A stretch of 64,000 nucleotides of DNA, from contig JBBRCZ010000003.1 of assembly GCA_038204425.1 (NCBI GenBank), positions 64,001-128,000 on the forward strand, written 5' to 3'. The DNA comes from Spirochaetia bacterium. Its GTDB lineage: Bacteria; Spirochaetota; Spirochaetia; DSM-27196; Salinispiraceae. The translations under genes were made by a program, and so were the position numbers. Shown here piece by piece: positions 1-64,000 of this stretch. The notes below the pieces were generated by a model, which was not told the DNA's origin, searched no databases, and saw only the letters and a list, made by a program, of their open reading frames with translations. Position 1 is the first letter of the stretch, and each line of letters begins with the position of its first letter.

Positions 1-600
1 CATCGAATTGGCGGTAAACATTCCTGAGCAACTTCCACAAGTTGGACAGGCCGCTGCTTCAACCGCATCGAGAGTTTCTTGACTTACACTGTCATCAGCG
101 CTCATAATCATCGCGTCAATTAGGTCATATTTTTCGTCACCGACTTTGCCGGCCTCCATGGGACCACCTGAAACAAAAATTGTGGGCACGTTTAGGCGCA
201 TGGCAGCCATCATCATGCCAGGCGTTATTTTATCACAATTAGATATGCAGATCAGTGCATCTGCGCAGTGGGCGTTAACCATGTATTCTACGCTGTCAGC
301 AATTAAGTCACGACTTGGCAGGCTATAGAGCATGCCGGCATGTCCCATTGCAATGCCGTCGTCGACCGCAATGGTATTAAATTCTGCAGCAAAACAATCT
401 TTGGATTCAATGATCTTCTTTACGCGCTGGCCAATGTCGTGCAAGTGAGCATGCCCTGGAACAAACTGAGTAAAACTATTGGCGATCGCAATAATTGGTT
501 TGCCAAATTGCTCTTTTTTCATGCCATTGGCAAGCCAAAGTGAGCGTGCCCCTGCCATAATGCGGCCTTGAGTATTGGTTGCAGAACGTAGATTGGGCAT
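1..600 (-). CDS. ilvD: Dihydroxy-acid dehydratase, 5' part (runs off the window start)
   Basis: The minus strand from ATG at 600 reads [20 protein letters not shown]... and later [28 protein letters not shown] and [24 protein letters not shown] lies just upstream. The ORF track omits it because it is truncated. Confidence 0.95.
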
Positions 601-728
601 GGCTAAAACTCCTCGACTAAAAACACTGCAAGATGGCGTCAATTTACTGTAGTCAGACACAATTTACAACAGGGTGCGTAGACGCTTGCGCTTTGCATAG
701 GTGCTGACCAGTAGTTTTGTCAAAAAGA

Positions 729-1067
729 TTAAATTATGTGTTTTTTGAGTTTGAACAAGCGATGACTGGCAAAGAGTGCGTTGCGCACCAAGCTAGCAAT
801 AATTGGGTCGTCCTCAACCAAGGGAGGCTTGTGGCCGCTAGAACTGGGAAGTGGCAGATTATGCTTGAGTACATATTCTTCCCACACGATCCACAAATGA
901 CGGCTTATCTCAAGCTGCTGGGTGTCGTAGTCCAACAAGTCTTCTTCTACGGCATGCAAAGCGAGAATCAGCGCATAGGTTTTTTTTTCACCGGGCAAGC
1001 GAGTTATAGAAGAGGCAAGGTCCTCAATCAGAACCTGGCACAAGTCGTGTAATTTTGGCATGACCAA
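729..1067 (-). CDS. Hypothetical protein (~110 aa)
   Basis: Co-oriented with the flanking rluA-like and ilvD genes, with protein-like composition but no recognisable motif. Confidence 0.55.
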   Translation of the reverse strand: MVMPKLHDLCQVLIEDLASSITRLPGEKKTYALILALHAVEEDLLDYDTQQLEISRHLWIVWEEYVLKHNLPLPSSSGHKPPLVEDDPIIASLVRNALFASHRLFKLKKHII

Positions 1068-1110
1068 GCAATACTAATCTAGCTTGCAAACAAATAGAAG
1101 CCCAGTTGGC

Positions 1111-1938
1111 TCAGAAGCCAGCCTCTGCTCGTAAGCGCAGAGTCTTTCCGCTAAAAGGATGAACAAAGCGGTAAGCAACACAAGACAACAGTAGAATAGT
1201 ATCAGCACCTGTATCGGTACCTGTATCGGTGGCATAGTTGCCGTAAGTTTGATCACCAATAATTGCCTGCAAGTAGTTTTTACAATGTTTGCGAATTTGG
1301 TGGGTTCTTCCAGTAAGTGGCTTGGCCAAGTAGTGTAAGAAGCTGGCTTCTTTGCGCATTAGGAAAAAAAGTGTTGAGGCGGTTTGCAGTTTTCCTCCTT
1401 TGTCCAAATAGTCATGGATCGCATAGTGCGCCTGCGCGCCTTTAAAATCGGGGCAAACAAGCTGGTAATACTTGTGGATTCGGCGTTCATAAAAGAGCAA
1501 AAAGAGCGCTTTTTCTGCAACTTTGTGCTTGGCAAAGAGCACAAGTCCACTCGTGGCTCGGTCGAGGCGATGGATGGTATTTGGGATGTAGCCGTCGCGC
1601 CTTGCCAAATAACGGTCTATGCCGTGAGACAAGCAATCAATATCAGAAAATATTGAGGGACAAGTGTTAATGTTGTGCGGTTTCCAAACAGCAATAATGT
1701 CATCGTCTTCATATCTAATATCTAACAGTTTCTGATCAAAAGGAATTATCTTATATGCTGGCAATCTTACACACATTGGCCAAACTGGCGAATCATTGCG
1801 ATCTTTCAAGCGCCTATTGCCACCCCAAACGCAGCCCCACAGCAATAGATCGTCTAGGCGAGCCAAATCATTTTCCGATAAGGCCGTTGTTAAGGCCTGG
1901 TAAACGGTCAGAGGAGCGTGGTCGTTTGGGCAATCCAA
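1111..1938 (-). CDS. RluA-family RNA pseudouridine synthase
   Basis: YEDDDIIAVWKP, catalytic HRLDRATSG and TGRTHQIR motifs. Confidence 0.92.
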   Translation of the reverse strand: MDCPNDHAPLTVYQALTTALSENDLARLDDLLLWGCVWGGNRRLKDRNDSPVWPMCVRLPAYKIIPFDQKLLDIRYEDDDIIAVWKPHNINTCPSIFSDIDCLSHGIDRYLARRDGYIPNTIHRLDRATSGLVLFAKHKVAEKALFLLFYERRIHKYYQLVCPDFKGAQAHYAIHDYLDKGGKLQTASTLFFLMRKEASFLHYLAKPLTGRTHQIRKHCKNYLQAIIGDQTYGNYATDTGTDTGADTILLLSCVAYRFVHPFSGKTLRLRAEAGF

Positions 1939-2009
1939 AACTAGGCTTTTGATAACTTGTCTGCTCCTTACTGTGGTCGCAGGATAGATTACATGATAGA
2001 TTAGTGTCT

Positions 2010-2909
2010 ATGTCAGATGCCTACCAGCCCAAGCCGGAGTGGCTAAAAATCCAGCTCAACGGTTCACCGGCCTTTCACCAGGTTAGAGAATCCTTGCAAA
2101 AATCGCGCCTCAATACGGTATGTGAAGAAGCACGCTGTCCCAATCTTCATGAATGTTGGGGCAAACACAAGACGGCTACCTTTATGATACTGGGCGATAC
2201 GTGCACACGCCGCTGTCGTTTCTGTAATGTTAAGACCGGCTTGCCAAAAGTTCTTGATTTGGACGAACCACGCCGCGTCGCCGAAGCTGCGGCCGAAATG
2301 GGCCTCAAGCACGTAGTCGTTACTATGGTCAATCGAGACGATTTAGAAGACGGCGGCGCAGCCATTTTGGCCCAAACCGTTGAAGCCTTGCATCAAGTCT
2401 TGCCGGATGCCGGAGTAGAAGTGCTGTCTAGCGACCTAATGGGCAAGCCGGAAAGCATAGCCACATTGGTAGCCTCCAAGCCAGAAATCTTAAGTCACAA
2501 TCTTGAGACCGTCCGCCGCCTGACGCCATTGGTGAGGTCCCGGTCGGACTACGACCGTTCGCTCGATTTTTTAAAACAATGCAAAGACCTTGACCCTGAG
2601 GCTACGGTCAAATCAAGTTTAATGCTCGGACTAGGCGAAACATTTGAGGAAGTTTTGGAAAGCATGGACGATCTGAGAAAGCACGGCGTAGATGTGCTCA
2701 ACATGGGCCAGTATTTGCAGCCTTCACGAACCCATATTCCGGTTGCTAGATATTGGTCACCAGAAGAATTTGCCCAGCTCAAGGTCCAAGCTTTGTCACG
2801 CGGCTTCCGTCACGTTGAAGCTGCGCCTTTGGTTAGGTCGAGTTACCACGCTGGCGGACAATACGAACAATACAGAAAGAGAATCCATCCACTTTATCAA
2901 GAATCGTGA
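2010..2909 (+). CDS. lipA: Lipoyl synthase
   Basis: CEEARCPNLHEC, radical-SAM CTRRCRFC and C-terminal RSSYHA. I prefer ATG 2010 over GTG 2004 as the start. Confidence 0.97.
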   Translation: MSDAYQPKPEWLKIQLNGSPAFHQVRESLQKSRLNTVCEEARCPNLHECWGKHKTATFMILGDTCTRRCRFCNVKTGLPKVLDLDEPRRVAEAAAEMGLKHVVVTMVNRDDLEDGGAAILAQTVEALHQVLPDAGVEVLSSDLMGKPESIATLVASKPEILSHNLETVRRLTPLVRSRSDYDRSLDFLKQCKDLDPEATVKSSLMLGLGETFEEVLESMDDLRKHGVDVLNMGQYLQPSRTHIPVARYWSPEEFAQLKVQALSRGFRHVEAAPLVRSSYHAGGQYEQYRKRIHPLYQES

Positions 2910-2959
2910 CAAACAAGATTAGCCAGCTTTAAGCATAGCCACCATCAAGGTTTGGTGCT

Positions 2960-4780
2960 CTATTTCTCAATTTGATCAAGCAAGGATCGAGACAGTCTTC
3001 CCTCGGCCACAAAGTAGCGAATAAGTGCATAAATGGCAATATTCCAACCCATGTTTGCTTTGTGGGGTTCGCCTGTCAGCGTATTGAGGTACTCAAAAGT
3101 CGTTCCATACTGGTCAAGCTCTATTTTTATGCGCCAAACTAAAAGCTGGGCCGCGCTTGGAATACCATGCAGGCAAGCGTCCAGCAAAAAAATATTGTCG
3201 TAGAGAAACCAGGATCCGCCGCGAACATAAGCACCGTCTTGGTGTTGGCTTCGATTGGCCTGTGCCACATAACCTGGAATATCGTAGTCAGCTGATGTGG
3301 CAAAGCTGCCATCAATTCTAGTTACGTTTCGATATCCATAGCTAGTCAAAGCAACTTTGTTGAGCAAGTCAAAGTGCGAGTTTACCTGTTCTTTCTTTAA
3401 GAGTGATTTGCCAAAAAGCAACTGCGCCAGTAAGTCTCCAACCAATGGGTCCGGCCCAACGAGATGACTCTTTTTCTTGCTGATTGGGAAATACCCAGCG
3501 GCATTGTACAATTCTTGATAACGTTGTCGCGCTAGGGCAGGATCAACCATTAGTCTAAGCCCCATTTCTTTGGCAGTCATAAGAGCAAGGGCCAATAGAC
3601 CCTGATTGTAAACCACAACATCGTCTGGCTCGAAGGCGATTAAGTCGGCCCAGTACTGAAAATCAAAACGCCCGTCACCGGATGTGTAACTGTGGTATTC
3701 ACCGTCAATCACATGTTCGGTAACTAGGTCTAAGTAGGCTTGCACCCTGGACGGCTCTTGAGCACAACCCATGCGTTGGTTGCGGAAGGCCCAAATTATC
3801 GCCAGAAGAGGATATTCTGCGTAATGATTGAGTACAGCCAGTTCACTGGTTAGTGCTTGTGCATCCATTTTTGGATCAAGCATCATAGAAATCCAAAATG
3901 CATCTCGGTTATACTGTGCATTCGCATATTCAACCGCTGGAACTACCCAATAGTCACTCTTGAGTGACTCATTTTTTCTTAAGTTCATCCATGCTGTTGT
4001 AAAGGCAAGTGCACCAAATTGCCCAACGTTGGGATTGTGTGAAAAATGCCGAGCCACGTACTGATTGACGCCACGACGCAAGATACTCAGTTTGTTGCCT
4101 TCTAAGTTAAAAAGAATGACCTCAAAGTTGTGAGCATTTTGCGAATCACAAGCATGATAGCACTCAATTATCTTACCAGGACTAAAAATTTGGCCCGCAT
4201 CCTTGTTGTAGTTTTCACCGGCGTTAGTGGTGCCGCTTAACCGTAAGCCCGGACTTTGTCCATTGTCACCAGAACAGATACTAAGCTGCTTGTCCGTCAA
4301 ATCAAAGGCTTGCGAGCAGGAGTTTTGGTAGAGGGCCGGTGAGCCACTGACTGCCACATGAAAAACGTCATCTTTATACAAGGCCGCCAAAGGCACGCCT
4401 TGCATCGCAATTTCAGTAACTATCCAAGCATCGAGATCGTGCGGGCTTTGTCTATAAATCTCATCGTGTTTAACCGGACCGTCAAAGTTATAGGGTTCTT
4501 GGTCCTTATAAGAGGTTCTCAAAATAACAAAGCAGTTCTTTGTTTCTAAAGTGCTACTAAAAACCTTGACTGCCAATGATTGGTAGCCTTGTTTGTTTTC
4601 AAGTACAATTTGTACGCGGTACTTCTCAATAAGTATTTCGCTTTTCCAGTCATCAGTGCTTGCGAGCGGGACCTTGGCTACCAGCAATTCTTTTGGCTTG
4701 CCCTTGCCCGCAGAGTTGGGTTCGCAGATCAAAACTTGCCAAGGGTAGTCGGAAACACGATGCATTTTTTTACCTGCCAA
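2960..4780 (-). CDS. Hypothetical protein, probable (alpha/alpha)6-barrel glycosidase-like
   Basis: 606-aa ORF. QYNRDAFW, YNQGLLALAL and YVRGGSWFLY resemble six-hairpin glycosidase / debranching-enzyme C-terminal motifs. The function is inferred. Confidence 0.6.
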   Translation of the reverse strand: MAGKKMHRVSDYPWQVLICEPNSAGKGKPKELLVAKVPLASTDDWKSEILIEKYRVQIVLENKQGYQSLAVKVFSSTLETKNCFVILRTSYKDQEPYNFDGPVKHDEIYRQSPHDLDAWIVTEIAMQGVPLAALYKDDVFHVAVSGSPALYQNSCSQAFDLTDKQLSICSGDNGQSPGLRLSGTTNAGENYNKDAGQIFSPGKIIECYHACDSQNAHNFEVILFNLEGNKLSILRRGVNQYVARHFSHNPNVGQFGALAFTTAWMNLRKNESLKSDYWVVPAVEYANAQYNRDAFWISMMLDPKMDAQALTSELAVLNHYAEYPLLAIIWAFRNQRMGCAQEPSRVQAYLDLVTEHVIDGEYHSYTSGDGRFDFQYWADLIAFEPDDVVVYNQGLLALALMTAKEMGLRLMVDPALARQRYQELYNAAGYFPISKKKSHLVGPDPLVGDLLAQLLFGKSLLKKEQVNSHFDLLNKVALTSYGYRNVTRIDGSFATSADYDIPGYVAQANRSQHQDGAYVRGGSWFLYDNIFLLDACLHGIPSAAQLLVWRIKIELDQYGTTFEYLNTLTGEPHKANMGWNIAIYALIRYFVAEGRLSRSLLDQIEK

Positions 4781-4846
4781 TAAAAATGATGACTCTACTA
4801 TTGCCCATTTTTGGTAAAAAATCCACTACTTTTGGACTAGGTGCTC

Positions 4847-6310
4847 TCAATCCTTCATCGTCGTAAAGGTGAGAAAGTATTCTACAGCACGTGGCCCTGC
4901 ATTTTGGCTGGGGTTGTTTTGTCGACGTTGGTTACCCAAGCCGCGAGTTTGCACTTGGGCAATGTTATCAGCGATACTGTTTCCGATCACAAAGTTGCCA
5001 TCCTCTTCTCGCCATTTGGCCTCTGGGAGTTTGTCTACAAGGTCTTGAGCTGAGGCAATAAATTGCAAACGTTCAATACCAAAAGGAGATTTTACCACAA
5101 ATTTGCCAATGCTAATCCATTTATTGACATCGTCTGCGTTTACGTAGCCCACAAATCGGCGCTTGTTTATTGCGTCGGGTTCCAGCTCGAGCAAAAGTGA
5201 AACTGAATGGCTGGCCATAGAAATATGTTCAACAGCATAAAAGTAACCTGGTCGGTTCATTTTGATGAGTAACTCTATTTCTTGACCGGCTCTAAAAAGC
5301 AAATCACGTTTGCCAAGGCTGCTTGTTGCCTCGATACGAAAGTCTCCAGACCGAACAAAACCTTGCTGAATCAGGGTTTCTATATCGCTGGTTTGTGGTT
5401 CTATTTGGATACCTCGGTACGCCTGTGGCAAGACGCGGGCGATTGAGGTTTGGACCACCTGCCCGTCTTTTTTACTGAGTGCGTAATTTAGAAATAGCCC
5501 ATCATCTACAAAGGTGTAATGACCACGATACACGTAGTCGGCTTTTTCTGGGTCGTTTACCACTTTAAGTTTTGATCGTAGTGTGTCGCAGATTAGGGCC
5601 GCAAAATTAGTAACCTCAGCAGACCCAGGCGCCGACGGTGGATAGACGTAAATCGACGAAACACTGATATCCTTGCTTAATGCCTCGGCAGCTTTGTCTA
5701 AGCTGTCAATCCGCTCACTTATTGCTAAGAGGCGAGCCTGTAGTGCGCCTAGTTGGGCCTGCCAATCGATTTGGACCTCTATGCCAAGCGCTTGGGTGAC
5801 TTTGCGATATTTTTCAAGTTGTAGTTGGTCGCTTTGAAGCGTCAAGAGAAAAGGCTCTTCGTTGCTGGTTTCATAGACAGATCGCACCTTATCCAGCCCT
5901 TGTCTAAGCTTTTTTGAAAGTTCTTCGATTCTGGAAAGGTAGATAGGAAGCGAACTTACTGAATTGAGTGTCGCTTGGGCGCGATACCCGTCTTTGTTGT
6001 TGCCGCTCACATTTACACTTACTCCCAATAGAGGAAGATCAATGCTTGTGGCAAGTTCGGCTTGTATCGAGGCAGAGTAAGACTCCCGACCCTGGCCTTC
6101 TGAGAAGTTTTGCTTTGCAATAACAGTGCTCTTAACTTCTATTTCTATCTGTGAGGCAAGATCCTGAAAAGCATTCTGTCGAGCCAGAATTTCTGTGCTT
6201 CCAGATCCAAATCCCAGCAGGTTCTTTGGCTCAATAGCCTGCGAACTCAGACTCAGAATCAAAATCAAGATGGCACCTAACCTAAACGCGTATCCAGTGA
6301 GTAGTTGCAT
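4847..6310 (-). CDS. Exported protein with LPP20-like N-terminus and DUF4384-like C-terminus
   Basis: Signal peptide, ARQNAFQDLASQIEIEVKS (LPP20-like), and MNRPGYFY / FGIERLQFIAS (DUF4384-like). Confidence 0.6.
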   Translation of the reverse strand: MQLLTGYAFRLGAILILILSLSSQAIEPKNLLGFGSGSTEILARQNAFQDLASQIEIEVKSTVIAKQNFSEGQGRESYSASIQAELATSIDLPLLGVSVNVSGNNKDGYRAQATLNSVSSLPIYLSRIEELSKKLRQGLDKVRSVYETSNEEPFLLTLQSDQLQLEKYRKVTQALGIEVQIDWQAQLGALQARLLAISERIDSLDKAAEALSKDISVSSIYVYPPSAPGSAEVTNFAALICDTLRSKLKVVNDPEKADYVYRGHYTFVDDGLFLNYALSKKDGQVVQTSIARVLPQAYRGIQIEPQTSDIETLIQQGFVRSGDFRIEATSSLGKRDLLFRAGQEIELLIKMNRPGYFYAVEHISMASHSVSLLLELEPDAINKRRFVGYVNADDVNKWISIGKFVVKSPFGIERLQFIASAQDLVDKLPEAKWREEDGNFVIGNSIADNIAQVQTRGLGNQRRQNNPSQNAGPRAVEYFLTFTTMKD

Positions 6311-6459
6311 GGACTTTATCCTTTGCTGGAGTTCCTAATTACAAGCGGTAGTCGCTTAAGTCTACGTTATAGCGGGGAGATGCATCAATAGAGCATGGGT
6401 GGCAGTCGATCAGTTTTTTGCACCTTGAAAAAGCAACAAAAAAGAGTGATAACCTAACT

Positions 6460-7173
6460 ATGATACTAATACTTGGACCTATGGAATCGGAAATCAAGAG
6501 TATTCGACTAGCGATTCTTGAAGAAACAGGCGACGAAGCTCAGGTTCAAGAATGGGCAACAAGGAAAGTCTTGACAGGACGTTTGGCGGGTCAAAAGGTG
6601 ACCTTGACTACGACTGGAGTAGGCAAGGTAAACGCTGCAATGACTTCCCAACACTTTATCGACTGCATGCAGCCACGAGCAGTTATTCTTGTGGGACTAG
6701 CGGGCGCACTCAACGCTTACTTTGAGCGTGGCGACACCATAGTGGCAACTGATCTAGTCCAACATGACGTAGACGCCACTGGTATTGGATTTGCCCGCGG
6801 GCAAATACCATTTGAAAATGGCCGATTTTTTGCCTGTGATAGGCAGCTTCTTGCGCTTGCAAAGTCATATTCCCCGCCATCTGGTTCCGTCTTTGCAGGG
6901 AGAATCTGCTCAGGGGATATTTTTCTAAGCAGCCATCAAACCGAGACATTTGCCTATCTGCATAGCGAACTTGCTGCGGACGCTGTCGAAATGGAGGGCG
7001 CCGCGATTGCGCAGGTTTGTAGCGCCCATCAAGTACCATTTCTTGTAAGTCGCACCATATCCGACAAAGCCAATCAAGAAGCAAAACTCGACTTTGAACA
7101 GTTTTTGCCTCAAGCCGACCGCAACAGTCTTGCCTTTCTGCAGTATTTGTTGCCTAAAATGGCTCCGACCTAG
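6460..7173 (+). CDS. mtnN: 5'-methylthioadenosine/S-adenosylhomocysteine nucleosidase
   Basis: GVGKVNAA, VQHDVD, VEMEGAAIAQV and RTISD motifs. Start moved to ATG 6460. Confidence 0.95.
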   Translation: MILILGPMESEIKSIRLAILEETGDEAQVQEWATRKVLTGRLAGQKVTLTTTGVGKVNAAMTSQHFIDCMQPRAVILVGLAGALNAYFERGDTIVATDLVQHDVDATGIGFARGQIPFENGRFFACDRQLLALAKSYSPPSGSVFAGRICSGDIFLSSHQTETFAYLHSELAADAVEMEGAAIAQVCSAHQVPFLVSRTISDKANQEAKLDFEQFLPQADRNSLAFLQYLLPKMAPT

Positions 7174-7180
7174 CTATATT

Positions 7181-7810
7181 ATGCAGATGACCAGTAAAAA
7201 TAGCAGAAAATTAGTAGTGGGAATGGTATTGAGTTTTGTTCTTCTGAGTGCCTTATCTTCGTGTGTAGCAGCAGAAAAGAATATAGGTGGTGAAAAAGTG
7301 AGAGAGAGTGCAAGTTTTCATGGTTTTCCAATCTTGGCTGCCGGAAGCCACGTTAAGGTGCCTGTTGTCTTTACCGAGAAGGAGTGGAAGTCTCGCTTGA
7401 GTGCCGAGCAATACAAAGTTCTGAGACAAGAGGCAACTGAAGCTTCATGCTCGGGTGCTTTTTGGAATGAAAAACGAGAAGGAACCTACTATTCGGCTGC
7501 GACCGGGCAAGCATTGTTTTTGTCTTCAACAAAATTTGAATCAGGAACTGGCTGGCCTAGTTTCTTCCAACCAGTGAGCAACGACGCAATAATTCTTAGG
7601 GTTGATAATACTTTTGGCATGTATCGCATAGAGGTTATGGATTCCTCTTCGGGAAGTCACTTGGGGCACGTCTTTGACGATGCATACGATACCCCAAGTA
7701 AACTGCGCTTTTGTATCAACTCACTTTCATTGCTCTTTGTTCCAAGCGCTGCGCCCGAACCCGATTTGGTCAAAGAGTATCGACTAAACTATATGACCAA
7801 TACAATTTAA
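7181..7810 (+). CDS. msrB: Peptide-methionine (R)-S-oxide reductase, lipoprotein form
   Basis: QYKVLRQEATE, KFESGTGWPSF, HLGHVF and RFCINS, plus an N-terminal lipobox LSSC. The start is approximate. Confidence 0.93.
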   Translation: MQMTSKNSRKLVVGMVLSFVLLSALSSCVAAEKNIGGEKVRESASFHGFPILAAGSHVKVPVVFTEKEWKSRLSAEQYKVLRQEATEASCSGAFWNEKREGTYYSAATGQALFLSSTKFESGTGWPSFFQPVSNDAIILRVDNTFGMYRIEVMDSSSGSHLGHVFDDAYDTPSKLRFCINSLSLLFVPSAAPEPDLVKEYRLNYMTNTI

Positions 7811-7813
7811 AAC

Positions 7814-8704
7814 TCACATGTGCCCCTTCGTAGATTGGTTTTGGTGTTCAGCTTTTTTTTCTCCTGAGAGTGCCAGAGCACCTACTAAACCTATTACAAA
7901 GGCGGCAACTGCTAAAGGAATGTTAAAGTCCACTAGGTTGGCAGTAGAAAGAGCCATGGAATTAGGTGAGATAGCTCGAAGAATAACGTCAAAAACACTG
8001 CCGAGCACCAGCCCAAGTATTCCCCAGTAAGTCCAAGAGTGAAATTTGTCTAGAAGCACATTAAGAAGTCGAGAGATCAATAATAGCCCTATGATAGAAC
8101 CCAATCCAAACACCACAAGCAACGGCAGGTTAAACTCTTTTATGGCAGTGATAAAAGTTGTATAGGCACCTAGGAGCAAAAGTACAAATGAACCCGAAAT
8201 TCCCGGTACAACCATTGCGCTCATGCCAAGTACGGAGGCACCAAAAAAGGCTAAACCTTGCAGGAAATCAAAAGACCGCATAGGTTCACCTTCTGGAGCG
8301 CGATTGAGCAAGGACAAAAGCACAACCAAAGCAGCGCCCAAAATAAAAGGTATTAAGTACAAAGCGTTAAAGCCGTTTCTATTTGCAATTTTGAGCAAGT
8401 AGGGCAGGCTGCCTACAATTAGGCCTGCAAAAAGCAACGACAGTTGGACCGGAACTGTGGACCGTCCCCATACTATAACAAACGAAAAGCCGACCAAGCC
8501 AATTGCGACACCAAGCAAAATCGGCAAAAGAAAGATAATGTTCTTACGCCAACCGCCTTCGCCACCCTTCACAAAGTGAGAAATGCTTGCTAAGAGCCTG
8601 TCGTAAATACCGGTAATAACAGCGATAGTGCCACCGGATACCCCTGGGACGGCGTTTGCTACACCAATAAAGGCTCCGCGAATCAAATTAATCACATGTT
8701 TCAT
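7814..8704 (-). CDS. DUF368-family membrane protein
   Basis: VPGVSGGTIA and VPGISGS internal repeat motifs, with many TM segments. Confidence 0.9.
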   Translation of the reverse strand: MKHVINLIRGAFIGVANAVPGVSGGTIAVITGIYDRLLASISHFVKGGEGGWRKNIIFLLPILLGVAIGLVGFSFVIVWGRSTVPVQLSLLFAGLIVGSLPYLLKIANRNGFNALYLIPFILGAALVVLLSLLNRAPEGEPMRSFDFLQGLAFFGASVLGMSAMVVPGISGSFVLLLLGAYTTFITAIKEFNLPLLVVFGLGSIIGLLLISRLLNVLLDKFHSWTYWGILGLVLGSVFDVILRAISPNSMALSTANLVDFNIPLAVAAFVIGLVGALALSGEKKAEHQNQSTKGHM

Positions 8705-8813
8705 GATTCCCCCCGCTTGTTTATACCACTCAAAGCTTGTGTTTGAAACAGAAATGTTTGTAATCTCACTTTTGTGGTCGACGTTAAGGTGGCTTTTCTA
8801 CTATCTTATGGGC

Positions 8814-9446
8814 ATGAAAAATCTGATAGTGCTTCCAATCATGATATTTTGCCTCTCGACACTGGTCTATGCCCAAGAGACAAATGACTCCGTCCAGAAT
8901 GACAGTCCGCTTGAAACAGTCGAGCCCGTCGCAAGTCAAGCAAGTGAACCGCCACTAAAGGTTAACAACAGCCTTCAGGTGGACTTTGGCTTTGCATTAC
9001 CCTATCGGGACGATTTTGGTGACTCAGGTCTTGCCTATGTACCGTCTCTTACTTGGCAGTACCATATCAAAGAAGATTATCTACTGGGTATTGTATTGGC
9101 TAGGTTTCAACATCATCCTGCGCGGGAAGCAAACCTGTATTTTTTTAACTACGGTTTTACCTTTACGCACTATATTCCAAAAGAATGGATAGACATGGGT
9201 CCTTTTAAGTTCTTTGCTCGCTATGGGATTTTGCTCTCGCAAGTATGGGAAGAAGGAAAGTCCGGACGGGATATAGCGCACCATACACTGATTGGTCTTG
9301 GTGGCGAGTTTACCTTAGCAGCGGCGCACCGACTGGGTTTGCAGGCAGTCTGGACCTTATCAGAGTATCCAACACTAGGAATAGCCGAAGGTGTGACCAT
9401 GGCAACTATCGGTGCAAGTGTGTACTACCGGCTTGTATTCGAATAA
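8814..9446 (+). CDS. Small outer-membrane beta-barrel protein
   Basis: Signal peptide (MKNLIVL...VYA-QE), alternating aromatic beta strands and C-terminal VYYRLVFE. Confidence 0.65.
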   Translation: MKNLIVLPIMIFCLSTLVYAQETNDSVQNDSPLETVEPVASQASEPPLKVNNSLQVDFGFALPYRDDFGDSGLAYVPSLTWQYHIKEDYLLGIVLARFQHHPAREANLYFFNYGFTFTHYIPKEWIDMGPFKFFARYGILLSQVWEEGKSGRDIAHHTLIGLGGEFTLAAAHRLGLQAVWTLSEYPTLGIAEGVTMATIGASVYYRLVFE

Positions 9447-9565
9447 GCAAACGGCTTGACCACAGCGACTCAGGACCCCATAATCAGCTGTGCCTAGTAC
9501 TTTGCAAATATCGGTTTCTGCAAATAAGCTACTTGGCTACAATATTTTGCGTTGGAGATTAAATT

Positions 9566-10513
9566 ATGAAATTGACTAGAATGCTTATTATCACGCTGAT
9601 TCTCATGCTGGTGCTGTCTTCCTGTATAAGTTCTACCTTTTTTGGTCCTGCTTATGTCGAAGGAAAATCAGGTACAAACGTCAAAAAAGTGCGTTCGTCG
9701 TCGGTAGTTTCGGCCACCTGGGACAAGCTTTTTGAGTCTTTTGAGACCGAATGGCTACGAGACGCAAATGGTAATCCAGTCAAAAAGATAGTCACCGAGT
9801 ATGCCGATCCAGCTGGTAGAGCTGTAGGAACCCTAGTTTGGGAGACTGAATACCAACAAGTTTCGGGAAAAGTTTTGCCCTATCGCATGGCGGTTAATGG
9901 TCAGACTTTCATCAAGATTGACTATGAAGTCTTACCGGTAAAAGCAGTCGGTCCAGTGCAGCAGGACATAGGCAAAAGATATTTTTCGCGCTTGGCACGT
10001 TCCACGCTCACTAAGGGCCTAAGAGAAGATATTTTACTTGGTTTGGACAGTTTTCCAGTTCCTCTTGATCCACTAGCAAACTTCGTTGTGGAACTAAGCA
10101 AGGTTGTGCAAGTTAAGCTTGATACCAGCAAAGATCCAGTTCCTGAGCTACGCACCTTGCGTTACCTAAGCTTGGGATTTGACAATATTGTCCTGCGCCG
10201 CTTTTCGTTTTCCAACACGGATTTGACCACCGGTATTCTCAACACAGTTAAATCCTACACTTTTGAAAACGGTCCATATCCTGACTTGCACAACCAAGTC
10301 GACTACGTTTTTGAGTATCAGTGGAAGGTAATTAACGATAAAATTTGCCAGATCGAACAAAGCTGGCGTTCAATTGTAAGTAACGATGATATTACGTTCC
10401 TTGCAAAGACCGAGTTCAACCAACTGGGCGACCGATCTAGAGAAACTTGGAGTATCGAGAACGCAACAGAACGCCGTCGCGTAAATATATTTGATCAATC
10501 AATTGCTTACTAA
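9566..10513 (+). CDS. Hypothetical lipoprotein
   Basis: GGAG RBS, lipobox LSSC, 315 aa. Confidence 0.75.
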   Translation: MKLTRMLIITLILMLVLSSCISSTFFGPAYVEGKSGTNVKKVRSSSVVSATWDKLFESFETEWLRDANGNPVKKIVTEYADPAGRAVGTLVWETEYQQVSGKVLPYRMAVNGQTFIKIDYEVLPVKAVGPVQQDIGKRYFSRLARSTLTKGLREDILLGLDSFPVPLDPLANFVVELSKVVQVKLDTSKDPVPELRTLRYLSLGFDNIVLRRFSFSNTDLTTGILNTVKSYTFENGPYPDLHNQVDYVFEYQWKVINDKICQIEQSWRSIVSNDDITFLAKTEFNQLGDRSRETWSIENATERRRVNIFDQSIAY

Positions 10514-10533
10514 ATAGACAATAGTGTTTGAAT

Positions 10534-10560
10534 GCTGTTCCGGACTAGATCCGGAACAGC
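10534..10560. terminator. Hairpin between convergent genes (probable terminator)
   Basis: GCTGTTCCGGA-ctaga-TCCGGAACAGC, a perfect 11-bp stem. Confidence 0.65.
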
Positions 10561-10594
10561 TGGTTAGACGCCTACGGGAGTCTATGGCTAAATC

Positions 10595-11854
10595 TTATAT
10601 TTTTCGCAGCACGATCGTAGAATTGTGACCACCAAAACCAAAACTGTTTGACAGAGCGATCTTGATATCTTTGCTTATGGGCTTGGTGTTGATAACTGTT
10701 GGTGAGAGTGCAACCTTTGGATCAAAATTGTCAATGTTGATATTAGGCGGAACCAAGTTATGGTGCATAGCACTGACACACAGTATAGCTTCCAAGCCTG
10801 CCGTTGCTCCGAGCAAGTGTCCATGCATACTTTTGGTGCTACCTACATTTATCTTGTCTTGCTTGCCTTCAATTAGTTCAAATATTGCTTTGGATTCAGC
10901 AACGTCGCCCAATGCAGTTGACGTGCCATGAGCGTTAATGTAGTCAATTTCTGATGGAGAAATGCCCGCATCCTTACACGCCATGCGCATGGAATACAGA
11001 GCGCCTCTTCCCTCTGGGTCAGGTTGTACCAAATCATAGGCATCGCCTGACATACCAAAACCTGCAACTTCGGCCAAGATAGTCGCGCCACGTTTTTCTG
11101 CCGATTCTAAGCTTTCTATAACAAAGACTCCGGCACCTTCAGCGATAACAAAACCGTCACGCCCGATATCATAGGGACGGCTGGCTCGACTCGGTTCGCT
11201 ATTGTAGGCTGTTGAAAGAGCTCTCATATTTGAAAAGCCGGCCACACTTATTTCTACCACTGAATCTTCGGTGCCCCCTACCACGCAGCTGTCAATCATG
11301 CCACGCTCAATCATCATTGCACCAACGGCAATTGCGTGATTTGCGGTAGCACAGGCTGTCTGAGTAGCTAAATTGGGTCCCTTGATGCCATGTACCATAG
11401 AGACAAAACCGGCGCAGATGTTTCCCAACATAGCGGGGATATACATCGGACTTACGCCGCGTGGCCCGCGTGCGTTAAGGTTGCCACCGTTCTTTTGTTG
11501 AGTCGGCAATCCGCCAATTCCAGAACCAATACAAACACCGACTCGATAGGGGTCTTGCGAGACCAACTGAGCAAGCTTGGCCTGTAGTGCCGCCTCATTG
11601 ACCGAGGCCATCGCAAAGTGGACAAAAGGGTCCATCTTTTTGGCGTCCTTTAGATAGTGCGCAGGGTAGTGAGGACTAAAGTCCCAATTGCGAACTTCGC
11701 CTGCGACCTGACTCTGATACTGCTCAGGATTAAAATGACTAATGCGTTCAATGCCGCTTATACCTTGGCTTACTTTTTGCCAACTCTCGGCTACGTTGTG
11801 CCCTAGACAATTCACCGTGCCCATGCCGGTAATAACAATGCGCGTCTTGTTCAT
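10595..11854 (-). CDS. fabF: Beta-ketoacyl-ACP synthase II
   Basis: TACATA (catalytic Cys), INAHGTST, KSMHGHLLG and SNSFGFGGHN. Confidence 0.96.
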   Translation of the reverse strand: MNKTRIVITGMGTVNCLGHNVAESWQKVSQGISGIERISHFNPEQYQSQVAGEVRNWDFSPHYPAHYLKDAKKMDPFVHFAMASVNEAALQAKLAQLVSQDPYRVGVCIGSGIGGLPTQQKNGGNLNARGPRGVSPMYIPAMLGNICAGFVSMVHGIKGPNLATQTACATANHAIAVGAMMIERGMIDSCVVGGTEDSVVEISVAGFSNMRALSTAYNSEPSRASRPYDIGRDGFVIAEGAGVFVIESLESAEKRGATILAEVAGFGMSGDAYDLVQPDPEGRGALYSMRMACKDAGISPSEIDYINAHGTSTALGDVAESKAIFELIEGKQDKINVGSTKSMHGHLLGATAGLEAILCVSAMHHNLVPPNINIDNFDPKVALSPTVINTKPISKDIKIALSNSFGFGGHNSTIVLRKI

Positions 11855-11970
11855 ATGCTTCTATTATGCAGTTATCCTGAGAAAAATCAAACGGATTTTT
11901 CCAAGTTTAGAATGGCATTCTATGATATTCTGAGCGGCAATAGACCGGCAATTAGAGTTGGTTTGCTCAC

Positions 11971-13932
11971 CTATTGTTGACTTGAGTGGTAAAAATCCTG
12001 ATCGAGGCCTTTTCTTTTCTCAATTAGGATCTCTAGTATGGTTGGGTCGGCCAAGGTGCTGGTATCGCCGAGATCTTTAAACTCCAAGGAGGCAATTTTG
12101 CGAAGTATTCTGCGCATTATTTTGCCGGAGCGTGTCTTTGGCAGGCCGGGAACTACTACGATCTGGTCAGGCGTGGCAATAGGCCCAATATGATGGCGCA
12201 CCTCATTGCGCAGCTCGCCAATTAAGTCGGCCGACTCATGCCAACCTTCGTTGAGAATAACATAGGCAAAAATACCCTGACCCTTAATATCGTGAGGAAA
12301 GCCAACTACAGCTGCTTCTGCACAACCTGGGTGGGTGACCAAGGCGCTTTCTACTTCGGCTGTCCCCATGCGGTGGCCGGAGACGTTGATAACGTCATCT
12401 ACTCTGCCAGTGATCCAATAGTAGCCGTCTTCGTCACGCCGACAGCCGTCTCCAGTAAAGTAGTAGCCTGGATATGGTTTAAAGTAAGTTTGTGAAAAGC
12501 GCTGGTGATCGGCATGTATACTGCGTGCTATGGATGGCCAAGGAGACCTGATGGCGAGCAGACCACTGACATTGTTGCCGACAAGCTCATTGCCTTGCTC
12601 GTCCAAAATAAGCGGATCCACTCCAAAACAGGGCAAAGTGGCCGAGCCAGGTTTGAGATCAGTCACGCCAGGAAGTGGAGAAATAAGTATTGACCCCGTC
12701 TCGGTTTGCCACCATGTGTCAACGATGTCACAACGCTTTTGGCCGACTACCTCGTAGTACCAGCGCCACGCTTCTGGGTTGATTGGTTCGCCTACGCTAC
12801 CAAGCACCTTGAGACTCGATCTATCGTAGCGATTGACTGGGCCGTCGCCTTCTCTTGCTATAGCGCGGATTGCAGTCGGAGCGGTGTAAAATTGATTAAT
12901 CTTGAGGCGCTCAACCGTCTCCCAGTAACGTCCAGCATCGGGGTACGTTGGAATGCTTTCAAAGAGCACGGTGGTGGCGCCATTTGCAAGCGGACCATAA
13001 ACAACGTAACTGTGGCCGGTTATCCAGCCTATGTCGGCCATACAGGCATAGACGTCGCCTTCTTGATAGGCAAAAACCCAGCGGTGGGTCAACATAGTTT
13101 GTAGCAGATAGCCGGCGGTGCTGTGGGCAATCCCCTTGGGTTTTCCTGTACTTCCAGAGGTATAGAGAAAAAAAAGTGCATCTTCTGCATCAGTGTGCTC
13201 AACGGGGCAATAGGGTCTTTCGGCTTGCATTGCCTCATCCAACCAAATATCTCGTTGATCATAAAAAGGTACTTTGTTGCCAGTTCTTTTGGCAACAAAC
13301 ACGTTTTTTACGCCTGGGCAGGCCATAACCGCCTCGTCGACGGTACGTTTGAGAGGTATAGTTTTTTTCCCGCGCAAACCTTCGTCGCAGGTAATTACGG
13401 CGCAACAGTTGGCATCCAAAATGCGATCTCTTAGAGATTCGGCGGAAAACCCAGCAAACACCACCGAATGAATTGCGCCAATGCGGGCACAGGCCAACAT
13501 GGCATAGACGGCCTGTGGAATCATTGGCATGTAAATGGCTATCCGATCTCCGCGTTTAATACCATGATTACGTAGCACGTTGGCCAGCCGACACGTTTGT
13601 TGATAGAGCTCATAGTAGCTTATGTATTCTTGTTGTCCAGGCTCGTCTTTTTCCCAGATCAACGCGGTTTGAGTTGCTCGTTTGGGCAAATGCCTATCGA
13701 CACAGTTGTAACATGCATTTATTTTGCCACCCAGAAACCAAGAGCTATGGCCACTTTGCCAGTCCCAATCGAGCACGCGTGAAAAAGGATGAAACCAAGT
13801 GAGTTGACTGTTTGCAAGGTCTCCCCAAAAAGCTTGCGGGTCAGCCAAACTATGTTTGTACATTTCTTGGTAGCTAGCATTATCTTTGATAGCCGTTGGC
13901 GATTGTGATTGTGCTTTAATTGTTTCGCTCAT
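11971..13932 (-). CDS. acs: Acetyl-CoA synthetase
   Basis: [20 protein letters not shown] and [11 protein letters not shown]. Start set at ATG 13932 because of the promoter geometry. Confidence 0.97.
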
Positions 13933-13939
13933 AACATTC

Positions 13940-13968
13940 AGTATAGGCCTGCAATTATGACTATGCAA
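13940..13968 (-). promoter_or_regulatory. Sigma-70 promoter of acs (leaderless geometry)
   Basis: TTGCAT-N17-TATACT-N7-ATG on the minus strand, with no SD sequence. Confidence 0.7.
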
Positions 13969-14120
13969 ATCATAATTAGAACCTGTTTTTAACAGAGAAC
14001 ACACGCTTTGCAAAAAAGACTCATGATTGAGACTTCCTTAGGCTATCAAACGCTCAAGCGTCAAGGCTATACTGCTTTGGAGGCATACGACTGCAATGTT
14101 TGCCAAAAAAAGAGGAAATC

Positions 14121-15665
14121 ATGATCCACGATTTACAACTGTGCGTCAGCCCAGAAAAAGCTACTAATCAGGAAGCAGTCAAAAAAGAAGTGGCAAAACA
14201 GTTGGGTGTTTCTGTCAAAAGCATCGCAGGCATACATGTCAAAAAGAAATCAATCGATGCTCGTCGACAAGAAATAAAAGTCAATTTAGCTCTCAAGGTT
14301 TATGTGGGAGAACTCGTGCCTTCAGATAAACCGCAAGCCCCAGATTGGAAGAATGTTGCGTCTGCCAAACCAGTATTGATTGTAGGCTGCGGACCAGCTG
14401 GGCTCTTTGCTGCGCTGAGGCTGCTTGAGCGTGGCTTAAAGCCCATAATTATTGAGCGTGGTAAAGATGTCAGCAATCGGAAGGTTGATATTGCTCGTTT
14501 GTGCACGCAACACTTGCTTGACCCCGAGTCCAATTTCTGCTTTGGCGCCGGAGGTGCAGGCACATTTTCCGATGGAAAACTCTATACACGCTCCAACAAA
14601 CGCGGCGATAACGATAGCATTTTGGACATTTTTCGACTGCATGGCGCAGACGACGCCATCGCTTATGAGGCCCATCCTCATCTTGGAAGCGACAATTTGT
14701 CCGAAATTGTCAAGCGTATAGCCAACACCATTATTGAGCACGGTGGAGAAATCCACTACCAAACCCGCATGGATGACTTGATAATTCAAGACCAATGCAT
14801 AAAAGGAATAATTGACGACAAGGGCAACAAAATCTTGGCAGATTCCTTGATCTTGGCTAGCGGGCATTCAGCGCGCGATGTCTATCACATTTTAAATAGG
14901 CACGGTTTGGCACTGGAAGCCAAGGATTTTGCGCTCGGCGTGCGTGTTGAACATCCGCAGGCTTTGATTGACAGCATTCAATACCATAGACCACAGCGAG
15001 GACCACATTTACCGGCTGCGAGCTACAGTCTAGTTAGTCAAATCGAAGGTCGTGGCGTGTATTCGTTTTGTATGTGTCCTGGCGGGACCATAGTGCCATC
15101 GGCTACAGCCGCCGACCAGATAGTGGTCAACGGTATGTCCAATGCCACTCGAAGCTCGGCGTTTGCCAATTCTGGCATTGTGGTAGAGGTAAAGCCAGAG
15201 GACTACCACCAGTTTTCTGAGCAAGGAGTAATGGCAGCATTGACCTACCAAATCTGGCTTGAGCAACGAGCCAAGGAGTACGGAGGCCCAGGACAGGAGG
15301 CACCAGCCCAGGCATTGGCTGACTTTGTAAGGTCGACCGTTTCGTCAACGACTCCTCGCTGTTCTTACTTACCGGGGACTGTGGTCAGCGACCTGCATCG
15401 ATGGCTACCTGCCAGCATCGCTAGACGGCTTCAGTTGGCGCTGCGCAGTTTTGACCAAAAGATGCACGGCTTTCTGACCAACGAAGCGCTTGTCGTCGGT
15501 GTTGAATCGCGAACTTCTTCTCCGCTTCGTATTCCCCGTGATGCTCAAACTCTGCAACATCCTCAAGTAAAAGGTCTGTATCCTTGTGGTGAGGGGGCTG
15601 GTTATTCGGGTGGAATTATTTCGTCGGCTATAGACGGACAAGAACTTGCCAATAGAGTTTTATAG
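14121..15665 (+). CDS. FAD-dependent oxidoreductase (COG2509-like)
   Basis: GCGPAG Rossmann motif, GGAGTFSDGKL, FCMCPGG and GEGAGYSGGI. Confidence 0.88.
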   Translation: MIHDLQLCVSPEKATNQEAVKKEVAKQLGVSVKSIAGIHVKKKSIDARRQEIKVNLALKVYVGELVPSDKPQAPDWKNVASAKPVLIVGCGPAGLFAALRLLERGLKPIIIERGKDVSNRKVDIARLCTQHLLDPESNFCFGAGGAGTFSDGKLYTRSNKRGDNDSILDIFRLHGADDAIAYEAHPHLGSDNLSEIVKRIANTIIEHGGEIHYQTRMDDLIIQDQCIKGIIDDKGNKILADSLILASGHSARDVYHILNRHGLALEAKDFALGVRVEHPQALIDSIQYHRPQRGPHLPAASYSLVSQIEGRGVYSFCMCPGGTIVPSATAADQIVVNGMSNATRSSAFANSGIVVEVKPEDYHQFSEQGVMAALTYQIWLEQRAKEYGGPGQEAPAQALADFVRSTVSSTTPRCSYLPGTVVSDLHRWLPASIARRLQLALRSFDQKMHGFLTNEALVVGVESRTSSPLRIPRDAQTLQHPQVKGLYPCGEGAGYSGGIISSAIDGQELANRVL

Positions 15666-15737
15666 CGGTCACCGGCAGCGCAGCAACTATTCTGTTTGCG
15701 TATTTTTCTGTTAGGATATTTTTAGGAGTGTGGCTCA

Positions 15738-16394
15738 ATGTTTAGAAATGCATCGATTCTGTTTGCCTCTTTTCTTATTGTTTCTTTAAATCTTTTTCTT
15801 ACTGCATCATTGGGTGCTCAACAAAGTGGCAAATATGTTTGGACAACCGTTACGTCTTCTAGTACGTCTACGAGTATAGCTGTGCAAAACAGCACTAGCA
15901 GTTCCAGCACAAGCACCACAAGCAGCACGTTGTCACCCGGTTCACTTGCAAAAACCATCTCGACTGCATTAATGATTATTGATTTGGACAATAAAAATGG
16001 CATGATTTCCGGTCATCATGGTAATGCGTTTACACTAACGCAATTGCAGGAGAACGGTTTTTCTGTACCACGCCTCTTGGTTGGCCCCGGGTTTTTGTTG
16101 GGAAAGTCAGAACAAGAAATTGAACGCATGGTTCCAATGGTGGTTTCGGGTCGTGCTGATCGTATACTGATTGGTCAGTATAAGCTGATAGAATCCGAAG
16201 ATCGTGCTGGCATCGGTCACTTTGTCCAAATTGAAACCAAGGTTACGCTTTTTGAAGTGGAAGGTATTAAAAAACTTGCCACGGTTTCACAAACCGTGCA
16301 AGCGACGGCACCCACTTTTAAAGCTGCCCAAACTTTGGCCCTAAAAGAAGCTGCCAATCAGACAGTCCAGCAACTTCTTGCTCAGTTGCCATAA
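15738..16394 (+). CDS. Exported hypothetical protein with Ser/Thr-rich linker
   Basis: AGGAG RBS, signal peptide and a long S/T tract. Confidence 0.7.
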   Translation: MFRNASILFASFLIVSLNLFLTASLGAQQSGKYVWTTVTSSSTSTSIAVQNSTSSSSTSTTSSTLSPGSLAKTISTALMIIDLDNKNGMISGHHGNAFTLTQLQENGFSVPRLLVGPGFLLGKSEQEIERMVPMVVSGRADRILIGQYKLIESEDRAGIGHFVQIETKVTLFEVEGIKKLATVSQTVQATAPTFKAAQTLALKEAANQTVQQLLAQLP

Positions 16395-16400
16395 ACGAGG

Positions 16401-17792
16401 TTGCTTGTGATCAATTCTTCTAAAATTCAAGACGGTTTGATAATGTCATTGGCTAGCCCTGTTGGGGTCTCAGCTTTGGCTATAATTCGTTGTAGTGGCG
16501 CGGCGTGCGTTGAGACTCTTGCGGCAAGCTTTTCACGACCCAAGGCACTCAACGCGGCACAAGGTAAGCAGATGGTCTACGGAATGCTCTTAGACCAGAC
16601 CGGTCTGGTACTTGATGAAGTACTATGCGCGGTTTTTAGACAGCCTGCTTCTTACACCGGCGAAGAAATGGTAGAAATTTCTGCTCACGGCTCGCCTGCC
16701 GGAGTGGAGGCAATCTGCCAACACTTACTGAGAATTGGCTTTAGACAAGCACAAGGCGGCGAGTTTACGCTACGGGCCTTTATCAACGGAAAACTTGACC
16801 TAAGCAGGGCCGAAGCTGTCAACGAAGTCATAGCTGCTCAAACTCGCAAGGCACATGCCCTTGCCATGCATCGCCTCGGTGGAGCGGTTGAACGTACTAT
16901 AAATTTGCACAAAAAAGCGCTTACGCAATTGATGGCCATGGTCAGTATTCAACTTGACTACCCCGAAGAAGAAATTGAAGAGATTCACTTGCCTCTCAAT
17001 ATCATCCAAGGTGAGAGAGATGCCCTCGATGCTTTGGCCCAGACCTATAAAAGTGGCAAGATATATCAACAAGGCGTACGTATAGCCTTGGCAGGACGAA
17101 CCAATGCCGGCAAGTCAAGTTTGTTTAACGTCTTGGTACGCGAAGAACGGGCCATAGTTTCAGATATTCATGGGACTACTCGCGACTGGATTGAAGCTCC
17201 TTATTCTTTGGATGGTATTCCAATTAGACTTTTTGATACGGCGGGACTGCGACAAGCACGAGAATGGGTGGAACAAGAAGGTATTAGACGTAGCGGTATG
17301 GTTATAGAGAATGCTGGTCTAATTATTTACGTGGTAGATGGTTGCGTCGGTCTCGATGCCGAAGAGCTTGACTTTCTTGAACAGCTGAAGCAAAAAAAGC
17401 AGACGGCCATTGTCGTTTGGAGTAAGTCTGACGCTGCTGGCTGGAAGGCGCCTGAACCTGCGCGTCTCTTTGGCCACGAGCTCGTAGCTTTGTCAACGCA
17501 AACCTTAGCTGGCCTAAATGAACTCTTAAAGAGTCTCACTTTAAATATTGGTGCCGAGTTAAGTTCAGAAGACAATGAAGTATTGATCGACAGCCAACGA
17601 CAGCATTTGCTCTTGCAGCAGGCCGTTGCCAGCTTGGATCAAGTTATGGAAGCAGTTGAAGCCAATTTGAGTATGGATTTGATCGCTTTGGACCTACAAA
17701 ACGCCCTGCAAGCTTTGGGTGAAATTACCGGCGAAGTAAGTAATGAAGACGTTTTGGATGTGGTGTTTGGGAATTTTTGCGTCGGAAAATAA
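16401..17792 (+). CDS. mnmE: tRNA modification GTPase MnmE
   Basis: GRTNAGKSS, GTTRD, DTAG and C-terminal FCVGK. Confidence 0.97.
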   Translation: MLVINSSKIQDGLIMSLASPVGVSALAIIRCSGAACVETLAASFSRPKALNAAQGKQMVYGMLLDQTGLVLDEVLCAVFRQPASYTGEEMVEISAHGSPAGVEAICQHLLRIGFRQAQGGEFTLRAFINGKLDLSRAEAVNEVIAAQTRKAHALAMHRLGGAVERTINLHKKALTQLMAMVSIQLDYPEEEIEEIHLPLNIIQGERDALDALAQTYKSGKIYQQGVRIALAGRTNAGKSSLFNVLVREERAIVSDIHGTTRDWIEAPYSLDGIPIRLFDTAGLRQAREWVEQEGIRRSGMVIENAGLIIYVVDGCVGLDAEELDFLEQLKQKKQTAIVVWSKSDAAGWKAPEPARLFGHELVALSTQTLAGLNELLKSLTLNIGAELSSEDNEVLIDSQRQHLLLQQAVASLDQVMEAVEANLSMDLIALDLQNALQALGEITGEVSNEDVLDVVFGNFCVGK

Positions 17793-17857
17793 AGCCGTTG
17801 ACTAGCGCCCGTAGAGCACGATGACCGACGCATTGAAATTCTTTCTAATAAAGGTAT

Positions 17858-19864
17858 ATGTTTATCACTATGGACTTTGACGCAATTGTAGTGGGGGGCG
17901 GGCACGCAGGCATTGAAGCTGCGATGGCACTTTGCAAACTCGGTTACTCCACGATGATGATAACACAGAATCTCGACACCATTGGCAAGATGAGCTGTAA
18001 TCCAGCTATTGGCGGTATGGCCAAAGGCAACATGGTGAGAGAGATTGACGCTTTGGGTGGCTGGATGGGCAAGTTGATCGACGCAACTATGATCCAGTTT
18101 CGCATTCTTAACAGGCGCAAGGGGCCGGCGGTTCAAAGCCCGCGAGCTCAGGCCGACAAAATAAAGTATCAACTCTATGCCAAGCAAGTATTGGAAAAAG
18201 AACCGCGCCTAAGGCTTTTTATGGACACCGTGGTTGATTTTATCCATGAAGAAGTGGCACCCAAAGACGGCATTCGCAGCTCAAAGCGCATCACTGGTGT
18301 AATCACCGAACGCGGTCACCAAATTTGTGCCAAAGCCGTAGTCTTGACTACCGGAACTTTTCTCAACGGGCGCATATTCGTAGGCGAACACAGTGCAAGT
18401 TCTGGACGTTTGGGGGAGCCGGCCGCACTCGGTCTGGACCAAGGACTGCGTAAACTTGGCTTTAGTCTTGGGCGCATGAAAACAGGCACGCCAGCGCGTA
18501 TTCATCGCGATAGCATCGACTTCTCGCGTGTTGAAGAGCAGTGGGGTGACAGCGAAGTCGTGCCGTTTAGTTTTGATGCTTCGCCCTTGCGACAAGAGCA
18601 AGTTGCTTGTTACATAACCTATACCAATCCAAGTACCCACCAAATTATTAAAAACAACATGCACCGCTCGCCTTTGTATTCTGGCAAAATTGAAGGAATT
18701 GGACCACGTTACTGTCCGAGTATCGAGGACAAAGTGGTTAAGTTCCCCACACGCGATCGCCACCAAATATTTATAGAACCTGAAGGTGCAGATACCAAAG
18801 AGATGTACCTCAACGGCGTCAGTTCTAGCTTGCCTGAGGACGTCCAAACTTCGTTTATTCATACTCTGGCAGGTTTGGAAGAAGCCGTTATTATGCGTCC
18901 CGGTTATGCGGTCGAATATGACTTTATGGACCCCAGTCAACTGTACCCAAACCTTGAGACTAAGTTGCTGAGTGGACTTTTTGTGGCAGGCCAAACTAAC
19001 GGAACTTCGGGCTACGAGGAAGCCGCTGCTCAAGGCTTAGTCGCCGGTCTCAATGCCGGCCGCTATTTGGCCGGTGAGCCAGCCTTTTTGCTGACTCGAG
19101 CCGAAGCCTATATTGGCGTCATGATTGACGACTTAGTGACACTGGGCACCAAAGAACCCTACCGTATGTTTACAAGTCGAGCAGAACATCGCATAAGTCT
19201 ACGCCACGACAGTGCTGACCTGCGCTTGTTTGAACGGGCGCGTGAAATCGGCATGCACGATGATGCTGCTTGGAAGAACTTCTTGCAAAAAAAAGAAGGC
19301 ATGCTGTCTATCAAGGACTCTCTCGCTCAGCGAAGATTAAGCGAAGCAGATGTGGCAGGCAAAGAACTTAAGATCAATGTTGATGAAATTTTTCCTAAAG
19401 ACAAGGCCTACGGTAAGACTTTTTGGCAGTTGTTAAAGAGTCCTTTGGTTGATCTTGAGACCTTGCGCTCGCTTGATCCGCAATGCTTTGGCGACTTTCC
19501 GCTTGATTGGTATCGCCAGGTTGAACTCGACGTCAAGTACGAAGGTTATGTTGTGCGCCAAGAGCAACAGATAGTGCGTTTTAATAGAATGGAACACATG
19601 CGTGTGCCTGCAGACTTTGACTATCAAGGTATAACTGGACTATCCAACGAAGCGCGTGAGAAATTTCTTAAAATCACACCGCTTTCTATCGGCCAAGCTG
19701 GAAGAATTCCCGGCGTTCGCAACGCTGATTTGGCATTGCTAATGGTGGCCGTGGCACGCCGACCCGGGCAGGAAGCACTTGATCGAAGTCTTTCTGAAGA
19801 CTTTCTGCAAGCAAGTAAGACTTTTGAAGAAGTGACTATTGGCTCCGATGATGGTGACCTTTGA
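17858..19864 (+). CDS. mnmG: tRNA uridine-5-carboxymethylaminomethyl synthesis enzyme MnmG (GidA)
   Basis: GGGHAG, MSCNPAIGG, RYCPSIEDK and GQTNGTSGYEEAA. Confidence 0.98.
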   Translation: MFITMDFDAIVVGGGHAGIEAAMALCKLGYSTMMITQNLDTIGKMSCNPAIGGMAKGNMVREIDALGGWMGKLIDATMIQFRILNRRKGPAVQSPRAQADKIKYQLYAKQVLEKEPRLRLFMDTVVDFIHEEVAPKDGIRSSKRITGVITERGHQICAKAVVLTTGTFLNGRIFVGEHSASSGRLGEPAALGLDQGLRKLGFSLGRMKTGTPARIHRDSIDFSRVEEQWGDSEVVPFSFDASPLRQEQVACYITYTNPSTHQIIKNNMHRSPLYSGKIEGIGPRYCPSIEDKVVKFPTRDRHQIFIEPEGADTKEMYLNGVSSSLPEDVQTSFIHTLAGLEEAVIMRPGYAVEYDFMDPSQLYPNLETKLLSGLFVAGQTNGTSGYEEAAAQGLVAGLNAGRYLAGEPAFLLTRAEAYIGVMIDDLVTLGTKEPYRMFTSRAEHRISLRHDSADLRLFERAREIGMHDDAAWKNFLQKKEGMLSIKDSLAQRRLSEADVAGKELKINVDEIFPKDKAYGKTFWQLLKSPLVDLETLRSLDPQCFGDFPLDWYRQVELDVKYEGYVVRQEQQIVRFNRMEHMRVPADFDYQGITGLSNEAREKFLKITPLSIGQAGRIPGVRNADLALLMVAVARRPGQEALDRSLSEDFLQASKTFEEVTIGSDDGDL

Positions 19865-20685
19865 ATAGATCCAAAACAGCCAGGCCAAGTCTTGCTATGG
19901 CAAGGCCGGCGGCAAAGCCAAGGCCGGCGCCTAAGCCACAAAAAAAGTACCCCAGCGCGCTAACCATTCCATGTCAACAGCTTCTGAGCAAGGGGCTAAA
20001 GCAGCTTGGTTTTGAGACTAGTGGTAAACTTTTTGATGATATACAAGCATTTTTAGCAGAACTTGAACTTTGGAACCCCAATTTGGGACTTGTTGAAGCC
20101 GGCAGTGAGGATTTAATTGTCAAACACGTTCTTGATAGTCTCGCGGCCTACCCAGTTTTTGCACACTATGCTCAAGACCTGTCGGATGACCAACCCTACC
20201 TGGATGTGGGATCCGGCGCCGGTTTTCCCGCACTGCTGCTCTTGCTTGCACAACGAGCTTTGACAGGCAGCTGCGTTGCGGCCGTACTTGTTGATAAGCA
20301 ACAACGACGTTGCCAGTTTTTGTCCAATGCTATAGCGCGCCTTGGTTTGAGCTCACGCGTCAAAGTAAGTCAAGAACTTGTAGAAAAGCTCGACCGTCAT
20401 CACTTTGGCTTACTCACGGCGCGGGCGTTTAAACCTTTGGACCAAGAATGCTTGGCTGTGCTTAACGACAGTTTGCATCCGAGCGGGACGATGATACTGT
20501 TCAAAGGACGCCGAGAAAAGGTGCGGCAAGAATGTCTTGACGCCAAGCTGGGCGTGCCTAACAACCTTGATGATCTACAAAAATACCCAGCAGTCGGATG
20601 TGCTATCATGCCACTCAAGGTACCATTTCTTAATGAAGAAAGGCACTTGCTCATTATTAGCCACCCTGGGACTGCAACTTATTGA
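19861..20685 (+). CDS. rsmG: 16S rRNA m7G527 methyltransferase (GidB)
   Basis: KHVLDSL, LDVGSGAGFP and TARAF, directly following mnmG. The start is uncertain (alternative ATG 19897). Confidence 0.93.
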   Translation: MNRSKTARPSLAMARPAAKPRPAPKPQKKYPSALTIPCQQLLSKGLKQLGFETSGKLFDDIQAFLAELELWNPNLGLVEAGSEDLIVKHVLDSLAAYPVFAHYAQDLSDDQPYLDVGSGAGFPALLLLLAQRALTGSCVAAVLVDKQQRRCQFLSNAIARLGLSSRVKVSQELVEKLDRHHFGLLTARAFKPLDQECLAVLNDSLHPSGTMILFKGRREKVRQECLDAKLGVPNNLDDLQKYPAVGCAIMPLKVPFLNEERHLLIISHPGTATY

Positions 20686-22030
20686 TATGCTTCATCAGGC
20701 CATCTTTGTCGACAAGGTCAATCGAGCGAGCTTCCACAAACTTAAAGGCAGTTTCAGAAAAGCTACCGGCACTTACACAAAAAGCCCTGCCAGCTTTAAG
20801 ATCCTTAGACTTGGTGTAAAGATCTCTCAGTACAAATTCACCCACTACGCCGGTCGACCGCATGTAGCGAAATAATATCAGGTCTTCCCAACTGGGGGTT
20901 TCCACCTCTGCCAAAATATCAGCAAAATCACCCTTGTCAATAAAAATATCTACAATCTTGGTTCGAGCCTTAGAAAAGAAGCCGGCTGACAAGCGTCTAC
21001 AAAGGCTTACAAAATCACTTGGGCCGCCAATCAAATACGCTTTGAGTAGATCGTTTCGAGAAAGTTCCACACTGCTTTTGATCTGGGTGGCGACATCTTT
21101 GTAGTCGGGAGCTATGTCGTAGATTACGTGCAAATATTTGAGAGCTTCGGCGATATCTTGTTTTTTCATCAAGGCACTTGCAAGACGATAGTTGAGTTCC
21201 AGAAACACTTCTGGACGAATGGTGGCATGCTTGAGGCCAATCTCAAAGTCGAGCTGAGCTTCGTCATAGGATTTTGCTTTTAAGTGAATGCTGCCAGCCA
21301 TGAGTGAGGCTTGTGGTCCAAAACTAGGATCAGGACGAAGGTGACTAAAGAGCTGCACAGCCATTTCAAGTTGGCCATTCTCAAAATATGAAGAGGCAAG
21401 ATAATATATCGTTTCCTTGTCGTCCATACGTTGATCAATAACGGCTTTGAGCCGTTCTATGGCTTCTTTGTAACGTTTAAGTCTAAAGAGAGCCATGCCT
21501 AACATTTTTTTGGCGTCAAGATTGTCATGGTTGCCGCTGATGGCACCAGAGAGAATCATAGTGGCTCGCTCGTAGTTCTTACGGTGATATTCTAAACTAC
21601 CGAGATGAAAATTAACTTCGTAGACTTCGGGCTTGATGGCGTGGGCAACCGAGAGGGACTGGTAAGCATCATCATATTTTTTGAGATTCATGGAGCTAAT
21701 ACCGAGTCGCATGTTTATCTCAAATTCTTCTTCTTCATTGTTTCCGGAAAGCCCCTCTAGTATTGAGGAATAAGCAATATGGGCTTTCTCCCATTCGGCA
21801 TCGTTAAAGTAGATGTCGGCCAAAATCATCAAAGCGCCAGCATCCTTTGGGTTTTGAGCAAGACGTTTGCTGGCGTCCTTTAGAAGCTGTTCTTTGCTTT
21901 TGTTGTTTCGCTTCTTTTTCTTCTGCGACCCTGAGCCTTTTCCACGCAAAAAGCTAACAAGTACAATTACCAAGAGCGCTGTTACAAATAGACCGAGAAC
22001 TACAAAAACTATGGGTGATACTGGCAGCAT
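20657..22030 (-). CDS. Membrane-anchored TPR protein with C-terminal Mrr-like restriction-endonuclease-fold domain
   Basis: N-terminal TM, multiple TPR-like repeats and a C-terminal Mrr_cat-like pattern (VGEFVLRDL...FSETAFKFVEARSIDLVD). Confidence 0.75.
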   Translation of the reverse strand: MLPVSPIVFVVLGLFVTALLVIVLVSFLRGKGSGSQKKKKRNNKSKEQLLKDASKRLAQNPKDAGALMILADIYFNDAEWEKAHIAYSSILEGLSGNNEEEEFEINMRLGISSMNLKKYDDAYQSLSVAHAIKPEVYEVNFHLGSLEYHRKNYERATMILSGAISGNHDNLDAKKMLGMALFRLKRYKEAIERLKAVIDQRMDDKETIYYLASSYFENGQLEMAVQLFSHLRPDPSFGPQASLMAGSIHLKAKSYDEAQLDFEIGLKHATIRPEVFLELNYRLASALMKKQDIAEALKYLHVIYDIAPDYKDVATQIKSSVELSRNDLLKAYLIGGPSDFVSLCRRLSAGFFSKARTKIVDIFIDKGDFADILAEVETPSWEDLILFRYMRSTGVVGEFVLRDLYTKSKDLKAGRAFCVSAGSFSETAFKFVEARSIDLVDKDGLMKHINKLQSQGG

Positions 22031-22132
22031 GCTATCATTATTTTATCCAGCCAGCTCGCTTGTCAAGCGATGCATGCTTTTACTACAATGAATCCGATTT
22101 TATAGACCTAGAACCTGCAAAGAGGCACAAAA

Positions 22133-22612
22133 ATGATCGCAGTCAAAAACGCCGATGGTAGCTTTGCACCAGTAATTGACGAGACTCCGCATAGCACTGT
22201 CGAACTTGACCTCAATTGGGTTCGATCAGACCAAGCCAAAGCGGAAATCCGCCTCTACAAACTCAAGGCAAGTGGCCAGGCCGCAGATGAGCTGGGTATG
22301 CTTGTTGTTAAAGACCTGCCCGAAAATTCCTTTGGCGCCGGTGTGATAAAGCTCAACTTGTCGATCGACACTAATGGTGACCTATGTGCTCAGGCCGGTT
22401 TGCTTGGTGAACCTGCTGTTAGTGCTCGATTTCCCTTAGCCATCCCAAAAAAAATTGAAAAAACTGAAAAAGTTGAAAAAAAAATCGAGAAAATTGTCAA
22501 AAGTAAAGCCAAAGGCCGCTCATTTCCCTATAGAATTTTGGCAATTGCCATGTTGGTATTGAGCGCCCTGCAGGTTATTGCGATAACTTTGCGTATTAGC
22601 AACTTTTGGTAA
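22133..22612 (+). CDS. Hypothetical protein with Hsp70 substrate-binding-like N-terminal domain and C-terminal TM
   Basis: RSDQAKAEIRLY...IKLNLSIDTNGDL resembles the DnaK beta-SBD. A Lys-rich linker and a TM helix follow. Confidence 0.6.
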   Translation: MIAVKNADGSFAPVIDETPHSTVELDLNWVRSDQAKAEIRLYKLKASGQAADELGMLVVKDLPENSFGAGVIKLNLSIDTNGDLCAQAGLLGEPAVSARFPLAIPKKIEKTEKVEKKIEKIVKSKAKGRSFPYRILAIAMLVLSALQVIAITLRISNFW

Positions 22613-22622
22613 AGGAACGTTA

Positions 22623-25058
22623 ATGACTAGGGTTGGCGCACTATTTTTTTATAAGCCGCTTGGACTGCTTATTGTTTTTGGATCAATCTTATCCTTGGCT
22701 AGTTGCCTTGGCTTTGATCAGGCTTATGTGACCGCTCGGCAAAATGAGTTACGACAATTACTACAAGACAACAATTCCAAAAATTTGTTGGACAAGGTAT
22801 CTGACCGGTCTTGGGCAAACGGCCTGAGGGAGATTGCTCCAGGCGCAGCTTATAGCATTGGGCTCAAACTACAAGAGATGCAAGCCTTGGATCAAGCGCA
22901 CATGATGTTTGAACAGCAGCTGCAAAACAATGAACCTGATTGGCAGGCCCTTGCGTTTTTGAGCTGGCTTAGACTAAGTGCTCAAGCTCAGCCTGCTCAA
23001 ATAGTAGCCAGCTCAAAAGAATTCTTTTTGACACTCGACACAGAAAGTCGCTATTTTGCGGAAGCGCGGCTCTTGTTTTTTCGTACGGTGATTGCGGCAC
23101 AAATTTCCTTGGAAGATTGGCTTGGACTTGAGTCCACCGTTGACCAAGCAATCAATAGTATCCAAGTCCAAGTTGCAAGTGGCTCGCAAGCCAACGCCTT
23201 ACTATCACTCGCGTCAGATACCATCCCAGACTGGCTAATCTATGCCAAAATCCGCTTGCTACTTAAAGGCAATCATCCTGAGCAAGCGCAGTACGCAGCG
23301 CACTATGTGCTTTTTTTTGACCCGCAGAAGGATCAACTAAATCTTCAGAACCAATTGCTCGCCCAAGGTCTGATTGCACAGGAAGGCGGTCAGTGGCCAC
23401 ATGCTCAAATACTGGCCAATCTTTTTCAGATAAAAAGACTTGTTTTGGAGCAGAAACCTTTGCAAGCATGGGAACTTGCAAAGCTTGTTTTGAGCCAAAA
23501 GTCACAACTAATTGGCCTACTTAAGTGGTTTGCGGGAGACCGCCAAGGCTTGGACAGCGTGTTTGGCAAGAGCTTCTCTAGACCAGAAGCATTGTTTAGA
23601 GACTTCTACCAAGCTGCTCGCTTAGCCGGTCGTTTTAGCGAAGGTATAGATCTGTTTGAGGACTTGGCATCGTCAGTCTGGCAAGCAAGTCTACTCGGCA
23701 CTGCCAATTTCCAAAAGCTTGGCGGCGATCTGATGCGCTCATATCTTTATGAGATACAAGGACGATTGCATCGATTTAAAAACGATCACCGCGCAGCAGC
23801 TCTGTCGTTTGGAGTCGCGTTAGAACTTTCTTATCAACTTGAAAAGGATCAGCACATCAGTCCAAGTGACCGACGTCGTCAACAATGGTATCAACTGCGT
23901 TCTTTGACGGACCTTAGTCAAGAACCTGGCACAGTACTGTTTGATTCACAAGAAATTATCAAAATAGTAAGGCAGACCGATGACTTCGAATACTTTGCCG
24001 ATGTTTTTGAACGCATACTCTTGATTTTGGGGCAACGCCGAGAGTGGGCCGACTTGTTAACCATCTATCAAGCATGCTCTGACTATATGGATGAAACTAC
24101 TCGCTTTCGTTATCAAATAGTTTTGATTAGAGCACAGAATCTATCCCAAGCTGCAGCTCCAAAAAATGAGATTCTAAAAACCAAGTGGCTGAAAGAATTA
24201 CACCGCCAGCGCAGATCACTGTACTATTATGCCCTAGCGGCTCACGAACTTGAAGAGCCAATTGACTTGGCACAATTCATTGATGAGAACCCAGGTAAGA
24301 TTATAGATCAAGCAGATTCGCTAGAGACATCAGCGCTTGGTTTGGAACCAGTTGCAAAAACTTTGCTAGTGCTCGGCCTTTATAAGCAGGCAAGTACCTT
24401 TGTGTGGGACAATAGACGTCAGCTGTCCTCGCAGTTTCAGTTGGGTATAAGTCGTGAGCTCGCTGCAACCGGCCTATATCGGGATGCAATTAGGTTGGCT
24501 GATAGTCTACGACTGCGCTTTGGACTTCCGCAACGGCAAGAGAGTCTAATGATTTTTTATCCACGCCCGCACAGACGAGAGTTTGATCTTGCTTTGATAG
24601 AAAGCCCGCAACCCTGGTGGTTGTTTACTTCTCTGGTACGCACAGAGTCGGCCTTTGATTCTATTGCCAAATCGGGGCCTGGCGCCGAGGGACTCGCTCA
24701 GCTTATGCCAGCTACTGCTACCGAGCTCGCGCAAAGACTCAAGATTGATCAATCTGAAATTGGTTTACCAAGCAACAATTTACGTATGGGCGCTCGTTAC
24801 CTAAGTGAACAGTGGCAGCGTTTTTCCAACTGGGCCATGGCCTTGGCGGCCTATAATGCAGGTCGCGGCCGTGTAAGTTCTTGGAGAACAAGTGGCTTCA
24901 CCGATGATTCAGCTGTTTTTGTAGAAATCATGCCTTTTGCAGAAACTCGCAACTACGTGCGCAGAGTCTTTGAAAACTCGCTGATTTACGCTTGGCTTTA
25001 TGATGGCCAATCTGGCGATGTCACCCTTAAGCAACTTTTGTTTAATAGTAAACTTTGA
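22623..25058 (+). CDS. Soluble lytic transglycosylase (SLT) lipoprotein
   Basis: Lipobox LASC and C-terminal RTES (catalytic Glu), GLAQLMP, AAYNAG and ETRNYV. Confidence 0.9.
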   Translation: MTRVGALFFYKPLGLLIVFGSILSLASCLGFDQAYVTARQNELRQLLQDNNSKNLLDKVSDRSWANGLREIAPGAAYSIGLKLQEMQALDQAHMMFEQQLQNNEPDWQALAFLSWLRLSAQAQPAQIVASSKEFFLTLDTESRYFAEARLLFFRTVIAAQISLEDWLGLESTVDQAINSIQVQVASGSQANALLSLASDTIPDWLIYAKIRLLLKGNHPEQAQYAAHYVLFFDPQKDQLNLQNQLLAQGLIAQEGGQWPHAQILANLFQIKRLVLEQKPLQAWELAKLVLSQKSQLIGLLKWFAGDRQGLDSVFGKSFSRPEALFRDFYQAARLAGRFSEGIDLFEDLASSVWQASLLGTANFQKLGGDLMRSYLYEIQGRLHRFKNDHRAAALSFGVALELSYQLEKDQHISPSDRRRQQWYQLRSLTDLSQEPGTVLFDSQEIIKIVRQTDDFEYFADVFERILLILGQRREWADLLTIYQACSDYMDETTRFRYQIVLIRAQNLSQAAAPKNEILKTKWLKELHRQRRSLYYYALAAHELEEPIDLAQFIDENPGKIIDQADSLETSALGLEPVAKTLLVLGLYKQASTFVWDNRRQLSSQFQLGISRELAATGLYRDAIRLADSLRLRFGLPQRQESLMIFYPRPHRREFDLALIESPQPWWLFTSLVRTESAFDSIAKSGPGAEGLAQLMPATATELAQRLKIDQSEIGLPSNNLRMGARYLSEQWQRFSNWAMALAAYNAGRGRVSSWRTSGFTDDSAVFVEIMPFAETRNYVRRVFENSLIYAWLYDGQSGDVTLKQLLFNSKL

Positions 25059-25125
25059 ACTGACTCAAAAAGCCGTTTTAGCCTTTGGCCAATCTACCGA
25101 CAATAGGTGTTGAGGGGAAAACTGA

Positions 25126-28092
25126 ATGACTCGAAGCATAAAAAAGGCTGCCGGTGGGATTTTTACTGGCTTGGGAATGGTTAGTCTGCTACTATTTTTT
25201 GTTGCAGCGCTCAGGATAGAGATGACCTTGGTTCCACTCTTTGCCTGGGGAGAACTTCTTTTTGCCGGACTGGGCTGGCTTGGGCTGTACTTTCCGATCT
25301 ATTTGATTGTTAGTGGATTGCTCTTATCAATTGACAAACTTAAAATGCATCTCTTGTTTAGACTGTCTGTGGGTTTTGTGCCCGTAATGTTCCTTGGAAC
25401 CTCGCTCAGGTTGATGTTTGATCCGAGCTGGCAAATTTCACCGTTTCCAGTCGCTTTGGCCAAAGCACTAACCTTGGAAGGTGCTGTTGTCGTGTGTGCG
25501 GCTTTGGCCTTGCTTGCCTTTATTGCTATTGTTCAAATGCCTGATTTCTTTTTAAAAAAACCAAGTAAGAGGCTCAGAAAAGAAACACTTAAAAAAGAAA
25601 CACTTAAAAAAGATGCAAGCGAGACGTTTGCCTTGTTACAAAAGCTAAGTTCCGAAAAAAGCGTGGGGCCAGAAGCCTCAGATGTCATTAGCAATGACGA
25701 GGTTTTGGGCGAGTCTATCAATGCCGGAGTCAGCGAACGAGTAGCAGATTTGGATGAGCTTGACGACGACCAAGACCTTGCTGAGCAAGGATTGTCAATT
25801 GGGCCTTCTGCCGTTGCTGAGTTTAGCCAAGGAGTTAAAGGTCGTCTGGAAAATGTGCTTCCAAGGAAAAACGATCTACCTGATATTGATGCGCCTTTGC
25901 ACAAAACTGAGAAGAGACGTCTCTGGGAAGAAGGCGAAGATCTGCAGTTTCCACAAGATGAGTATGATGAAATTTTGCACAAGCCAAGTAATGGTGGTCA
26001 GACGATTGCCACGCAAAGTTCGGCCTCCCGCATCGCAAACCAAGCTTTGGGCATCTTAAAGAGCATTACTGCATCACAAACTGGCTACGCGGTGAGTCCT
26101 CATGCGCAGGCAGCTACAGCGCTACTCGAACGCGAATTAGACGAGACTCAAGCAGACTCAGCAGCAGATGCGGATTTCGGATCCAATCTAAGCAGTGACT
26201 ATGTGCCGCATAGACAAATGTTTTTTAGCCCCGAGCTGGACTTGGAAGAAGAAGATACCGCACTTGAGGTTTATTTTAGCAAAGACGGAAGTATTAGTGA
26301 CTACCCACCTCAAGGCCGGGCTCAATGGACAACAAGCGTGGATGACCAAGACTTTGATGTGGAACTTGCACAATCGTCACAGCTCGAGGCAGAACTATCG
26401 ATTGCTCCAGAGACATCTAACGAGCCATCTGCACAGACAACTGCACAAATACCAATTGTAGGACTAGCAATTGTAGAAGTTCCGATGTTTGAAGAAGATG
26501 AGCTTTTGCATATCGAGTCCGCAAATTTAGAAGATAATCATGTTGCAGCTCAGGACTACCAACAACTTGATATTCCTGACTCAACGCTTGCAATGGAACT
26601 TAAACCAGCAGAACAGTCAGCAGTCAACACTGACCTCCTGCCACCTCTAAGTGTTAGTCCTCGCGAAAAAGAAATTCGTGGAGCCTACTATGTTCCTATT
26701 GAAGGCATCCTTGAGCCAGCAAAGAACCAAGAATACTGGCGCATCGACGAGCGAACTACCGCCGCTGCCGTGACCCTAAAGGCAACCTTACAAGAATTTG
26801 GCATAGAAGCCGAAGTAACAGGAATCCGCAAGGGACCAGTAATTACTATGTTTGAAATACTGCCAGCACCGGGGGTCAAACTTGCTCGAATTGTAAACCT
26901 TGCCGACAATATCGCACTTCGACTGGCGGCCTCAAGCGTACGTATTGTCGCACCAATTCCAGGTAAACATGCAGTTGGCATCGAAATTCCCAACAAAGAT
27001 CGTGCGGTTGTAAGTTTTGGAGAACTTTTGCTATCAGAAGGCTTTACGAGTTCCAAAGTGGCTATACCGGTAGCTTTGGGTAAAGACATTACGGGCGAAG
27101 CCCAAATTGTAGACCTCACTAAGACCCCTCATTTACTGATTGCCGGGGCCACCGGAAGTGGAAAGTCCGTCTGCGTTAATGCCTTAATCTGCTCTATCCT
27201 TTACCGCTGTAGTCCAGCCGAAGTCAACTTGATTTTGATTGATCCAAAGATTGTGGAACTTAAGTTCTACAACGACATTCCACACCTGCTTACTCCGGTC
27301 ATCACTGACCCAAAGAAGGCTTTTCAAGCCCTACAATGGTGTATTTTTGAAATGGAAAGGCGCTACAGTCTGCTTGATGCTATGCAGGTGCGTGACATTA
27401 AGAGCTTTAATGCCAAGATTATTAATCGTAAGATTGCCACACCCAAGCTTCCGTATTTGGTGGTGGTTATAGATGAGTTTGCCGACCTCATGGCCACCTC
27501 TGGCAAAGAGTTAGAAGGCACATTGGCCAGATTAGCCGCTATGAGCCGCGCTGTAGGTATTCACTTGGTTCTTGCAACTCAGCGACCATCTACCGATGTC
27601 ATCACCGGTTTGATTAAGGCCAATATACCAAGCAGAATCGCTTTTATGGTGTCCTCAAAAATTGACAGCCGAATAATAATCGACAGCATGGGTGCCGAAA
27701 AGCTCTTGGGCAAAGGCGACATGCTTTTTGCATCGGCTTGGGACCCGTTCCCTTTCCGCATGCAAGGTGCGCTCTTGTCAGAAGAAGAGGTAGAACGAGT
27801 AGTGGCTCATGTTAAAACACTAGGAAAGCCTGACTACATCGATGATGAAATATTCTTTGAAGATGATGAGATCGATCCCTTAGATAGTGACTACGGTGGT
27901 GATGAAGATACGCTCATGAAGCAGGCTATAGAAATAGTTATCAGTGCCAAAAAAGCAAGTGCGTCCTATCTGCAACGTAGACTCAAGATTGGCTACAATC
28001 GAGCCGCGCGTATGGTCGAGCAGATGGAAGAAATGGGAATAGTAGGACCAGGTCAAGGCTCAAAACCGCGAGAAATCCTGCGTATGTTTTAG
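25126..28092 (+). CDS. ftsK: DNA translocase FtsK
   Basis: N-terminal TMs, acidic linker, GATGSGKS, DEFADL and the gamma domain LQRRLKIGYNRAAR. Confidence 0.97.
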   Translation: MTRSIKKAAGGIFTGLGMVSLLLFFVAALRIEMTLVPLFAWGELLFAGLGWLGLYFPIYLIVSGLLLSIDKLKMHLLFRLSVGFVPVMFLGTSLRLMFDPSWQISPFPVALAKALTLEGAVVVCAALALLAFIAIVQMPDFFLKKPSKRLRKETLKKETLKKDASETFALLQKLSSEKSVGPEASDVISNDEVLGESINAGVSERVADLDELDDDQDLAEQGLSIGPSAVAEFSQGVKGRLENVLPRKNDLPDIDAPLHKTEKRRLWEEGEDLQFPQDEYDEILHKPSNGGQTIATQSSASRIANQALGILKSITASQTGYAVSPHAQAATALLERELDETQADSAADADFGSNLSSDYVPHRQMFFSPELDLEEEDTALEVYFSKDGSISDYPPQGRAQWTTSVDDQDFDVELAQSSQLEAELSIAPETSNEPSAQTTAQIPIVGLAIVEVPMFEEDELLHIESANLEDNHVAAQDYQQLDIPDSTLAMELKPAEQSAVNTDLLPPLSVSPREKEIRGAYYVPIEGILEPAKNQEYWRIDERTTAAAVTLKATLQEFGIEAEVTGIRKGPVITMFEILPAPGVKLARIVNLADNIALRLAASSVRIVAPIPGKHAVGIEIPNKDRAVVSFGELLLSEGFTSSKVAIPVALGKDITGEAQIVDLTKTPHLLIAGATGSGKSVCVNALICSILYRCSPAEVNLILIDPKIVELKFYNDIPHLLTPVITDPKKAFQALQWCIFEMERRYSLLDAMQVRDIKSFNAKIINRKIATPKLPYLVVVIDEFADLMATSGKELEGTLARLAAMSRAVGIHLVLATQRPSTDVITGLIKANIPSRIAFMVSSKIDSRIIIDSMGAEKLLGKGDMLFASAWDPFPFRMQGALLSEEEVERVVAHVKTLGKPDYIDDEIFFEDDEIDPLDSDYGGDEDTLMKQAIEIVISAKKASASYLQRRLKIGYNRAARMVEQMEEMGIVGPGQGSKPREILRMF

Positions 28093-28123
28093 ACCCAACT
28101 GGGTCGCGATTTGATCGCCACGT

Positions 28124-28156
28124 ATGGGTAGATTATTGCAACTATAATCTACCCAT
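28124..28156. terminator. Bidirectional terminator hairpin between ftsK and tRNA-Thr
   Basis: ATGGGTAGATTAT-tgcaact-ATAATCTACCCAT, a 13-bp perfect stem. Confidence 0.75.
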
Positions 28157-28172
28157 TTAGCGCTCTTTATTT

Positions 28173-28244
28173 AGCCACAGCGGGGAATCGGACCCCGGAC
28201 CTACGCTTTACGAGAGCGTCGCTCTACCCCTGAGCTACTGTGGC
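28173..28244 (-). tRNA. tRNA-Thr(CGT)
   Basis: The minus strand GCCACAGTAGCTCAGGGGTAGAGCGACGCTCTCGTAAAGCGTAGGTCCGGGGTCCGATTCCCCGCTGTGGCT folds as a cloverleaf with anticodon CGT. CCA is not encoded. Confidence 0.93.
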
Positions 28245-28316
28245 AGGCGCAGGTATACTAAACCAAAAAATCACCATCGTCCATACGTGTTTTGCTAATG
28301 CTAAGAGCCCATCTTT

Positions 28317-28324
28317 GCCGATAA
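28317..28324 (+). promoter_or_regulatory. Candidate sigma-28-type -10 element upstream of the rod genes
   Basis: A perfect GCCGATAA lies 7 nt before the ATG. I see no well-spaced TAAA -35. Confidence 0.45.
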
Positions 28325-28331
28325 CTAAGCT

Positions 28332-29198
28332 ATGATACGAGGACTATATACCGGAGCCAGTGGCATGGTGGCCCAACAAGCTAGACTTGACACTATTTCT
28401 AACAACCTTGCCAACGTCGATACCACCGGCTACAAAGCCGATCAATCTATTCATAAGGCGTTTCCCCAGCTCTTATTGCGTAGAATGAATACTAATGTGG
28501 TTGGCATTCCGCCCAGTGGCAACATGCCACTTATGGGTTCTGTTGACAAGGCGCCTGTGGTAGGCAAGCTTGGTACGGGCGTAGAACACAATGAAGTTTT
28601 TACACTCTATCAACAAGGAGCCATGAAAGAAACCAAAAACCCGTTTGATATAGCTCTCAACGGCAGTGGTTTTTTTACCGTTATGACGCCTGACGGTGAG
28701 CGCCTGACGCGCAATGGCAGCTTTATGCTTGGCCCCGAGGGTTTGATAGTCAGCAAAGAGGGTTTTCCATTAATGGGCGAAAACGGCCCCTTACAGATGA
28801 AGCTCAATAACGTCGTAATTGATGAAGACGGCAAAGTGTTTCAAAACAATAAGTTTGCCTTTGATCTTCGCAGATTGGTGTCTATGCAGGAGAATGAGTG
28901 GGAAGACACAATTATGGCTGACAGGCTCAAAATGGTTCAAGTTGAGCAACCGAGGTACTTACAAAAACAAGGTAGCAGTCTCTACAACACCAACGAACAT
29001 TCTGGCGAAGCATTTATAATTCCTGATGATAATAGACCCAAGGTAATACAAGGCTTTCTCGAAGCATCAAATGTAAATCCAGTCAGTGAAATGGTCAAAA
29101 TGATTGAAGTTAATCGCGCCTATGAGGCATGTCAAAAGGTTATTCAGTCAGAAGACCAAGCGAGTGAAAAATTATTAAACCAGGTCTTCAAGGTCTGA
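28332..29198 (+). CDS. flhO: Flagellar basal-body rod protein FlhO/FlgF
   Basis: ISNNLANVDTTGYK and LEASNVNPVSEMV rod motifs, upstream of flgG. Confidence 0.88.
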   Translation: MIRGLYTGASGMVAQQARLDTISNNLANVDTTGYKADQSIHKAFPQLLLRRMNTNVVGIPPSGNMPLMGSVDKAPVVGKLGTGVEHNEVFTLYQQGAMKETKNPFDIALNGSGFFTVMTPDGERLTRNGSFMLGPEGLIVSKEGFPLMGENGPLQMKLNNVVIDEDGKVFQNNKFAFDLRRLVSMQENEWEDTIMADRLKMVQVEQPRYLQKQGSSLYNTNEHSGEAFIIPDDNRPKVIQGFLEASNVNPVSEMVKMIEVNRAYEACQKVIQSEDQASEKLLNQVFKV

Positions 29199-29210
29199 TA
29201 GGAGTTAGCT

Positions 29211-30005
29211 ATGGTACGATCACTGTGGACCGCTGCATCCGGCATGACTGCGCAGCAATTTAATATTGATACGATTTCAAACAACCTTTCAAACGTCAAT
29301 ACTAGTGGCTTTAAGAAGAACCGAGCGGATTTTGAAGACTTGCTCTACCAGACAAGTCGAAGCGCCGGTACGCCAGCGACTGAGTTTACTTTGGTTCCCG
29401 TAGGGGTTCAGGTTGGTCACGGTGTCAGAGTTGCAGCTACCCAAAAGCTGCATACTCAAGGTTCGTTACAAAACACCAACAATGTCAGTGATATTGCTAT
29501 CCAGGGTGAAGGTATGTTTAAAGTTCTGCTCTACGATGGGACCTTTGGTTACACCCGCGACGGTGCATTTAAAATTGATGCTAATGGCCAGTTCGTTTCT
29601 TCAAACGGCTATCGACTAATGCCTGAGATCACCTTACCAGAAGGGTTCTTGCGAGAGACGATTTCCGTTGACCAACGTGGTGAGGTTACCTGCAAAATCC
29701 CGGGTAGGGACGACCCTATAGTGGTTGGCCAGTTAGAACTCAATCGCTTTGTCAACCCAGCAGGTCTACAAGCCATTGGGCAGAATCTACTCAAGGTAAC
29801 TAGCGCATCAGGTGAACCGATAAGCGGCAGACCCGGCTATGACGGCATGGGTCAGACAGTGCACCGATTTTTGGAGATGTCCAACGTAGAAATAGTGCAG
29901 GAAATGGTAAGCATGATTGTTGCCCAGCGAGCTTATGAGTTTAACTCAAAGACTATTCAAGCTAGCGACAACATGCTCGGCATTGCAGCCAACCTCAAGC
30001 GTTAA
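29211..30005 (+). CDS. flgG: Flagellar basal-body rod protein FlgG
   Basis: SLWTAASGM, NRADFEDLLYQ and LEMSNV...QRAYEFNSK. Confidence 0.96.
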   Translation: MVRSLWTAASGMTAQQFNIDTISNNLSNVNTSGFKKNRADFEDLLYQTSRSAGTPATEFTLVPVGVQVGHGVRVAATQKLHTQGSLQNTNNVSDIAIQGEGMFKVLLYDGTFGYTRDGAFKIDANGQFVSSNGYRLMPEITLPEGFLRETISVDQRGEVTCKIPGRDDPIVVGQLELNRFVNPAGLQAIGQNLLKVTSASGEPISGRPGYDGMGQTVHRFLEMSNVEIVQEMVSMIVAQRAYEFNSKTIQASDNMLGIAANLKR

Positions 30006-30028
30006 GCTTGGTGATTAAGGATTAAACT

Positions 30029-30352
30029 ATGGCAGGAATCGGCGACGCGTTATCTAAGTTTCAGACAAACTACCAGGATTCGAGTCTTGGCAACATCAAT
30101 GCAAGCGACAAAGACAAGCTGCGCGAGGCTGGCGTGGAGTTTGAAGCCATATTTGTCAAAATGATGCTCGATAGCATGCGAAAAAACGAGAACAAAAAAG
30201 ACCGATTGATTGACGGCGGCATGGCAGAAGAGATTTTTGAAGATATGCTTTATACAGAATACTCTCGCAAAATGGCCAAGGTTGGCAATTTTGGCATTGC
30301 CGAAGCGATTGTGCGCCAATACGAAAGATCCACTCCCTCCAAGACATACTGA
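30029..30352 (+). CDS. flgJ: Single-domain FlgJ rod-binding protein
   Basis: LREAGVEFEAIFVKMMLDSMRK and FEDMLYTEY. There is no muramidase domain. Confidence 0.88.
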   Translation: MAGIGDALSKFQTNYQDSSLGNINASDKDKLREAGVEFEAIFVKMMLDSMRKNENKKDRLIDGGMAEEIFEDMLYTEYSRKMAKVGNFGIAEAIVRQYERSTPSKTY

Positions 30353-30386
30353 CGCTATTCAATTTGAATAGATTGGCAATAAGATC

Positions 30387-30420
30387 GACCCTATGCATTG
30401 TGCATAGGGTCTTTTTCTTT
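30387..30420 (+). terminator. Rho-independent terminator of flhO-flgG-flgJ
   Basis: GACCCTATGCA-ttg-TGCATAGGGTC followed by TTTTTCTTT. Confidence 0.85.
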
Positions 30421-30556
30421 GCTGCAATGCAGAATGCATAGGATAGGTACGCCGGGCAGGCGCAAAATAAAAACTGAGAAAGTTTCACTATATGGTAGAT
30501 GATTTAAATCATTATTGTATAACAGTATACATAATAATTCTGACGGTAGTAATTCT

Positions 30557-30572
30557 TGGCACGAAAACTGCA
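30557..30572 (+). promoter_or_regulatory. Sigma-54 (RpoN) -24/-12 promoter of rpoS
   Basis: TGGCACG-AAAA-CTGCA matches the consensus TGGCACG-N4-TTGCW with correct GG/GC spacing, 22 nt before the ATG. Confidence 0.82.
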
Positions 30573-30594
30573 ATAGATTAGCGGGGGTCAAACA

Positions 30595-31434
30595 ATGACT
30601 GCAAGTAAAAACATGATGACAAGCCTTGATGATGGTTTGGATGAATACTTTCTCCAAATTAGAAAATATACGCTGCTTAATTTTGAGACTGAACTTGAAC
30701 TTTCTAGACAAATTGAACAGGGCGATGAGGCAGCCAAGCTGAGATTGATCCAATGCAACCTTAGACTGGTTGTTAAGATTGCTCGTCAGTACTTAACTAG
30801 TGGAATAAACTTGTTGGACTTGATCCAAGAAGGTAACTTGGGACTTATGCATGCTGCCGAGAAGTATGACTATCGCCATGGAGCAAAGTTTTCTTCATAT
30901 GCCTCTTGGTGGATTAAACAAGCAGTAGTTAGAGCAATAAGTAACAAAAAGCGAGCAATTCGTCTGCCTCATCGCAAGGAAGAACTTTTGAGAAACCTCA
31001 ATCGTTCTTTTTCAAGACTCAGTCAGGACTTGATGCGAAAACCAAGTATGCAAGAACTTGCAAGTGACTTAGGCATATCGCTTGAAGAAGCGCACCAAGT
31101 ATTGAGCGTTGGAGCGACACCCCTGAGTATGGATTCGGAATTCGACGACGACGCTTTAAACATGCACGATGTTTGCCAAGACTTTACCTATGCACCAGAA
31201 CGTATAATGGAACACGACCTAGTAAAAGAGCAAATTAACCAGCTTTTGAGTAAACTGGAACAGCGAGAACAACTTGTGCTTCGTCATCGCTACGCCTTGG
31301 GTGGCGACCGCAAAGAAACTCTTAAAGACCTGAGTGCTCGCATGGGAGTAAGTCCCGAAACCATTCGTCAAATAGAAATGAAGGCCATAAAAAAAATGCG
31401 AGAAATTAGCCTAAATCAGCTAGAACTTGCCTAA
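30595..31434 (+). CDS. rpoS: Group-2 sigma-70 factor, Borrelia-type RpoS
   Basis: Regions 1.2, 2, 3 and 4 are present without 1.1 (NLRLVV, DLIQEGNLGL, KFSSYASWWIKQ). PHRKEELL and TLKDLS...SPETIRQIE resemble Borrelia RpoS as I recall it, and the gene order matches. Confidence 0.8.
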   Translation: MTASKNMMTSLDDGLDEYFLQIRKYTLLNFETELELSRQIEQGDEAAKLRLIQCNLRLVVKIARQYLTSGINLLDLIQEGNLGLMHAAEKYDYRHGAKFSSYASWWIKQAVVRAISNKKRAIRLPHRKEELLRNLNRSFSRLSQDLMRKPSMQELASDLGISLEEAHQVLSVGATPLSMDSEFDDDALNMHDVCQDFTYAPERIMEHDLVKEQINQLLSKLEQREQLVLRHRYALGGDRKETLKDLSARMGVSPETIRQIEMKAIKKMREISLNQLELA

Positions 31435-31471
31435 CTTGACCTAAGCTGCCCTTGGACTCTACACTTGGCGG

Positions 31472-32437
31472 GTGATAAGTCGCCTTGTAGGTCATTTTCT
31501 AGTTTGTACAACGTTTTGTTTTGCTTTTTTTTTGACAGGCTGTGAGCGGCAAATTAACAAAGCCGGCCCTAGTACTCTCACCGATGTTGAGCCCAGCTAT
31601 ACTTCCTTAGTGCAGGCAACTAGCACTATCGGCTCTGCCAGCACAAGTTCTAGCACAAGTTCTAGTCTTACTCGCCACCCAAACAAATCCGATCGACCAG
31701 TGCTTTATATTGTTCTGGATGATGTCGGGCACAACATGAGCGATACTGCGCGTTTTCTTGACCTTCCTATAGCACTAACCTTTGCGATACTTCCAGATCT
31801 AAAGTATACTCAAATCCTTGCGCAGTTAATTGCACAGACTAAGCATGGTGTAATCCTGCACCAGCCTATGCAGCCGGTTTCCAAGCAAAACCCCGGTCCA
31901 GGTGTCATCAAGCGCGGTATGTCTAAGGAAGAAGTCGAGCGAATTCTTGAAAAAAATAGTGCGCAGTTGGGAGCAATCCAAGCTATTAATAATCATATGG
32001 GCTCGCTTGGAACAAGTGATCCAAAACTAATGAGCTATGTGTTTGGATTTCTCAAGAAAAAAAACTGGGCTTTCCTCGACTCACGCACCAGCACAAAGAC
32101 TGTAGCTCGTATAATTAGCAAAGAATTTGGCGTTCCATTGATTGAGAGGGATATATTTTTGGACAACCTTGAACAAGAAGAGGCAATCCGAGCTGCTTTG
32201 CAGCGCGGTCTGATAAAAGCACGCCAACAGGGCTACGCGGTAATGATTGGCCACGTCTGGTCTGACGACTTGGTCAAGGTTCTTTTTGACGTCTATCCCC
32301 AGATTCTGGAAGAGGGTTTTGACTTTGACACTATTGCGTCTTGGTTCTTGGGAGCCAAAGGTTTGAGTCCTGGCAATCCTGAAGCGCCTATCTTTTTTGA
32401 AACAGGAAACAATGGCGATGATAGTTCTCGGTATTGA
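31472..32437 (+). CDS. Divergent polysaccharide deacetylase family lipoprotein
   Basis: IVLDDVG, ILHQPMQP, NNHMGS, FLDSRT and RDIFLDN, with lipobox LTGC. Confidence 0.9.
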   Translation: MISRLVGHFLVCTTFCFAFFLTGCERQINKAGPSTLTDVEPSYTSLVQATSTIGSASTSSSTSSSLTRHPNKSDRPVLYIVLDDVGHNMSDTARFLDLPIALTFAILPDLKYTQILAQLIAQTKHGVILHQPMQPVSKQNPGPGVIKRGMSKEEVERILEKNSAQLGAIQAINNHMGSLGTSDPKLMSYVFGFLKKKNWAFLDSRTSTKTVARIISKEFGVPLIERDIFLDNLEQEEAIRAALQRGLIKARQQGYAVMIGHVWSDDLVKVLFDVYPQILEEGFDFDTIASWFLGAKGLSPGNPEAPIFFETGNNGDDSSRY

Positions 32438-33434
32438 GAGTTCATGTGACGAGTGCTCGATAGCCTTGGTAGAAGACGGAAAGCGCATCCTTGGTCACGT
32501 TATTCACAGTCAGGTTGAGATTCACAAAAGCTACGAGGGAGTTGTGCCAGAGATTGCCAGTCGAGCGCACTTGCAGACCATAGCTCCGGTTTTTGATGAA
32601 ACCTTAAAACAGTCGGGGCTAAAACTGGAGCATATTGAGGCATGTGCCGTTAGTGTTCAACCTGGTTTGAGTGGTTCTTTGCAAGTAGGATTGTCCTTTG
32701 CCAAAGGGTTTTCCTGGGCTCGTGGCATCCCGTACATTGGTGTTGATCATATTTTGGGCCACTTGTATGCCGCACAATTAGAAGTCTCAATCGACTACCC
32801 ACATTTGGCGCTATTGGCTAGTGGTGGTCACAGCATCATTGGTATCTGTCACAGCTTTGAGCGTTTTGAGGTACTTGGTGCCAGCATAGATGATGCGATA
32901 GGGGAAGCCTTTGATAAGGTGGCTAAGCACCACGGTCTGGGCTATCCTGGTGGCAAACTTATTGACGAGTTGGCACGTCAAGGAAAACCTTTGGCGTTTA
33001 AGTTTCCGCTCTCTCGTCTAGACCCGACCAAACATCGCTTTGATGTATCATATTCTGGTCTCAAGAACGCAGTCATAAATCAGTCTGACAAGTTTTGGGA
33101 CGGTCGCAGTGAAAAAAATCTGCCTAATATTGCTGCAAGTTTCGAAAAAGTGGCGGTTGATATGTTGTACAAACAGGTTTTAAAAGCAGCTGAACAGACA
33201 GGCCTATCAGTTTTGGTGGCAGGCGGTGGGGTGGCTGCCAACACGTATTTGCGCACACTGATGAACGAAAGCAAACACTTGCAAACTTACTATCCATCCT
33301 TGCAACTTTGTGGCGACAATGCAGCAATGATTGCTGGCCTCGGGTACCACTTTCTTAAGGCTGGACAACACTCCACCTGGGAGCAATCAGTTAAGTCTCG
33401 AGTAAAAGACTTTAGACATCTGCCTCTATCATAA
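32418..33434 (+). CDS. tsaD: tRNA N6-threonylcarbamoyltransferase
   Basis: LGIESSCDE, GVVPEIASRAH, HILGH, SGGH and DNAAMI. Confidence 0.97.
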   Translation: MIVLGIESSCDECSIALVEDGKRILGHVIHSQVEIHKSYEGVVPEIASRAHLQTIAPVFDETLKQSGLKLEHIEACAVSVQPGLSGSLQVGLSFAKGFSWARGIPYIGVDHILGHLYAAQLEVSIDYPHLALLASGGHSIIGICHSFERFEVLGASIDDAIGEAFDKVAKHHGLGYPGGKLIDELARQGKPLAFKFPLSRLDPTKHRFDVSYSGLKNAVINQSDKFWDGRSEKNLPNIAASFEKVAVDMLYKQVLKAAEQTGLSVLVAGGGVAANTYLRTLMNESKHLQTYYPSLQLCGDNAAMIAGLGYHFLKAGQHSTWEQSVKSRVKDFRHLPLS

Positions 33435-34404
33435 AGTCGGTGGCCAGTTTCTCTAGGTCTTCAAAGTCTTCTGGTTCAATAACTTGAAGTTTAAATTCGT
33501 TGGCAATTATCTTGAGTGCTATGGCATCAAGTGCTTTGACAAAGGCAAGATCGCTCTTATGTTTTGACAGTAGTTGACGCTTTATAATCGACTGGCGTAC
33601 TTCGTCTTGCCATGGCAAGAAAGCAATGTATTCAATCGCAATGCCTAAATATCGTGCACAAATCTGTCGAAGTCGCGAGCCTAGTCGTAGTTCGTCAACG
33701 TCTTTGCCCATATTTATGATAACGCGCGGCATAAATGATGCAAAGCGTTCGCGTAGCTTGAGGCCTTTTTTGGGCTCTAGTGCCTGGACTTGGTCCAAAC
33801 AATCGGCCAAGCTTGCAACCTGAGGCGAGTCTTCTCCAGCTTCTCGGCGTGCCGAAAAAAAGTTTCTGACTATCTGGCGTGAATCACCCTTGGCAGGAAG
33901 TGACATCAGCATCAGCCTGTAGAGTGAAGTCTTAATAAAACTGTAGGCGTTTAGGATTGAGGTAGGTTCGGGGCTGGAAACCACAAATCCAAGTTCGGCC
34001 GTTAGCCAAACATCGGTAGTGTTAAAATGGGTGCCCGCGCCAAGGTCCAGAATGATATAGTCGGCCTCCAGTGTGTGCAGTTCCTTGAGCAGCTTTTGCT
34101 TGCGCAAAAAACTCATGTTTGCGGTTCCTGGCATAAGACTGTCGCCGGCCACAAAGAAAAGATGTGCTTGGTCGAGAGCTTGAACTAAAGTCTTAAGTTC
34201 TATTGTTTTATCGTTAAAATAGCTGCCGAGGCCAGGGCTGGTATTTTTGATCCCCAATATGGTATGAGCATTGGAACCACCAAAATCCATGTCAACCAGA
34301 ACGGTGGTCTTGCCATGGCTTGCCAACAAGGAAGCGAGATTTGCGGAAATAACCGACTTACCAACACCACCTTTTCCGCTTGCTAAAGGAATTATAATAG
34401 GCAT
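33412..34404 (-). CDS. MinD/FlhG-family P-loop ATPase
   Basis: Deviant Walker A SGKGGVGKS, DLGAG and PEPTSILNAY. Confidence 0.9.
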   Translation of the reverse strand: MPIIIPLASGKGGVGKSVISANLASLLASHGKTTVLVDMDFGGSNAHTILGIKNTSPGLGSYFNDKTIELKTLVQALDQAHLFFVAGDSLMPGTANMSFLRKQKLLKELHTLEADYIILDLGAGTHFNTTDVWLTAELGFVVSSPEPTSILNAYSFIKTSLYRLMLMSLPAKGDSRQIVRNFFSARREAGEDSPQVASLADCLDQVQALEPKKGLKLRERFASFMPRVIINMGKDVDELRLGSRLRQICARYLGIAIEYIAFLPWQDEVRQSIIKRQLLSKHKSDLAFVKALDAIALKIIANEFKLQVIEPEDFEDLEKLATDFMIEADV

Positions 34405-34564
34405 AATTTTAAGTATAGAAGCAGCTCAGCAGAAAGTGCGAGAAAACATGCGTCAATTGTCAAAGTCTTGGAACGCTGGCTGGCAGTTTCGCTTGAAATG
34501 TCTCGCCCGCTTAGCCTATTATAAGCGGAATTGTTAAAACTATAAGTCGCTACTAGGAGTTGTC

Positions 34565-35050
34565 ATGTCGTTGTGCCCATGTGGATCAGGAAAAGCCTTA
34601 GAACTTTGCTGCCAGCCTTACATTTTGAGTCAAGCCAAGGCACCAAGTGCCGAGGCGCTGATGCGAAGTCGTTATAGTGCATATGTCTTACATGCCATTG
34701 ATTATATATTGGCTACAACAACCACCCATGGTGGCAAAGACGTGGATCCTGCTTCTACTAAGGCCTGGGCTGAGGAATCGACCTGGCTGGGTCTAACCGT
34801 TGTCAGAACAGAAAAAGGTGGTGCCATCGACAACGAAGGCGAAGTTGAGTTTATCGCCCGTTACAAGCAAGATGGCAAAGAAAACAAACACCATGAAGCA
34901 GCCTTCTTTAAAAAGGAAGCTGGGGTCTGGCTTTACGACCATGGCAGTCTGGTTACCGAAACGGTAGTGCGATTAAGTCCAAAACAGGGAAGAAACGATC
35001 CGTGCCAGTGCGGGTCGCTCAAGAAATTCAAACACTGCCATGGCAAGTGA
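34565..35050 (+). CDS. ychJ: YchJ-family SEC-C motif protein
   Basis: CPCGSG...[12 protein letters not shown] and C-terminal [19 protein letters not shown]. Confidence 0.92.
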
Positions 35051-35062
35051 TAGACTTGGCAG

Positions 35063-35785
35063 ATGAACGTCATGATAGATAATGGTCGGATTCTTGAGCG
35101 AGTAAAAAAACTGCTGGCACTCTCTCAAAGTCCCAATGAAGCCGAGGCTGCTTCCGCGTTGGAAAAGGCACATGAGCTTTTACGAGACTACAACTTAAGC
35201 ATAGAAAACATAACTGTTGATTCGGACTATGCAATCGATGCCTACGAACAAGGCACGAGGCTTCAATCCTGGAGATTGGTGTTATTGTCAGTGCTGTGTG
35301 ATTGTAACTACTGTAAACTTTTGGAATCTCGTGACTATCTCCAGCCAGGTGATGCGGCGGACACACGCACGATCTATACGCTAAAGATTGCTGGCAGGCC
35401 GCACAATATCGATGTCTGCAAAAGCTTGGCAGACTATTTGCTCAAAGCTGTTGAAAGACTTGCCAAGGTTATGGCAAGCGGCAAAGGGAAACAGTACATT
35501 TCCAGCTACAAGATGGGCTTAAGCAGCAATTTGATCGAGCGCCTAAGGCAACTTAAACAAGAGGATAGTCTGCAGGCAACCGGGCATGAGTTGATTGTTA
35601 GAGAGAGCGAAAATGTTGACGCATTTCTGAGTCAAAAATTTGATAGGTTGAGAAATAAGACAACTAGAGCACGAGTCTCGCAAGCAAGTGCTTATGCCCA
35701 AGGCCAAAAAGACGGCCAAAATATTGCTCTCAATGCTCAAGTTCGCAACCAGGCCCGCAGCGATGCGACTAAGGCGCTTAACTAG
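35063..35785 (+). CDS. DUF2786 domain protein
   Basis: ILERVKKLLALSQSPNEAEAASALEKAHELL. Confidence 0.85.
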   Translation: MNVMIDNGRILERVKKLLALSQSPNEAEAASALEKAHELLRDYNLSIENITVDSDYAIDAYEQGTRLQSWRLVLLSVLCDCNYCKLLESRDYLQPGDAADTRTIYTLKIAGRPHNIDVCKSLADYLLKAVERLAKVMASGKGKQYISSYKMGLSSNLIERLRQLKQEDSLQATGHELIVRESENVDAFLSQKFDRLRNKTTRARVSQASAYAQGQKDGQNIALNAQVRNQARSDATKALN

Positions 35786-35876
35786 CCAATCATTCTTAAA
35801 GACATAACAGCAAACAGTTTCCTTCTAAGTGTGGTATACTATAGGCACAGCAAGCTTTTGCAAGGAGCCTAAAACA

Positions 35877-36887
35877 GTGGACACCGATGCCTTGCTTTCC
35901 AAAATAATTGCTCTCACCCAAAGAATTTTACTTCCGGCAGGCCAAGAACTTGCATTAATTTTTGAAGAAACCAGTCAAGTGCTTTCCCAAATGGACCCAA
36001 GTATCAGGCCCCTTGCTAGTAATGGCGGACTCGGCGGTCTGATTGAGCTGCATCGGGATCTACCTTGTATTATTGTTCCCGATCTGCACGCTCGAGTTGA
36101 CCTGCTTCCCGCGCTCTTACAAACCGTGCCCCCAAAGCAAAGTTTGACTACACTTGAGCTTCTGAGTTCCAACGCTATCCAAGTCTTGATGTTGGGGGAC
36201 GGTCTGCACAGCGAAGGGGCCGAAGCTGCACTACGGTGGCACAGTGCATGGAACGAGTACCTGATGGATTGGAGCGAGAGCTCTGCCATGGATCAGGAGA
36301 TGACGCTTGCGTTTAACGCTATGGAACAAGTCTCGCTACTCTTAAGAGCCTTTTCTGAACAGTTCTTTTTCTTAAAGGGAAACCACGAAAACATACTTAA
36401 TGAAGAGGGTGGGGGTAACCACCCTTTTGGTAAGTTTGCTGATGAAAGTCGCATGACTTTGACCTGGACAGCACAGTTTTTGGGAGAATCATTTCTTAAG
36501 CACTATAGCGTTTTTGAAAAGTCATTGCCCTTGGTAGCACGAGGCAGGAATTTTCTATCAATCCATGCCGAACCAGCTTTTGCTTTGGCGCCAAGTGATG
36601 CAATAGATGCCTATCTAAACCCACTCTTAATAGAAGCTTTGACCTGGACAGCCAATGGTGGCGCCCAAGCTGATGCTGTAAAGCTAAGCTTGGCTGCCTT
36701 TCTGCCACCAAAAAGCAGACCCGGATTGATTTTTTGTGGGCACCGCGTAGTAGCTGAACGCTTTGCCCTGCGCAGCGCAGGACTTTTGGTTCAGATACAT
36801 GATAAAGAGCGTTTGCAGGCCGCTATAGTCTACCCAGACAAAACCTTTGATCCAAAGACCGCTATCTTTGACTTAGTGGCAAACTAG
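35877..36887 (+). CDS. Calcineurin-like (PPP-type) metallophosphoesterase
   Basis: PDLHAR, LGDGLH, KGNHE, IHAE and CGH motifs. An AAGGAG RBS precedes GTG 35877. Confidence 0.85.
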   Translation: MDTDALLSKIIALTQRILLPAGQELALIFEETSQVLSQMDPSIRPLASNGGLGGLIELHRDLPCIIVPDLHARVDLLPALLQTVPPKQSLTTLELLSSNAIQVLMLGDGLHSEGAEAALRWHSAWNEYLMDWSESSAMDQEMTLAFNAMEQVSLLLRAFSEQFFFLKGNHENILNEEGGGNHPFGKFADESRMTLTWTAQFLGESFLKHYSVFEKSLPLVARGRNFLSIHAEPAFALAPSDAIDAYLNPLLIEALTWTANGGAQADAVKLSLAAFLPPKSRPGLIFCGHRVVAERFALRSAGLLVQIHDKERLQAAIVYPDKTFDPKTAIFDLVAN

Positions 36888-38317
36888 GCCTTTGGTTTCT
36901 TCTTGCTTTTGACAATCGCCTTGTCATCAAAGACCACAATTGTTCCATTGAAATTTATCACATCTCCTGGACTGAGTTCCTTCTTGCTGACCGTTTTATT
37001 GTTGACCACCACCGTGCTGCTTGAAATCAGAGTATATTTGCCCGTGATAGTGTCGCGGACTATTGTTACAGGGTTCGTTTGCAATTGGGTGTTACCGGCA
37101 ATCGTGAGATCCGCAGTAGTATCTGCTCCAATAATGGTGCGATCGCCTACTTCCAAGAAGCGATTGGTGTTTACAGCACCCGGACCGTAGAGCAGCTGCA
37201 AGTTGGCGCTCGAGCTAGGTTTGTCCAGCTTTACCAAGGCCAAGAGCAACCAAGCCAAGAGAGCAAGTGGCATCAGAAAGTAAATCCAAGGCGGCAAAAG
37301 TGTAAGCGCTTGGCCAAAAACAGTACCAACATAGTAATAACGGGTAGATTCTGCCTGTTGTGCACCGTCGGTAAAACGTAGTTTTACCCATCGTTTGTCC
37401 CCATCAAGCATCAAAGGTCGATAGTCAATTCGAATTTCCTGGACAATACTTTGATGAATGCTGCGATAAATTGCTATTAGTTCGTTGTCGTCCTTAGCAT
37501 CAAATACCGCACCGCCAGACGCGATGGCTATTTCGGACAATTGACTATCTTTGGCATCAGGCCCAAAATTAACGGCAAAGATGGTCCAACCTTGCAAAAT
37601 GGCCTCGTGTAGCGCTTCTTGAGCAGTAAAACTTCGGTTTGCAAACTGAGGGCTGGGCTTATTCTCAAAATCTTTAAATGGATAGTTAACGCCGTCGGAA
37701 AGCACTATCATCGCTTTGCGTCCATTTATGGTCTCACCCTCGGTGCTCGCCATGGTTATGCCCGCATACAGCTCGGTATAACCGTCTTCTCGTGCTGGTC
37801 TAACTATGCTAGATATGGCGGCCGAGACAGTCTGCTTGTCTATCTGCGGGCGTAGCAAGTTTTGGTAGCGAGTATTGAATACCGCAAGCCCTATACTATC
37901 TGTCGGTCCAGTGACCGAAAGCAAAAAATTACTCGCCGCACGGTTGGCTGCAAAAAATCGAGTCTGAGCCAAATCCTCGGTTTTCTTGCCATCGAGTGTG
38001 TCGTACATGCTGCCCGAGTTATCGAGCAAAAACAAGAAGGAAATGCCGGCACTTACGTTGCTGTCGACCGAAATAGTCACATCCCCAGCTGGGATAAACT
38101 GTTTACCGTCGGCCGACTCCAAGATTTCCAGATTGCCTTCTAAAGAATTGGGAACAGAATTTTTGACCAAGCTTTGTATAGTGGCATAGACCGTATTTTT
38201 CTGTTCTGTCAAAAGTAGACTGGGATCAATCTGTGTAATAAAGGCACTTTGGGACGAACCGAGAGCCACCGCCACAAACAAGCAGGCTAGCTTTATGGTA
38301 ATTTTAGATAATTTCAT
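36884..38317 (-). CDS. Exported VWA domain - TM - cytoplasmic FHA-like domain protein
   Basis: Signal peptide, MIDAS DNSGS...T...VLSDG, TM WIYFLMPLALLAWLLLALV and a degenerate FHA at the C-terminus. Confidence 0.85.
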   Translation of the reverse strand: MKLSKITIKLACLFVAVALGSSQSAFITQIDPSLLLTEQKNTVYATIQSLVKNSVPNSLEGNLEILESADGKQFIPAGDVTISVDSNVSAGISFLFLLDNSGSMYDTLDGKKTEDLAQTRFFAANRAASNFLLSVTGPTDSIGLAVFNTRYQNLLRPQIDKQTVSAAISSIVRPAREDGYTELYAGITMASTEGETINGRKAMIVLSDGVNYPFKDFENKPSPQFANRSFTAQEALHEAILQGWTIFAVNFGPDAKDSQLSEIAIASGGAVFDAKDDNELIAIYRSIHQSIVQEIRIDYRPLMLDGDKRWVKLRFTDGAQQAESTRYYYVGTVFGQALTLLPPWIYFLMPLALLAWLLLALVKLDKPSSSANLQLLYGPGAVNTNRFLEVGDRTIIGADTTADLTIAGNTQLQTNPVTIVRDTITGKYTLISSSTVVVNNKTVSKKELSPGDVINFNGTIVVFDDKAIVKSKKKPKA

Positions 38318-38328
38318 AGACTTCCTTC

Positions 38329-39216
38329 TCAGCCAAAATATCCGTAAAGGATTTTTGCGCTGCCAATTTGTATGACGTCGTCAAGCTTGAGTTGAATCTT
38401 ATCAATCTTGACTTCATTTACTAATACTGTTCCATCTCGAGCTTGCAGAACGACAGCATCTTTCTTGACCTGCAACTGGGCATGTAGCGCCGCCACGTCG
38501 TCGTAGCCAATCAACACAATGTCTGACCTTGTATGCTGGCCAATCGTAAGCCGACGCTGATTTACTAAGAACTCTTTTCCTTTTTGTTGTCCATTGAGGA
38601 CCTTAAGGCTACCAAGTGAAAATCGCTTTTCTAATATCGAATAGAGTAAACTTATGCTTGCTCCCAAAAGAATTAAAGCTATTAGACGGCCGAAGATAAA
38701 GCCAGGGAAGTGAATAGTGCTGGCAATAAACACCAATCCACCCAAAAGACCTCCAAAAAGGCCCCCGGTGATACCAAGCAAGGTCTTTTTAAACGACATA
38801 GATCGCAGTCCTTCGCTTGCGCCAATTGCCGCGCCCAAAACAGCCCATGCACTGGCTTGAGCCAGAATTAGGCCAATGCTTGCTTTGTCTGAGCCGGCCT
38901 GAGTCAGCTGATCACCGGCGGCAAACAGCAGGCTTTGGGCTAAGAAAGCGCCCAGTATTGCACCAACAGCCCCAGTCAAAAGGCCTGACAACGCTCCCCA
39001 AAGTGCCTTAGAAACAGATCGAGTTAAGACACCTTCTGTTGATCCAAAAAAGGCGCCGAGCACTGAACCAATCACTAGCCCCAAGCTAAGCGTAAACCAA
39101 AAATATGAACCAAAAGCCGATTGCAGGCTCATTAGCGTCTCAATCGCTGGCCATACGAATAGGGCCGATAGAACGCCGATGGTTACCAGCACAAGTCTTC
39201 GTACCAGATAGGTCAT
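38329..39216 (-). CDS. Gly-rich polytopic membrane protein with C-terminal FHA-like domain
   Basis: About 6 Gly-rich TM helices, then LKVLNGQQKGKEF...LTIG...HAQL...DDVIQIG. Confidence 0.82.
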   Translation of the reverse strand: MTYLVRRLVLVTIGVLSALFVWPAIETLMSLQSAFGSYFWFTLSLGLVIGSVLGAFFGSTEGVLTRSVSKALWGALSGLLTGAVGAILGAFLAQSLLFAAGDQLTQAGSDKASIGLILAQASAWAVLGAAIGASEGLRSMSFKKTLLGITGGLFGGLLGGLVFIASTIHFPGFIFGRLIALILLGASISLLYSILEKRFSLGSLKVLNGQQKGKEFLVNQRRLTIGQHTRSDIVLIGYDDVAALHAQLQVKKDAVVLQARDGTVLVNEVKIDKIQLKLDDVIQIGSAKILYGYFG

Positions 39217-41168
39217 GGTATCTCCTTAATGATTGGGTCCGTAGACCCAGGTTTGAATAAAACAGAAACATTGCGTCTGGTATCGGAACGCAGATCCAAA
39301 TTAATATGGGTTTTCTTTGATCCTGTCTGAACTTCTATGCGTAGCGCACCTGGACTCAACGCTAGAAAAAGTGGCTTGTCAGCTTCAAGATTGAGCGCTA
39401 TCAGTTTAGGCGTCTTTTCTCCATTTAGCATGCTGCGGCGACCGTTGATACTGAGGGTCAATCCTTCAATCTTACTTGAGATAACCAAGGCACCCGAACG
39501 AGCCTGCATTGAGATGTTGAGTCGCAGGTCGCTTTGCAGAGGACCAACATCAATCGAGAGTTCTTGTTGGTAATAACCAGGCGAAGCAACTCTAAAGCGG
39601 TAGTTTTTTCCACTTACAAGACGTTCTTTTGGATAGTCTTGCAGATTTTCCCAGATTGCGCTCTCGTTTTTGATCATAATTTGAGCCTGAGCAGTAATGT
39701 CTTGATTAATACGCCTATCAAAAACATTGAACTTGAGTCTCAATGTCTGGGCAACACCGGTTTCTGCAGGATACTTGAGTACCAAACCAGACGAACGACC
39801 CTCGGACTTTTGTACTGAGTGTGGCTGCAGATAAAAGAGCTCTTGGTAGAACTTGTTGTCGATACCAAGCTCCAGAAAGTACCATCCCATCGGCAAAAAT
39901 GTGCGATCTGAGCTAGTTTTTCCTTGCTTGCCCACACCAAAGAAGCTCAAGAGGCTGTTGTAGAAGGATGGCGTTGGCAAATTGGTAGGCGCAGCCAAAC
40001 CAGAAGCCTTGTCAGTATTTGAAGGCGAAAGAACGGGCCTAATTTGTGCACTCAGGAGTGGCGTTGTCAAATCTAGTGGCTGTTGCTCAGAAAGGATTTC
40101 TAGTCGTACGGCACCGTGACTTTCTGCGTAGAACCACTCAAACCACAATCCGCTGTATATTAGGTAGGCAAAAATTGTAGACAAAGCAAAAATAATCAGC
40201 AATTGAGTCGAAACCACGCGCTTTATTGACTTGAGAATGCCCACTTTAGGCGGTTGGTATTTGACATTATTCATCAGTGCGACTAGATGTTTGTCGAGTT
40301 CAGTTGCTTTTTCTTTTTTAAGTCTTTGTTCGAGCAAGTCGATCACCTGTTGCATATCGCGATAGCGTTCTGTTTTTTTGGCGCGTATCATTTTATTGCA
40401 AAGTCTGATGACCGTGGAGTCGAGTCGGGGATTTAGTTTTTTGACTCTAAGATACTTGCCTTTTTTAATTAACAAAAGATTGCTTGGCGACAAATCTCCT
40501 GCAAACGGCTTTTTGCCAGTCACCATTTCGTAGAGCATTACGCCCATAGCGTAGATATCTGCGCTCTTGTCAACGGATTTTGTGTTCTCAAATTGTTCTG
40601 GCGGCATGTAAGAAACGGTGCCCAAGGTCATGCCGTGCGCAGTAAGTCCATCACTTGATGGATCAGAGTTGCTTTCATACCCAGCGATGCCAAAATCGAC
40701 AAGTTTAACTTCTCCTGTTTTGGATATCAGGATATTGGCTGGCTTAATGTCACGATGAATCACACCGCAATCATGCGCGTATTTTAAAGCCTTTGATATT
40801 TCGTAGAAAATTGACAGCGCGAGAAGGCTTGGCAGAGAGCGTTGTTGACGAATAAGTTCGTCGAGCGAAAAACCATCAACATATTCTAGAACAATATAAT
40901 AAGAGGAACCCTCTTTAAAATGGTCATAAAAATTGACGATGTTCTTGTGTCTAAAGTCCATCATAATTTCGGCTTCTCGTTTAAATCGCTCTATAAAGTG
41001 CGGGTTACCACGCACCGAAAGTTTCTTAATTATAACAGAGCGTTTGAGCGTTGGATGCATAGCTTTAAAGACAGACCCCATGCCACCTTTGGCAATCAGA
41101 CCTTCTATGCGGTACTTACCAATAGTTTCGGGCAAAGCTGCCGTAGTGGGGGCCTCTTTAGCGCTCAA
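39213..41168 (-). CDS. Membrane-bound Hanks-type Ser/Thr protein kinase
   Basis: GGMGSV, IIKK, HRDIKPANIL, DFG and GTVSYMPPE, then a TM and an extracytoplasmic beta-rich C-terminus. Confidence 0.94.
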   Translation of the reverse strand: MSAKEAPTTAALPETIGKYRIEGLIAKGGMGSVFKAMHPTLKRSVIIKKLSVRGNPHFIERFKREAEIMMDFRHKNIVNFYDHFKEGSSYYIVLEYVDGFSLDELIRQQRSLPSLLALSIFYEISKALKYAHDCGVIHRDIKPANILISKTGEVKLVDFGIAGYESNSDPSSDGLTAHGMTLGTVSYMPPEQFENTKSVDKSADIYAMGVMLYEMVTGKKPFAGDLSPSNLLLIKKGKYLRVKKLNPRLDSTVIRLCNKMIRAKKTERYRDMQQVIDLLEQRLKKEKATELDKHLVALMNNVKYQPPKVGILKSIKRVVSTQLLIIFALSTIFAYLIYSGLWFEWFYAESHGAVRLEILSEQQPLDLTTPLLSAQIRPVLSPSNTDKASGLAAPTNLPTPSFYNSLLSFFGVGKQGKTSSDRTFLPMGWYFLELGIDNKFYQELFYLQPHSVQKSEGRSSGLVLKYPAETGVAQTLRLKFNVFDRRINQDITAQAQIMIKNESAIWENLQDYPKERLVSGKNYRFRVASPGYYQQELSIDVGPLQSDLRLNISMQARSGALVISSKIEGLTLSINGRRSMLNGEKTPKLIALNLEADKPLFLALSPGALRIEVQTGSKKTHINLDLRSDTRRNVSVLFKPGSTDPIIKEIP

Positions 41169-41701
41169 CTTGTTTGGTCTCCGACGTTTCTGTTGACCAT
41201 AACAAAGGAGGTACTGATGGTGCTAGTAAGTTCGTTTAAGCGCTCCGTTTCAACTGTTGGAGCGAGTGAGCTGCGAAAACACGCGATTTTTAAAACTGGA
41301 CTGGTCCTGCGGATGGGACCCTGCTTAAAATTGGCAGTAGCATCGGTTTTTAGATCGCTATCCATTACACATTGGTCTCTGCTCTCTTGTTGTGGAACAT
41401 CTTTACGAAGACCAATCGATGCGTAAGCCACTTTTCGGGTGCCGTTTTGGAGCGGACCAACGTTTACAAGGGAACCGGAGTAGGTCATAAGAATAGCACC
41501 GTGTTGATCAGTGGCCTTAAAGCTTTCTACCTCTTCCATTTCGTTTTGAGCTACTGTTTGTTCAAATCTTAGTTTTTTTTCTAACCAAGCTGTAGCCAAT
41601 ACTTCTAGAGATTCATCGCCATCCGCTAGTCCGGAAGTTTGAAAGAGCTGGTTAATGTGTGCCTGAATAAATCCTTCTAGAGAATCAAAGTTTTTCCCCA
41701 T
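41165..41701 (-). CDS. Hypothetical protein, first gene of the kinase operon
   Basis: AAGGAG RBS, 178 aa, and its stop overlaps the kinase start. Confidence 0.8.
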   Translation of the reverse strand: MGKNFDSLEGFIQAHINQLFQTSGLADGDESLEVLATAWLEKKLRFEQTVAQNEMEEVESFKATDQHGAILMTYSGSLVNVGPLQNGTRKVAYASIGLRKDVPQQESRDQCVMDSDLKTDATANFKQGPIRRTSPVLKIACFRSSLAPTVETERLNELTSTISTSFVMVNRNVGDQTS

Positions 41702-41862
41702 TTAGTGCTCCTTATCAGTGCTGGGTTTAATGTACTAAAAAAGTACCGCGACGACATTAAAATATTGGTTATTATGGAAATAAATATAATAATAGACTTT
41801 TTGTTTAACAAAATAAAAATTATTCAACTTATTCAACCTATTCTGAGCATGGCTTTAAAAAT

Positions 41863-41893
41863 AAAACAGCAAAGTAATTAGCCTTGCTGTTTT
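41863..41893. terminator. Terminator downstream of pstS
   Basis: AAAACAGCAA...TTGCTGTTTT inverted repeat. Confidence 0.7.
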
Positions 41894-41926
41894 CTTGGGC
41901 ACGGATGCTCTAGAGATTGAGCTCGA

Positions 41927-43069
41927 TTAGTAGCCGTTAGCCTTAATATCAGCAATTACAAGCTGACCGAGAGCTTCGCCTTGGTACTTGAGAGTGGAAA
42001 TCATTCTTTCAGCAATAGCCTGTGCGTCGCTGGGCAAGCGAGCAAAGCTTAGGCCTTCGTTGGTGTTTTGACCCTCAGTTACTATCCAGTACAGGAAGCG
42101 AACCAGTTCTGCTGCTTGATCACGGCTGCCGATTGCTTTGTTCTTCTCAAGGTTTTCGTAGACAAGGATCCAAGAGAAACCGGCAATTGGGTAGCCTTGA
42201 GCCGCTTCAGTATTGGTAACCATAATGCGGCCATCTTCAGGAATAGTTACGGCTGCTGCAAGACTAGTAGACTGAAGTGATGGATCAATGGTGTTACCTG
42301 CGCTGTTGATCACCTTACCATATGCTATTTTGTTGAGCACAGCATAAACAAGGCTATTGTAACCAAGTGCACCAGGTGTGTTCTGAACGATACCAGCCAC
42401 ACCTTCGTTGCCGTTACCGCCATTGCCTACAGGCCAATTGATTGAACTTCCAAAGCCAATCTTGTCGGCCCATGTCTTGTTTACTTTGGTGAGATAGTTG
42501 GCAAAGACATTAGTGGTTCCAGAACCGTCAGAACGATGAGCGATCTTGATTGGAAGACTAGGTAATTTTACTCCGGGATTGAGAGCAGCTATCTTGGCAT
42601 CATCCCAGCGAGTAATCTCACCAAGGAAAGCACCGGCAATAGTGTCTGCATTAAATACTAAGCGCTCTTTCACACTTGGAAGGTTGTAGGTTAAGACAAC
42701 ATCGCCTAAGGTAATTGGCAAGTTATAAGCGATACCAGCGGTGTTGGTTTTGACAAGTTCCATATTTTCGTCGCTCAGGAATGCTTCAGAAGCGCCAAAC
42801 ATAATGGTCTGTTCCATAAACTGACGCACCCCGCCGCCAGAACCAATCGATTGGTAGTTAATGCTAACTGCACCCTTGGAAAGCTCACGATATTCGTCAG
42901 CCCAAGCTGTTACGAGCGGTGCTGGGAAGCTAGCACCTGCGCCCAAAAGTTCGACGCTTGCTCGAGCCATCTTTGCGCCGGCCTTGTTATCAGCCTTGTC
43001 ACCCGCGCCACAAGCGCTCAGTGCTACGGTTACCGCCAGGACAAGCATGCCCCTCAAAATCTTGATCAT
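41927..43069 (-). CDS. pstS: Phosphate ABC transporter substrate-binding lipoprotein
   Basis: GAGASFPAP, YQSIGSGGG, HRSDGSGTT and YPIAGFSW, with lipobox LSAC. An AGGAGG RBS precedes ATG 43069. Confidence 0.95.
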   Translation of the reverse strand: MIKILRGMLVLAVTVALSACGAGDKADNKAGAKMARASVELLGAGASFPAPLVTAWADEYRELSKGAVSINYQSIGSGGGVRQFMEQTIMFGASEAFLSDENMELVKTNTAGIAYNLPITLGDVVLTYNLPSVKERLVFNADTIAGAFLGEITRWDDAKIAALNPGVKLPSLPIKIAHRSDGSGTTNVFANYLTKVNKTWADKIGFGSSINWPVGNGGNGNEGVAGIVQNTPGALGYNSLVYAVLNKIAYGKVINSAGNTIDPSLQSTSLAAAVTIPEDGRIMVTNTEAAQGYPIAGFSWILVYENLEKNKAIGSRDQAAELVRFLYWIVTEGQNTNEGLSFARLPSDAQAIAERMISTLKYQGEALGQLVIADIKANGY

Positions 43070-43420
43070 GATTCCTCCTATTACTCGCTTGAGTTTATTG
43101 AAAGGTAATAAGCAAAAATTAAATTCGGTACGTAATTCAGTTAGAATTCCGTTTCTTGCCCGGCAATCTGCCCTAAAAAGCACTATGTGCTGCTTAGGAT
43201 TATCCAGCATATTTTTTTGAGTCCTTACTGTCAGCGGCCAGGGTTCTGGTGAGACGATAATGCGCTAAGAGCGTTTCCAGGTCAGATTCCAGTCTACCCA
43301 AAACTTCAAAGGCGCAACGGGTGGTCCATTTGCTCGTAGACGCCTTCTGTAAATTCGTGAATCTTTGCTTTTGTTACAAAAGCTTAATAACTTGGAGAAT
43401 TGTGCTTTAGCTAGTATTTT

Positions 43421-43774
43421 TTGAGAATGGAAGAAACCCTCGATAAACGAAGCCTATCCGCCGGTGACGAAGCGTCACGAGTATTGGCACTTAAATTAAA
43501 AGACCGTTCATATTTTATTACCAAATCTTTTACTATCGGACGCTACACAAGAAGTGAAATTCCCTTGCCTAGAGACGTCCTGATATCACGGCGCCATGCG
43601 CGTATTGAATACGAACAAGGCCTCTATCACATTCAGGACCTGCATAGTAAAAATGGAACCTATCTCAACGGCGAGCCATTGGTCGGTGGTCAGAAGTATT
43701 TGTTGTCCTTTGGAGATACCGTTACTATAGGCAAGACGGTGATCACGGTTTCTTCGGCTGGGGTAGTGAGTTAG
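43421..43774 (+). CDS. Stand-alone FHA domain protein
   Basis: Canonical TIGR, ISRRHA and SKNGTYLNG. The start is probably ATG 43427. Confidence 0.9.
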   Translation: MRMEETLDKRSLSAGDEASRVLALKLKDRSYFITKSFTIGRYTRSEIPLPRDVLISRRHARIEYEQGLYHIQDLHSKNGTYLNGEPLVGGQKYLLSFGDTVTIGKTVITVSSAGVVS

Positions 43775-44069
43775 TGAATAAATGGTATTACTCGCACAAG
43801 CCAGCATGATGTGTGAAGCCAATTAGAGTATAGGCAAAGTCTTGGGTTTTGCAGCATAAGTAGTCAGACTTTTTTATTTTAGGCACTTAAATGTGAGCAA
43901 GCTCCCTTTCTTCTCTAGTTTCATATTCACTTTGAATGCCGATTCAAAATTCTACGTAATTTCCAAAGAAAGCGAACAATCTTAGAGGACTATCTATAGT
44001 GATTCGTCGTTTTTTCTTTAGTATTTTCGTAGTTCTTGTGAACTGAATATTTGATTCTTTTGCAAGCCT

Positions 44070-44091
44070 AAAAGCCGTTATTCCAAACGGC
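44070..44091 (-). terminator. Candidate terminator for minus-strand transcripts downstream of ssrA
   Basis: Minus strand GCCGTT-tggaat-AACGGC-TTTT. Confidence 0.55.
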
Positions 44092-44097
44092 CACTTA

Positions 44098-44226
44098 AAA
44101 AAAATCTCCGCTGATCGTGACCCCCACTGGTTTGCTATCTCAATGGACCAGTCGACCGGAATAGCACGGAAACACGTTGATTTTAAGTACTACCGGGTCA
44201 CTCGGTTGCCCATGCAGGGCTTTTTG
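44098..44226. ncRNA. Candidate structured non-coding RNA (unassigned)
   Basis: GTGACCC(44117-23)/GGGTCAC(44195-201) encloses ACTGGT/ACCAGT and TGCTAT/ATAGCA pairings. There is no credible ORF. Confidence 0.35.
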
Positions 44227-44234
44227 TTTTTGAA

Positions 44235-44408
44235 TGGAGGTGGCGGGTATCCCTTTCAGTCGTCGACGTCCTGTCGACTCCTTACAGGCCGGCCCACCTG
44301 ACTGGCGGTGGACTTCCTGTCCGCCTTCCTGGGCTAGGCGCCCAGCGTCAGATGGGCTTCGATACCCGTTGCAAATAAAAAAACCCTTGCGTTGCAAGGG
44401 CTTAAATT
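44235..44408 (-). mobile_element. 174-bp structured module bounded by a duplicated tmRNA 3' end (att-like scar or miniature element)
   Basis: TGGAGGTGGCGGGTATC is identical at 44235-44251 and 44409-44425, with a GC-rich multi-hairpin interior. Confidence 0.6.
44377..44400 (-). terminator. Rho-independent terminator of tmRNA
   Basis: Minus strand CCCTTGC-aac-GCAAGGG-TTTTTTT. Confidence 0.85.
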
Positions 44409-44752
44409 TGGAGGTGGCGGGTATCGAACCCGCGTCCTGGTGGGCAGAACGTGAACTTCTACAGGTTTAGTTCATTGTTGTAGTCGGACAGTACGAGCGC
44501 AATGAACAACGCTTTACTATCCCATTCCGGTTAATCTCCCTCATGCAACCCGGACACAGCACTCGGAAAGCCCTGGTTTGTTACAGACCCTAGTTGCCTC
44601 AAGGCGGCGTCAATAAGGGTCCGGCTAAAGCACTTAAGCGGCTAGAGCGTAATCTGCGTTATTATTTGCAGTTATTGTTTTGCCGGTCAGGAGACGACAC
44701 TCCACCTGCAACCCATGCCCATACACGCACCAGTCGAATCCATTACACCCCC
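44409..44752 (-). ncRNA. ssrA: tmRNA (344 nt), tag peptide ANNNADYALAA at 44669-44634
   Basis: 5' end GGGGGTGTAATGGATTCGAC and 3' end GGACGCGGGTTCGATACCCGCCACCTCCA. The acceptor stem has the G3-U70 pair, and the tag ORF ends YALAA*. It lies near smpB. Confidence 0.97.
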
Positions 44753-44766
44753 GTAATGGTAATGCA

Positions 44767-44795
44767 ATACTACTCAATACAGTCTGTTGTGACAA
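44767..44795 (-). promoter_or_regulatory. Sigma-70 promoter of ssrA
   Basis: TTGTCA-N17-TAGTAT on the minus strand, 14 nt upstream of the mature 5' end. Confidence 0.7.
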
Positions 44796-44824
44796 GTACA
44801 ATCTTTGTGGACAAGGACCAAGGG

Positions 44825-45634
44825 TTAAACCTTAAGAAAAGGCAAAACTAACGGTAGCAGAGTCTTGTTGCATGCCAGTGCCGAAATACCAAGTTGCCTC
44901 TCGCCCTCCATGTCGACAAAGGCAGCTCCAGCTTCTTCAAAGATTGGTTTGAGCGCGGCTATATCCCACAAATGCATGGCCGGATCAAGCATGATGTCAG
45001 CTCGGCCAGCAAGCAACATCAGATAACCGTAGCCGTCACCCCAGCTGCGCGACAGAGCGACTTGTTTCAAAAGCTCAACCGTTTTAGGTCTTTGCTGTAT
45101 CAGATGACTGGGATCAGTGCACAAAAGCCATGCTTTTGAAAGGCTGTCACAATCACGCAGTTTGGCGGGAGCATTGTTGTAAAAGGCACCCAAGCCCCTG
45201 GCTCCCCATGCCGTCTGATTGAGAATTGGTTGGTGAATTATGCCCAAGACTGGCCGTCCATCGTGCATCAAGGAAAGCAAAAACGTGTAGAGTGGCAAGG
45301 CGGAAATAAAACTTTTGGTTCCATCGATCGGGTCAATAGTCCAGGTCCAAGGGCTGGCTGCGGTTTTGTTGCCCCATTCTTCACCAATAATGCCATGCGT
45401 CGGGTAACGTTGCTCAATAATGCTGCGGCACAAACTCTCAGTCTCGCGGTCGGCTACGGTAACAGGACTTTGATCGTCCTTTAGCTCTACGGCAAAAATC
45501 CCGTCAAACCACGGTTTGGTGTTATCGCCGGCTTTTTTGGCCAAATCGAGCGCAAAATCAAGGTATGGCTGCAATTCTTGAGGGCTGGGTAGTGGGCTGG
45601 TACCTGCAAGTGGGGGCTTAGCGATTGTTGCCAT
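44825..45634 (-). CDS. hisN: Inositol monophosphatase family protein, probable histidinol-phosphatase
   Basis: SPVTVAD, GEE, DPIDGTKSF, WGDGYGY and WDIAAL. Confidence 0.8.
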   Translation of the reverse strand: MATIAKPPLAGTSPLPSPQELQPYLDFALDLAKKAGDNTKPWFDGIFAVELKDDQSPVTVADRETESLCRSIIEQRYPTHGIIGEEWGNKTAASPWTWTIDPIDGTKSFISALPLYTFLLSLMHDGRPVLGIIHQPILNQTAWGARGLGAFYNNAPAKLRDCDSLSKAWLLCTDPSHLIQQRPKTVELLKQVALSRSWGDGYGYLMLLAGRADIMLDPAMHLWDIAALKPIFEEAGAAFVDMEGERQLGISALACNKTLLPLVLPFLKV

Positions 45635-45653
45635 ATCTTACTCCTAGTGACGT

Positions 45654-46136
45654 TTAATGTTCAAATCTGTCTCGACTTTGGCGAGCTGCTTCGCGGTCTA
45701 AGTCACGGCTCTTAATGTCGTCGCGCTTGTCGTAAGTCTTTTTGCCCTTACACAAGCCAACTTCAATTTTGATCAAGCCACCCTTGGTATAAATTTTGAG
45801 CGGAACCAAGGTGTAGCCTTTTTCGTCAACTTTGCGGCGCAGCTTTTCTATTTCTGCCCGGTGAGCCAAGAGTCTGCGGGAGCGCGTTGGTTCGTGGTTA
45901 AAAAGATTGCTCTGGGGCCACGTGTTTATCTGCAAGGATTTGAGAAACAAAGAGCCATTGCGGGCCTCTATCCAAGCATCAGAAAAGCTAAAGTGATGTG
46001 CTTTTAGGGACTTAACTTCACTGCCCATCAAGCTGATGCCGCACTCCAACGTATCGTCGACGTGGAAATTGTGATATGCTTTTTTGTTGCTGCCGAGGAT
46101 CGCATTGGTCTTTCGACCGCCTTCTTGGGTAGCCAT
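45654..46136 (-). CDS. smpB: SsrA-binding protein
   Basis: NKKAYHNF, GISLMGSEVKSL, RRLLAH and GKKTYDKR. Confidence 0.97.
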   Translation of the reverse strand: MATQEGGRKTNAILGSNKKAYHNFHVDDTLECGISLMGSEVKSLKAHHFSFSDAWIEARNGSLFLKSLQINTWPQSNLFNHEPTRSRRLLAHRAEIEKLRRKVDEKGYTLVPLKIYTKGGLIKIEVGLCKGKKTYDKRDDIKSRDLDREAARQSRDRFEH

Positions 46137-46141
46137 GTTTC

Positions 46142-47809
46142 TTACTCTTCCGTCGACAGAACTAAGGCCAACCTAAAACCAAGATAAGGGAAGGTGCTTG
46201 AGGCGAGCATTCCGGCCGGTGCATCGATAATCACTTCATTGGCACGATTTATCCAAGAACCGCCGACAATTTGATACAGCTGGTAGTCAAATGCGGTGAT
46301 TGTTTGCTCTTGCTTGCCGTTTAGACTCAGCCCAGGCGTATAGGGGCTCAAAGTCCACTCCCAAAGACTGCCATCCATATCGTTAAGCAGACCATTTTTG
46401 TTGGTCGAAAACTCACTTTGCGTTCTTTGGGCGTCTTTGGCAAACCAAGCACTGCCCAATCTGCCACTTTGTTCGACGGCTTTGCGTGCACGCAACCATT
46501 GCTCTGCACTGGGAAGGCTGGCTTTGTAACCAAGGGCTTTGAGGCTAGGGTCCACTTGAGTTTTATTAAACCAAGCTATATACGCTTGTGCTGCATAAAA
46601 ACTAACCCCAGATACAGGTGCATTTTGATTGCTGCTTTGTTGGTTTGACTGGCCAAATCCTTGTGGCCCACTTAGTGGCAAGTCGCCTAGGTAATCGTTG
46701 GTTACAAGGTTTTCTTTTTTTAAGCTATCCGCATTTTCTGGCTTCCAAGCAGGATTATCATCAATGAATCGTTGATAGCTTTTTCGATTGAGTTCGTCCC
46801 TCATTACAAAGTATTTTTGAGTGCCACTTCCAAATTCAACAAAAGTAATACCGGAGACCACCCGTTGATTGCCGAGAGTTACTGGCTGGTAGGCTGGGCG
46901 GCTTGGATTGCCATTGCTGTCTTGATAGGCTCCAAAAAGCTTCTGTAGCTCGAGGTCAAGTAAGTTCCCGTCAGAGACCAAAATATCTTTTGCATTTTCG
47001 GCCAAGCTTCGCAGGGAATTTGCCAGAGAAAGTGGCGATGGACTTGGACTGGCAGATGCCATCAAAAAAGAAGCTCGCGCTGCATCACGAAGTTGTTGGC
47101 GCGACGTCGATGATGCTAAAGCCGCCAAGGAAAAAGATTGTGCCAGGTCTCGTGTTATTGGTGCCACTCTTGTCTCGCTCGTTTGAGGGCGTTCTTTGCT
47201 GATAGCAAACAAAACAGTGTGAGTGGCATCGTACAAGGCTGGGGGAGCTTGATAGATTTGATCATGTTGCGGGTCCAAGGCCCAAATTCCAGCCTCAGAC
47301 AATGCTTCTGAAAGAATCGCTTGTTTGGAGCTAGAAATGTCAATTGGAACAAACACTTCGTGTCTAAACCAGCCAAATAGGCTGGCAAAAATTGTCCAAG
47401 CGCTCTCAATGTTTTTTTCTGTTTTGCCGTGGTCTCCATAGATTAATGTGAGCTTGTAGCTGCCAGCTGGCACAAAAACCTCAAGCGGACTAGTGCCGTA
47501 GAACACATCATTTAAATAGATAGCGCTCTTGTTAGGCTGCGAAACTATCTTAAAGTGTGTTCCTGGGCTCACAAGACCGGGTACAACAAAGATTACGAGC
47601 AAAATTAGCACCAGCAAGCTACTATAGAGTGGCACTATGTATTCAAGCGGTTTCTTGCCAAACAGGTTTGGTAGTTTGACCGCCTGAGGTGGCTGGCTGG
47701 TCTGACTTGCCTTGTCAGTTTTTTTGACGTCATTTTGCGTCTTGGCACTGTTTTTTGGGCTGGAAATTTTCACAAGGGCATTATAGGCTCGCGCGTTTTG
47801 GCTTGTCAA
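46142..47809 (-). CDS. PEGA + FGE-sulfatase domain membrane protein
   Basis: TM, PEGA-like (SQPNKSAIYLNDVFYGTSP) and FGE-like motifs (DMDGSLWEW, GGSW, GFR). The start is uncertain. Confidence 0.8.
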   Translation of the reverse strand: MTSQNARAYNALVKISSPKNSAKTQNDVKKTDKASQTSQPPQAVKLPNLFGKKPLEYIVPLYSSLLVLILLVIFVVPGLVSPGTHFKIVSQPNKSAIYLNDVFYGTSPLEVFVPAGSYKLTLIYGDHGKTEKNIESAWTIFASLFGWFRHEVFVPIDISSSKQAILSEALSEAGIWALDPQHDQIYQAPPALYDATHTVLFAISKERPQTSETRVAPITRDLAQSFSLAALASSTSRQQLRDAARASFLMASASPSPSPLSLANSLRSLAENAKDILVSDGNLLDLELQKLFGAYQDSNGNPSRPAYQPVTLGNQRVVSGITFVEFGSGTQKYFVMRDELNRKSYQRFIDDNPAWKPENADSLKKENLVTNDYLGDLPLSGPQGFGQSNQQSSNQNAPVSGVSFYAAQAYIAWFNKTQVDPSLKALGYKASLPSAEQWLRARKAVEQSGRLGSAWFAKDAQRTQSEFSTNKNGLLNDMDGSLWEWTLSPYTPGLSLNGKQEQTITAFDYQLYQIVGGSWINRANEVIIDAPAGMLASSTFPYLGFRLALVLSTEE

Positions 47810-47855
47810 TCAAAGCTGGCACATGCTACGTTGCTAGCAGGAGAATTAACCGTCA

Positions 47856-48842
47856 ATGATTGTTGCCGAAAAACTGCTTAACTTAACTGAGCGCTACCTA
47901 ACGTACCGCAGAGTAAAAAAATACAATCATCGTCAAAAACAAGCAAAAAAACATCCGATTAGAGATTGGATTGAGGCGTTTTTGTGGGCAGTAATGATGG
48001 TTCTCTTTATTAATCAGTATTTTTTCCAAGCCTACCAGATTCCCTCTGGATCAATGATTGCTACTTTGTTGGAAGGCGACAGAATTTTTGTTAACAAGGT
48101 GATCTACGGGCCAGAGTTGCTGCCGGGCCTTGGCAAAATAGCAAGTCCTATTGTGCCAAAACGTTATGATGTTATGTGTTTTGAGAATCCAGACTACGTT
48201 ACTCGTGGCGTTGTTTTTAGCGTGGTACAGCGGCTGCTCTACATGCTTACCTTTTCGATGGTAGATATTGATAGAGGTGCCCAGAACGAGGAACGTCATT
48301 ACCTATTGATTAAACGGGTAATTGGCGTAGAAGGAGACAGAGTTCGCTACATAGACGGTGATTTTTATATCAAACCTCAAGGCGGCCAATGGCAAGACGA
48401 AGAGCAACTCAAACAGCGTACGAGTTATAAACACCAACTCAACAGATTGGTAATGCCAACCCAATTAGAAGAACAGCGACTAGGGACCAGAAACATGCTC
48501 ATTCGCCAAAGGCTGGACGAGATTCGCATGGGCTATCCACTGTCGTTTGCTAACCTTGGCTCAGAAAGCCACCCGACACGGTCCAGAACCGAGCCTTTTG
48601 GACCGGCCTATGATCTGGCGACAGAATCCTATGCAATCAATCCACAAAATCGCGTAAACCGACAAAGTTATGGTAAATACTATTCTGGTTGGTACTTAGC
48701 TGCCAATCAGATTTTGCCATTGGGTGACAACCGCGATAACTCTTTGGACGGGCGCTACTTTGGGCCGGTAAAAACCGAAAAAGTACTTGGTCAGGCCATG
48801 TTCATTTATTGGCCTATTCCACGCCTGACAGTTATCCGTTAA
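47856..48842 (+). CDS. lepB: Signal peptidase I
   Basis: IPSGSM (Ser), LIKRV (Lys) and GDNRDNSLDGR. Confidence 0.94.
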   Translation: MIVAEKLLNLTERYLTYRRVKKYNHRQKQAKKHPIRDWIEAFLWAVMMVLFINQYFFQAYQIPSGSMIATLLEGDRIFVNKVIYGPELLPGLGKIASPIVPKRYDVMCFENPDYVTRGVVFSVVQRLLYMLTFSMVDIDRGAQNEERHYLLIKRVIGVEGDRVRYIDGDFYIKPQGGQWQDEEQLKQRTSYKHQLNRLVMPTQLEEQRLGTRNMLIRQRLDEIRMGYPLSFANLGSESHPTRSRTEPFGPAYDLATESYAINPQNRVNRQSYGKYYSGWYLAANQILPLGDNRDNSLDGRYFGPVKTEKVLGQAMFIYWPIPRLTVIR

Positions 48843-48861
48843 GTCGGGAGAACGGCAAATT

Positions 48862-49608
48862 ATGATTCGTGAACTTCCCAGTTACCGACGCCAAGGTGGC
48901 ATCAAGCGCACCTTGAGAGGCTTCTTGTTTTTGCTGCTAAGTCTTTTTCTCTCGGTGATTATTGTCGAACAAGTATTTGTAAATACTCGTTTTGTAGATT
49001 CGGTGTCAATGGAACCTGCTCTCAAGAATGGCGACGCCATTGTTGTCAGCCCCTTTTTGTATGGCAAGTCAAATGTTTTTGACAACGGCACTTGGTTTGA
49101 CTTTAGTAAGCCCAAGCGTGGTGAAGTGGTAGTAGTTTTGCCACCGTATAGTCTCAAACTTGGATTTTTTGAGAAAATTTTTGACTCAGTTTTGCGCTTT
49201 GTTAGTTTGGGTAAACTTGAGTACCATCCAGACCGTAGCGATTCTCTTCCTTGGGAGACCTCAAATGTCGTACGTCGAATTATTGCTGTTGCTGGAGACG
49301 AAGTGTACTACTCTGCTGGTATTTTTTTTGTTAGACCCAAAGGTGCGGAAGGCTTTCTTGATGAGCGTCAGGTCTCCCAGAAGCAATATTTGACCATCGT
49401 CCCTCCCTCACTACGCTTAAATGATAGCAGTATTATTGCTGATAAAAGTTCTGTTTTGACCGTTCCGGAGAATAAATTCTTTGTGGCTGCTGACAACCGG
49501 TTTGGTTTTTTGGATTCGCGGCATTGGGGTCTTATTGGGCAAGGAGATTTACGTGGCCTTGTGCTGTTGCGGGTATGGCCATTTGAACGCTTTGGAGAGC
49601 TCAAGTAG
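48862..49608 (+). CDS. Signal peptidase I paralog (catalytic Lys apparently replaced by Arg)
   Basis: VDSVSMEP, VVRRIIAVAGD and ADNR...DSRHWG. Confidence 0.85.
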   Translation: MIRELPSYRRQGGIKRTLRGFLFLLLSLFLSVIIVEQVFVNTRFVDSVSMEPALKNGDAIVVSPFLYGKSNVFDNGTWFDFSKPKRGEVVVVLPPYSLKLGFFEKIFDSVLRFVSLGKLEYHPDRSDSLPWETSNVVRRIIAVAGDEVYYSAGIFFVRPKGAEGFLDERQVSQKQYLTIVPPSLRLNDSSIIADKSSVLTVPENKFFVAADNRFGFLDSRHWGLIGQGDLRGLVLLRVWPFERFGELK

Positions 49609-49736
49609 AACCACAAACTACCCAGCCTGCGCAGTCTTTCTTGACAGTAGGGGGGGAAGGCGTGCTAACTTTTTGATGTTAGCAATACTATCAATCAGAT
49701 TACCGGACAATGTGGCGTTCCGGTCAGGGAGTTTAA

Positions 49737-50480
49737 ATGTCCGGACATAGCAAATGGGCAACCATCAAGCACAAAAAAGGCGCAGCCGACGCCAAGCGCG
49801 GGCAAATTTTTACCAAACTTATCAAAGAAATTATGGTTGCTGCCCGAATGAGCGGGGGTGACATAGACATGAACCCCAGACTGCGCACCGTGGTACTCAA
49901 GGCTCGTGCCGCCAACATGCCCAAGGATAACATCGAGCGTGCTATCAAAAAGGGCACCGGCGACCTCGACGGACAAAGCTTTTCAGAACTGACCTACGAA
50001 GGCTATGGTCCTGGCGGCGTAGCAATTATTGTGGAAACCCTTACTGACAATAAGAACCGAACTGCTGCCGACGTGCGTAGTATTTTTACTAAAACCGGCG
50101 GCAACCTTGGTGCCGAAGGTTGTGTTTCCTACATGTTTAATCGCAAAGGAACGCTCAGTTACGATGCTCAAAAGTATAGCGAAGACAAAATACTAGAGCT
50201 GGCACTTGAGGCTGGTGCTGAGGACGTTGTTTCTGAAGGCGGCGGCATTGATGTAAGTTGCACACCCGAAGACTTTGAGGCTGTACTCGATGCACTCACT
50301 AAGGCTGGTTTTGAGCACGAAAATGCAGAAGTTGGTCTAGTCGCAGATACCTCGGTAAGTCTCGACAAAGAAACTGCCCGTAAGGCCATTAAGCTCATCG
50401 ACCTTTTGGAGGCCAACGACGACGTGCAAACGGTGTCGACCAACATGGATCTTCCTGACGACTTTGACATGGACGAATAA
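49737..50480 (+). CDS. yebC: YebC/PmpR family protein
   Basis: [23 protein letters not shown] and TDNKNRT. Confidence 0.97.
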
Positions 50481-50485
50481 CTATT

Positions 50486-50989
50486 ATGGTAAGAATTCTT
50501 GGGCTTGATCCGGGCTTGGCGGAAACCGGCTTCGGTATAATTTTGGCCCAAGGTTCTGTGCTCAGACATCTTGCTCATGGCGCTATTAGTACCGATGCCA
50601 AAATGAGTCTTGGAAGTCGATTGCATGTGTTATTCTTACGCCTTCAAGAGATATTTGCTCAATATCAAGTGGGAGAAGCATCAATCGAATCGCTTTTTTT
50701 TGCCAAGAATATCAGCTCTGCAATCCCAGTTGCCCATGCGCGAGGTGTCATGTTGCTGGCTTGTGCACATGCCGGCATTCCCGTTTGCGAGTACACCCCG
50801 CCAGAGATCAAACTCGCGGTCTGTGGTCACGGTCGGGCCGACAAAAATCAAGTTCAAGAGATGGTCAAAGTGCTGCTAAGTTTAGATTCAATTCCCAAGC
50901 CTAACCACGCCGCCGATGCCCTTGCGGCAGCGATTTGTCAGGCTCACCGCCGCGGCTTCAACAGTGCTCTGAGCAAAGGAATGGCATAA
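50486..50989 (+). CDS. ruvC: Holliday junction resolvase
   Basis: ILGLDPG, IESLFF, EYTP and HAADALAAAI. Confidence 0.96.
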   Translation: MVRILGLDPGLAETGFGIILAQGSVLRHLAHGAISTDAKMSLGSRLHVLFLRLQEIFAQYQVGEASIESLFFAKNISSAIPVAHARGVMLLACAHAGIPVCEYTPPEIKLAVCGHGRADKNQVQEMVKVLLSLDSIPKPNHAADALAAAICQAHRRGFNSALSKGMA

Positions 50990-50997
50990 TGATAACC

Positions 50998-51621
50998 ATG
51001 TATAACAGCATATCGGGTACCTTGACTGGACGCTTGATAGAAACAGCCGGCCAACAAGCCTGTGTTGAGACAGGTGGTATTGAGTGGATACTAGAAATCA
51101 GCAAAAGCAGTTTTGTTGATCTGCCGGCCGAGGGCAGTCAAGTTAGGCTCTACGTCTATTGTCATACGCGAGAAGATCAAGCCTACCTATGCGGGTTTCT
51201 CAAGCTTGAAGAACGCCATCTTTTTTTGGACCTTCTCAAGGTAGAAGGCATTGGCCCCAAGCAGGCACTTAAGATTTTATCCGGAGCGCAGGTAGATCGT
51301 TTGCTCGTTTTGCTGGAAGAAGGCAATGTAGAAGGACTGGAGCAGTTGCCAGGTCTTGGAAAAAAAACCGCCCAAAAGATGGTACTAACTCTCAAAGGCA
51401 AGCTCAAGCTAGATGATGAAAGCCCGGCCGCTAAACAACGTAGCGCAACCATCGATATCGCCAAGGACTATGAGGAGCTAGCTCAAGCCTTGGTTCAAAT
51501 GGGTTATGATCGCAAACTTGCCGTTGTTGCGCTCAACAAACTCATACCTGAGTTCAAGGATTTTCCCAAAGCTCATCAAGAGCAAGAGCTATTGCGTCGA
51601 GCTATTATAGATCTATCCTAG
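50998..51621 (+). CDS. ruvA: Holliday junction branch migration protein
   Basis: MYNSISG, VEGIGPK and [11 protein letters not shown]. Confidence 0.95.
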
Positions 51622-51628
51622 GGGCAGT

Positions 51629-52714
51629 ATGAAATCTACACAAGAACGTACAGACAATCAGGATTTTGAAGATGCTGACGCGACGCTGCTCAAAAAAGAC
51701 TTTGTTGGAGGTGATGAGCAAGAAGAAAAGATTAGACCACGTCGACTAGAAGACTTTAAGGGTCAAAACAGTCTAAAAACTAACCTGTCACTGTTTGTTC
51801 AGGCCGCTCGGCAACGTAATGAAGCCTTGGATCACGTTTTTCTCAATGGTCCACCGGGTTTAGGTAAAACCACCTTAGCCGGCATAGTGGCCCAAGAGAT
51901 GGGAGCCGAGATCAGGTTTTCGTCAGCACCAGCCCTGGATAAACCACGCGACTTGGCCGGCATTTTGACCGCAATCACTCCTCGATCAATCTTTTTTATA
52001 GATGAAATCCACCGGCTCAAACCGGTTCTCGAAGAAATGCTCTATATTGCGATGGAAGACTTCGAAATAGACTGGATTATCGGCCAAGGACCTAGTGCGC
52101 GCAGCGTCAGGATCCCGTTGCCACCCTTTACTCTTATTGGTGCCACCACCAAGGCTGGGATGGTTGCAGGGCCCTTGATTACGCGCTTTGGAATCAATCT
52201 CAGGTTTGACTTATATCAAGCGGTCGAACTGCGAGAAATCCTAGATAGGTCGGCGCAGATTATGGATTGTAAGGCCGAGGGAAGCGCCCTTGATCTACTT
52301 GCACAATCCAGCCGTGGAACCCCTCGTGTTGCCAACAGATTGTTACGGCGTATGCGTGACTTTGCCCAAGTCCTAGAAAAAGGTGTCGTCAAAGAATCGA
52401 CAGTGGTCGAGGGACTCAAAAGACTCGGCATAGACCAACTAGGTTTGGAAGAACAAGACAGGCGTCTTTTACGGGTTATTATTGAACACTATCAAGGTGG
52501 ACCGGTTGGAGCAGAAACACTTGCCATCTCGTTGGGAGAATCCGTCGACACCATAGAAGACGTCTATGAGCCCTATTTAATCCAACTTGGTATGCTAAAA
52601 CGAACCCCGCGCGGCCGAGTTGCCGCCCCAAGAGCCTATGAGCATCTTGGTCTGGGCCTGTCAGCTGCCAATGAAAGTAGACTAAAGCATGAAGACCAAG
52701 GATTTCTTTTTTGA
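51629..52714 (+). CDS. ruvB: Holliday junction branch migration helicase
   Basis: [21 protein letters not shown] and EPYL. Confidence 0.98.
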
Positions 52715-53714
52715 ACTACCGCCAGAACTGATTGCCCAAGAACCGCTCAGTGAACGTGGGCAGTCTAGGCTCTTAGTGTATCGTCGCTCAGATGGCAGCA
52801 TTGAGCACAGTAAGTTTGACAACTTGCCAAACATCTTAGCCGCTGATACCTGCATGGTATTTAATAATTCACGTGTTCGCAAAGCACGCATTTTTGCGTG
52901 CAGTCAAACCGGTGCTCGATTTGAACTTGTCTTGATAAAAGCACTCGACCCTGAGCACAAGACTTGGCAGGCAATTGTAAAAAAGTCAAGCCGACTCAAA
53001 CTGGGCCAAGTACTGAGCTGTGAGGAAGGCATAAGTCTCAAAGTCGGGCCGGGTAGAGACGGTCTACACGAAGTGTATTTTGAAGCAGGCTTAGAAGAAT
53101 CTTGGCTTGAGCGCCATGGTCATGTACCTTTGCCACCTTACATTAGGCGTACTGACAACAAGCTAGATCAAGAACGCTATCAAACAGTTTTTTCTCGCCA
53201 TATCGGTTCGGCAGCAGCACCTACCGCGGCACTTCATTTTACCAAGCAAATTCTCGAAGCTATCGATCAACGCCAGATACAAAGGCTCGAGTTGACGCTC
53301 CATGTTGGCCTAGGTACTTTTTTTCCGGTAAGGGCCGACAGCATAGAAGACCACACTATGCACAAAGAGTCCTTTGAAATTCAACTCGAAGTAGCCCAGG
53401 CCTTGGACCAAGCCCGCAATGCGCGCAGACCAATTTTGGCTGTCGGCACTACTTCGGCGCGCAGCCTGGAATCCTCACTTGACGCAGAAGGCAAGATTCA
53501 GCACGGCCAAAGTGACACTTCTATCTTTATATATCCAGGTTATAAGTTTAGACTGGTCAATCAACTGCTAACCAATTTTCATACTCCAGAATCCACACTA
53601 ATAATGATGGTCTCGGCGTTAATTGGGCGAGAAGAAGTAATGCGCATTTATCAAGAGGCCATAAAAGAGCGTTACCGCTTTTTTTCATATGGCGATGCAA
53701 TGTTGGTTCTATAA
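52689..53714 (+). CDS. queA: S-adenosylmethionine:tRNA ribosyltransferase-isomerase
   Basis: [22 protein letters not shown] and RFFSYGDAM. Confidence 0.97.
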
Positions 53715-53716
53715 CT

Positions 53717-54349
53717 TTACTGCGGTATTGGAACCATCGGGTAGGTGTTGTTGTCCATGCTTCTAAATTCCTGCCTCACCAAGGATAGCTTAACTAGGTG
53801 CTTTTCTATTATGGCTTGGTAGTTTAATTCCCCCGACAAGATGCGAAATGCCTGATCTTCCCAAAGTTGCAGTTCTTCAAGACGAATCCAGCGATGCTTT
53901 TGCGTCTTCTTGGCGTCGTTAACGGCAAGCTCCCAATAGACCAAGGCAAATTTCATTAATGATTCAGCCTTATCAAGGCTTTCTAGGTTAAGTTCTTGCC
54001 AAGGCGCATTGTAGAAATAGGCAGCCTGTTTGTTAAATCGACTCGCCCATTGCAAATATGACTCAACTAACTGCAAATTGATATGCATATCAAAAAGGCT
54101 ACGATACTTCTCCCACTCATTCTTATCTTTGATGCGCGCCATGGCGTTGAGTGGATTGGCAAAATCGGCCCTTCGCGTTTGCTCAAGCCAATGAACATTT
54201 TCCGCAATGTCTTCATTGCCCTGAAGCAACTGTTGGTGGTAGAGACGGTAAAGTTGTTCTTTGTACATTAGGCGATAGGCCCAGGACTGACTGACAAAGC
54301 CAAGCAAGAGTAGACAAAGCATTAGCAGACGAATAAAAAAAGGCTTCAC
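53717..54349 (-). CDS. Exported hypothetical protein
   Basis: Signal peptide, 210 aa, 2 nt downstream of tmk. Confidence 0.75.
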   Translation of the reverse strand: MKPFFIRLLMLCLLLLGFVSQSWAYRLMYKEQLYRLYHQQLLQGNEDIAENVHWLEQTRRADFANPLNAMARIKDKNEWEKYRSLFDMHINLQLVESYLQWASRFNKQAAYFYNAPWQELNLESLDKAESLMKFALVYWELAVNDAKKTQKHRWIRLEELQLWEDQAFRILSGELNYQAIIEKHLVKLSLVRQEFRSMDNNTYPMVPIPQ

Positions 54350-54351
54350 TC

Positions 54352-54990
54352 TTATTGTATCGGCGTGATATCCAAAAAAGTACAGATCTGTCTATGTTGG
54401 CTTTGAATGTCTTGTGAGCCATCTAGGCGCAATATGCTTACCAATGGGTAAAGCGTTTCTATTTTTTTCATAAGTTCCCGATAGCGAAGGGCTACTTTGT
54501 TAAGAAACTCGTCATTCTCATAAATTTCTGGCGCAATGTCTCGCTTTTTGCGTCGCTCGGCCGAGACTTCGATAGCAAGGTCGGCAAAAATCAAGTGCGA
54601 TGGCAGAGGAAATTTTTGGTTGAGTTGCCATACCTGCTCAGGATCGCTACTTAGACCTTGGTAGGCCAAGGACGAAGGAAAGTAGCGGTCGCTTATTACC
54701 CACTTTCCTGAATTTATGGCTTGTACCACGCCATTGTTGCCAAATATATGTTCTTGACGATCGGCAGCAAAGAGAAGCGCCATGGTCCATGCATCAACTT
54801 TAATTTTGCCCTGCAGGATCTGACGGATCAAAGTGCCAATCTCCGCTTTTTGAGGTTCACAACTTGCTATCGCTTGGTAGCCAAAAGCCTGCATCGCTTG
54901 GTGTAAGAGTGCGCTCTGTGTGCTGGTACCGGCACCGTCAATTCCTTCGATAACTACAAAGTTTTTCAGTATTTCTCTGTTACTTGCCAC
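54352..54990 (-). CDS. tmk: Thymidylate kinase
   Basis: FVVIEGIDGAGTSTQ, LLFAADR and SDRY..SSLAYQ. Confidence 0.95.
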   Translation of the reverse strand: MASNREILKNFVVIEGIDGAGTSTQSALLHQAMQAFGYQAIASCEPQKAEIGTLIRQILQGKIKVDAWTMALLFAADRQEHIFGNNGVVQAINSGKWVISDRYFPSSLAYQGLSSDPEQVWQLNQKFPLPSHLIFADLAIEVSAERRKKRDIAPEIYENDEFLNKVALRYRELMKKIETLYPLVSILRLDGSQDIQSQHRQICTFLDITPIQ

Positions 54991-55088
54991 TACCAGTCAC
55001 CTTTTTAAACGCACAGTCTTTGTGCTACATGCTATCATGCCGACCTTAACTATAGCTATATTATAACTGTAAGCAGAAAGGATTCCGT

Positions 55089-58000
55089 TTGAGAAGACCA
55101 TCCCGGATCAAAAAAGCCTTGCCTCTTATTGTTCTCGGGTTAGCTATACTTTCAGGAGCACTCTTGGTTCAGCCTTTGGAGTCTCTGTTGATCGCAAGAT
55201 TGGAACTGATCAAACAAAACTTGTTTTCGGATCTTGAAGCACGCTGGGGTCTGGTGGTCAGTTACGAAAAGCTTGATCCATCCTTGCTTTTAGGTATCAA
55301 GATAGTTGGGCTAAATCTTCGCTGGCGAGATGGTGAAGACTTTTTTTCTAGTCGTGATGTTTTTCTGGATCTCGATTTTTTTCAATTGTTACTTGGTGAC
55401 CCGCTAAAGGCCTTCAAAGCGATGGATCTTAGGGATGCGGAACTCTCAATGGACTTTGAGAATCAAAAAGAAAAACTGTTGCTACTTGGTCTAAGTCTTG
55501 ACGGAGACAAAGCCGCAGTTTCCAACAATCCTGACTGGACTGCGGAGTCAGTTTTGGATCTGCTGGCTCAAACCTTACCGACTGATGTCGACTTTAGGCT
55601 GCGAAATTTTCGCATTAAACTGCGAAGTGAACAAGGAAGCATTCGATTACAGATTGATACTGCAGCCTTAAAAAATCTCGAAGACGTGCTCAACTTGGAT
55701 TTTTCTTCTGACTATGAGGTTCGCCTAGCTGATGGCGTGTTTTTGGGTCAAAAAATAGCTGCGGATCAAGCCTTGATTAGTGCTAACCTTTGGTTAAAAG
55801 CGCAGTTTTTTAAGGATGTGAAACGCATTACTCTTGAGTTGGCAAGCAAACGTTTTCAGACACCTTGGTTTGATCTTAGACAACAAAGCTTTGCAATGAC
55901 CTTCACAGAAAAAGGCTTCAGGATTCAAAAAAAGGTCGATGAGCAGGCCTTTGACGCGTTTCTTAGCTTTGATGCACTCAAAGGTTTGGTCAACGTCTCG
56001 GTTCAGGCAAAAGAATGGCAGCCATCCAGCCTTTTGGACCTAAAACAAAAGACCGACAAAAATCTACTAGAACTGCTGAGTTCACGCTTAGATGCAGACC
56101 TAAACTTAACCTGGTCGCCAAGCAACAATGCCCTGCGTTACGATTTTAATGCCAAGGCCGCTGGAAGTCTTTTGCAATTGGGGCCTAGTACTGTCGAGCT
56201 TGTTGCCTCAGGCACTCATGAATCTAGTACGATTTCTAAGTTGGAACTAAAAAATTCGCAACTTGCGTTGTCTTACAAGGGATTGTACGCCTTTAAAGAT
56301 CACTCACTTAATGGATTACTAAAAGCAGATTATCTGGGGCTCAGTGACTTTCCTGTTCGCTTTGAAACTCAGCTACGTGGTAATCAGTATCTTGGTTATC
56401 AATTACTTCAAAACAGTCTCGATTTGGCGCAACAAAAAATAGTTTTTGATGAGACAGTTTTGATTAGCCGGGCCAATCAAGTTTTCTTGTCTGGGCGTTT
56501 ACATCCGCAAGGTGATGCCTCGCAGCAAAGCGTAGTGTTTGACCTCAAGTATAATCTAACAAATGGCAAGTTTGCCGAGTCTAGCTTTGATGTTCAGGAT
56601 TGGTTGATAGACAAGGATGATCCAAGTATACGCAAGGCATTGCGACTTGTCGGCTTAGCCGATTCTGTAATTGATGGAGAATTTGTACCAAAAACTGTCA
56701 GGGTTTCCTTGCAAGCCCGCCTCGACCAAAATAGACCAGAGCCAATTGAGATCGATAAGTTGGAACTCGTCGCCAATGGTCCCAATATCTCTTTGGTGAT
56801 ATCCGGGTCTTGGAAAGACCAAAAAATTGCACTGGACACGCTGATTGCAGAGCTAAACGGCATCAAACTTAAAGCAACTGGAAATTTAGATTTTAGAAAA
56901 AACGGCCAATTGAGTTTTGGTGGTGAGTTTAGTCTAAACGAAGCTACTAACGTACCGATTACTATCAACTATTCACCAGAAGGAACACTGGAACTCAGTT
57001 CGGAAAAGAAACTCTACGCCTTTGTAGAATTTAAATCAGGTTCTGCAAGCGGCTTTTTTCAAACCGAAACTTTTCCTCTGCAATACGGTGGAATTGCAAC
57101 TGGAATCTCCTCCAATGGTAGTTTTTCACTTGCTAGTGATGGTAATTGGAAAGTGGTAGTTAGGAGTTTAGACGCCGGCACCATTGCCTTTAACCCACTT
57201 AGACCCGACGCCCGCCTCCGCATTAAGGCCAATGACATTACCCTTGATTCTCGCGGAGGCAAGGTGGGAACACTCATCCTTCAAGACAGTTTTTCCATCC
57301 TAAGTGGACCAGTTAACCTTACTTGGCAGGGTGGGGCAGATAACGGCATGCAACTGGATGGTAATCTTGAATCAATGGGATCAGGTTTCTTAATTAATTC
57401 TCGACCCAACAAAGAAACCATCAGCATTAAAGGCAGCTTTAGCAGCGATAGTACACACTTGGCCGTTTCCGTAAAGGCTATGCCAATCCAGAGATTTTTG
57501 ATTCTTGGAATTGATGGTCTCGTGGACCTCGATGTAAATCTTGTTCAGAGCGACGGTTTGCTTTTAGTTGACGGGCTTGCCACGCTCAATAACGCAGCAT
57601 TCAATCGTAGCGAAGTGCAAGGTCAAATCCCTTTTACTTTTAGTAATCAGGTTCTTACTATCAAAGACATGTGGGTTAGCATGGATGCTGTTCGTTTTGA
57701 CATGCAGCAGTTTAGCTACGATATAGGCGGCAGCCGTTTAAGTTTTGCTGGTTTACTTGGTTCGGAAAGTGTGCGTAGTCAAGACCGAATTAACTGGCAA
57801 GGCGACTTGCAATGGAAGAGCGACGCTTTTCCGCAAGAACTAAAAGGAAGCTTACTTGCCAATAATTTACCTGACTATTTGTCTCCCAACAAGCAATGGA
57901 ATTTTGAACTGAGCACAGGAGCTGATGGTCAGAGTATTTCACTGATAGACCTTGAGTCGGGCCTAATCCGCGCTGGTATTCAGAACAACGCTGGGTTCTT

Positions 58001-59501
58001 TCTCGACTTGCAAAAGCCCTTGCCATTTTCTGCTCGCATCGAAGGTAGCCTAAAGGATGGCTACGTCGAGGCCAATATTCAGAACCTTGTCGTCGACATG
58101 AGCTTGAGCAAATTGCTGCCTTTTTCTGAAGCCTTTTGGCTAAGCAAGGGAACTCTAAGCGGATCGTTGCGCATGGTAGGAAACATTAATAATCCTGGCT
58201 TTTATGGAAACGTTAAAATCGAAAATGCAACTGCCCAGGTGGCGCAAGTGCCAGAACCACTTTTTTTTGAGCGGGCCTATGCAGTTTTTGAAGATCGAAG
58301 TATCCGTGTACTCCCGTTTTCGGTCAGTCAGGACAAGTCAATAGCGCGAGTAGAAGTCAAACTGCAACTTGACAACTGGCAAGCCCCGTTAACGGTGGTA
58401 GAGGTCTCCACCGAAAGTCAGCCTGGTGTGCGAGTCAAAGCTGAATTTCCCAATATTTCTATAGACGGTTACGCACAAGGGAACCTTAAACTAATCTTTT
58501 TCCCGTACAAAATGGAAATTACAGGCAGTCTGGTGGCCGAGGAAACTACCATTAGTCTTGCTCCAAATCAAATTGCCAATCAGTCTCAGCTTGAGTCTAG
58601 TTCTGACTCCACTGAATACTTTACCTTTGTGGATCTCTCGCTTGTTACTAGCAAAGGTGTTGAATTTATATGGCCAAATAGATCGTTACCTGTTCTGACT
58701 ACTTTTCTCGACATCGGACAAAAAATGCGCCTAATCTATGATGATGCGAGTGGATTATTTTCATTCAAAGGCCAAGTTAAAGGTAAGGGCGGAGAAATCA
58801 CTTACCTAAAACGTTCTTTTTACCTAAAAGAGACCTTAATTGATTTTAACGAAAATCAGCTTTCCTTCGATCCTATTGTAAGCTTAAGAGCAGAGCTTCG
58901 TTCCATCTATAACCGCAAACCAGCTAAACTGCTCTTGATTGTTGACCAAAATCGACTTAGTCAGTTGCAACCACGGCTGGAATCTGAGCCAGCATTAGGA
59001 TACAATCAGATAATCTCCTTGTTGACCGGAGGTACCCAAGTTGACGAGACGATTAGTATTGACACCCTAACAGGGGCTTTGCTAGAAACGGCGAGTCAAT
59101 ACGTTTTGATTAAGGAAGTTGAGTCGCGCCTTAGTAAGCTCTTGGGTCTTGACCTTTTTTCTATGAGGACAGGGATCGTCAAGAACGTGATCTATGATAT
59201 TGCAGATCAGTTGTCACCACTTGACAATGGAATTGTTTCACTTGGAAAGTACCTCGATGAGACTAGTTTTTTAGTTGGAAAGTACTTGGGAGAAGATTTG
59301 TATCTAGAAATGGGAGCAGGGTTTCAAAGTGATCAAACAAGCTTTAAACCATGGAATAAAGTGTTAGATATGACCATAAATCTTGAAGCGAGTCTCGAGT
59401 TCAAGACGCCCTATTTTGACTTACTATGGTCTGTAAAACCTCAGGACCTGCAGACCTTGTTTTTGAAGGACCAATCGTTTACCTTTACGTTTCGATTCTG
59501 A
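55089..59501 (+). CDS. tamB: TamB-like translocation/assembly module protein
   Basis: 1470-aa beta-rich protein with an N-terminal anchor and a DUF490-like C-terminus (GKYLGEDLY), directly upstream of bamA. Confidence 0.82.
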   Translation: MRRPSRIKKALPLIVLGLAILSGALLVQPLESLLIARLELIKQNLFSDLEARWGLVVSYEKLDPSLLLGIKIVGLNLRWRDGEDFFSSRDVFLDLDFFQLLLGDPLKAFKAMDLRDAELSMDFENQKEKLLLLGLSLDGDKAAVSNNPDWTAESVLDLLAQTLPTDVDFRLRNFRIKLRSEQGSIRLQIDTAALKNLEDVLNLDFSSDYEVRLADGVFLGQKIAADQALISANLWLKAQFFKDVKRITLELASKRFQTPWFDLRQQSFAMTFTEKGFRIQKKVDEQAFDAFLSFDALKGLVNVSVQAKEWQPSSLLDLKQKTDKNLLELLSSRLDADLNLTWSPSNNALRYDFNAKAAGSLLQLGPSTVELVASGTHESSTISKLELKNSQLALSYKGLYAFKDHSLNGLLKADYLGLSDFPVRFETQLRGNQYLGYQLLQNSLDLAQQKIVFDETVLISRANQVFLSGRLHPQGDASQQSVVFDLKYNLTNGKFAESSFDVQDWLIDKDDPSIRKALRLVGLADSVIDGEFVPKTVRVSLQARLDQNRPEPIEIDKLELVANGPNISLVISGSWKDQKIALDTLIAELNGIKLKATGNLDFRKNGQLSFGGEFSLNEATNVPITINYSPEGTLELSSEKKLYAFVEFKSGSASGFFQTETFPLQYGGIATGISSNGSFSLASDGNWKVVVRSLDAGTIAFNPLRPDARLRIKANDITLDSRGGKVGTLILQDSFSILSGPVNLTWQGGADNGMQLDGNLESMGSGFLINSRPNKETISIKGSFSSDSTHLAVSVKAMPIQRFLILGIDGLVDLDVNLVQSDGLLLVDGLATLNNAAFNRSEVQGQIPFTFSNQVLTIKDMWVSMDAVRFDMQQFSYDIGGSRLSFAGLLGSESVRSQDRINWQGDLQWKSDAFPQELKGSLLANNLPDYLSPNKQWNFELSTGADGQSISLIDLESGLIRAGIQNNAGFFLDLQKPLPFSARIEGSLKDGYVEANIQNLVVDMSLSKLLPFSEAFWLSKGTLSGSLRMVGNINNPGFYGNVKIENATAQVAQVPEPLFFERAYAVFEDRSIRVLPFSVSQDKSIARVEVKLQLDNWQAPLTVVEVSTESQPGVRVKAEFPNISIDGYAQGNLKLIFFPYKMEITGSLVAEETTISLAPNQIANQSQLESSSDSTEYFTFVDLSLVTSKGVEFIWPNRSLPVLTTFLDIGQKMRLIYDDASGLFSFKGQVKGKGGEITYLKRSFYLKETLIDFNENQLSFDPIVSLRAELRSIYNRKPAKLLLIVDQNRLSQLQPRLESEPALGYNQIISLLTGGTQVDETISIDTLTGALLETASQYVLIKEVESRLSKLLGLDLFSMRTGIVKNVIYDIADQLSPLDNGIVSLGKYLDETSFLVGKYLGEDLYLEMGAGFQSDQTSFKPWNKVLDMTINLEASLEFKTPYFDLLWSVKPQDLQTLFLKDQSFTFTFRF

Positions 59502-59583
59502 GTAAAAGCAAGGTTTGAATCGGTGGAAGATGCCGCCATCGAGATTATGTTAAAAAACATAATAAAATTCGCAAGGAGTTTCT

Positions 59584-62190
59584 ATGCGCAAAATTTGCGT
59601 TGTCGTGAGTCTTTTTTGTTTTATCTCTTTTCTTGGCGCGCAAGAAACCGACTGGTTTATGGGAAAACCAATTGCTGACATCACTTTCCAGGGGCTTTCC
59701 CGAGTCAAAAAGGCCGACCTCGAGTCGCTCATTACGCCCTTTTTGGGAAAAACATTTAATGAAGTTTTGTTAAGTGATCTCAAACGTCGCTTATATGCCT
59801 TAGAACAATTTGATTATGTAGAGGAGTCTTTTGTCGCCTCGCCGAGCGACGCGCAGAAATTGATAGTTAGATTTAAGGTAATAGAAAGACCGCAAATTGG
59901 TGAGATTGTCTTCAAAGGCAACGTTAACAACCGAAGTGCCGAGTTACTGTCAGAAATTACTCTAAAAGTTGGTCAGGCCGTCTCAAAGGCAATCGCTGCC
60001 AGCGACGAAGCGGCACTACTTAAGTTTTACCTCAAAAACGGCTTTAGTAAGGCTAGAGTATCTTTTGCTGTTGAAAACGACGAAAAAGATCCTAGCTTGC
60101 AGCGCTTGGTTTTTGCTATAGACGAAGGCTTTAAGGCAAGTGTTAGAAAAATAAGCTTTGAAGGAATTCAGTTTGGCAATGAGACTACACTCAAAGGTCT
60201 GATGAAGACCAACGAACAAGCCTTGTTTAGTGCCGGCCTCTACCAAGCAGAAGTTTTGGAACTCGATAGAGAGGGTCTGCTTCGTTACTACCGTGAAAAC
60301 GGTTATATTGATGCCAAAATCGTTGATATCCGCGTTGACACCGAGTCATCAAATGATGATAAAAGGGACTATCTTAGCCTTGTGATTAGTATCGAAGAAG
60401 GTAGGCGTTGGTACTACGGCGGACTAACCATTGTAGGCAATCAAATATTTACAACAGACGAGCTACTCGCTTTGACGCGACTCAAGCCTGGCAGTATTCT
60501 CAACTTTATTCGTTTTCAAGCTGATTACCAAGCCATTACCGACAAGTACTATAAGAACGGCTACATTAACAACGAAATGCGTCTTGTTAATGAAAATCGT
60601 GACGAATCAAGTTCTACGATCAGCTTTACCATAAGCATAATAGAGAAAGGCCGGGCTTATCTAGAAAACATCATTGTCCGTGGTAACACCAAAACCAAGT
60701 CGGATGTAATCTTGAGGGAAATCCCCATTGAGCCAGGTGATGTTTTTTCTTCCTCACGCATTAGTGAAGGGTTTTTGAATCTCACCAACAAACGTTTCTT
60801 TTCTAACATTGTCCCCGAAACCCCAGCTGGTTCTGCCCCAGGTCTTTACGACCTAATCATAAATGTAGCTGAACAAAATACCACCGATGTTCGCCTTGGT
60901 TTTACCATCAGCGGCAGCTCTGACTTTCCGCTGGCCGGAATCTTTAAGTGGAGCGACACCAACTTTCTTGGACTTGGTCAAGAATTTTCACTTGATCTTA
61001 GCGTAGCAGAACAAGAGCAACGAGTTTCGTTTAGCTACGTGGATCCATGGCTTTTTGGCCCAAGATGGTCCGGTGGTCTAAGCTTGGGCTTTAGCCGTAA
61101 TCTAGTAAAGAATGTACTTCAAGACATGGTCGCACCATTTTTTGACAGCAGTGACGATCGCGTGCCTGACCCGTATACCGGTGCCTATGTTTTTAGCAAA
61201 TTGACCACATACAATGGGCTAGACTATGCAGCAGGCGATCCTTTTCCTGGCAATCCAAGTGCAGCTGACATACTTCTTTACTCACTGCAAACTGACTATA
61301 TCTATAACGGCGGCGCACAAGGTATTCCCAGTGAATACACTATGGAGTACGTAAACTGGGATATCAGTCTCGGCCTAAACAGCAGTATCCGTAGACGTAT
61401 TGATCCAGGTTGGGTGTTCTTTGGGTTTGGTCTTAGCTTTAGCTTAAACCTAGTTGAGTACGACGAGCAAAAATATCGCCCCTTGGCGCCGGAAACCAGA
61501 GCCAACCTCAATCAGTTTAAGTTCGAAAACAGGCTGGGCTTTACGGCCGGACTTGATGCACGTGACATAGTTTTTGATCCAGCCAATGGCTACTTTGTTG
61601 AGCAAAAGATTAACCTAACCGGAGGTTTGCTACTTGGAGATCGACACTTCATCAGAACCGATACCAATCTTCAAGCCTATATAACGCTTTGGAACGCGCC
61701 AACTGGTGATGATACGAGCTTTAAGACGGTTTTGGCTCTTAACTCCAGTCTAAGTGTGCTCTTTCCTCAGTTTTGGGCCGCAGAAGGACAAGATACTTTT
61801 CAGGTCGGTAAGAACTTCTTATACACTTCGCCTATGATCATAGGGCGCGGATGGCCAAGTCGAACCAATGGTCAAGCCCTCTTTAACAATTGGATAGAGT
61901 TACGAACCCCAATCGTGCCGCAGTTGCTGTCTTTTGATATATTTTTTGATATCGTGCGTTTGACCGAATCGCGTGATACTATTTTTAGTGCGGGCAGCCA
62001 GGGTTGGATTTTTGGTTTTGGTGCTGGTTTGAGACTTACCATTCCATCACTTCCGTTGAGGCTTTATCTGGGCAAACGCTTTGATTTTGACAACGACGGA
62101 AACATTCAATGGCAAAAAGGCAACATAGGCGCCGTTGACAGTGATCCCACTTCTGGGCTCGATCTAATGATAACCTTTTCATTTTTCTGA
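59584..62190 (+). CDS. bamA: Outer membrane protein assembly factor BamA
   Basis: POTRA repeats (GNTKTKSDVILRE), DTNFLGLGQ, GRGW loop-6 motif and C-terminal Phe. Confidence 0.95.
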   Translation: MRKICVVVSLFCFISFLGAQETDWFMGKPIADITFQGLSRVKKADLESLITPFLGKTFNEVLLSDLKRRLYALEQFDYVEESFVASPSDAQKLIVRFKVIERPQIGEIVFKGNVNNRSAELLSEITLKVGQAVSKAIAASDEAALLKFYLKNGFSKARVSFAVENDEKDPSLQRLVFAIDEGFKASVRKISFEGIQFGNETTLKGLMKTNEQALFSAGLYQAEVLELDREGLLRYYRENGYIDAKIVDIRVDTESSNDDKRDYLSLVISIEEGRRWYYGGLTIVGNQIFTTDELLALTRLKPGSILNFIRFQADYQAITDKYYKNGYINNEMRLVNENRDESSSTISFTISIIEKGRAYLENIIVRGNTKTKSDVILREIPIEPGDVFSSSRISEGFLNLTNKRFFSNIVPETPAGSAPGLYDLIINVAEQNTTDVRLGFTISGSSDFPLAGIFKWSDTNFLGLGQEFSLDLSVAEQEQRVSFSYVDPWLFGPRWSGGLSLGFSRNLVKNVLQDMVAPFFDSSDDRVPDPYTGAYVFSKLTTYNGLDYAAGDPFPGNPSAADILLYSLQTDYIYNGGAQGIPSEYTMEYVNWDISLGLNSSIRRRIDPGWVFFGFGLSFSLNLVEYDEQKYRPLAPETRANLNQFKFENRLGFTAGLDARDIVFDPANGYFVEQKINLTGGLLLGDRHFIRTDTNLQAYITLWNAPTGDDTSFKTVLALNSSLSVLFPQFWAAEGQDTFQVGKNFLYTSPMIIGRGWPSRTNGQALFNNWIELRTPIVPQLLSFDIFFDIVRLTESRDTIFSAGSQGWIFGFGAGLRLTIPSLPLRLYLGKRFDFDNDGNIQWQKGNIGAVDSDPTSGLDLMITFSFF

Positions 62191-62210
62191 TTTTGGAGTA
62201 GAAATTAGCT

Positions 62211-62741
62211 ATGAAACAAGTAATTTGGCTTAGCGCCCTTTTTGTGGCGATTGTGGTTCTGGTTTCCGCTACCGCAACCCAGTTAACAACCGTTGCGATA
62301 GTAAATGTCGCAAGAATCTACACAACCTTCTTTTCAGAGTCCCAACAAGTGAGGGACTTTGAAAAGACCAAAAAGGTATTTCAGGACGAACTTAACAGTC
62401 ATCAAGATAAGTTGCGCCAGCTTCAGGAGCAACGTTTGACCGCCTTGGCTGCCAAGCGTAACAACGAAGTGCTTACCATTGAGAAAGAAATGTTAGAGCT
62501 GCAGCAGTTTATCAACGACTATCGTCGCCTCAAGCAAGCGCAACTCAAGGATATCGAAACTGCACTCAGGTCTGGGGATCAGTTTATGCAAGAACTAGCC
62601 GTTGCCATCAAGTACACGGCCGAGAGCGAAGGTTATACGGTTGTTTTAGATAAGGATGATCCCAGCCTTCGTTTTTGGAGTCCAGAAGTTGACATTACTG
62701 ACAAGGTATTGACCCGCTTGCGGGCTATGGTCGTTAGGTAA
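62211..62741 (+). CDS. skp: OmpH/Skp periplasmic chaperone
   Basis: Signal peptide, coiled coil and AESEGYTVVLD...DITDKV, following bamA. Confidence 0.88.
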   Translation: MKQVIWLSALFVAIVVLVSATATQLTTVAIVNVARIYTTFFSESQQVRDFEKTKKVFQDELNSHQDKLRQLQEQRLTALAAKRNNEVLTIEKEMLELQQFINDYRRLKQAQLKDIETALRSGDQFMQELAVAIKYTAESEGYTVVLDKDDPSLRFWSPEVDITDKVLTRLRAMVVR

Positions 62742-62766
62742 GTGATTGAACAAGTAAACAAGAGTT

Positions 62767-63285
62767 CTAAATAGCAGTTTTTTTGATTGATTCTTCAAGA
62801 GTTTGAACAACTATTTCAAAGCGTTTTCTGTTCTCCTCGCTCAGTTCTGCCAGTGCGCGATGCGCGTCAAGTAGATCACAGGCTTGGTTGTTGCAGAGAT
62901 CTTCAGATCTATCTGATGCAACTTGGGTATCAAATGTCTCTTCACTCACTTCGAATATTTTTTGAAGGCCCATTATGGTTAGCAGCTGACGGCATTCGGG
63001 ACTAGGCTTAACTAGAAATATTGCCAGGTGAGGAATCCTCTTCCAGACGCTAATCATTTGACCCATTACGGTGGAGTCCATGTAACAGCAGTTCTGTAAA
63101 TCTATCTTTATGGTAGCAAATGGTTGTTTAGATTGAAGATTGTCTACCATGGTCAGAAAGTTTTCGCCATGCAAACCGTTCATCTTCTTTGGTGCAACCA
63201 AATACAGGGTCTCATTTTTAATTCCGTACAACATGGTGTCAGTCAATATTACATTCCTTCCACTTGTGGTTTCCGGGTATACCAA
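62767..63285 (-). CDS. STAS-domain anti-sigma-factor antagonist
   Basis: IDLQNCCYMDSTVMG with the phosphorylatable Ser. The start is uncertain. Confidence 0.82.
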   Translation of the reverse strand: MVYPETTSGRNVILTDTMLYGIKNETLYLVAPKKMNGLHGENFLTMVDNLQSKQPFATIKIDLQNCCYMDSTVMGQMISVWKRIPHLAIFLVKPSPECRQLLTIMGLQKIFEVSEETFDTQVASDRSEDLCNNQACDLLDAHRALAELSEENRKRFEIVVQTLEESIKKTAI

Positions 63286-63315
63286 TATTCGCTTAAAATA
63301 CTATAATCACATGAC

Positions 63316-64000
63316 ATGTCTGATACAAGTCCTATGATGCAACAATATGAGGGAATAAAAAAACAGCACAACGATGCGATTCTTTTTTTTAGGCTCGGTG
63401 ACTTCTATGAAATGTTTAAACAGGATGCCTTCGAAGCCAATCGTATTCTTGGTTTAACGCTTACGCAACGTCAGGGCGTGCCAATGTGCGGAATCCCTTT
63501 TCATGCTTCAAAAACTTACATTGCTAAACTGCTTGCCAACGGAAAAAAAATAGCCATTTGTGATCAGGTGGCGCCAAGTCCGCAAAGTAAAGGAATAGCT
63601 GAGCGGCACGTTGTTCAGATTATTACCCCAGGAACGCTAGTCGACGGAGACTATCTTGATTCTGGAGCTTCCAACTATTTGCTATCAATTAGTCGACCCA
63701 ATGATGGTTGTTACGCTTGGGCACTGGCCGAGCTGTCGACAGGAGAGGTAAAACTCAAAGTTAGCAGTCAAGATCTTGCTGTAGACGATTTTTTGACTTT
63801 TTTGGCAAAGTACGCGCCGCGAGAACTCTTGGTTCAAGAAAGTATCGTGCACCAGAGCACCGATTTGGCCCGAGAACTCAAGAACCTTGATGGACTTGTG
63901 CTCAACCGCTTTGGAGATTGGCTCTACGATGTGGAAGAGACGCAGAAGAAAATGCAAGCCCTAATGGGTCTGGTAAGCCTCAAGGGATTTGGCATCCAAG
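63316..64000 (+). CDS. mutS: DNA mismatch repair protein MutS, 5' part (runs off the window end)
   Basis: From ATG 63316 it reads MSDTSPMMQQYEGIKKQHNDAILFFRLGDFYEMF...PMCGIPFH...IITPGT. Confidence 0.96.
   Translation, partial: MSDTSPMMQQYEGIKKQHNDAILFFRLGDFYEMFKQDAFEANRILGLTLTQRQGVPMCGIPFHASKTYIAKLLANGKKIAICDQVAPSPQSKGIAERHVVQIITPGTLVDGDYLDSGASNYLLSISRPNDGCYAWALAELSTGEVKLKVSSQDLAVDDFLTFLAKYAPRELLVQESIVHQSTDLARELKNLDGLVLNRFGDWLYDVEETQKKMQALMGLVSLKGFGIQ

Follow-up and report, generated by a model that had tools for sequence, protein, structure and literature searches.

What lies between two copies of a tmRNA gene end 174 bp apart, and how did it come to be there? In the window, by which we mean the whole 64,000-nt stretch of spirochaete DNA that was analyzed, the last 17 nt of the tmRNA gene occur a second time behind the gene, and the original prediction had read the intervening stretch as a non-autonomous miniature element or a maintained RNA module rather than the scar of a decayed island. 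On re-examination, the 17-nt direct repeat was exact and the longest perfect direct repeat in the 1.6 kb examined, and its identity ends inside the T-loop as proposed, just 3′ of TTC. The tmRNA gene is the only one of 42 tRNA and tmRNA genes with a 3′ end that recurs nearby outside another tRNA gene. It lies downstream of smpB and an inositol-monophosphatase-family gene, with a convergent FHA gene 460 bp away; as the original prediction had stated, no integrase adjoins the unit. Behind the gene end, in the tmRNA sense, come a terminator-like hairpin, an inverted T-arm copy (anti-T-arm), a GC-rich core, and the exact 17-nt copy:

44409..44752, minus strand: host tmRNA gene, intact, tag ANNNADYALAA (ARAGORN; Rfam RF00023, 156 bits)
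44409..44425, minus strand: proximal copy of the tmRNA 3′ end (from position 57 in the T-loop), within the functional gene
44376..44403, minus strand: intrinsic-terminator-like hairpin with a T run
44358..44368, minus strand: anti-T-arm, an inverted copy of tmRNA positions 54-64
44292..44357, minus strand: left arm of the core, with helix P1 (44347-44357 with 44292-44302) around hairpins P2 and P3
44329-44345, minus strand: P2 hairpin, in the P1-enclosed left arm
44304-44325, minus strand: P3 hairpin with an AGGAA loop, in the P1-enclosed left arm
44252..44290, minus strand: right arm of the core, with short helices, purine internal loops and hairpin P4 as a cap
44262-44278, minus strand: P4 hairpin with an AGGAC loop, capping the right arm
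44235..44251, minus strand: distal direct copy of the final 17 nt of the tmRNA gene
44252..44425, minus strand: single 174-bp repeat unit (gene 3′ end from the T-loop, terminator, anti arm and core)

The last of these spans is what recurs in the tandem arrays of relatives. Counted from the base opposite position 56, the core of the tmRNA unit measures 109 nt, and the right arm, which ends at the junction with the distal copy, is the best-conserved part of the unit. The tmRNA-sense strand folds with a z score of -5.8 (none of 200 shuffles was equally stable) and the opposite strand with one of -4.4. All four helices named in the original prediction are present in the predicted folds, and the module does carry a terminator-like hairpin, at 44381-44403. 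The prediction had also paired the inverted copy with the distal copy; that pairing holds over 8 bp, as the closing helix P0, and is refined by an 11-bp pairing of the same arm with the gene's own T arm. The two pairings are mutually exclusive: the minimum-energy fold of the whole region picks the gene's own T arm, and that of the trimmed unit picks the distal copy. The unit contains three CAGGA words, and searches of the window region and six spirochaete loci against Rfam found no family for the core. Past the distal copy, at 44100-44234, are more weak hairpins and an 11-nt echo of the first terminator stem that is not above chance.

The tmRNA module is one copy of a spirochaete-wide family of gene-less, folded, tRNA-linked repeats, and the earlier reading had missed that the element is not specific to tmRNA. 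Within the same genome, one related stretch came up with blastn and nhmmer; it lies behind tRNA-Leu(GAG) on contig C1. This unit has its own terminator, an inverted arm that fits tRNA-Leu and not tmRNA, the same P2 hairpin, and compensatory changes in the P1 helix; it is truncated, with neither right arm nor distal copy. The P2 stretch common to the two units occurs in none of 150 relatives. Inverted T-arm copies lie within 150 nt of four of the 42 tRNA/tmRNA genes, namely tmRNA, Leu(GAG), Gly(TCC) and Pro(GGG).

A search of 151 genomes at the DNA level matched nine, with ten non-self loci of which nine have the unit layout and one is noise. A pattern for the right arm was found in 24 of 401 class-level genomes (30 matches, compared with four for the reversed control). 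A stricter pattern yielded 116 GTDB loci, and 77 of the 80 titled records belong to Spirochaetota. The three other titled records, L172, L188 and L216 (Planctomycetota, Kosmotogaceae and Calditrichaeota), are either mis-binned contigs or instances of spread outside the spirochaetes. T-loop-like sequence directly follows 123 of 132 motif matches, starting at C56 in 96 of them, and for 75 of the 132 what follows exactly repeats the 3′ end of a gene upstream, with 24 gene types represented, tmRNA among them; among the remaining 57 are contig edges, mismatches and registers that differ by one base. The duplicated gene ends in relatives are mostly 16-22 nt long, some shorter. A covariance model built from 49 units matched 73 of 150 relatives and all seven same-family genomes; this model (R1) misses the truncated tRNA-Leu unit, which was recognized by blastn, nhmmer and reading of the sequence. 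Copy number ranges from 0 to 24 across relatives, and five closed genomes have 24, 21, 13, 7 and 3 copies. The presence of a unit at tmRNA is patchy, with one of the seven same-family genomes having one and six lacking it. In all loci read, the unit lies in the sense of its gene. In viral contigs, a loose pattern gave 36 loci, of which only L096 has a hairpin and tRNA-like tail, and the strict pattern found the L096 contig alone; plasmid and phage collections gave no match. The viral contig L261 is prophage-like and has at its end a tmRNA 3′ fragment with a complete unit behind it.

The original prediction had allowed for an absence of other copies and of covariation; copies occur in the same genome, at GTDB loci and in relatives, and covariation is strong. 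Mutual information, used with no prior structure, recovered helix P0, P1 around P2 and P3, and the right arm with P4. Over 37 pairs, 88.8% of 1787 cells are paired, against 66.2% when shuffled (0 of 500 shuffles as high), with double changes in 28 pairs and slid controls at 35-46% paired; the structure was drawn from the same alignment, the sequences are related, and eight rows sit one base off in P0, which lowers the P0 count. The core measures 98-110 nt in 55 of 86 units, and 75 of the 86 fall within 98-129 nt. G-T pairs are scarce in the stems: P4, collected with a pattern that has no pairing requirement, contains six G-T and seven A-C pairs in 560 cells, and P3 contains five of each in 290 cells, compared with 20 G-T and no A-C pairs in 205 cells of the T stems of the same tRNAs. 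In the unit, G-T pairs are no commoner than A-C pairs, and they are roughly 10 times rarer there than in tRNA stems. Of the two controls, the T stems are the fair one, since the other, 20 G-U pairs in 224 terminator cells, is biased by having its pairs chosen by the folding program. This scarcity hints at single-stranded DNA or at palindromes generated by copying, short of proof; repeated copying of palindromes can also lower G-U content. According to the accessible text of PMC5737381, single-stranded DNA and RNA motifs are hard to separate computationally.

Our main new result is that the inverted arm is matched to the intact host gene across the junction, a property that the original prediction had missed. 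Among 103 distinct units with sufficient upstream sequence, 63 have an arm that matches the local distal copy over at least 8 nt, whereas 1000 permutations gave 3.7 on average and never more than 10. All 46 first units in a second set match the host at positions 55-62, with position 54 matched in 44 and position 53 in 13; this set was pre-selected for a generic arm and a host-matching distal copy, and was free to vary only at positions 57, 59 and 60. In a separate set, 6 of 60 loci lack an anti arm that fits the nearest gene exactly. Canonical arms extend past the junction by AA, opposite an invariant TT, and because the TT is invariant this overhang is uninformative. In a few units, the junction lies 5-7 nt further upstream and the arm moves along with it. 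The overhangs of these shifted-register units are complementary to non-duplicated host bases in five of the five units with a visible host (L141, 5 nt; L235, 3 nt; L198, 2 nt; L445, 3 nt; L444, 4 nt as read by eye). The host triplet varies among them (TAG, TAT, TGG) and the arm tracks the triplet. Since the overhang fits bases outside the duplication, the arm corresponds to the intact gene and not just to its own copy, although the five units, all at tRNA-Thr/Ala, are probably related to each other. Six metagenome matches for register variants included two without a host gene, one truncated and one that is noise. The overhang match may reflect a guide, a copy made during retargeting, or pairing with a precursor RNA. 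Our literature search, whose coverage mostly excluded subscription papers, found no account of a host-matched inverted arm or of spirochaete tRNA-linked repeats. The accessible parts of PMC11109978, PMC6429828, PMC5737381 and the preprint 10.64898/2026.09.22.753630 do not describe the family; the supplements of PMC11109978, which by its accessible text lists 250 mobile or repeat candidates, and of PMC5737381 could hold a related motif.

The arrangement of the units, with one fixed junction, shows signs of mobility. One to six occur per locus, in tandem arrays of complete units with no gene cassettes between them, and within an array they are either near-identical or differ in terminators and cores with the arms kept. 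The far end of an array is ragged, the last copy being cut at many points (approximately 12 to 133 nt among the cases listed). In 24 of 45 units, the 40 nt behind the distal copy are similar to those behind the gene; a general rule that the distal terminator is a duplicate of the proximal one was therefore dropped, and it does not hold for the tmRNA unit (score 16, null mean 14.5). Units also lie behind bare tRNA or gene fragments and behind a prophage end, where a complete unit follows the att fragment and is not split around the prophage. Similar cores are found at different tRNAs within one genome. For 15 of 45 first units, the nearest core is in the same genome, compared with 4.4 expected (11 genomes), and for 8 of 45 it is at the same tRNA type in another genome, compared with 3.5 expected; the 45 are what remained after 15 of 60 loci were dropped, eight without a called host gene, six without an exact arm and one without a match. 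Exchange between loci and vertical descent thus both occur. No circle junction or empty-site joint was seen in the contigs of four sequencing runs, a weak test given that contigs drop rare forms; two of the runs may be where this DNA came from. The contigs of one sequencing run break at the element, and in those of one RNA run the unit is covered only at the shared gene end, with the core uncovered. At L123 and L218, what is presumably the 3′ end motif of a group II intron lies directly before the anti arm, and at L210 a 521-aa transposase-like ORF ends at the same spot; both sit immediately behind the terminator.

In layout, the units match the tRNA-linked repeats (TLRs) of E. coli, a likeness that the earlier reading did not notice. 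As far as the accessible text of PMC8144298 goes, E. coli TLRs lie behind a tRNA or rRNA gene in 1-5 tandem units whose 3′ end repeats the final 18-19 bp of the gene before them, 22 have been recorded at ten loci, they have been described only in Enterobacteriales, and tmRNA is not among their hosts. The same text states that they were described in 1978 and that their function is known only as CsrA binding by three rRNA-linked members: RrA, RrB and RrF, behind 5S rRNA, are transcribed, processed and bound by CsrA. In that text the word "inverted" does not occur, and our literature search found no mechanism for the origin of TLRs. Like E. coli TLRs, the spirochaete units sit directly behind a stable-RNA gene in the same sense, are gene-less and tandem, and end in a duplicated gene end (17 bp here). 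A discrete RNA has been reported for RtT, the tyrT-tyrV repeats. The 178-bp repeats of E. coli K-12 tyrT-tyrV, with spacings of 175, 178 and 178, have an imperfect inverted T-arm copy that closes a 90-nt structured core, and so share the layout and nearly the size of our units. Unlike tyrT, where the junction is at A58, the spirochaete junction is at C56/R57. The RtT model (RF00391) gave no match at E ≤ 1 in the window region and six spirochaete loci (133-138 bits in the E. coli control), and the spirochaete model scored the three E. coli repeats at 7.5-9.5 bits (E 1.1-3.8) in the right register, a level at which homology is not detected. Judged by sequence, the family therefore has the layout of TLRs and is not RtT. 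It is a real element and a novel form of a known, unexplained type of repeat.

Several other systems share individual traits with the units. Tyrosine-integrase islands and prophages are said, in work attributed to Williams from 2002 and 2003, to insert in the T-loop of tRNA and tmRNA genes. Like such islands, the units duplicate the gene 3′ end from the T-loop, leave the gene intact, bring a terminator and accrete in tandem; unlike them, they have neither integrase nor cargo, use one core for 24 gene types and carry a host-matched inverted arm. A crossover in the T-loop should take in all 7 nt of the loop, whereas the spirochaete duplication lacks T54-T55. Integron attC sites have an integron integrase, a cassette context and a crossover at G^TT, whereas the junction here is TT^C, no cassettes lie between units and the integron integrase is not associated with them. 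Elements of the IS91 rolling-circle type use a Y2 transposase and a GTTC target. IS608 guides are 4 nt long and IS608 is not known to make a target duplication; the match here is 8-16 nt long and tailored to each site, and Y1 transposases do not co-occur with the units. By analogy, the units may nevertheless be compared with IS200/IS605 and REP/RAYT elements and with the guide sequences of IS608, as these appear in the accessible parts of PMC5934647, PMC3201880 and PMC3333891: a folded single strand with hairpins, a target chosen by pairing that the element itself carries, and spread with no enzyme of its own.

We found no enzyme for the family. The 445 ORFs from 82 loci, judged from sequence and not with Pfam, include no recurring mobile-element gene and no conserved ORF. 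A Y1 transposase occurs in 27 of 73 carriers and 24 of 77 other genomes (p = 0.49), and an integron integrase in 24 of 73 and 21 of 77 (p = 0.48). This genome does encode a Y1 HUH transposase; none was found in 46 of the 73 carriers, including the closed genomes G003, G006 and G014, where divergent enzymes could escape notice. The reverse transcriptase domain RVT_1 is present in one of five carriers and missing from four, three of them closed genomes, and none was recognized next to units. For Y2 (PF04986), this genome gave no match in a search whose control matched nowhere. All of these absences are weakened by draft genomes, and related genomes are not independent. The tyrosine integrase that the original prediction implied as a partner finds no support. 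An integron integrase (TIGR02249) adjoins units in G073 (C1:3708070-3709635, L418) and in G047 (C133).

The explanation that we favor, with a rough probability of 0.5, is a non-autonomous mobile element that would insert and amplify as a folded single strand at the T-loop junction, with the inverted copy as its built-in guide; of the two options in the original prediction, which our data support against an island scar, this is the first. The strand is more likely to be DNA than RNA. The anti arm could pair with the distal copy of its unit or, without a change of register, with an intact T arm; the alternative pairing would line up the donor junction with the target junction, and strand exchange there would add one unit and leave the gene whole. 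On a move to a new tRNA, both arms would be rewritten from the new host gene, by copying or by short-range gene conversion. The catalyst is more likely to be a chromosomal housekeeping activity than a dedicated neighboring gene. Set against the mobile element are the failure to find an enzyme, the real share of vertical inheritance (8 of 45 versus 3.5), the near-absence from viral contigs with no plasmid or phage match, the 6 of 60 loci lacking an exact arm, and the dependence of the overhang test on five probably related units that pairing with a precursor RNA would fit equally. A bolder extension, which we consider doubtful, is that a folded strand of approximately 110 nt finds any T arm by pairing across the junction, rewrites its guide for each host gene and inserts via a housekeeping enzyme or its own catalysis, and that such self-guided, retargetable insertion is the mechanism behind TLRs.

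A possible alternative, to which we give tentative weight, is an RNA module maintained by the host, acting as a growth-linked CsrA sponge or tuning precursor processing through competition of the anti arm with T-arm folding; arrays and shared cores would then come from ordinary unequal recombination and gene conversion. As in CsrB/RsmZ-type RNAs, GGA lies in hairpin loops (P3 in 53 of 58 variants, P4 in 78 of 112) and is multiplied in arrays, one of which has weak PrrB/RsmZ matches; these score below threshold (28.8 bits, cut-off 44), and 30% of P4 loops are without GGA, 34 of the 112 variants having ACGA instead of AGGA. Csr RNAs, unlike the units, have neither host-matched arms nor a tRNA duplication. 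The invariable sense orientation and the vertical inheritance of some loci agree with a host module, and the rarity of G-U pairs, the position behind a terminator and behind non-functional tRNA fragments, and the range of copy number among relatives do not. CsrA is encoded by 134 of 150 relatives, including this genome, which makes co-occurrence uninformative; four of the 16 relatives without CsrA carry units, and all four are 57-78% complete. The CsrA-binding RrA, RrB and RrF offer a precedent, yet in the accessible text of PMC8144298 the 19 tRNA-operon TLRs of E. coli score below 0.01 as CsrA binders. Mobility through an RNA intermediate, in which the unit would be cut from and spliced into the T-loop as RNA and fixed in DNA by a reverse transcriptase supplied in trans, the anti arm serving as an internal guide sequence, appears improbable. 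The anti arm does reach across the junction in both directions, the canonical junction has a U at the end of its 5′ side, G is the final base of many units, and one fixed plus one ragged end is also typical of retro-insertion. However, G is not universal at the terminal position (other subtypes have C there, together with covarying P5 pairs), Rfam gave no match to a ribozyme or intron family, RVT_1 is lacking from most carriers checked, and group I introns are far larger than the core of approximately 106 nt. Last, the unit might be the scar, or the shared attachment arm, of large integrase-encoding T-loop islands that have lost their cargo, since the 3′ ends of tRNA and tmRNA genes are hot spots for islands, some units have integrase genes or fragments in their vicinity (in G073, in G047, and 2.2 kb from the tRNA-Leu unit), and a gene lies inside the unit region at one locus (L255). 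We consider this very improbable and already largely refuted, as the original prediction had anticipated: core length is tight, the two halves covary across the whole unit, the same core serves 24 host gene types in arrays of complete units, no integrase adjoins the tmRNA unit or recurs beside the family, and the prophage case has its unit unsplit.

The family offers a large covarying alignment, a fixed junction and natural register variants, so that a 130-nt oligonucleotide or transcript would suffice to test the readings above. Should the anti arm be a guide, it would provide a new route to programmable insertion at tRNA safe-harbor sites; if the unit is an RNA module, approximately half of the Spirochaetia genomes sampled would contain an unannotated growth-linked RNA. 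In either case, the units mimic the att scars of islands and will mislead island callers and break assemblies at tRNA genes.

Other modules of related appearance were seen in the same genome (G000). At tRNA-Pro(GGG) (C23:1-181 and the 3′ end of C19), a second, shorter type of unit is present in approximately 1.5 copies, with a single-stem core of approximately 50 nt and a hairpin insert of approximately 40 nt within the duplicated tRNA end; similar inserts occur in G003 (L325) and G006 (L333). At tRNA-Gly(TCC) (C7:1-138), a terminator is followed by an inverted copy of approximately 16 nt of the tRNA end, exactly where the contig ends, probably at a collapsed repeat. At the 5′ ends of C1, C2 and C11, after an apparent 5S rRNA 3′ end (identified by eye), a TLR-like module consists of a terminator, an inverted copy of the last approximately 9 nt, a small GC-rich hairpin and a second terminator copy, and may be compared with rrB of E. 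coli. Downstream of the tRNA-Leu unit (C1:572821-575807) are a short AT-rich ORF, a uracil-DNA-glycosylase-like ORF (by eye) and a tyrosine-integrase fragment, and a second such fragment lies at C1:514088-514342; these fragments and ORFs are possibly decayed island material. The 3′ end of C14 and the 5′ end of C21 carry identical repeats of approximately 32 nt with unique spacers, a CRISPR-like array broken at the contig ends.
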